Shown here: piece by piece, positions 1 through 11,676 of the stretch
Position numbering within the stretch: the first letter of the stretch is position 1
How the letters are laid out: each line of letters starts with the position of its first letter
Made by a program: the position numbers and the translations under genes
From: a virus
Lineage: Duplodnaviria > Heunggongvirae > Uroviricota > Caudoviricetes
Length of the DNA: 11,676 nucleotides
Virus record (IMG/VR): IMGVR_UViG_2740892258_000014
Strand: one strand, 5' to 3'
Notes under the pieces: generated by a model
Database searches by the model: none
What the model was told of the DNA's origin: nothing
Seen by the model: the letters and a program-made list of their open reading frames with translations, nothing else

Positions 1-213
1 GCTTTCTGCATCCAGCCAGCGACCATGCCATTCAACCTGACGAGAGACGTCACCTAAGCAGGCCCATAGCTTCCTGTTTTGGTCTAAGCTGCGGTTGCGT
101 TCCTGAATGGTTACTACGATTGGTTTGGTTGGGTCTGGAAGGATTTGCTGTACTGCGTGAATAGCGTTTTGCTGATGTGCTGGAGATCGAATTTCAAAGG
201 TTAGTTTTTTCAT
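1..213 (-). CDS. ninB: NinB (lambda Orf-family recombination protein), N-terminal 71 codons; 3' end runs off the window
   Basis: Reverse complement of 1..213 translates from ATG (213) as MKKLTFEIRSPAHQQNAIHAVQQILPDPTKPIVVTIQERNRSLDQNRKLWACLGDVSRQVEWHGRWLDAES, which matches my recollection of lambda NinB; GAGGG Shine-Dalgarno upstream. Not in the ORF track because it is open at the window edge. Confidence 0.8.
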   Translation of the reverse strand, partial: MKKLTFEIRSPAHQQNAIHAVQQILPDPTKPIVVTIQERNRSLDQNRKLWACLGDVSRQVEWHGRWLDAES

Positions 214-406
214 GACTTCCCTCTCTAACAGATTTCAGGTTATTCCACTCCGTTACCGCACTGCGATAATTCGCGGCCACCACAGCAGCGTGGTTAGCGC
301 AGTAGATTTGGCACCCGTTCTCCATGTCGAATATTGTCGGTGATTTTCCGCATTTACATTTTTTGGCACGCGGTGCGTCTGAACACATTCCGTTAACGGT
401 GTCCAT
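194..406 (-). CDS. Small Cys-rich (possible zinc-ribbon) hypothetical protein of the nin region
   Basis: Track ORF 194..418; preferred start is ATG at 406 (MDTVNG...) preceded by GGTGAT SD 4 nt upstream. Motif CKCG...(13)...CQIYC. Its 3' end overlaps the ninB start by 20 nt. Function not recognised. Confidence 0.45.
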   Translation of the reverse strand: MDTVNGMCSDAPRAKKCKCGKSPTIFDMENGCQIYCANHAAVVAANYRSAVTEWNNLKSVREGSHEKTNL

Positions 407-487
407 CAGGATCACCATCGTTCTTAATCCAATAAAAAAGGGCTACTGTGTAAATAGCCCCTGTTATTAGCTCAGTGACGTAGATGG

Positions 488-1864
488 TCATACGTCCGCC
501 CCTTGTGCATATCGTCTGCCACGCGCAGCAGGCGCATTTGATGCTGTGCAAATCTGTCTGGCTTCATCCTGGTCACATGCAACAAAGTGTCCGTTGCAGA
601 ACCGCTGGTAAACCGTACCAAGTGAGCCAAAACGGTTTTTCGTCACAATGATTTCAGCAAATGGCGCGGCGCTACTGTTCTCGTCATATACCGCTTCCCG
701 ATAGAGCATGATGATTGAGTCTGCGTCCTGTTCAATGCTTCCTGAATCACGCAAATCTGCGTTTGTCGGGCGTTTGTTTGGTCGCTTCTCAACATCGCGT
801 GAAAGCTGACTTAGGGAGATAACAGGCGTTTTCAGGTCTTTCGCCATCGCCTTAAGGCTTCCTGAGATGTGGGCAATTGCGAGGTCGTTGCGATCTGCTT
901 TCGGCTTCTCAATCAGGCCAAGATAATCCGCCATGATGAGTGACAGGTTTGGATTTTCCTGTTTGTGTCGTTCTGCGATTGAGCGTATTTCTTCGACCGA
1001 TAACCGCGAGGCATCGACTACCCATACATCCAAATCTGCAAGCTGACTCATGCCGTTAGCAACACGCGCCCAGCCTTCGTCATCCATCGATGCAGGATTT
1101 CGCAGTACGCTAACCGACATCCTCCCGGCGTTGGCAATGCTTCGCTCTGCAATCTGCAATGCGCTCATTTCCATTGAGAAAATCAATACCCCGCGCCGGA
1201 CGTCAGAACCAGGAATAACGCGGCTTGCAACGCCTTCGGCAATCTTCAGCGCCAGCTCGGTTTTCCCCATACCAGGACGAGCAGCGATTATCACCAGGTC
1301 TTCTGCGTTCATCCCTCCGGTGATGGCATCAAGTTCTTCGATTCCGGTCTTCAGGGTATCGGACTCTTCTCCGTTCCTCAGACGCCTGTCAAGCGTGTCA
1401 GTGTAGTCAGTAATGATTTCCCCTAACCGTACAGGTTTAACCTCGTCACGGGGCTTTCTGATGGCTGAAAGACGCTTTACAAGCTCATCCATCGCCTGAC
1501 TCGATGCGTCGATGGTTCCGCTCTGAATTGGTTCACGCATTTCATCCATGATTTCCAGCACCAGATGGCGGTGATAGTTATCCGCGACCATTCCGGCATA
1601 TCCCTTCAGGTTTGCGGCACTCGGGCAGTTTTTGCTGGTCATCAGGATTGCGGTGAAATGCTCCTCTCCGCACGCCTCGGCAACCATCAGCGCGTCGATT
1701 AGGTTTCTGTTTCTCGCCTGCTTGCGAATAACCTCGAAGGCTTTCCGGTAGAGCGGAATTGAAAACGCTTCCGGCTCCAGCGTTGCAAGAACGTCACTGG
1801 CGGTTGGAGTTAATCCACCAATCAGCAGGCCACCGATAACGCTCGCTTCGATATCCTGTCTCAT
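488..1864 (-). CDS. Replicative DNA helicase, DnaB family (P22 gene 12-type phage helicase)
   Basis: 458-aa ORF; Walker A motif ARPGMGKTE, DnaB-like C-terminal RecA-fold motifs ([25 protein letters not shown]). Start ATG overlaps the stop of the upstream initiator gene (ATGA at 1861-1864), implying translational coupling. Confidence 0.88.
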
Positions 1865-2808
1865 GCAATCCCCCTGTCTGCAAACTTCCCTTCCCGAACT
1901 CCCGTTAACGAGTCTTCTCTCAGCAGGTAATCAAAATCAGCCGTCCAGCCCGTGTCGTTGTCTCCGAAGTAAAACGGCTTGGCCTGATGCACAAACGCCC
2001 TGACATACGCTCTGAAACCGTCCACGTTTGGCGTTTTCAGTTGCGGGATGATTTTCTTCAGGCGGCGTTTTCGTTTCTCGTTGACCGCAACAGCGTGTGG
2101 CAGTCTGTCACCGACTTCGGTGTTGTAGGCGTTCAGGAAGGATTCGTAGTCGATTCGTTCTGCCTTGCGACGTTCAGGTTTAACCTGCCCATCGCCTCCC
2201 CCATTGGGGGGTAGGGGGGTATTATTTATATTCTTGTTAATACCTTCTTGTTCATGATGTGCGGTTGTTTGTGCGGCTTCATGTGCGCTTTCATGTGCGG
2301 CATGTACGCTGAAAGCCGCGCTATTGCTGGCTTCATCATGTGCGGCATCATGTGCGGTTGTTTGTGCGGCTTCATGTGCGGGTAAATTGTCCATTTTTTG
2401 AGCATATTCATGGTAATTTGTGATGGTTATCACACGGCCTTTTTGCTTCTCTCCATCAATGGAGATCATCCCCTCTTTCACAAAAACCTGAAGCATCCGC
2501 TCAACCTGATCACGGCTTGCTGGCTTGCCATGTCTGTCGCATAACTGAAGACCTAAATCAGCTGCTGTCACAACCAGTTGACCGGGTTGCAGATGCCATT
2601 CATGACCTTTGAAATTCGCTTTGTATGGCTTTCTGGCGGCATTCAGGAGAAGGTTTTCCCACAGGGTGCGAAGATAAACATCTTTCGCCCATGACTGTTT
2701 CAGAATGCTCCGGTACAACGGAATGTAACCAGTTTTCTGGTTCTCCATCCTGTTGCTCCTGCGCTCGTGTGCGGCGCTGAAATCGTAGATTTTTGCTGTA
2801 TTGCTCAT
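1861..2808 (-). CDS. Phage replication initiation protein (lambda O-like) with a His/Ala-rich low-complexity linker encoded by the origin iterons
   Basis: 315-aa ORF starting [10 protein letters not shown] (compare lambda O MTNTAKILNF as I recall it); sits directly upstream of the helicase gene; contains the iteron array at 2254-2382 in its central linker, as in lambda O/ori. Confidence 0.8.
2221..2382. repeat. Putative phage origin of replication: iteron array plus adjacent AT-rich segment, embedded in the initiator gene
   Basis: TGTGCGG-core repeats begin at 2258, 2270, 2282 (variant TGTGCGC), 2294 and again at 2339, 2351, 2363, 2375, i.e. two clusters of four with an exact 12-bp period; 30-bp block TGTGCGGTTGTTTGTGCGGCTTCATGTGCG occurs twice (2259-2288, 2352-2381); AT-rich 2221-2250 flanks it. 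Confidence 0.7.
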
Positions 2809-2810
2809 AA

Positions 2811-3083
2811 CTACCTGCCTTGACGAAAGACCTTAAGAACATCGTTAAACTGACTTACGGATATGTCTTCTTTGAGAAGCTTTTCCAGAAATGCGTTTGG
2901 AATGAACGTATATCCCTCCTCTTTTGGTAGAGACGGGAGCAACGCCCTCGCCTCAGCCTTCAGAAGCTCAGTTCTGGCAACTTTCACAAAAGAGATTTGA
3001 GTTCTTTCATCAATGGAACGAAGGAAGCGCAAACGCTTAGCTTCTTTTTGTGTATCAGGTGGATTAAAGCCTTTGTTTCGCAT
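2811..3083 (-). CDS. Hypothetical 90-aa protein encoded between cII and the replication initiator gene
   Basis: In-frame ATG at 3083 inside track ORF 2811..3356 (MRNKGFNPPDTQKEAKRLRF...), GAGGT SD 7 nt upstream; stop TAG at 2811-2813 lies 2 nt from the initiator ATG (2808). The upstream part of the track ORF overlaps cII in another frame and is discounted. Confidence 0.5.
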   Translation of the reverse strand: MRNKGFNPPDTQKEAKRLRFLRSIDERTQISFVKVARTELLKAEARALLPSLPKEEGYTFIPNAFLEKLLKEDISVSQFNDVLKVFRQGR

Positions 3084-3092
3084 ATAATTACC

Positions 3093-3160
3093 TCGTTGGA
3101 TGTTGTTAAAATTCCATTTGTATTTGATCAGAACGCTCGGTTGCCGCCGGGCGTTTTTTA
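3093..3160 (+). ncRNA. oop: OOP-like antisense RNA overlapping the 3' end of cII (approximate ends)
   Basis: Plus strand 3128-3160 (CAGAACGCTCGGTTGCCGCCGGGCGTTTTTTATT) matches my recollection of the 3' end and terminator of lambda OOP RNA; perfect TATAAT at 3083-3088 upstream could be pO. Stem CGCTCGG/CCGGGCG followed by a T-run. Confidence 0.5.
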
Positions 3161-3399
3161 TTGGTGAGAATCGAAGCAACTTGTCGTGCCAATCGAGCCA
3201 TGTCGTCGTCGACAACACCCCATTCAAGAACAGCAAGCAGCATTGAGAACTTTGGAATCCAGTCCCTCTTCCACCTGCTGATCTGCGACTTATCAACGCC
3301 CACAGCTTCCGCTGTCTTCTCAGTTCCAAGCATTGCGATTTTGTTAAGCAACGCACTCTCGATTCTTAGAGCCTCGTTGCGTTTGTTTGCACGAACCAT
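3106..3399 (-). CDS. cII: Transcriptional activator CII (lysogeny establishment)
   Basis: From ATG at 3399 the product MVRANKRNEALRIESALLNKIAMLGTEKTAEAVGVDKSQISRWKRDWIPKFSMLLAVLEWGVVDDDMARLARQVASILTNKKRPAATERSDQIQMEF is near-identical to lambda CII as I recall it (97 aa). The track ORF extends 29 codons further upstream, but that extension has no support. Confidence 0.9.
   Translation of the reverse strand: MVRANKRNEALRIESALLNKIAMLGTEKTAEAVGVDKSQISRWKRDWIPKFSMLLAVLEWGVVDDDMARLARQVASILTNKKRPAATERSDQIQMEF
3377..3390 (+). promoter_or_regulatory. CII-binding direct repeat TTGC-N6-TTGC (pRE -35 region), oriented toward cI
   Basis: TTGCGTTTGTTTGC at 3377-3390, just inside the 5' end of cII on the opposite strand, the same arrangement as lambda pRE. 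Confidence 0.65.
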
Positions 3400-3457
3400 A
3401 TGTAAGTATTTCCTTAACAAATAAGAAGTTATGCGCATCAACTTATGCGCGTTGTAT

Positions 3458-3500
3458 TCCCGCATTTCGGCGGGAATGAGGACCATGACTGTTAAAGAGC
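3458..3500 (-). promoter_or_regulatory. nutR: boxA (GCTCTTTAA) plus boxB hairpin (TCCCGC-CGAAAT-GCGGGA) in the pR transcript
   Basis: Minus-strand reading gives GCTCTTTAAC (plus 3492-3500) then, 16 nt later, hairpin TCCCGCCGAAATGCGGGA (plus 3458-3475); located 8 nt after the cro stop. The same boxA and boxB recur upstream of N (nutL). Confidence 0.75.
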
Positions 3501-3507
3501 AATTTGC

Positions 3508-3693
3508 TTATGCCGCTTTGCGGTAAGCGCTTTCTTGATACTTCAGGGCGCCAGCTGTAACGACTTCCAGTCGATAGGCGTCTTTCTCTGGGATGACTTC
3601 CTTCCACTGAGAGACTGCTGCGTCGCTAATGCCTAACGCTTTAGCTACAGCACGCTGGGTTCCGAAGTGGTCGATAACATCTTTCTTGTACAT
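3508..3693 (-). CDS. cro: Cro-type small repressor, divergent from cI
   Basis: 61-aa ORF with helix-turn-helix segment (QRAVAKALGISDAAVSQW); divergent from cI across an 80-bp operator region; followed by nutR and cII. Not lambda Cro in sequence, so a different immunity type. Confidence 0.75.
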   Translation of the reverse strand: MYKKDVIDHFGTQRAVAKALGISDAAVSQWKEVIPEKDAYRLEVVTAGALKYQESAYRKAA

Positions 3694-3773
3694 AGACTCG
3701 CTCCGAAATTAAAGAACACTTAAATTATCCACTAAAGGAATCTTAAGTCAAGTTTATTTAAGATGTCTTAACT
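3694..3773. promoter_or_regulatory. Right operator/promoter region (OR with pR toward cro, pRM toward cI)
   Basis: On the minus strand: -35 TTGACT (plus 3746-3751), 17-bp spacer, -10 ATAATT (plus 3723-3728), GGAG SD before the cro ATG. CTTAA(A/G) half-site motifs repeat at 3719, 3742, 3757 (inverted) and 3767. Confidence 0.65.
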
Positions 3774-4424
3774 ATGAAAACTCAATTGATGGGAGAGCGC
3801 ATTCGCGCTCGGAGAAAAGAACTCAAGATCAGGCAGGCCGCACTTGGAAAGATGGTCGGCGTGTCTAATGTTGCCATATCTCAGTGGGAACGCTCTGAGA
3901 CAGAGCCAAATGGAGAGAATCTTCTCGCCCTGGCTAATGCGTTGAAGTGTTCCCCTGACTATCTGATGAAAGGAGAGGAAAGTCTTTCAAACATTGCCTA
4001 TCACAGTAGGCATGATCCAAGAGGGTCATACCCTCTGATTAGCTGGGTGAGCGCAGGATGCTGGATGGAAGCTGTAGAACCATATCATAAGCGTGCAATA
4101 GATAACTGGTACGATACAACCGTAGACTGTTCAGAAGATTCGTTTTGGTTGGACGTGAAGGGAGACTCAATGACGGCTCCGGCCGGTCTCAGTATCCCTG
4201 AAGGAATGATAATACTCGTCGATCCTGAAGTAGAGCCGCGTAACGGGAAACTGGTAGTTGCAAAGCTCGAAGGAGAAAACGAGGCAACTTTCAAGAAGTT
4301 AGTTATTGATGCAGGCAGGAAGTTTCTAAAACCACTTAACCCACAATATCCGATGATCGAGATCAACGGAAACTGCAAAATCATCGGCGTAGTTGTCGAT
4401 GCAAAACTAGCAAACCTTCCATAA
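3774..4424 (+). CDS. cI: CI-type prophage repressor: N-terminal HTH (XRE) and C-terminal LexA-like S24 autopeptidase domain
   Basis: 216 aa; HTH region IRQAALGKMVGVSNVAISQWE; candidate Ala-Gly cleavage site in VSAGCW; Ser nucleophile in GDSM and downstream Lys (FKKL) typical of the S24 Ser-Lys dyad. Confidence 0.85.
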   Translation: MKTQLMGERIRARRKELKIRQAALGKMVGVSNVAISQWERSETEPNGENLLALANALKCSPDYLMKGEESLSNIAYHSRHDPRGSYPLISWVSAGCWMEAVEPYHKRAIDNWYDTTVDCSEDSFWLDVKGDSMTAPAGLSIPEGMIILVDPEVEPRNGKLVVAKLEGENEATFKKLVIDAGRKFLKPLNPQYPMIEINGNCKIIGVVVDAKLANLP

Positions 4425-4448
4425 GGGGGCATTCGCCCCTTTTTTTTT
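4425..4448 (+). terminator. Intrinsic terminator immediately after cI
   Basis: GGGGC-ATTC-GCCCC hairpin followed by a 9-T run, starting at the cI stop codon. Confidence 0.75.
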
Positions 4449-4470
4449 ATTTCCTTTAAAAATCAAAGCT

Positions 4471-4549
4471 AAACTTAAGTTACGAAAGAAAATTTAAGTT
4501 TTCTTCAAAAATACTCTTGACCATTAATTAAAGAGATCTTAAATTTAAG
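4471..4549. promoter_or_regulatory. Left operator/promoter region (OL/pL)
   Basis: Perfect palindromes AACTTAAGTT (4472-4481) and CTTAAATTTAAG (4538-4549) share the CTTAA(A/G) half-site seen in OR; candidate pL -35 TTGACC (4517-4522) with a TTAAAT/TAAATT -10 around 4539-4545 overlapping the palindrome. Confidence 0.55.
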
Positions 4550-4591
4550 CCATCAGCAGGACGCTGGAAGCCAAACGGAAAAGATTGGCAG

Positions 4592-4632
4592 GCTCTTTAA
4601 CATTGATGGGATTGTCCCGCCGAAATGCGGGA
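4592..4632 (+). promoter_or_regulatory. nutL: boxA (GCTCTTTAA) plus boxB hairpin (TCCCGC-CGAAAT-GCGGGA)
   Basis: GCTCTTTAAC at 4592-4601, then 13 nt, then TCCCGCCGAAATGCGGGA at 4615-4632; boxB is identical to the one in nutR. Confidence 0.75.
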
Positions 4633-4945
4633 ACCAAAGAGTAGTTGGCTTTGGGGTGACGTGAAGTGCAGCTGCACGACGGCAACCGGAAGATAAGCAC
4701 CCGGCGCGTCACCGCCAAAGTCAATTCCATAGGCGTTATGCAGCCGCCACCATATTCAAGAAAGCTGCACAAGAGGTAGGAGGATTTATGTGAATACTTA
4801 CATTCAATTGAGAGATTAATTAAATAGAACTGATCGAGCAGAGTCCATAAAGGCTCATAAATGCTCTTCCATCCCCGTCTAATTGGCGGGGAAGGAAACC
4901 ACTTTGTAATAAAAAAATTCCAAAGTTGTTTCATCGGAGGTCAAC

Positions 4946-5245
4946 ATGACAGTAGTCATTACATATCTGGCTGACGATAACGCCAGAAATCGCCGCAGAG
5001 CACGCAGACAGGCTCAACGTGAACAGGCAATGCAAGAACAGCGACTGGCGCGAAAGATTGCGCTAAAGCTCTCTGGTTGCGTCAGAGCAGACAAAGCAGC
5101 ATCACTCGGAAGCCTTCGCTGCAAGAAGGCAGAAGAAGTCGAGAGTAAACAGAATCGTATTTACTACCGCAAGCCACGCAGTGAAATGGGGGTGACTTGT
5201 GTTGGTCGCCAGAAAATGAAATTAGGAAGCAAACCACTTATTTGA
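4946..5245 (+). CDS. N: Antitermination protein N (arginine-rich N-terminus; lambda-N-like C-terminus)
   Basis: 99 aa; N-terminal Arg-rich motif NARNRRRARRQAQREQ; C-terminal YYRKPRSEMGVTCVGRQKMKLGSKPLI resembles the lambda N C-terminus (WYSKPGERGITCSGRQKIKGKSIPLI, from memory); GGAGG SD; preceded by nutL. Confidence 0.8.
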   Translation: MTVVITYLADDNARNRRRARRQAQREQAMQEQRLARKIALKLSGCVRADKAASLGSLRCKKAEEVESKQNRIYYRKPRSEMGVTCVGRQKMKLGSKPLI

Positions 5246-5253
5246 GGTGATAT

Positions 5254-5340
5254 ATGGAAGAAGAATTTGAAGAGTTCGAAGAGCATCCGCAGGATGTGAT
5301 GGAACAATACCAGGACTATCCTTATGACTACGACTATTGA
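5254..5340 (+). CDS. Possible 28-aa highly acidic, Tyr-rich micro-protein (MEEEFEEFEEHPQDVMEQYQDYPYDYDY)
   Basis: ATG 8 nt after the N stop with GAGGTGA SD; its initiation region (AGGTGATATATGGAAGAA) is repeated exactly at the start of the 5583 gene. Below the ORF-track size cutoff; coding status unproven. Confidence 0.25.
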   Translation: MEEEFEEFEEHPQDVMEQYQDYPYDYDY

Positions 5341-5524
5341 TAAGAATCAATGGTGTGGACAATTCAAGCGATGCAATGGATGCAAGCTGCAATCGGAATG
5401 CATGGTTAAGCCTGAAGAAATGTTTCCTGTAATGGAAGATGGGAAATATGTCGATAAATGGGCAATACGAACGACGGCAATGATTGCCAGAGAACTTAGT
5501 AAACAGAATAACAAGGCTGCCTGA
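5324..5524 (+). CDS. ral: Ral-like restriction-alleviation protein (66 aa, Cys-rich)
   Basis: MTTTIDKNQWCGQFKRCNGCKLQSECMVKPEEMF... matches my recollection of lambda Ral (66 aa) and lies just downstream of N; this rests on memory and is unverified. Confidence 0.55.
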   Translation: MTTTIDKNQWCGQFKRCNGCKLQSECMVKPEEMFPVMEDGKYVDKWAIRTTAMIARELSKQNNKAA

Positions 5525-5541
5525 TGGTGGCCTTTATTTTT
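5513..5541 (+). terminator. Intrinsic terminator-like hairpin after the ral-like gene
   Basis: AAGGCTGCC-TGATG-GTGGCCTT (9-bp stem with two G:U pairs; the stop codon is in the loop) followed by TATTTTT. Confidence 0.5.
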
Positions 5542-5582
5542 GTCCGTAAATAATTTCATGCTTATTACAATCAAGGTGATAT

Positions 5583-6005
5583 ATGGAAGAACAAGCAAAC
5601 AAGATTCTCGTAGAACTTCTGCAAAAAGCCAGTAATGGAATAGACGCGGCTGTTTCATTTAGCCAGGCACAGATTCCTGATGTTGTTCGTCAGTTGCTAA
5701 CATGGAGTTTTGTCCATAGCGCACTTTTCCAAGTGGCTGGGTTGTTGCTTTTAATTGCAGCAATGAAACTTCCTAGTTTTGCAAGAACGGCAAGAAATAA
5801 TGGCGAGAGATGGACGTCTTTAGATGGATGTCCAAACGATAGATATTTTATATCTTCGTTTTATTACGATATATGCACTGTATTTGCTCCTATATTTGGC
5901 TCAATTATTGGCGTTTTAATTATTGCCTTCAATTTCGAATGGTTGAAGATTTGGCTTGCACCTAAGTTATTCCTAATTGAATATGCAGCATCATTGGTTA
6001 AGTAA
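5583..6005 (+). CDS. Hypothetical membrane protein with two predicted transmembrane helices (candidate superinfection-exclusion/abortive-infection type)
   Basis: 140 aa; hydrophobic segments LFQVAGLLLLIAAM and APIFGSIIGVLIIAF; AAGGTGA SD; terminator-like hairpins on both sides. Function inferred only from context. Confidence 0.6.
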   Translation: MEEQANKILVELLQKASNGIDAAVSFSQAQIPDVVRQLLTWSFVHSALFQVAGLLLLIAAMKLPSFARTARNNGERWTSLDGCPNDRYFISSFYYDICTVFAPIFGSIIGVLIIAFNFEWLKIWLAPKLFLIEYAASLVK

Positions 6006-6009
6006 TTTC

Positions 6010-6035
6010 AGGCCGCATAGTCGGCCTTTATTTTT
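6010..6035 (+). terminator. Intrinsic terminator after the membrane-protein gene
   Basis: AGGCCG-CATAGT-CGGCCT hairpin followed by TTATTTTT. Confidence 0.65.
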
Positions 6036-6194
6036 GGCATAAACAACAGAATAAACACTGCACTGTGTATTCATTCCAACGAGTGAATACACGGAGCAAT
6101 GTCGCTCGTAACTAAACAGGAGCCGACTTGTTCTGATTGTTGGAAATCTTCTTTGCCCTCCAGTGTGAGGGCAATTTTTTTTGATGGAGGATAT

Positions 6195-6545
6195 ATGAGT
6201 GAAGTAACAGATTTAGTTGTTATTGAAAAAGCAAATGCAATGACTGTATTTCAGTCTGCCGACCAGATTGAAGAAATTCTCCAAAAGGTTGAACGTGAAG
6301 TTATGTCATTTGTGCCTGATATCACAACGGCAAAGGGCAGAAAGGAGATCGCTTCTCTGGCGTATAAAGTTGCGCAGACGAAAACATATCTCGATGGTCT
6401 TGGCAAAGACCTTGTTGCTGAACTGAAGGAAATTCCAAAGCTAATTGATGCCAACCGCAAGACAGTGCGCGATCGCCTTGATGAACTGAAAGCCAAGGCG
6501 CGCCAGCCTCTTACTGATTATGAGGAAGAATCAGGCGCGGATTAA
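6195..6545 (+). CDS. Hypothetical protein (116 aa), upstream partner of the E/R/K-rich ORF
   Basis: Preferred start ATG 6195 with GGAGG SD 5 nt upstream (the track ORF starts at 6099 but that stretch contains a hairpin plus T8 run at 6155-6182). 3' end overlaps the next ORF by 26 nt in a different frame. Confidence 0.55.
   Translation: MSEVTDLVVIEKANAMTVFQSADQIEEILQKVEREVMSFVPDITTAKGRKEIASLAYKVAQTKTYLDGLGKDLVAELKEIPKLIDANRKTVRDRLDELKAKARQPLTDYEEESGAD

Positions 6546-11676: not shown

Follow-up and report, generated by a model that had tools for sequence, protein, structure and literature searches.

Gene content of the window

The window, the whole stretch of DNA analyzed here, comprises 11,676 bp of a member of the Caudoviricetes (IMG/VR record IMGVR_UViG_2740892258_000014). 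Its sequence matches the early-right region of CUS-3 (CP000711), a P22-like prophage of E. coli K1, with 99.9-100% identity. The genes of the region are arranged on the minus strand in the order pR-like promoter, cro, cII, an unannotated 91-aa ORF, replication initiator and helicase, with cro and cII placed according to the CUS-3 annotation. The initiator gene is identical to that of CUS-3 at 948 of 948 positions, and the product, also 100% identical, is annotated O in CP000711. It matched Pfam family Phage_rep_O (PF04492) over residues 20-132 (E=3e-15; 56.9 bits, cut-off 28.7) and PHROG 345, 'replication initiation O-like' (E=3.7e-100). The helicase matched DnaB_C (E=1e-77) and the DnaB N-terminal domain (E=4e-13). 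These assignments support the O-like gene of the initial annotation, which had placed an origin-like array of iterons inside it. An Rfam scan over the whole window matched no family. Transcripts from the pR-like promoter would cross cro, cII, the 91-aa ORF and the candidate origin. The features are listed in Table 1.

Of 5,426 complete E. coli genomes, 286 contain the CUS-3-type module, and prophages with this module occur in at least about 60 species of Enterobacterales. Dozens of Stx2a-converting phages from E. coli O157 also carry it, at 98% identity, an occurrence that matters because phage replication drives the toxin dose. The origin design suggested below has been little noticed, yet appears to be common to many enterobacterial prophages, including Shiga-toxin phages, and it supplies a candidate for the origin annotation missing from CUS-3 and related records.

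Table 1. Coordinates of the initiator gene, the putative origin and neighboring features in the window.
Feature	Position	Strand	Basis and details
pR-like promoter	3724..3751	-	Consensus scan, TTGACT-16-GATAAT, 10/12
O-like replication initiator gene, 315 aa, holds the putative origin	1861..2808	-	ORF list and translation, Pfam, PHROG, CUS-3 annotation
N-terminal winged-helix DNA-binding domain (predicted), codons 20-132	2413..2751	-	AlphaFold2 model, Pfam
Iteron cluster I, promoter-proximal, four 12-bp units	2335..2382	-	Cores CCGCACA at 2375-2381, 2363-2369, 2351-2357, 2339-2345; codons 143-158
Central spacer, 33 bp, invariant length	2302..2334	-	Codons 159-169
Iteron cluster II, four 12-bp units	2254..2301	-	Cores at 2294-2300, 2282-2288 (GCGCACA variant), 2270-2276, 2258-2264; codons 170-185
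AT-rich, purine-skewed stretch, 33 bp, 21% GC, GAACAAGAAGGTATTAACAAGAATATAAATAAT; codons 186-196	2221..2253	-	GC minimum of the region
C-rich element containing a short inverted repeat, CCCCCCTACCCCCCAATGGGGGAGG on the gene strand; marks the left edge of the C-terminal/helicase module	2195..2219	-	Near-identical element in P22, BTP1, mEp213
Initiator C-terminal domain, aa 190-315	1864..2241	-	97% identity in phages whose N-terminal domains are unrelated
61-aa 'His-rich' ORF, regarded as spurious	2226..2411	-	Out-of-frame reading of the iterons, wholly inside the initiator gene
Replicative helicase gene (DnaB type, 458 aa); translation coupled to that of the initiator gene	488..1864	-	Pfam, PHROG 19

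Iteron array and its conservation as DNA

Exact copies of TGTGCGG (plus strand; CCGCACA on the gene strand) occur at positions 2258, 2270, 2294, 2339, 2351, 2363, 2375 and 2768. Against these eight matches 1.2 were expected, and none of 200 shuffles reached eight. The array had initially been read as two clusters of four TGTGCGG iterons, 12 bp apart within and 45 bp apart between clusters. The grouping into four and four units at 12 bp stands; seven of the eight units are exact, and the unit at 2282-2288 reads TGTGCGC (GCGCACA on the gene strand), with one mismatch. The steps from core start to core start are 12, 12, 12, then 45, then 12, 12, 12 bp, and Tandem Repeats Finder reported period 12 in both clusters. 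The value of 45 bp is correct as such a step, and the spacer between the units is 33 bp long (2302-2334). The lone match at 2768, close to the start of the gene, was considered as an autoregulatory site and rejected, as it is at chance level and not conserved in relatives.

The units are direct repeats. Within 5-20 bp, direct recurrences of 5-mers in the CUS-3 array numbered 26 versus 3.0 in shuffles, and inverted 5-mers 2 versus 1.0 expected. Dyad symmetry and 24-bp composite palindromes were sought in the 12-bp units and none were found.

The spacer contains a conserved core, CCAGCAATAGCGCGGCT (plus strand 2314-2330), and a degenerate ninth site, GCGTACA, at 2303-2309, which in some relatives is an exact GCGCACA. 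Every CUS-3-type locus, like the phage L-type loci, has a spacer of 33 bp, whose core is conserved among families with unrelated iterons. A dyad in the spacer consensus (GAAGCC-N11-GGCTTC) is not claimed, as no compensatory change was detected beyond the consensus (permutation p ~0.055).

The adjoining AT-rich stretch of the initial annotation was confirmed: the GC content of 2220-2259 is 0.225, the lowest in the initiator gene. The sequence GAACAAGAAGGTAATAACAA within the stretch is conserved across the family regardless of what lies to its right. The stretch 2221-2253, whose position matches the AT-rich regions of lambda and P22, is presumed to be the DNA-unwinding element.

The array is read in frame with the 315-aa ORF as segments of 16, 11 and 16 aa, followed by 11 aa for the AT-rich stretch. 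The His-rich composition of the ORF at 2226..2411 follows from the same repeats in another frame, and its earlier dismissal as spurious is upheld.

Conservation was surveyed in two sets of loci. The near-identical set consisted of 80 IMG/VR loci with 99-100% identical N-terminal domains. The divergent set, obtained by scanning the contigs of GTDB species-representative genomes of Enterobacterales, consisted of 61 loci with N-terminal domains 44-87% identical to the query and included Xenorhabdus, Yersinia, Citrobacter, Enterobacter, Pantoea, Sodalis, Proteus and Morganella. Immediately downstream of the N-terminal domain, autocorrelation peaked at a lag of 12 in almost every divergent locus. 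Loci of the CCGNNCA type (n=52, GTDB) had clusters of 3+3 (34 loci) or 4+4 (18 loci) and never 3+4, cluster sizes being equal within each surveyed locus, and the step between clusters was 45 bp in all 52. Families with other cores keep both the 12-bp period and the 33-bp spacer.

Perfect short tandem units are substrates for slippage, and within a locus both clusters are frequently homogenized, as would be seen in a neutral, functionless repeat of the hypervariable or contingency type. Such a repeat is nevertheless extremely improbable as an explanation of the array. No gain or loss of a 12-bp unit was found among the 80 near-identical loci, nearly all of which showed eight core positions in the 4+4 register; apparent losses were single-base mismatches in a core, and one locus was truncated. 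Only the 3+3 and 4+4 arrangements occur at species level in the 52 loci, and the cores are conserved while the bases between them drift.

The loci fall into groups A and B, which differ by a synonymous codon in the core, GCA in A and GCG in B (CCGCACA versus CCGCGCA). Wobble positions were analyzed with the units set by position and not by match, and the two anchoring units were left out. Base 3 of the unit was C in 104 of 104 units of group A and in 134 of 140 of group B, and base 6 was A in 103 of 104 and G in 133 of 140, respectively. In codons 21-135 of these genes, identity at four-fold degenerate sites was 46% in A, 50% in B and 39% between A and B. Non-synonymous positions of the unit (xCC versus xGC, GCG versus GAG) vary more than the wobble sites. 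A constraint on the array as DNA, with the peptide repeat as by-product, is supported by this comparison, because the wobble sites are nearly fixed while four-fold sites elsewhere are about 46% identical, and because the encoded residues vary. Gene conversion at the level of units fails to explain the wobble pattern, because inter-core bases differ between units of one cluster.

Selection of the repeat solely through the protein, for a flexible or metal-binding linker rich in His and Ala and with the DNA periodicity as by-product, would be in line with the in-frame repeat, its regular x-x-A-H peptide and the recurrence of A-H in many homologues. It is very unlikely in view of the conservation of core wobble sites (99-100%), which exceeds both that of the non-synonymous sites of the same unit and that of four-fold sites (46%). 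These values agree with the earlier statement that the DNA repeat is imposed on the protein. The encoded peptides also vary freely (AH, AQ, AL, EH; PDEPCDKPSD; GVEGSDEPPVE) under a fixed geometry. The 11-bp period of the phage L family encodes no peptide repeat, so that a multiple of three is not needed and the peptide repeat of the CUS-3 type appears incidental. The linker is, moreover, predicted to be disordered: in the full-length structural model pLDDT is 25-42 for residues 140-241, and the array-encoded peptide is probably a disordered linker under low constraint.

Initiator domains and module exchange

Structural models of the initiator were of moderate confidence (pLDDT 75 and 53) and based on shallow alignments. 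The AlphaFold2 model of the N-terminal domain (pLDDT 75) contains helices at residues 44-59, 82-88 and 99-111 and a wing formed by strands 115-120 and 124-129. The predicted recognition helix is formed by residues 99-111, in which residue 100 is the second residue, and residue 82 is predicted to cap helix 2. In a fold search all matches were winged-helix regulators (such as CRP, MarR and CodY); they were weak, with none at E<1e-3. A sequence search of the PDB with the initiator gave no match at E<=1.

Residue 100 (D in group A, H in group B) and residue 82 (A/P versus S/T) track the core group without exception. This co-variation is largely, but not wholly, confounded with phylogeny. Two loci (L110 and L100), mutual nearest neighbors with 85% identity, have different cores and differ at residues 82 and 100 as well. 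In more distant clades the helix starts with SPQ, SAK, SKQ or TPK, and the cores are CGATRA, GTCGAA/GACGAG, CGATACA and GGTAACA on the same 12-bp/33-bp scaffold. Recognition of the eight 12-bp units (core xCC GCA CAt) by the winged-helix N-terminal domain, as we infer it from these comparisons, is well supported. The naturally matched variants of initiator and iteron (D100/GCA versus H100/GCG) would offer a ready system for the evolution of origin specificity.

The C-terminal domain, which is presumed to recruit the helicase, is 97% identical in mEp213, HK544, 2851 and BTP1 and 58-60% identical to that of P22 gp18. In mEp213, 2851 and BTP1 this domain, the C-rich element and the helicase are found behind iterons of the HK97 or P22 type. 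The C-rich element that follows the AT-rich region is near-identical in P22, BTP1 and mEp213 despite the other iteron types. The reverse combination was found in Klebsiella and Yersinia phages, which have N-terminal domains 80% and 75% identical, CCGCAC iterons and the same AT-rich stretch, joined to a lambda-type palindrome, a lambda-type C-terminus and a P loader. In these phages with P-type loaders the palindrome takes the place of the C-rich element at 2195-2219. The array and the AT-rich stretch accompany the N-terminal domain, whichever C-terminal/helicase module it is joined to. Judging from these exchanges, the module junction is the right edge of the AT-rich stretch, a behavior classical for lambdoid origins.

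A host factor or another phage protein, instead of the O-like protein, is a highly improbable ligand of the array. Any change of the N-terminal domain is accompanied by a change of the core, which stays the same when the C-terminus or the helicase changes, and a host factor would predict a single core across all Enterobacterales. The conserved core of the 33-bp spacer, common to families with unrelated iterons, could be a site of this kind. The fixed length and conserved core of the spacer fall outside what the origin model presented below accounts for, and their role may be a separate one.

Proposed origin and comparison with known origins

The segment 2221-2382, in the linker-coding part of the initiator gene, is the probable replication origin of the CUS-3-type module. 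Sequence comparison and analogy to known origins give good confidence in a scheme in which the N-terminal domain binds the array, the AT-rich stretch opens and the helicase is recruited. The N-terminal domain would recognize the two clusters of four units on either side of the fixed 33-bp spacer. By analogy to ori-lambda, cooperative binding to the array in negatively supercoiled DNA would distort the array and open the AT-rich stretch 2221-2253. The DnaB-type helicase encoded by the phage itself (488-1864) would then be recruited by the C-terminal domain, as in P22, probably with the help of transcription from pR across the origin.

About 11 bp of DNA are covered by a single winged-helix domain. 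Given the spacing of roughly one helical turn, the direct orientation of the repeats and their lack of dyad symmetry, each unit is probably bound by one winged-helix domain, head to tail with its neighbors, whereas the lambda site is a palindrome occupied by a symmetric dimer. With 10.5 bp to the turn, each unit would be rotated by about 51 degrees from the one before; it may be speculated that a straight protein array would consequently favor underwound DNA. A common helical phase between the clusters was considered as a rule and dropped, as the distances of 69, 81 and (in phage L) 66 bp share no phase.

The origin of lambda is the textbook model of DNA opening by an initiator, and lambdoid origins are usually assumed to be alike, with four palindromic iterons bound by dimers. 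In lambda, O dimers bind to iterons built as inverted repeats (PMC7466680, PMC5043065). These iterons are 18-19 bp long and form one array with start-to-start steps of 20, 24 and 23 bp, which confirms the earlier remark that the 12-bp spacing of the present array differs from that of lambda. Inverted 5-mer pairs within 5-20 bp number 8-9 each in the arrays of lambda, P22 and mEp213, versus about 1 expected. Imperfect inverted-repeat iterons of ~19 bp, each the binding site of an O dimer and placed about 20-24 bp apart, as would be expected of a lambdoid origin, are absent from the CUS-3 array. The array had been described as a 'lambda-style' ori, and this description holds for the layout: in both systems the putative or known origin is embedded in the initiator gene, where it separates the DNA-binding N-terminal domain from the recruiting C-terminal domain, both initiators have the Phage_rep_O domain, and iteron specificity goes with the N-terminus. 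The comparison with the lambda and P22 ori regions proposed at that time showed the same order of iterons, AT-rich stretch and short inverted repeat, and a different type of iteron. The number of winged-helix-sized sites is also eight in both (four iterons with two half-sites each in lambda; eight units here, or six in the 3+3 relatives). The description does not extend to the sites, which are imperfect inverted repeats in lambda and 12-bp direct units without dyad symmetry here, in two clusters around a 33-bp spacer. Lambda O and the CUS-3 initiator align over only ~60 N-terminal residues (E=0.004), and P loads the host DnaB in lambda, whereas the helicase of the CUS-3 module is phage-encoded. 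The proposed origin would combine the in-gene lambdoid layout, which is already known, with a bipartite array of direct 12-bp units. Retention of the lambda layout with the sites exchanged for short non-palindromic 12-bp units in a rigid two-cluster geometry would imply a different protein-DNA assembly. A literature search found no description of CCGCACA/TGTGCGG iterons, of 12-bp iterons in O genes, or of the origins of CUS-3 or Stx 'Eru' phages.

Direct-repeat initiator sites next to an AT-rich stretch are a feature shared with theta plasmids (P1, F, R6K, RK2, pSC101), in which such sites are bound non-palindromically beside an AT-rich unwinding element. The plasmid iterons differ in that they are 17-22 bp long, about two helical turns apart and bound by Rep proteins of other families with two winged-helix domains. 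The CUS-3 initiator has no Rep_3-type Pfam match and a single predicted winged-helix domain, which sets it apart from plasmid Rep/iteron systems. Iteron arrays in plasmids have secondary roles in autoregulation, copy control and incompatibility (PMC5043065). Initiator-bound units could by the same token serve autoregulation, copy control or incompatibility by titration or handcuffing, with the true origin elsewhere. This is unlikely for the present array, which borders directly on the part of the gene richest in AT, in the order known from ori-lambda and the P22 origin, and whose module boundaries behave as those of lambdoid origins. Further core copies outside the arrays of the 52 loci occurred at chance frequency only, near promoters as elsewhere.

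The closest parallel to the probable CUS-3 origin is the putative origin of phage L (ST64T-like). Six imprecise 11-bp repeats, TGTCCAACGGA, in its gene 18 were described as the likely origin (Zaworski et al. 2020, PMC8022706), and a putative ori is annotated at the repeats in GenBank MW013503. They form three units, a 33-bp spacer and three units, followed by an AT-rich stretch, and are likewise without dyad symmetry. The phage L spacer has CCAGTAATGACGCGGCT in the same frame as CUS-3, with the shared motif CCAGTAATGxCGCGGCT (window 2254-2382 compared with 1650-1745 of locus L149). The phage L initiator gp18 is a distant homologue (BLASTP, 22% identity over the full length, E=3e-10), and its gene is followed by that of a DnaB-type helicase. 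Phage L differs in its 11-bp unit, in an unrelated core and in being always 3+3, versus 12 bp and CCGCACA in CUS-3. Its clusters are in phase (66 = 6 x 11), whereas the distance of 81 (or 69) bp in CUS-3-type loci is not a multiple of 12. The 11-bp period and the 3+3 arrangement are kept in the best 80 of 410 phage L relatives in IMG/VR (67-100% identical).

From both families a wider scheme may tentatively be proposed, although it is rather doubtful as a whole. A large branch of the lambda O family would use single winged-helix domains head-to-tail on units of 11-12 bp, one per turn, in two equal half-arrays 33 bp apart. The central element would have a role of its own, as site of a second factor or as hinge, and the 12-bp phasing, by favoring underwound DNA, would link binding directly to the opening of the AT-rich stretch.

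In P22, where the initiator and helicase genes are 18 and 12, a rep_origin is annotated at the equivalent place. The O proteins of P22 and of the HK97/mEp213 type share with the CUS-3 initiator the family of the C-terminal domain (58-97% identical), and their modules share the C-rich inverted-repeat element and the DnaB-type helicase. They differ in their N-terminal domains, which are unrelated to the CUS-3 type at BLAST level, and in their iterons, which are four dyad-symmetric sites of ~19-20 bp (GGTAAA..TTTACC; TTAGC..GCTAA). The HK97/mEp213-type O is probably the 'Eru2A' of Stx phages, as judged by the matching length of 273 aa.

Spacer and flanks of the iteron array

The 33-bp spacer between the two iteron clusters is invariant in length in both the CUS-3-type family, with 12-bp iterons, and the phage L-type family, with 11-bp iterons. 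Its core, CCAGTAATGxCGCGGCT, is conserved in the identical reading frame in both families, although their iterons are unrelated and their N-terminal domains are only ~22% identical. Significant covariation was looked for in the dyad of the spacer consensus and none was found. The AT-rich patch on the promoter-proximal flank of the array is the second of its kind. Its sequence (GCTCAAAAAATnGACnATTTA) shows strong conservation throughout the family, and AT-rich DNA therefore brackets the iterons on both sides. The positions of the features are summarized in the table.

Features of the initiator region and of the window assembly
Feature	Position	Strand	Remarks
Helicase gene	488-1864		458 aa
Central spacer	2302-2334		33 bp
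Conserved spacer core	2314-2330	+	
Second AT-rich patch	2383-2412		A6 tract; GC 0.30
First 10 initiator codons	2779-2808	-	
ORF in the cII-initiator interval	2811-3086	-	91 aa; PHROG 2519 (unknown function), E=4e-56
Intrinsic-terminator-like hairpin, strong	3130-3157	+	12-bp stem, then T run
Tandem duplication	9444-9555		56 bp, perfect
Tandem duplication	11003-11117		56 bp, perfect

Initiator and helicase modules

The peptide encoded by the first 10 codons of the initiator gene is close to MTNTAKILNF of lambda O; the remaining parts of the two domains are hardly alignable. The N-terminal end of lambda O is the recognition signal for ClpXP, and fast turnover of the initiator may therefore be conserved.

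The CUS-3 helicase is equal in length to 'Eru2B' of the Stx phages and carries the same Pfam trio (PMC8044961). 'Eru2A' of these phages, with 273 aa (PMC8044961), has the size of the O protein of the mEp213/2851 type, and the CUS-3-type initiator thus appears to represent a different N-terminal/origin module joined to an Eru2-like C-terminal/helicase module, whose C-terminal domain is encoded at 1864-2241 in the window. The paper on Eru2 of the Stx phages contains no description of an origin (PMC8044961).

Neighboring genes and signals

CP000711 has no annotation for the ORF that separates cII from the initiator gene, and in the Klebsiella and Yersinia relatives the place of this ORF is taken by another gene (DNA-binding or KilAC antirepressor). 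The hairpin is antisense to the cII region and lies where the oop terminator is found in lambda. An Rfam scan of the entire window gave no match.

Probable assembly effects and array expansion

The two tandem duplications, 1,562 nt apart, are both absent from the CUS-3 GenBank record, which is otherwise collinear with the window. Because two independent duplications have the identical length of exactly 56 bp, they resemble k-1 contig overlaps left unmerged, an artefact of assembly joining, rather than a biological feature.

Most of the database homologues among the relatives of the initiator N-terminal part at 2383-2808 (P0001-P0072) are 'partial': they are 146-248 aa long and end within or shortly past the iteron array. 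Short-read contigs seem to break off where the repeat or the module junction lies, and CUS-3-type origins would thereby be concealed in draft assemblies. One relative locus, L139 (Martelella alba assembly NZ_SZPQ01000041), shows an expansion at the cluster level: downstream of the N-terminal domain, the complete 81-bp module, consisting of four 12-bp units and the 33-bp spacer, is present in at least 3 copies in tandem. The assigned host of this locus is an alphaproteobacterium, which is odd for a family that is otherwise enterobacterial.

Follow-up and report, generated by a model that had tools for sequence, protein, structure and literature searches.

A conserved small gene linked to the replication initiator gene in the cII-O interval of a P22-like lambdoid prophage

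The window, i.e. the entire stretch of 11,676 nt analysed here, represents the region for immunity and replication in a lambdoid prophage of the P22-like type (Lederbergvirus) and displays 99.9% identity to the P22-like coliphage CUS-3 (771 bases compared). Its genes and sequence features are compiled in Table 1. The cII gene, the bounds of which follow from the alignment with lambda, is located 22 nt upstream of a small open reading frame (orf90); the 126-aa cII ORF delivered by the ORF finder is an over-extension relative to this alignment. The product of orf90 (MRNKGFNPPDTQ...VFRQGR) comprises 90 aa, its ATG is the complement of 3081-3083, and its stop codon TAG (2811-2813) is followed after 2 nt by the ATG (2806-2808) of the replication initiator gene O. 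The position of orf90, the 2-nt gap to the initiator ATG and an overlap of the orf90 ATG with a TATAAT hexamer had been proposed before from the sequence, and all three were confirmed. Likewise, orf90 was rightly regarded as a complete gene that is extra in comparison to lambda, as the homology to lambda extends to the cII stop codon, is then interrupted and sets in again at the O start. The initiator of the window belongs to an O type designated here as ENQK and combines an N-terminal leader resembling that of lambda O (alignment with lambda O) with an internal iteron array located at 2251-2393. An Rfam scan of the whole window did not match any family.

Table 1 Coordinates of genes and sequence features in the 11,676-nt window
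Feature	Position	Strand	Basis or remark
DnaB-type replicative helicase gene	488-1864	-	Pfam DnaB_C, E 1e-77, plus DnaB N-terminal domain; overlaps O stop
O-type replication initiator gene, 315 aa, 'ENQK' clade	1861-2808	-	Pfam Phage_rep_O, E 3e-15; PHROG 345
orf90 stop/O start junction, CAAGGCAGG TAG TT ATG	2806-2823	-	0.9 mean pairwise identity, six diverged copies
orf90, 90 aa, PHROG 2519	2811-3083	-	ORF; profile match; dN/dS; AF2
orf90 codons 54-88, conserved core G[YF]xxIPNxF..L.K.D.S..QFN..L..F	2820-2924	-	Resembles lambda-type O residues 25-59
TGGATT, best candidate -35	3060-3065	+	17-nt spacer; 3/6 matches; varies between copies; read from sequence
TATAAT, candidate pO (OOP) -10	3083-3088	+	Sole TATAAT in window; invariant; positional equivalent of lambda pO -10
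Shine-Dalgarno GAGG of orf90	3091-3094	-	7 nt before orf90 ATG; read from sequence
Predicted OOP-like antisense RNA, ~68 nt	~3095-3163	+	5' end inferred; terminator scan; fold
cII, lambda-type, 97 aa	3106-3399	-	~97% DNA identity to lambda cII; Pfam Phage_CII, E 1e-47
cro	3508-3693	-	ORF list, Pfam/PHROG searches, lambda alignment
cI repressor gene	3774-4424	+	ORF list, Pfam/PHROG searches, lambda alignment

Orf90 is a real protein-coding phage gene under purifying selection. Diverged copies were available from Salmonella, Scandinavium, Pseudescherichia and metagenomic prophages and share 66-79% DNA identity with the window and among themselves. Pairwise dN/dS values range from 0.04 to 0.18 for the 17 diverged pairs with estimable dS; in 3 further pairs, the synonymous sites were too saturated for correction and no dN/dS was obtained. 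Nucleotide changes locate mostly to the third codon position (e.g., 15/13/51 by codon position), and among six diverged copies the frame of orf90 is the only one open throughout. Uncorrected pN/pS for these six copies amounts to 0.23 overall and to 0.15-0.21 for codons 31-90. The original prediction had made the coding status of the ORF dependent on codon-level conservation in related phages, and such conservation is evident from the dN/dS values and the sole open frame. A GAGGT-AATTAT-ATG block covering the Shine-Dalgarno (SD) sequence and the start codon is kept in all orf90 copies aligned. A weak terminator-like hairpin within orf90 (3025-3038, plus strand) was also considered; it coincides with the codons (CGT..CGC) of a conserved KRxR motif and is more simply explained by the latter.

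The family of the product had originally been taken as unrecognised. In fact, orf90 is a full-length member of the catalogued family PHROG 2519 of unknown function (residues 1-90 on profile positions 1-90/90, E 4.1e-56), and the identical gene is annotated as "hypothetical protein" in 279 of 5426 complete Escherichia coli genomes (~5%) and in phages JEP4, Kapi1, Gally, HF4s and TL-2011a. The gene is also present, though unannotated, in the records of CUS-3 and of the LC6160xx Stx2a phages. Frameshifted or recombined variants of orf90 were observed in some prophages (P0021-P0026, P0030). An exhaustive profile search across 1.84 billion representative proteins retrieved only 15 relatives. Members of the family measure 62-93 aa, are as little as 41% identical and all end a few residues past the last helix. 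As these relatives are small and do not include any full-length initiator, orf90 is not merely the N-terminus of a longer known protein. Sequence searches of NCBIfam and PDB yielded no match, and the searched literature on DUF2740, on ORFs between cII and O and on CUS-3 contained nothing on orf90, experiments included.

The TATAAT hexamer on the plus strand shares one base (3083) with the orf90 ATG. Its last T (3088) falls into the spacer between SD and ATG, where a substitution would be silent with regard to orf90. The presence of one TATAAT in 11.7 kb is unremarkable (1 seen vs 4.4 expected, and at least one in 199 of 200 shuffles); what exceeds chance is its conservation. The plus-strand sequence CGCATATAATT, which represents the SD-AATTAT-ATG block, does not vary among six copies with differences of about 30% elsewhere, and the TATAAT is also kept in the remote orf90 homologues. 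A generic promoter scan ranked the site below threshold because the best candidate -35 (TGGATT) matches in only three of six positions. About 40-70 nt downstream of the TATAAT lies the intrinsic terminator tO (3130-3157, plus strand), which consists of a 12-bp stem followed by a T run. In 10 phages, this stem retains all of its 11 consensus pairs, 2 of which show compensatory double changes; one of the loci with a remote orf90 homologue (L098) possesses a different hairpin in place of tO. The hexamer occupies the position of the lambda pO -10 upstream of a conserved tO, and its earlier designation as a candidate pO is therefore credible and well supported by position and conservation. Transcription from this candidate promoter would generate an OOP-like RNA complementary to the cII 3' end and the cII-orf90 spacer. 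The predicted fold of this RNA (-21 kcal/mol, z -2.6) comprises a 5' stem-loop and the terminator; its 3' part, from ~3120 to the end of the tO hairpin, barely differs from lambda, and its 5' part diverges. A second copy of pO at the O start was rejected, since the respective CATAAC (2806-2811) reads CATCGC in the other copies.

Alignment of the window with lambda revealed near-identity through cII to its stop codon, followed by divergence, and homology back at the O start, ATGA(G/C)(C/A)AATACAGCAAAAAT. The reverse complement of the lambda O start reads TTGAGT-17 nt-CATAAT-7 nt-GTTGATAG..., the latter being the known 5' end of OOP; the equivalent string in the window is TATAAT-TACCTCG-T(T)GGATG. 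In lambda pO, the complement of the O ATG is thus part of the -10 region (CATAAT), with the -35 region falling into O codons 7-9. The original prediction had placed the OOP promoter into the lambda cII-O spacer, which is incorrect in that the spacer holds the OOP 5' end instead. Published work places lambda pO at the 5' end of O and the pO- mutation, which affects the -10 region, 2 bp away from the first codon of O (PMC3985674). Inactivation of lambda pO leads to a slight rise in O protein and in read-through from pR, and lambda plasmids were reported to be crippled in their replication by 6-500 bp inserted between pO and ori (PMC3985674). Lambda OOP terminates at tO and has an overlap of 52 nt with cII (PMC5869508). 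The window shares with lambda the cII end, the OOP 5' end (predicted for the window) in a short spacer, the tO hairpin inside the cII 3' end (hairpin and cII 3' end being near-identical, with covariation of the hairpin across phages) and the overlap of the pO -10 with the start codon of the next gene. In contrast, the gene starting in the -10 is O in lambda and orf90 in the window, the -10 is CATAAT in lambda vs a perfect TATAAT in the window, and the candidate -35 of the window is supplied by orf90 codons and weaker. Moreover, the predicted RNA of the window is ~10 nt shorter, and its candidate pO is ~275 bp further away from the O gene and the iterons.

Other lambdoid phages display the same junction in front of whichever gene follows cII. 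It reads GGAGTCATTATG at the lambda O start, GAGGTAATTATG at the start of epsilon34 gp49 (53 aa), GGAGTTAATTATACATG at the start of a DUF2740 ORF (47 aa) and GAGGTAATTATATG at the start of an unannotated 47-aa ORF in phi24B, and the loci L098 and L099 likewise have it in front of their remote orf90 homologues. Since the lambda pO -10 overlaps the O ATG likewise, the location of the orf90 start codon in the candidate promoter is ancestral and inherited by whichever gene is first after cII. The original prediction had the orf90 start open to interference by OOP promoter activity; an unusual kind of interference with orf90 is rejected, for lambda uses the same arrangement for O.

The closest positional counterparts of orf90 are DUF2740 (PF10872, 47-48 aa), which resides in the slot between cII/c1 and the replication genes of P22-like phages, and epsilon34 gp49. 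Both occupy the slot of orf90, start with a conserved SD-AATTAT(A)-ATG in or next to the pO -10, have a stop codon overlapping the O start, and possess a colinear N-terminal motif HK..(K/L)R.R(Y/F)L.S (residues 12-22). They differ from orf90 in being about half as long, in lacking the O-like C-terminal motif and in each being tied to a different O type. With the PF10872 model (43 positions), hmmscan produced no match at E<=0.1 for orf90 and at E<=10 for five other family members. Profile-profile comparison of the orf90 family with DUF2740 by hhalign aligned residues 8-26 (19 columns, P 0.003) at a probability of 10%, and this weak colinear resemblance is regarded as a lead rather than a claim. 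By position and junction, orf90 would nonetheless belong with the small ORFs between cII and O that appear to be coupled to the initiator.

At the other end of orf90, the stop/start arrangement with O is TAG-nn-ATG in seven orf90 loci, and the remote homologues have either an overlapping ATGA or a ATGGCTAG junction with O. An SD-like AGG for O is located within the last codons of orf90 (CAA GGC AGG). The orf90 stop adjacent to or overlapping the O start, which is the geometry of a coupled gene pair, is hence conserved across diverged homologues, and this conservation suggests translational coupling of orf90 and O. A fusion of both products by programmed -1 frameshifting was rejected: upstream of the junction, no more than 8 codons of the O frame are free of stops in the window, and a conserved slippery heptamer was not found.

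The gene order cII - orfX - O - helicase or P applies to every locus examined, and the remote homologues (51% and 41% identity) conform to it with cII - orfX - ENQK-type O - DnaB. Near-identical E. coli copies of orf90 are positioned behind two unrelated cII types, lambda-like and 933W-like, with the oop/tO segment forming the mosaic joint between them; these copies always precede an ENQK-type O N-domain. In Salmonella and relatives, the O N-domain following orf90 starts with MENQKQGHF.LFRSLLSK. The helicase partner behind orf90-O varies between three DnaB types and a lambda-P type. Among phage records, ENQK-type O was detected in 69, and orf90 is present in 57 of these 69 and in no other phage record. 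Hence, in phage records orf90 is linked to the initiator clade rather than to cII. Conversely, ENQK-type O occurs without orf90 in phages of Klebsiella, Yersinia and Enterobacter, in which other genes fill the slot; those of the Yersinia and Klebsiella phages code for a KilAC antirepressor and for a transcriptional regulator. Orf90 is thus not essential to that initiator. Describing orf90 as an inserted gene is too simple, considering that the cII-O slot is commonly filled in P22-like phages and that the link of orf90 to one initiator clade is stable.

An AF2 model of the orf90 product, based on 18 aligned family sequences, reached a pLDDT of 84 (an earlier model from 12 sequences, pLDDT 61, was too poor to use). 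In the predicted fold, a long helix (residues 10-51) is followed by a small beta pair (54-59) and then by two short helices (63-71 and 76-86). The protein is basic (pI ~10), with its net charge residing within the long helix. Searches for structural neighbours of the model returned none informative on activity.

The C-terminal third of orf90 (codons 54-88) resembles the N-terminal domain of lambda-type O proteins. Orf90 aligned with positions 6-39 of the 95-position Pfam profile PF04492 (Phage_rep_O) at 14.6 bits (E 0.048), which is below the gathering threshold of 28.7 bits and does not confer domain membership; in a further scan of eight proteins, five aligned in the same register, with E 0.0024-0.16 for the other orf90-family members. 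A single BLASTP pair, orf90 vs lambda O aa 26-59, had an E of 4e-4, and hhalign reproduced the register (E 0.021) at a probability of only 2%. Conversely, an HMM of the orf90 family scored 12-16 bits on lambda-type O N-termini (HMM 54-88 = O 25-59), a range reached by 0 of 3120 composition-matched shuffles (maximum 6.8 bits). The same HMM did not score on the adjacent ENQK-type O, and a tblastn search of phages with the C-terminal 42 aa of orf90 (E<=10) revealed no initiator matching more closely. Orf90 and lambda-type O (PF04492) have in common that residues 54-88 match the first ~35 positions of the domain (GYxxhxNxhLE...DLSxxQFxVLhxhxR) and that the predicted strand-helix-helix of orf90 fits the same segment. 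Orf90 differs by the absence of the remaining ~60 domain positions including the DNA-recognition helices, of the iteron-containing middle, of the C-terminal helicase/P-interaction domain and of the N-terminal TNTAKI-type degron, as well as by its unrelated basic N-terminal helix of 50 residues. Given that the threshold was missed and most of the domain is absent, orf90 is not a member of the O family. The probable source of its C-terminal third is the N-terminal strand-helix-helix of a lambda-type O gene, cut before the DNA-recognition helices. As the motif resembles lambda-type O rather than the neighbouring ENQK-type O, an evolutionary relic fits better than mimicry of the present-day partner.

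Taken together, orf90 is probably, albeit by no means certainly, an early pR-operon gene of the replication module of enterobacterial lambdoid/P22-like phages, with a product serving as an accessory to the initiator. Transcription from pR would reach orf90 after cII, translation of orf90 would start at its own GAGG site, and ribosomes terminating at its stop codon would re-initiate at the adjacent O ATG, such that both proteins are made together. The product, with a C-terminal third probably derived from the N-terminus of a lambda-type O and preceded by a basic 40-residue helix, would most likely act as a small accessory or modulating subunit together with the ENQK-type initiator or the origin, and not as an initiator itself. 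By analogy with lambda, convergent transcription from pO and the OOP RNA may dampen read-through from pR to some extent and exert antisense control of cII. More specifically, orf90 could be a domesticated fragment of an ancestral lambda-type O (strand-helix-helix plus basic helix) that partners with or regulates the ENQK-type initiator, being co-translated with it at a stoichiometric level; this is considered unlikely. If so, it might tune oligomerisation of the initiator at the iterons or its ClpXP-dependent turnover, or the discrimination between co-resident lambdoid replicons, and would constitute a third, previously unrecognised protein component of the lambdoid replication module.

The exclusive association with one O clade could alternatively reflect shared ancestry only, with orf90 representing an accessory ("moron"-like) gene in a variable slot that contributes to host takeover, phage exclusion or counter-defence. 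This alternative is less probable, but has to be taken seriously: the slot holds unrelated genes elsewhere (KilAC antirepressor, transcriptional regulator, DUF2740, epsilon34 gp49), the orf90 family is tiny and taxonomically narrow (the 15 relatives in 1.84 billion representatives), searches of Pfam, NCBIfam, PDB and structures revealed no functional domain, and the ENQK-type O clade can do without the gene. An independent cargo gene is, however, difficult to reconcile with a tight or overlapping stop/start arrangement with O that is kept down to 41% identity, or with E. coli, Salmonella, Scandinavium and Pseudescherichia having orf90 exclusively next to a single O clade, but with cII and helicase types that vary. 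Unlike classic morons, orf90 is without its own promoter or terminator, and its O-derived motif likewise points to the replication module.

The junction itself might also be what is selected. Orf90 would then act mainly in cis, with its translation bringing ribosomes to the O start and keeping the mRNA open across the pO/oop junction, and with the peptide being secondary. Consistent with this, nucleotide conservation in the region is among the highest at the stop/start junction and over the final codons (SD-like AAGGCAGG), and unrelated short ORFs in other phages begin at the same conserved junction; of these, DUF2740 (in L095) and epsilon34 gp49 overlap the O start, and the phi24B ORF ends 5 nt past the annotated O start. 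A mainly cis-acting role is nevertheless quite improbable, because the residues are strongly conserved over codons 31-90, with synonymous sites near saturation (pN/pS 0.15-0.21), which is more than a ribosome shuttle would need. It is further at odds with the confident folded AF2 model and with lambda O being translated directly from the same junction without any leader ORF. Finally, the resemblance of the C-terminal motif to lambda-type O 25-59, its end before the DNA-binding helices, the precise coincidence of orf90 with a mosaic boundary that has conserved linker sequences on either side, and the frameshifted or recombined variants in some prophages (P0021-P0026, P0030) would be compatible with a non-functional scar, i.e. 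the 5' stub of a lambda-type O displaced in a swap of replication modules. An intact frame of 86-93 codons with dN/dS of ~0.1 across lineages with saturated synonymous sites, and the persistence of orf90 at the same locus down to 41% identity, render such a scar extremely improbable; a pseudogene is effectively refuted by dN/dS and the sole open frame.

Lambdoid replication modules are usually described as consisting of two genes, coding for an initiator and for a helicase or helicase loader. Against this background, a conserved, clade-specific small protein co-translated with the initiator, as favoured here for orf90, would add a component to the two-gene picture. Orf90 as a hypothetical protein and member of PHROG 2519 is already known, as are small ORFs in the cII-O slot of P22-like phages and, for lambda, the ancestral overlap of promoter and start codon. 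New here are the evidence for selection on orf90, its exclusive link to one initiator clade, the conserved coupling geometry and the O-derived motif. The location of its start codon in the candidate OOP promoter is a modest and not surprising trait, exactly as for the lambda O gene. The candidate pO is ~275 bp farther away from the origin than its lambda counterpart, for which this spacing was reported as critical, and phages carrying orf90 allow the "dual promoter" model of replication control to be tested in a natural setting. Carriers of orf90 include UTI89-type and EPEC prophages as well as many Stx2a phages; if the protein modulates replication, it could possibly affect the yield of prophage induction and hence the dosage of Shiga toxin genes.

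Within orf90, the 90-aa gene between cII and the replication initiator gene O, codons 1-30 displayed a pS of 0.49, with higher values (0.69-0.78) for the remaining codons. This 5' part comprises a conserved nucleotide island which holds the palindrome AGCG(T/C)..(A)CGCT, the same site as the weak terminator-like match of the scan. The low pS and the island may reflect an added constraint at the DNA or RNA level upstream of the candidate OOP promoter pO; alternatively, conservation of codons 1-30 may merely mirror the KRxR motif of the protein. Some prophage copies of orf90 (among P0021-P0026 and P0030) are frameshifted past residue ~50, and others of this set run into unrelated sequence past residue ~30-52, indicating recombination joints and decay within the gene in some lineages.

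In the GenBank record of CUS-3 (CP000711), orf90 is left unannotated and cII is entered as an extended ORF of 126 aa; alignment to lambda places the cII start at 3399 and yields a length of 97 aa. In phage phi24B (HM208303), an unannotated candidate ORF of 47 aa (MRKTQENKRVNHRKDVLRDQFYQ...) starts at the same conserved GAGGTAATTATATG junction directly after cII, within the 162-nt "gap" preceding the annotated O gene.

The N-terminal leader of O retains a nucleotide identity of 0.8-0.9 across O types, divergence beginning only after it, and shares homology with MTNTAKILNFGR, the N-terminus of lambda O, a sequence that published work uses as the ClpX degron of lambda O (PMC12723719). A strong AGGAG-N7 site precedes a second in-frame Met of O (MENQK), which is taken as the O start in several annotations (JEP4, gene callers on contigs); at the locus of a remote orf90 homologue (L099), this Met is replaced by Leu.

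Further inside O, about eight 12-nt units, (T/C)TTCATGTGCGG, are grouped as two clusters and code for the repetitive HEAAQTTAH segment of the protein. By analogy to lambda, this iteron-like array and its AT-rich neighbour probably represent the replication origin. The iterons are located ~700-830 bp from the putative pO, as compared to ~350-430 bp in lambda. On lambda plasmids, separating pO from ori by an additional 6-500 bp of inserted DNA reportedly abolished replication or strongly reduced it (PMC3985674, Table 1). Either this spacing rule is specific to lambda, or pO does not have such a role in the window.

Coordinates of features in the window and, for the 47-aa ORF, in phi24B
Feature	Position	Strand	Remark
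orf90 codons 1-30	2994-3083	-	
Conserved island	3019-3048		within orf90 codons 1-30
Putative pO	3083-3088	+	
Extended cII ORF (CUS-3 record)	3106-3486	-	
O leader	2749-2808	-	N-terminal stretch of initiator
Second Met of O (MENQK)	2746-2748		
Iteron-like array	2251-2393	both	within O gene
AT-rich stretch	~2215-2245		adjoins iteron-like array in O
47-aa ORF	1590-1733 (L093)		unannotated
E/A/K/R-rich ORF	6520-7164	+	early-left; ORF list
PEYDDSIPF-ended ORF	8319-8702	+	early-left; ORF list

Judging from the ORF list alone, one early-left ORF (214 aa) has a very high content of E, A, K and R and appears coiled-coil-like, and the end of another (...PEYDDSIPF) resembles an SSB-type acidic tail.

Follow-up and report, generated by a model that had tools for sequence, protein, structure and literature searches.

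Two boxA-boxB units found in an 11,676-nt stretch of viral DNA (hereafter the window) are very probably the real nut sites of a published Escherichia coli prophage, CUS-3 (CP000711.1), to which the window is 100% identical. Judged from sequence, they would be ordinary members of a textbook system, because identical sequences were annotated earlier as putative nutL and nutR in the record of phage HK620 (AF335538.1). The nut pair is therefore already known, having been annotated in HK620 in 2001 according to the GenBank record. A sequence-only reading of the window had nominated a candidate distinct N/nut specificity pair. Such a pair is strongly supported by the co-occurrence of one type of arginine-rich motif in N with one type of boxB, and the pairing of the two is strict, but the pair is not new: it is of the HK620 type and is widespread in E. 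coli prophages, the N/nut module being present in 496 of 5,426 complete E. coli genomes (about 9%). Since neither the CUS-3 record nor the RefSeq E. coli genomes mark the nut sites, and N appears there as a 'hypothetical protein', the assignment has value for annotation.

Sequence and placement of the nut sites

By reading the sequence and by pattern search, we found two copies in the window of a unit consisting of GCTCTTTAAC followed by TCCCGC-CGAAAT-GCGGGA. One forms nutL (4592-4632, plus strand), located 3' of PL; the other forms nutR (3458-3500, minus strand). The genes around them show the lambdoid order P-O-cII-nutR-cro-PR/PRM-cI-PL-nutL-N-ral-...-cIII-kil. The boxA of nutL (GCTCTTTAA, 4592..4600, plus strand; the match in common with nutR reaches 4601) aligned to the element annotated as boxA-L in phage 21 and falls within the nutL annotation of HK620. 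The boxA of nutR (GCTCTTTAA, 3492..3500, minus strand; the common match reaches 3491) starts 8 nt 3' of the cro stop codon and is identical in the nutR annotated for HK620. A spacer of 14 nt in nutL and 16 nt in nutR separates boxA from boxB. Pattern search, folding and covariation placed the nutL boxB hairpin, UCCCGC-CGAAAU-GCGGGA, at 4615..4632 (plus strand) with a 6-bp stem, as against an 8-bp stem in nutR (AUUCCCGC-CGAAAU-GCGGGAAU, 3456..3477, minus strand), whose core in common with nutL spans 3458-3475. As in lambdoid N/nut systems, each early transcript carries boxA 5' of a hairpin, the boxB stem-loop follows boxA after a short spacer and is kept as an RNA structure, and nutL lies between PL and N and nutR between cro and cII, both sites reading in the sense of the transcript that carries them.

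Searching the window with boxB (TCCCGCCGAAATGCGGGA) returned exactly two matches, at 4615-4632 (plus strand) and 3458-3475 (minus strand), both with 0 mismatches. The expectation by chance is 0.01 matches at up to 3 mismatches, and 0/200 shuffles contained at least two. The matched nutL and nutR of the sequence-only reading, with identical boxA and an 18-nt boxB, thus proved exact. A repeat search recovered the boxB pair as a 19-nt inverted repeat with 100% complementarity. The 10-mer GCTCTTTAAC, at 4592-4601 (plus strand) and 3491-3500 (minus strand), lines up with boxA-L and boxA-R as annotated in phage 21; its pair of matches is by itself not unusual, at least two being found in 42 of 200 shuffles. 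The non-random part is the combination of boxA and hairpin, alike in order and spacing on the two transcripts. Folded in isolation, boxB gave -10.5 kcal/mol (z = -3.1), and none of 200 shuffles was as stable. The 24-nt boxB RNA reads UUGUCCCGCCGAAAUGCGGGAACC. A permissive Rfam scan of the whole window gave no match at the nut sites and only sub-threshold chance matches elsewhere.

Promoter-like sites lie upstream of both nut sites. The PL site (TTGACC-17-TAAATT, 4517..4545, plus strand) was called by promoter scan and is overlapped by operator-like repeats; judged by aligning it to phage 21, whose pL start is annotated, transcription would begin near 4552, which would place nutL at about +41 to +81. 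The PR site (TTGACT-16-GATAAT, 3724..3751, minus strand), identified by promoter scan together with operator-like repeats, would drive cro, nutR and cII. Because both nut sites are 3' of promoter-like sites, promoters downstream of the hairpins, which had been named as grounds for discarding the nut assignment, are not what the window contains.

Upstream of nutR lies cro (P22/phage 21 type; 3508..3693, minus strand), recognized by Pfam P22_Cro (E = 9e-28) and by annotation. The prophage repressor gene (cI/c2, LexA-like; 3774..4424, plus strand) encodes Pfam HTH_3 and Peptidase_S24 domains, and the terminator scan called a repressor-gene terminator at 4423-4442. The first gene 3' of nutR is cII (3106..3399, minus strand; Pfam Phage_CII, E = 5e-48, residues 1-90 of the 97-aa form). 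Between the two is the tR1 region (3400-3455), with a hairpin, GCGCAU-AAGUUG-AUGCGC, at 3433-3450; HK620 annotates tR1 and the start of cII at equivalent positions. On the other side, the terminator scan found an intrinsic-terminator-like hairpin 3' of ral (5513..5534, plus strand), and a phage 21 terminator is annotated in the same relative place after ral. By analogy, this hairpin is a candidate for the first terminator (tL1) to be read through by N-modified polymerase.

Inheritance of the arginine-rich motif with boxB

The N antiterminator gene (4946..5245, plus strand), with a GGAGG ribosome-binding site 7 nt upstream, encodes 99 amino acids. As expected of a lambdoid N, the protein is small, is encoded by the first gene of the PL operon and is homologous to known N proteins. 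It matched PHROG 271 'anti-termination protein N-like' (E = 1e-36), and its residues 63-99 matched lambda N in the antitermination complex of PDB 6GOV (E = 9e-4). The assignment is based on PHROGs, PDB and direct comparison, the Pfam N_peptide score of 18 bits being below the threshold of 27.9. The arginine-rich motif occupies roughly residues 10-30 (DDNARNRRRARRQAQREQAMQ; about 4973-5035, plus strand), with 7 Arg in residues 14-24, and co-varies with boxB type. Residues 8-32 of CUS-3 N read LADDNARNRRRARRQAQREQAMQEQ.

Compared to phage 21 N, the protein is 70% identical over its whole length, and residues 1-32 account for nearly all the differences. What is replaced relative to phage 21 is codons 1-33, which include the arginine-rich motif DDNARNRRRARRQAQ, together with the two boxB hairpins. 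Counted in columns of a three-way alignment, identity to phage 21 is 55/60 from the PL start to the spacer, 11/22 in boxB, 69/89 in the N leader and 45/98 in N codons 1-33; for the long segment of codons 34-99, the figure is 96% (193/201) at the DNA level and, alone among these, comes from semi-global alignment. Segment-wise semi-global alignment was rejected for the short segments, where it was misleading (boxB reached 79% by aligning elsewhere). By these identities, N of CUS-3 is a mosaic: the PL-nutL-N segment is otherwise phage 21-like, with the motif and the two boxB hairpins standing in place of those of phage 21.

In 89 distinct N/nutL/nutR combinations, motif and loop type were never mixed, although physical linkage could partly explain this co-inheritance, nutL and the motif being 100-600 bp apart. 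The CUS-3/HK620 motif was found only with its own boxB (71 of 73 distinct nutL cases; the two exceptions are one deletion and one contig end), and the phage 21, P22 and lambda motifs each only with their own loop. Among IMG/VR loci encoding a CUS-3-type N, the nutL boxB was unchanged in 79 of 80. Locus L047, in which both nut sites are missing, has its immunity region deleted. Some loci encode a CUS-3-type N and have no detectable nutR, with no minus-strand boxA in the flank examined; since nutR of HK620 can sit beyond such a flank, these loci probably reflect flank limits and are not counter-examples. A profile search of genome contigs with the N alignment gave 5 loci, comprising lambda-type and phage 21-type pairs and one new-type pair.

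The surroundings of the paired elements are exchanged. All four motif types are found joined to the C-terminal tail RQKMKLGSKPLI, and the CUS-3-type motif occurs on several C-terminal modules (those of CUS-3, HK620, L088 and L177). Between the two matched boxB hairpins lie unrelated immunity regions that fall into at least 8 clusters. The pattern is a clear natural illustration of co-variation among three short patches (motif, boxB-L and boxB-R) within surroundings that reshuffle.

Nature and specificity of the boxB hairpin

Among 13 distinct boxB variants, 4 of the 8 stem pairs were changed on both sides. Of the cells scored for stem pairing, 88.5% were paired, compared to 31-64% with the partners slid, and the observed pairing or covariation score was reached by 0/500 shuffles; the sample consists of 13 distinct sequences from related phages, most copies being identical. 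These compensatory substitutions support the predicted boxB stem. The stem arms are also palindromic as DNA, nutR adjoins the tR1 region, and the only label that 4425-4926 bears in the CUS-3 record is 'bsq5; boundary sequence', as might be expected if the hairpins were DNA-level inverted repeats (for protein binding or as a recombination boundary) or parts of terminators instead of RNA signals for N. We regard this as highly improbable. Both sites, like every one of the more than 300 copies examined, show an asymmetric CGAAAU loop when read on the transcribed strand, the hairpin is always 14-16 nt 3' of boxA, G-U wobbles in variants (UG:2 at one pair) fit RNA pairing, and the type of loop goes with the N-terminal motif that N carries. 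A terminator was rejected on the grounds that no U-run lies 3' of either hairpin and that the terminator scan calls neither; a DNA operator was rejected on the loop asymmetry, which follows the direction of transcription, on the G-U pairs and on the link of loop type to the N motif. With the hairpins taken as RNA, the structure of the loop has to be considered. Thermodynamic folding treats it as a plain hexaloop. Three loop variants were seen (CGAAAU, UGAAAU and CGUAAU), which have the G, the two 3' A and the final U in common and vary only at position 1 (C/U) and at the N of GNRA (A/U). In the NMR complex of phage 21 (PDB 1NYB), a C-C pair flanks the CUAACC hexaloop, whose fold is GNRA-like (PMC12550061). 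The loop variants fit a corresponding fold and, by analogy with this C-C-closed loop, suggest that the formal hexaloop of CUS-3 is a GNRA tetraloop (GAAA) closed by a pyrimidine-U (C-U) mismatch. The '6-nt loop' of the sequence-only reading stands as six unpaired nucleotides in the thermodynamic fold, but the loop variants make the tetraloop on a mismatch more likely. A true hexaloop, unstructured or with a U-turn and read base by base, is somewhat doubtful but has to be taken seriously: it agrees with the folding prediction, the GNRA pattern could be a coincidence among only three variants, and the equally long loop of phage 21 has UAAC, not GNRA. Against it, the variable positions are just the two that should be free in Y-[GNRA]-U (C to U at position 1, A to U at N), the solved phage 21 hexaloop is itself tetraloop-like with a non-canonical C-C closure (PMC12550061), and P22-type nutR variants likewise read C-GACAA-C.

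Specificity is a separate matter. The hairpins could be nut sites while the CUS-3/HK620 motif (RNRRRARR), being lambda-like and recognizing any GNRA-like loop, cross-reacts with the boxB of lambda (GAAAA/GAAGA) or P22 (GACAA), in which case the strict pairing seen in genomes would reflect linkage and history, not orthogonality. The motif types have the core A-x-[T/S/N]-R-x-x-x-R-R in common, CUS-3-type and phage 21-type proteins all have A13, R16, R20 and R21, RNRRRARRQAQRE can be weakly aligned with the lambda motif RRRERRAEKQAQ, and GAAA occurs within the loop, as in lambda. With the RRRxRR core and the GAAA loop both resembling those of lambda, some cross-recognition of lambda boxB may occur. 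Cross-reactivity is nevertheless unlikely, considering that none of the 89 combinations is mixed despite the free reassortment of C-terminal modules and immunity regions, and that nutR, 1.1-2.3 kb from N across swapped immunity regions, is matched all the same. In addition, the motif has no Trp at the position of lambda W18, and the stem and closing pair differ.

HK620/CUS-3 may represent a fourth structurally distinct, orthogonal N-peptide/boxB pair, in which a lambda-like, Trp-less arginine-rich helix might read a true GNRA tetraloop on a pyrimidine-U mismatch. If so, the pair could serve as an additional RNA-tethering tag beside those of lambda, P22 and phage 21, and we nominate it as a candidate peptide/RNA pair for the orthogonal boxB tethering set. 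It opens no new biological question, the mechanism being that of the textbook lambda N paradigm (PMC8632103, PMC3526286). From this paradigm we infer boxB binding, the involvement of Nus factors and antitermination by CUS-3 N. The PL and PR transcripts would carry a linear boxA, bound by host NusB/NusE, and then the boxB hairpin, to which the N-terminal arginine-rich motif of the prophage's own N would bind. In a complex with NusA and NusG, N would stay tethered to RNA polymerase, and the tethered polymerase would read through the tR1 region that precedes cII, the hairpin that follows ral and further terminators.

Comparison with known N/nut systems

HK620 is the closest relative in its nut sites: the nutL region is identical at 53/53 nt, identity in nutR extends from boxA to the start of cII, and N residues 1-62, including the arginine-rich motif, are essentially identical. 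The motif ..ADDNARNRRRARRQAQ.. and the boxB ..CCGC-YGNRAU-GCGG.. of the HK620 type are present in CUS-3, the latter at both nut sites. The recognition module of this HK620/CUS-3 class reads as motif ..ADDNARNRRRARRQAQREQ.. and boxB YGNRAU on a G+C-rich stem. HK620 differs in its immunity region and in having its own N C-terminus (..ECSGSICLPNVAIYAAGYRKSKQLTAR, 90 aa), whereas that of CUS-3 is phage 21-like; the CUS-3 N leader also has an extra 206 nt. Our literature search found no binding, antitermination or Nus-dependence experiment for N/boxB of HK620 or CUS-3.

In phage 21 (OL657228.1), DNA of the PL-boxA-spacer segment, the leader and N codons 34-99 is 78-96% identical to that of CUS-3. 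Its boxB is also a formal hexaloop with pyrimidines at both ends, and A13, R16, R20 and R21 of the motif are conserved. However, its loop is CUAACC versus CGAAAU in CUS-3, the stem sequence differs too, and its motif is GTAKSRYKARRAELIAERR versus DDNARNRRRARRQAQREQA; no examined locus mixes the two classes. Only the scaffold surrounding the recognition elements of CUS-3 is phage 21-like.

CUS-3 resembles lambda in architecture and genomic placement, in a homologous C-terminal polymerase-binding segment (the 6GOV match), in the motif core RRRxRR and in the loop sequence G-A-A-A. The lambda-type class combines a GNRA-like GAAAA/GAAGA pentaloop on a 5-bp stem (GCCCU/AGGGC), closed by U-A as seen in locus L092, with the Trp-containing motif MDAQTRRRERRAEKQAQW; CUS-3 differs in stem, closing pair and loop length and has no Trp. 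The middle of the protein is unrelated, and boxA of lambda is CGCTCTTA (from record notes) versus GCTCTTTAAC in CUS-3. The sequence-only reading had held that this boxB is unlike that of lambda and that N carries a different arginine-rich motif. Both statements agree with our comparison, and they extend to P22 and phage 21: the loops and motifs of all three differ from those of CUS-3, the three loops being seen in related loci.

With the P22 gene 24 protein and its boxB (PDB 1A4T), CUS-3 has the system and placement in common. P22-type motifs occur on the C-terminal module of Cronobacter CUS-3-type N proteins, and a P22-type nutR variant, C-GACAA-C, has a pyrimidine mismatch under the loop. 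The boxB loop of P22 is GACAA with the C extruded (PMC12550061). CUS-3 carries neither the GACAA pentaloop nor the P22 motif GNAKTRRHERRRKLAIERD; P22-type pairs were found separately in loci L178-L192.

The HK620 record calls HK620 N similar to the N proteins of H-19B and phage 21. H-19B N/nutR, an experimentally studied Stx-phage system, belongs to the same mechanism class as CUS-3 N/nut. On the protein side, CUS-3 stands apart from the H-19B type, its motif being NARNRRRARR versus RSRRRER in H-19B N (12-RSRRRER-18; PMC3526286).

The nut sites and early region of CUS-3

The window matched Enterobacteria phage CUS-3 (CP000711.1) at 100% identity; CUS-3 is a P22-like prophage found in E. coli K1 strain RS218. 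Based on ORFs, Pfam matches and the record, it contains a standard lambdoid early region, with P (488-1864), O (1861-2808), cII (3106-3399) and cro (3508-3693) on the minus strand, the repressor gene (3774-4424), followed by its own terminator, and N (4946-5245) on the plus strand, and ral and, further along, cIII and kil downstream of N. Promoter-like sites at 4517-4545 (+) and 3751-3724 (-) are overlapped by operator-like repeats; when the window is aligned with phage 21, the pL start annotated there places the PL start at about 4552 and nutL at about +41. Therefore, both boxB hairpins lie within early transcripts in the sense orientation.

The boxB core TCCCGCCGAAATGCGGGA was read directly at 4615-4632 (+), in nutL between PL and N, and at 3458-3475 (-), in nutR between cII and cro. 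A pattern search found exactly these two matches in the window, even with 3 mismatches (chance expectation, 0.01 matches; two matches in 0 of 200 shuffles), and a repeat finder returned the two copies as an inverted repeat of 19 nt without mismatches. On its own strand, each boxB is preceded by boxA GCTCTTTAAC (4592-4601, +; 3491-3500, -), with a spacer of 14 nt in nutL and 16 nt in nutR. The stem is 6 bp in nutL and reaches 8 bp in nutR; folded in isolation, the hairpin gave -10.5 kcal/mol (z = -3.1). The coordinates and sequences proposed for these sites in a sequence-only reading were confirmed, and their identification as nutL and nutR is supported by the lambdoid layout, the sense orientation and the annotation of the same sequences in HK620.

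In the HK620 record (AF335538.1), the exact nutL sequence is labelled 'nutL; putative N-utilization leftward' and the cro-cII copy 'nutR; putative N-utilization rightward', followed by tR1; from nutR to cII, HK620 is identical to the window. The CUS-3 record leaves the nut sites unannotated and marks 4425-4926 only as 'boundary sequence'. Searched against phage records, the 53-nt nutL region matched 26, of which 25 showed at least 99% identity; these records include HK620, HK630, HK140, mEpX2, IME10, N7 and some Stx phages. Identical nutL was present in 496 of 5,426 complete E. coli genomes; in RefSeq E. coli genomes nutL is unannotated and N is named hypothetical protein (WP_000219338.1). The nut pair is common and has already been recorded in annotation.

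The cII CDS in CP000711.1 comprises 126 codons from an ATG at 3486 (-) and crosses the nutR boxB. Pfam Phage_CII aligns with residues 1-90 of a 97-aa form from ATG 3399 (-), and the HK620 record starts cII at the equivalent ATG, with AAGGAAA just before it; in CUS-3, the true start probably lies 29 codons downstream of the annotated one. On the strand opposite the 3' end of cII, a strong hairpin with a T-run resembles a terminator (3130-3157, +; AGAACGCTCGGTTGCCGCCGGGCGTTTTTTATT), and upstream of it lies TATAAT (3084-3089). We take this hairpin to match the 3' end of lambda OOP antisense RNA; an Rfam scan of the window gave no match there. In the PL operon, a 214-aa ORF (6520-7164, +), mostly E/A/K/R-rich low-complexity sequence (..AEEEAKAAAEALAKQ..EAEAKAKAEIEAAARREAEAKAAAERAERE..), is annotated merely as hypothetical in CUS-3.

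Structure of boxB and the mosaic N gene

Aligning 13 distinct boxB variants, we scored an 8-pair helix, in which 88.5% of cells were paired compared with 31-64% in slid controls. Four helix pairs showed changes on both sides (e.g., G-C to A-U, C-G to U-A and U-A to C-G), G-U wobbles were present among the variants, and the observed pairing or covariation score was reached in 0 of 500 shuffles. In the loop, G, the two 3' adenines and the final U were invariant. Only CGAAAU, UGAAAU and CGUAAU were found; thus, the loop varies solely at its first position and at the N of GNRA. According to a survey of GNRA-like motifs, the phage 21 hexaloop CUAACC (PDB 1NYB) adopts a GNRA-like fold with a flanking non-canonical C-C pair, and P22 GACAA adopts a GNRA fold with the C extruded (PMC12550061). 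By analogy, we infer that CUS-3 boxB would form C-[GAAA]-U, in which a true GNRA tetraloop sits on a pyrimidine-U mismatch. C-GACAA-C variants of the P22-type nutR share the mismatch-under-loop design of the CUS-3 and phage 21 boxBs. At four loci (L182, L183, L185 and L192; minus strand, upstream of the P22-type N), where N carries a Cronobacter-like C-terminal module, nutL has a GACAA pentaloop with a U-A closing pair, and nutR reads ACCGC-CGACAAC-GCGGU, that is, GACAA with a flanking C-C mismatch.

CUS-3 N (99 aa) matched PHROG 271 'anti-termination protein N-like' (E = 1e-36), and its residues 63-99 matched the C-terminal part of lambda N as found in the antitermination complex 6GOV. Its identity to phage 21 N is 70%, and almost every difference falls within residues 1-32. 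At the DNA level, identity to phage 21 was 55/60 from the PL start through boxA and spacer, 11/22 in boxB, 69/89 in the leader including the hairpin at 4647-4722 (88/89 with HK620), 45/98 in N codons 1-33 and 193/201 in codons 34-99; each compared segment was at least 94% identical to HK620 (15/16 or better). Thus, three short patches, boxB-L, boxB-R and the arginine-rich motif of N, have been swapped within a phage 21-like scaffold.

Directly 3' of nutL lies the long stable leader hairpin (4647-4722, +; GGCUUUGGGGUGACGUG...CGCGUCACCGCCAAAGUC), which may correspond to the RNase III-processed hairpin of the lambda N leader. By eye on the alignment, its pairing appears to be kept via G-C/G-U and U-G/C-G changes; the whole PL leader folded with z = -4.6. 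In CUS-3, an insertion of 206 nt (4725-4930, +) separates this hairpin from the ribosome-binding site of N; it is absent from HK620 and phage 21. Its only relative in the phage collection was in HK140 (71% identity), and 134 E. coli genomes carry it. Within the insertion, a strong Shine-Dalgarno sequence, AGGAGG (4778-4783), precedes a start-stop mini-ORF, ATG-TGA (4788-4793); alternatively, the insertion encodes a 9-codon GTG ORF from 4790. In relatives, boxB and the N ATG were 108 to 565 nt apart, so the leader is an insertion hot spot. RefSeq (PGAP) places a 129-aa antisense 'hypothetical protein' (WP_011478232.1) over nutL, leader hairpin and insertion (4545-4934, -); this ORF is probably spurious.

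Co-inheritance of the arginine-rich motif and boxB

On their related bodies, N homologues carried either the phage 21 type of N-terminus, GTAKSRYKARRAELIAERR, or the CUS-3/HK620 type, DDNARNRRRARRQAQREQA. From about 190 fetched loci, we tabulated 89 distinct N/nutL/nutR combinations. Of 73 combinations with the CUS-3/HK620 motif, 71 had a Y-GNRA-U boxB in nutL, the exceptions being a contig end and a prophage with a deleted immunity region. The phage 21 motif occurred with CUAACC (8/8), the P22 motif with GACAA (6/6) and the lambda motif with GAAGA in the single case with a detectable boxA. None of the 89 combinations was mixed. Motif and boxB type are therefore co-inherited, while the regions around them are reshuffled, in line with the earlier suggestion of a distinct N/nut specificity pair.

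Linkage could cause nutL and the motif to travel together. However, 8 clusters of immunity regions (sharing <30% of 11-mers) were bracketed by a matched nutR/nutL pair, and linkage does not easily explain the matching of nutR across swapped immunity modules. The C-terminal tail RQKMKLGSKPLI is common to all four motif types, and the CUS-3/HK620 motif was found on several different C-terminal modules.

In one prophage (L047; IMGVR_UViG_2731957842_000007, 1-2800), a CUS-3-type N directly adjoins tail-fibre-like genes and lacks an upstream repressor gene, cro and nut site; this prophage is rearranged or deleted. In Pseudocitrobacter faecalis (L089; NZ_QNRL01000008.1), another N-terminus, MTNREHKKLLRAIRHQQQLRDNQ, precedes the same C-terminal tail, and boxA at 2505 (+) and 1215 (-) is followed by the hairpins GGCCU-GAUUC-GGGCC and GGGCU-GUUCC-GGCCC; this locus may represent a further motif/boxB specificity class.

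Proposed antitermination and relation to known systems

With the nut anatomy and comparative evidence established, homology predicts N-boxB binding, Nus dependence and antitermination in CUS-3. Following the established lambda model (PMC8632103; PMC3526286), the N motif would bind boxB of the nascent RNA, NusB/NusE would bind boxA, NusA and NusG would enter the complex, and the N C-terminus would go into the polymerase, the tethered complex then reading through terminators. Candidate terminators are the tR1 region, annotated in HK620, which here holds a hairpin at 3433-3450 (-), and, after ral, a terminator-like hairpin (5513-5534, +) found in a terminator scan. The latter is overlapped by a sub-threshold Rfam match to the sRNA STnc230 (5502-5582, -; 27 bits vs a gathering score of 50, E = 1.8). 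At the corresponding position, the phage 21 record marks terminators on the two strands, so this region may be a bidirectional terminator rather than an sRNA.

A literature search found no experimental work on the HK620/CUS-3 class. In the epsilon34 genome paper, a novel boxB specificity was proposed from a novel N-terminus, the same kind of reasoning for another phage (PMC2629481); motif-to-boxB reasoning is therefore standard in the field. What modest value remains is that of a peptide/RNA recognition pair that is uncharacterised and probably orthogonal. The CUS-3 pair belongs to the lambdoid N/nut system and, within it, to the HK620 class: its nut sites and motif are identical to those of HK620, whereas it lacks the features by which the phage 21, lambda, P22 and H-19B (motif RSRRRER; PMC3526286) classes are defined.

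Follow-up and report, generated by a model that had tools for sequence, protein, structure and literature searches.

Two copies of an 18-bp translation start, AGGTGATATATGGAAGAA (block A), stand in phage CUS-3 at the heads of two accessory units, which in all likelihood have recombined at block A and at a second short repeat, block B. On this reading, block A is a mosaic-junction block, and orf28, the small gene behind its first copy, is a conserved gene in its own right. The window, that is, the whole stretch of 11,676 nucleotides analyzed here, corresponds to CUS-3 (P22-like, E. coli K1) at 99.9% identity and contains the two units in tandem, [A-orf28-ral-B] and then [A-membrane gene-B] (Table 1). 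The initial annotation had offered three readings of the repeat and its surroundings, namely a DNA mimic or decoy, an ORF that controls the translation of ral, and a scar of module exchange. As a whole this interpretation was partly supported, and we weighed the three readings separately.

Table 1 Features of the two tandem units and of the preceding gene, with positions in the window
Feature	Position	Strand	Evidence or remark
Antiterminator gene N (phage 21 type, 99 aa)	4946..5245	+	ORF; phrog_271 'anti-termination protein N-like', E=1e-36
Cassette copy 1 (block A)	5245..5262	+	orf28 start region; SD (G)AGGTGAT, spacer, ATG GAA GAA; exact match
orf28, 28 aa, very acidic, Tyr-rich	5254..5340	+	phrog_16060, E=7e-19 over residues 1-28
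Two predicted RNA hairpins	5291..5358 (5291-5322, 5328-5358)	+	bracket the ral AUG; MFE -21.2 kcal/mol, z=-3.8
ral, restriction alleviation gene, 66 aa	5324..5524	+	Pfam PF11058 Ral, E=4e-48; phrog_1055
Intrinsic terminator after ral	5513..5542	+	terminator scan; tail GGCCTTTATTTTTG (5529-5542) is block B copy 1
31-nt spacer	5543..5573	+	between ral terminator and cassette copy 2; junction listing and alignment
Cassette copy 2 (block A)	5574..5591	+	membrane-protein gene start region; exact match
Membrane protein, 140 aa, Sf6 gene 34 family	5583..6005	+	phrog_3054, E=8e-52
Intrinsic terminator after membrane gene	6010..6036	+	terminator scan; tail GGCCTTTATTTTTG (6023-6036) is block B copy 2

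A translation start present in two copies

The exact repeat of an SD, a spacer and ATG-GAA-GAA described in the initial annotation was confirmed at 5245 and 5574, both copies lying on the plus strand, where they head the acidic 28-aa ORF (ATG 5254) and the membrane-protein gene (ATG 5583), respectively. The reported overlap of this ORF with the start of ral was found as well and amounts to 17 nt. No further copy of block A occurs in the window, even when three mismatches are allowed. In dinucleotide-preserving shuffles (n=200), the mean count of the block was 0.01 and none of the 200 sequences contained two or more matches. The identity between the two copies (repeat D2) extends to 21 nt with one mismatch. 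As read from its bases, block A forms a very good start, with 7-8 nt that pair with the 3' end of 16S rRNA at near-ideal spacing, and both copies would act as translation starts.

The first copy adjoins the antiterminator gene N, which is annotated as such in the CUS-3 record and ends with a TGA codon at 5243-5245. Since the first base of the repeat is the last base of this stop codon (ATT TGA GGT GAT), the SD of copy 1 overlaps the end of N. Both this overlap and the second direct repeat, GGCCTTTATTTTTG, had been overlooked in the initial annotation. A third gene start in the window, GAGGATATATG at 6187-6197, is similar to block A, so part of the likeness in SD and spacer may stem from selection for a favorable start.

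The second direct repeat (D1, 14 bp), which we refer to as block B, flanks the membrane-protein unit. It constitutes the descending arm and the T-run of the terminator hairpin of each unit; in the terminator of the membrane gene, the stem spans 6010-6027 and is followed by the T-run. The 3' part of the spacer ahead of copy 2 of block A, GCTTATTACAATCA (5560-5573), represents a relic from the 3' end of N of the HF4s type (GCTTATTACGATTG). A scan of positions 5525-5582 returned no sigma-70-like promoter for the membrane gene, and the best candidate found by eye upstream of the gene, TTGTCC-17-TATTAC, matches at 8 of 12 positions.

The product of the gene behind copy 2 contains two hydrophobic helices according to its hydropathy (about residues 40-67 and 95-126). 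Its N- and C-terminal segments are conserved and its middle is hypervariable. We collected 472 homologues, every one of them named 'hypothetical' or 'gene 34 protein'. Its AlphaFold model consists of helices throughout (pLDDT 72) and found no structural match at E<=0.001 in the viral library, and searches of NCBIfam and PADLOC gave no match to the protein either.

Mosaic junctions at blocks A and B

In viral contigs, block A heads orf28 in about 100 copies and the membrane gene in 23, the latter number being 24 when the scanned viral contigs are taken together with the fetched phages and the window. Upstream of the two units stand six or more different partners, among them three types of N 3' end, Sf6 g36, Gally gp31, the lambda sieB region and the ral terminator. 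Two loci, L101 and L093, have the order N-A-membrane gene and, when aligned to the window, display a clean gap of 329 bp exactly between the A repeats, with 94-100% identity on either side of it. In HZ41 and lambda, which are devoid of the membrane unit, a clean gap of 494 bp falls exactly between the two B repeats. Judged from these alignments, there are phages in which only one of the two units is present, and their junctions map within A or B. The indel variants demonstrate, at the level of the compared sequences, that exchange has taken place in the past, and carry information on neither its mechanism nor its direction. The proposal that the repeat is a recombination scar from module exchange is thus supported for the repeat itself, both by the many partners and by the clean 329-bp and 494-bp indels.

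Comparison of more distant phages places block A natively at the N/orf28 junction, where it is kept as far as Erwinia. Many phages, and an Erwinia prophage as well, have conserved the N 3' end followed by block A. In an Erwinia prophage CCACTTATTTGAGGTGATgcATGGAAGAg lies upstream of the orf28 homologue, and in Proteus the corresponding sequence is AAGGGGATAGATATGGAAGAC. The homologues of the membrane gene in Klebsiella and Enterobacter also lie directly after N, yet have GGATAAAGAATGAACGAG or GAGGTAAGGAATGAACGAA as their start regions, and the N-termini of the family comprise MEEQ (49), MNEQ (47) and MD[DE][KR] (9). Because distant homologues use other start regions, block A is not native to the membrane gene, which further backs the claim of module exchange.

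We propose that, within the lambdoid pool of E. coli and Shigella, recombination joined block A to an unrelated gene of the Sf6 gp34 family. This joining would have replaced the ribosome-binding site and the second codon of the membrane gene (from MNE... to MEE...), the crossover having most likely occurred at codon 3, whose GAA is common to both. In a subsequent step, the unit composed of the N 3'-end relic, block A and the membrane gene would have come to lie downstream of the ral terminator. At the copies of A or B, rare recombination, either homologous or based on short homology, could then remove, add or exchange a unit in frame. Since block A is a translation start whose last 9 nt belong to the coding sequence, such an exchange rewrites the first residues of the protein. 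The minimal segment for efficient pairing is 23-27 bp for Red-beta and 31-34 bp for RecA (PMC3945230), so recombination at block A, with its 18 bp (21 with one mismatch), should be rare.

The two copies could also be regarded as optimal start regions that arose by convergent selection and have nothing to do with recombination, given that block A is a very good start site and that a third gene of the operon begins with the similar GAGGATATATG. However, the identity is complete (18/18) and spans spacer bases and synonymous codon choices, while the distant homologues of the membrane gene differ in SD, spacer and second codon. The N 3'-end relic ahead of copy 2, the clean indels bounded by the repeats and a T/G polymorphism at position 7 of block A, which is the same in the orf28 and the membrane-gene contexts, likewise argue against convergence, and we consider it very unlikely. 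That A and B are sites of a dedicated site-specific recombinase, in the manner of an integron-like gene-cassette system, would agree with the identical left and right ends of both units and with the fact that they can be stacked. Nevertheless, A is a ribosome-binding site with a start codon and B a terminator tail, both of them ordinary functional elements, and they form no inverted-repeat core of their own. Moreover, the units have no associated recombinase in the loci examined, and their upstream breakpoints differ between phages, all of which makes a dedicated system extremely improbable.

Exchange between units at short shared sequences has a counterpart in the homologous-recombination model of lambdoid mosaicism, with its short conserved boundary sequences (PMC3233612). 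Like these boundary sequences, designated 'bsq' in the Sf6 and CUS-3 records, block A is short, lies between varied modules and has natural recombinants. It differs from them in not being an annotated bsq, in being a start region that extends 9 nt into a coding sequence, in occurring twice in tandem, and in its length of 18 bp, which is under the pairing length quoted for efficient recombination. Another point of comparison is provided by morons, additional gene units, each with a terminator of its own, that are inserted between genes adjacent in relatives, as described in the HK97/HK022 literature. The membrane-gene unit is likewise a discrete insert of 494 bp relative to lambda and HZ41 and has its own terminator, but no upstream promoter was detected for it, and direct repeats mark its ends. 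Taken by itself, the repeat is ordinary phage mosaicism.

Conservation of orf28

The product of orf28, MEEEFEEFEEHPQDVMEQYQDYPYDYDY, contains 12 acidic residues, no basic ones and five tyrosines, resulting in a net charge of about -12. It is identical to the product of lambda orf28 (lambdap47, at lambda 34271-34357; AAA96576.1 / Q38269 / NP_040623). The gene is absent from the annotation of the CUS-3 record and from that of PGAP/RefSeq, and the peptide has no match in Pfam, NCBIfam or PADLOC. Lambda shares with CUS-3 the protein sequence, the overlap with ral and the start block AGGTGATATATGGAAGAA, and P22 has orf28 as well. The sieB region separates N from orf28 in lambda and P22, whereas in CUS-3 orf28 abuts the N stop; CUS-3 differs from lambda also in that the start block is present again, ahead of another gene. 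Across the segment from the sieB promoter to orf28, P22 is nearly the same as lambda, and a mosaic break follows where ral begins. Because the whole segment is so similar, the identical orf28 of P22 constitutes no independent evidence of conservation.

Homologues of orf28 were sought using DNA searches and degenerate DNA patterns. A tblastn search of phages with the peptide returned no match, in all probability owing to the low-complexity filter. A scan of genome contigs returned mostly lambda-identical DNA in the assemblies of unrelated taxa, which we treated as lambda contamination and not as a distribution. Providencia, Proteus, Pantoea, Erwinia and Yokenella have homologues ahead of a diverged ral, and in these five genera their start position, SD and overlap with ral are conserved. 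Twelve residues are invariant across genera, including F8, H11, P12, M16, Q18, Y19, Q20, Y22 and Y24, and the core of the family can be written as EEF-x-x-HP-x-D-x-M-x-QYQ-x-Y-x-Y.

The ORF is intact at 28 aa in 95 of the 98 complete copies. Within codons 4-23, 18 of the 33 distinct substitutions are synonymous, as compared to 14% expected (P=5e-8), and 25 of the 33 fall at codon position 3. No comparable synonymous signal was seen in the control frames. A crude dN/dS obtained from the same count is about 0.14, lower than the value of roughly 0.28 for ral. The substitution pattern and the cross-genus alignment identify orf28 as a real, conserved gene under strong purifying selection. Conservation of the micro-ORF in relatives, raised in the initial annotation as a point to check, thus extends to five more genera.

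Overlap with ral

Ral matches PF11058 over its full length (161 bits, against a gathering cut-off of 25). Its gene, which belongs with orf28 to the early-left operon, starts 17 nt inside orf28, a layout that is the same in lambda and P22, while the overlap is 11 nt in Erwinia. It also possesses an AGGA of its own at -12 to -9. Among phage isolates, 118 records contain ral and 117 contain orf28, and the taxon breakdown of the two is almost identical. The stop codon of orf28 lies inside the second of the two predicted hairpins (5328-5358). For E. coli-type and P22-type sequences the hairpins have z-scores of -3.6 and -3.0, and in the homologous windows of Providencia, Proteus, Pantoea and Erwinia z is about 0. 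RNAalifold yielded a weak consensus only, consisting of a 6-bp helix with one co-varying pair that is confined to Pantoea and Erwinia. A conserved RNA structure at the start of ral was rejected as a general mechanism, being significant only in E. coli- and P22-type sequences.

These data bear on the possibility that orf28 is merely a leader that delivers ribosomes to the start of ral or unfolds the RNA there, its peptide being functionless. The overlap of 17 nt (11 nt in Erwinia) that is conserved across genera, the hairpins that bracket the ral AUG and enclose the orf28 stop in E. coli- and P22-type sequences, and the almost 1:1 co-occurrence of the two genes in phage isolates would all be expected of such a leader. 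However, selection acts at the amino-acid level (crude dN/dS about 0.14), and the 12 residues that are invariant across genera indicate a peptide that is not free to vary. Some homologues precede a terminator or a different gene instead of ral (a phrog_1273 gene in L168 and L189), and orf28 is intact in seven loci where ral has an internal deletion. In addition, ral carries its own AGGA and the hairpins are not conserved, and we therefore regard a pure leader function as quite unlikely. Of the suggestion that orf28 is a coupling ORF controlling ral translation, the conserved overlap stands, whereas the selection on the peptide, the homologues without ral and the lack of hairpin conservation go against it; coupling may be a secondary role at most.

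Association with restriction-alleviation genes

In ten loci, the stop codon of a Lar-family gene (PF14354, scoring above the curated cut-off) lies within an overlapping orf28 homologue, behind which comes a terminator. Outside the search motif, this Lar-linked set displays 11 synonymous and 5 non-synonymous substitutions (P=5e-7). The Lar genes of the ten loci are closely related, so they may represent one ancestral association. Genes of the orf28 family thus adjoin two unrelated families annotated as restriction alleviation, Ral and Lar-like, with which they are physically coupled: ral lies downstream of them and the Lar-family genes upstream. The peptide has no sequence similarity to either protein. 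We also considered Lar of the Rac prophage (RalR) as a partner, and rejected it on finding that the overlapping gene downstream is rcbA, which is basic and unrelated to orf28.

Of the suggestion that the peptide is a DNA mimic or decoy in an anti-restriction context, the context is supported by the association with Ral and Lar-family genes. A mimic in the manner of Ocr or ArdA would bind to a DNA-binding defense enzyme, for instance one of type I restriction, and block it. Its composition, with 12 acidic and no basic residues among 28, and its location next to Ral or Lar-family genes are what such a mimic might look like. Against this, the peptide resembles no Pfam, NCBIfam or PADLOC family, and the invariant F, H, P, M, Q and Y are more reminiscent of a short linear binding motif than of an array of charges. 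Because the invariant residues are specific ones and not charges alone, the conservation pattern disfavors mimicry, which we consider unlikely. To our knowledge, 28 residues is also well under the size of known DNA mimics.

A tentative alternative, which we hold to be possible on the basis of gene neighborhood, is that the peptide is an unrecognized restriction-alleviation micro-protein, either a partner or modulator of Ral and Lar or an independent anti-defense peptide that travels along with them. That the peptide may act with or alongside restriction-alleviation proteins is the weakest step of our proposal. T4 Stp, a peptide of 26 residues that inhibits the type Ic enzyme EcoprrI and is not known to be acidic, provides a precedent for a phage peptide of fewer than 30 residues acting on type I restriction; its sequence is unrelated and the parallel is an analogy only. 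For lambda, CRISPRi knock-down of orf28 caused no plaque defect on a strain without type I restriction (PMC10695390). When screened as the only accessory gene, Ral raised plaquing (PMC12373910), so orf28 is apparently not required for Ral activity. In one study, Ral expressed alone was nearly inactive (PMC9410887).

Discussion

The locus is a clear natural case of lambdoid phages stacking and exchanging small accessory units by way of short sequences common to them. Both Ral and Lar are believed to stimulate EcoKI in de novo methylation, through a mechanism that is unknown (PMC3177214). Given this, and the near inactivity of Ral alone in one report, the genetics of orf28 could bear on a question that has been open since 1980. 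The peptide is a worthwhile lead: orf28, labeled 'hypothetical' in the lambda record and ignored by current pipelines, shows the behavior of a gene under selection in seven or more genera of Enterobacterales.

Two accessory units share their left and right ends

Enterobacteria phage CUS-3, which is P22-like and resides as a prophage in E. coli K1 strain RS218, matches the window at 99.9% identity. The 28-codon ORF of the window (orf28) is missing from both the CUS-3 record and the RefSeq/PGAP annotation. The initial annotation had reported an exact repeat of a translation-start cassette, AGGTGATATATGGAAGAA (block A), and this was borne out: the two copies are the only sites in the window at up to three mismatches, two matches occurred in 0 of 200 shuffles, and the match lengthens to 21 nt with one mismatch. 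Within each copy, a strong Shine-Dalgarno sequence and a spacer lead into ATG followed by two GAA codons; the N stop codon falls within the Shine-Dalgarno sequence of copy 1 (ATT TGA GGT GAT). A second exact direct repeat, GGCCTTTATTTTTG (block B), forms the tail of each unit's terminator and flanks the membrane-gene unit. The orf28-ral and membrane-gene units thus share block A as their left end and block B as their right end. These A-to-B units are stacked in CUS-3, an arrangement found in 155 of 5426 complete E. coli genomes.

Features of the early-left operon and of the Lar-linked loci
Feature	Position	Strand	Context
cI	3774-4424	+	early-left operon
N, phage 21 type	4946-5245	+	early-left operon
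Block A, copies 1 and 2	5245-5262; 5574-5591		left end of each unit
28-codon ORF (orf28)	5254-5340	+	early-left operon
ral	5324-5524	+	early-left operon, then terminator
Block B, both copies	5529-5542; 6023-6036		right end of each unit
Membrane-protein gene, 140 codons	5583-6005	+	second terminator 3' of gene
Sf6 gene 33 homologue, frameshifted	after second terminator	+	early-left operon
Lar-family gene and orf28-like micro-gene	L165 7686-7992	-	8-nt overlap, then terminator
Same Lar/orf28-like/terminator layout	L169, L171, L172, L177, L178, L182, L183, L184, L186		

The membrane-protein gene is a member of the Sf6 gene 34 family (phrog_3054) and encodes two hydrophobic helices. Its 472 homologues all carry the name 'hypothetical' or 'gene 34 protein', and a structure model (pLDDT 72, all helical) gave no informative match. 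Across the family (homologues P0001-P0120; 120-161 aa), the N-terminal ~45 residues and the C-terminal FDWLKIWLAPKLYLIEYAASLVK are conserved, while the central part that contains the membrane helices is hypervariable.

A third start region resembling block A (GAGGATATATG, 6187-6197) precedes the Sf6 gene 33 homologue. The CUS-3 ORFs 6195-6545 and 6520-7164 jointly match one 322-aa Sf6 gene 33/phrog_1376 protein (window 6099-7164), whose copy in E. coli IHE3034 is labelled 'TolA, frameshifted' by PGAP. A 129-aa minus-strand ORF (4545-4934), called a hypothetical protein by PGAP in E. coli IHE3034, lies within the cI-N intergenic region, which is boundary sequence bsq5 in CUS-3; this ORF may be spurious.

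Block A marks a mosaic junction

In viral contigs, a search for block A gave 132 copies, ~100 before orf28 and 23 before the membrane gene. The sequence immediately 5' of the block is strongly variable, comprising three N-gene 3' end types, Sf6 gene 36, Gally gene 31, the lambda/P22 sieB region or the ral terminator, and every combination of upstream partner and downstream unit was seen. Contigs L101 and L093, with the arrangement N-block-membrane gene, are collinear with the window apart from a clean 329-bp gap from block copy to block copy. Phages HZ41 and lambda are collinear with it apart from a clean 494-bp gap between the two block B copies, and thus lack the membrane unit. These variable partners and repeat-bounded gaps support the earlier suggestion of a recombination scar. 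Because block A, at 18 bp, is below the minimal lengths given for efficient pairing by Red-beta (23-27 bp) and RecA (31-34 bp) (PMC3945230), we regard it as mainly a scar that may still act as a rare crossover point, rather than as an efficient 'linker'. Short conserved boundary sequences are an established idea in phage mosaicism (PMC3233612), and 'bsq' boundary-sequence features are present in the CUS-3 and Sf6 records.

Block A and the N 3' end are kept before orf28 homologues far beyond E. coli, as in Erwinia (CCACTTATTTGAGGTGATgcATGGAAGAg) and Proteus (AAGGGGATAGATATGGAAGAC). In the membrane-gene family, N-termini such as MNEQ, MDDK and MDEK are as frequent as MEEQ. The gene lies directly 3' of N in distant genera, and in Klebsiella and Enterobacter prophages it does so with other Shine-Dalgarno sequences, spacers and second codons. 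The 14 nt 5' of copy 2 (GCTTATTACAATCA) are the decayed 3' end of an N gene of the type found in phage HF4s (GCTTATTACGATTG), where N abuts the membrane gene via a single block. In the simplest history, N would natively have preceded the membrane gene; recombination with an N-block-orf28 phage, crossing over in or close to the GAA shared at codon 3, would have given the membrane gene the orf28 start and an MEE N-terminus; and the membrane unit, retaining its N relic, would have joined later behind the ral terminator. We infer this order of the three steps. In P22 (L127, 1690-1716), GGCAGCAAGCCACAGAGGTGAATATG before orf78 resembles the N 3' end/Shine-Dalgarno junction (GGCAGCAAACCACTTATTTGAGGTGA), so that relics of this junction may precede other accessory genes too.

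The repeat is therefore real, non-random and explained. It is a start block for translation whose native place is the N/orf28 junction; recombination put a copy of it at the head of a second accessory gene, and each of two stackable units now has it as its left end. The repeat represents ordinary lambdoid mosaicism, though an unusually clean case.

The micro-ORF is lambda orf28

The micro-ORF matches phrog_16060 end to end and is exactly identical to lambda protein AAA96576.1/Q38269; in lambda and P22, orf28 lies in the same position before ral. In codons 4-23, the part without ral overlap, 75 distinct haplotypes carried 33 distinct substitutions, of which 18 were synonymous (14% expected, P=5e-8) and 25 fell in codon position 3. 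This signal is absent from the other two frames of the region, and no antisense ORF of the window lies in the wobble phase of orf28. By the same count, constraint on orf28 at least equals that on ral. The ORF is intact in 95 of 98 complete copies, and phage-isolate records with ral number 118 and those with orf28 117, their taxon breakdowns being nearly identical. The conservation check proposed in the initial annotation gave a positive result: diverged ral genes (65-80% identity) of Providencia, Proteus, Pantoea, Erwinia and Yokenella are all preceded by an overlapping homologous micro-ORF with its own Shine-Dalgarno sequence, a conserved start position (ATG or GTG) and the pattern ME(D/E)D(I/F)EEF(D/E)EHP.D.M.QYQDYPY(D/E).DY, with 12 invariant positions. 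Judged from these sequence comparisons, orf28 is a real gene.

P22 (L127, 1300-1500) and lambda (L126, 1270-1480) are near-identical from the sieB promoter region through orf28 and diverge within the first codons of ral (74% protein identity), placing a mosaic break at the orf28/ral overlap. Lambda-identical orf28-ral DNA was also found in assemblies of unrelated taxa (L142-L168, genome contig scan), among others Pseudoxanthomonas, Nocardioides, Shewanella, Paenibacillus and Bradyrhizobium. Many of these contigs are short or of low coverage and several are ~48.5 kb, and this looks like lambda DNA contamination.

orf28 accompanies two families with restriction-alleviation annotations

At ten loci, nine in viral contigs and one in an Enterobacterales MAG, an orf28 homologue, (M/V)GEDEFEEHPDDDMSQYQDYP(F/Y)DYDY, starts 8 nt upstream of a Lar-family stop codon; a terminator comes directly after the homologue, and ral is absent. 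The four Lar-like proteins scanned (L165, L169, L184, L186) matched PF14354 at 34-37 bits (cut-off 28.6 bits). Outside the search motif, this set showed 11 synonymous and 5 non-synonymous substitutions (P=5e-7). The Lar family, likewise annotated as restriction alleviation, is thus the second to be coupled to this peptide family. In two further loci, an orf28-type gene lies 3' of N and 5' of a phrog_1273 gene.

The micro-ORF had also been proposed as a coupling ORF controlling ral translation. Such coupling may well occur, but it leaves unexplained the conservation of the peptide. A mere ral leader was rejected given these ral-less homologues, seven loci with intact orf28 beside an internally deleted ral, and the two predicted hairpins around the ral start (z=-3.8 in the window), which were sought in distant homologues and not found. 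The recurrent ral deletion (L019, L023, L024, L028, L072, L076, L099) lies between TGG(A/G)CAAT microhomologies (window equivalent ~5358-5470) and reduces ral to 18 aa (16 aa in L076), with orf28 and the ral terminator unharmed. As for the suggested DNA mimic, a charge of -12 in 28 residues suits this reading, whereas the conservation of specific non-charged residues in the family suits it less well.

A strict requirement for orf28 is disfavoured, because a screen that tested Ral as the sole accessory gene recorded a counter-defence phenotype (PMC12373910), orf28 knock-down in lambda had no plaque phenotype in a host without type I restriction (PMC10695390), and Rac Lar has no orf28-like neighbour. 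In one report Ral expressed alone was almost inactive (PMC9410887), which is compatible with a missing partner but also with the modest known effect of Ral.

There is no sequence relationship between Ral and Lar, and both are thought to speed EcoKI de novo methylation by an unknown mechanism (PMC3177214; PMC12707154). While orf28 is an already listed, uncharacterised lambda gene, its strong selection, wide distribution and link to Ral and Lar-family genes are new. Since one micro-gene is coupled to both families, guilt by association points to a role for orf28 in or near restriction alleviation.
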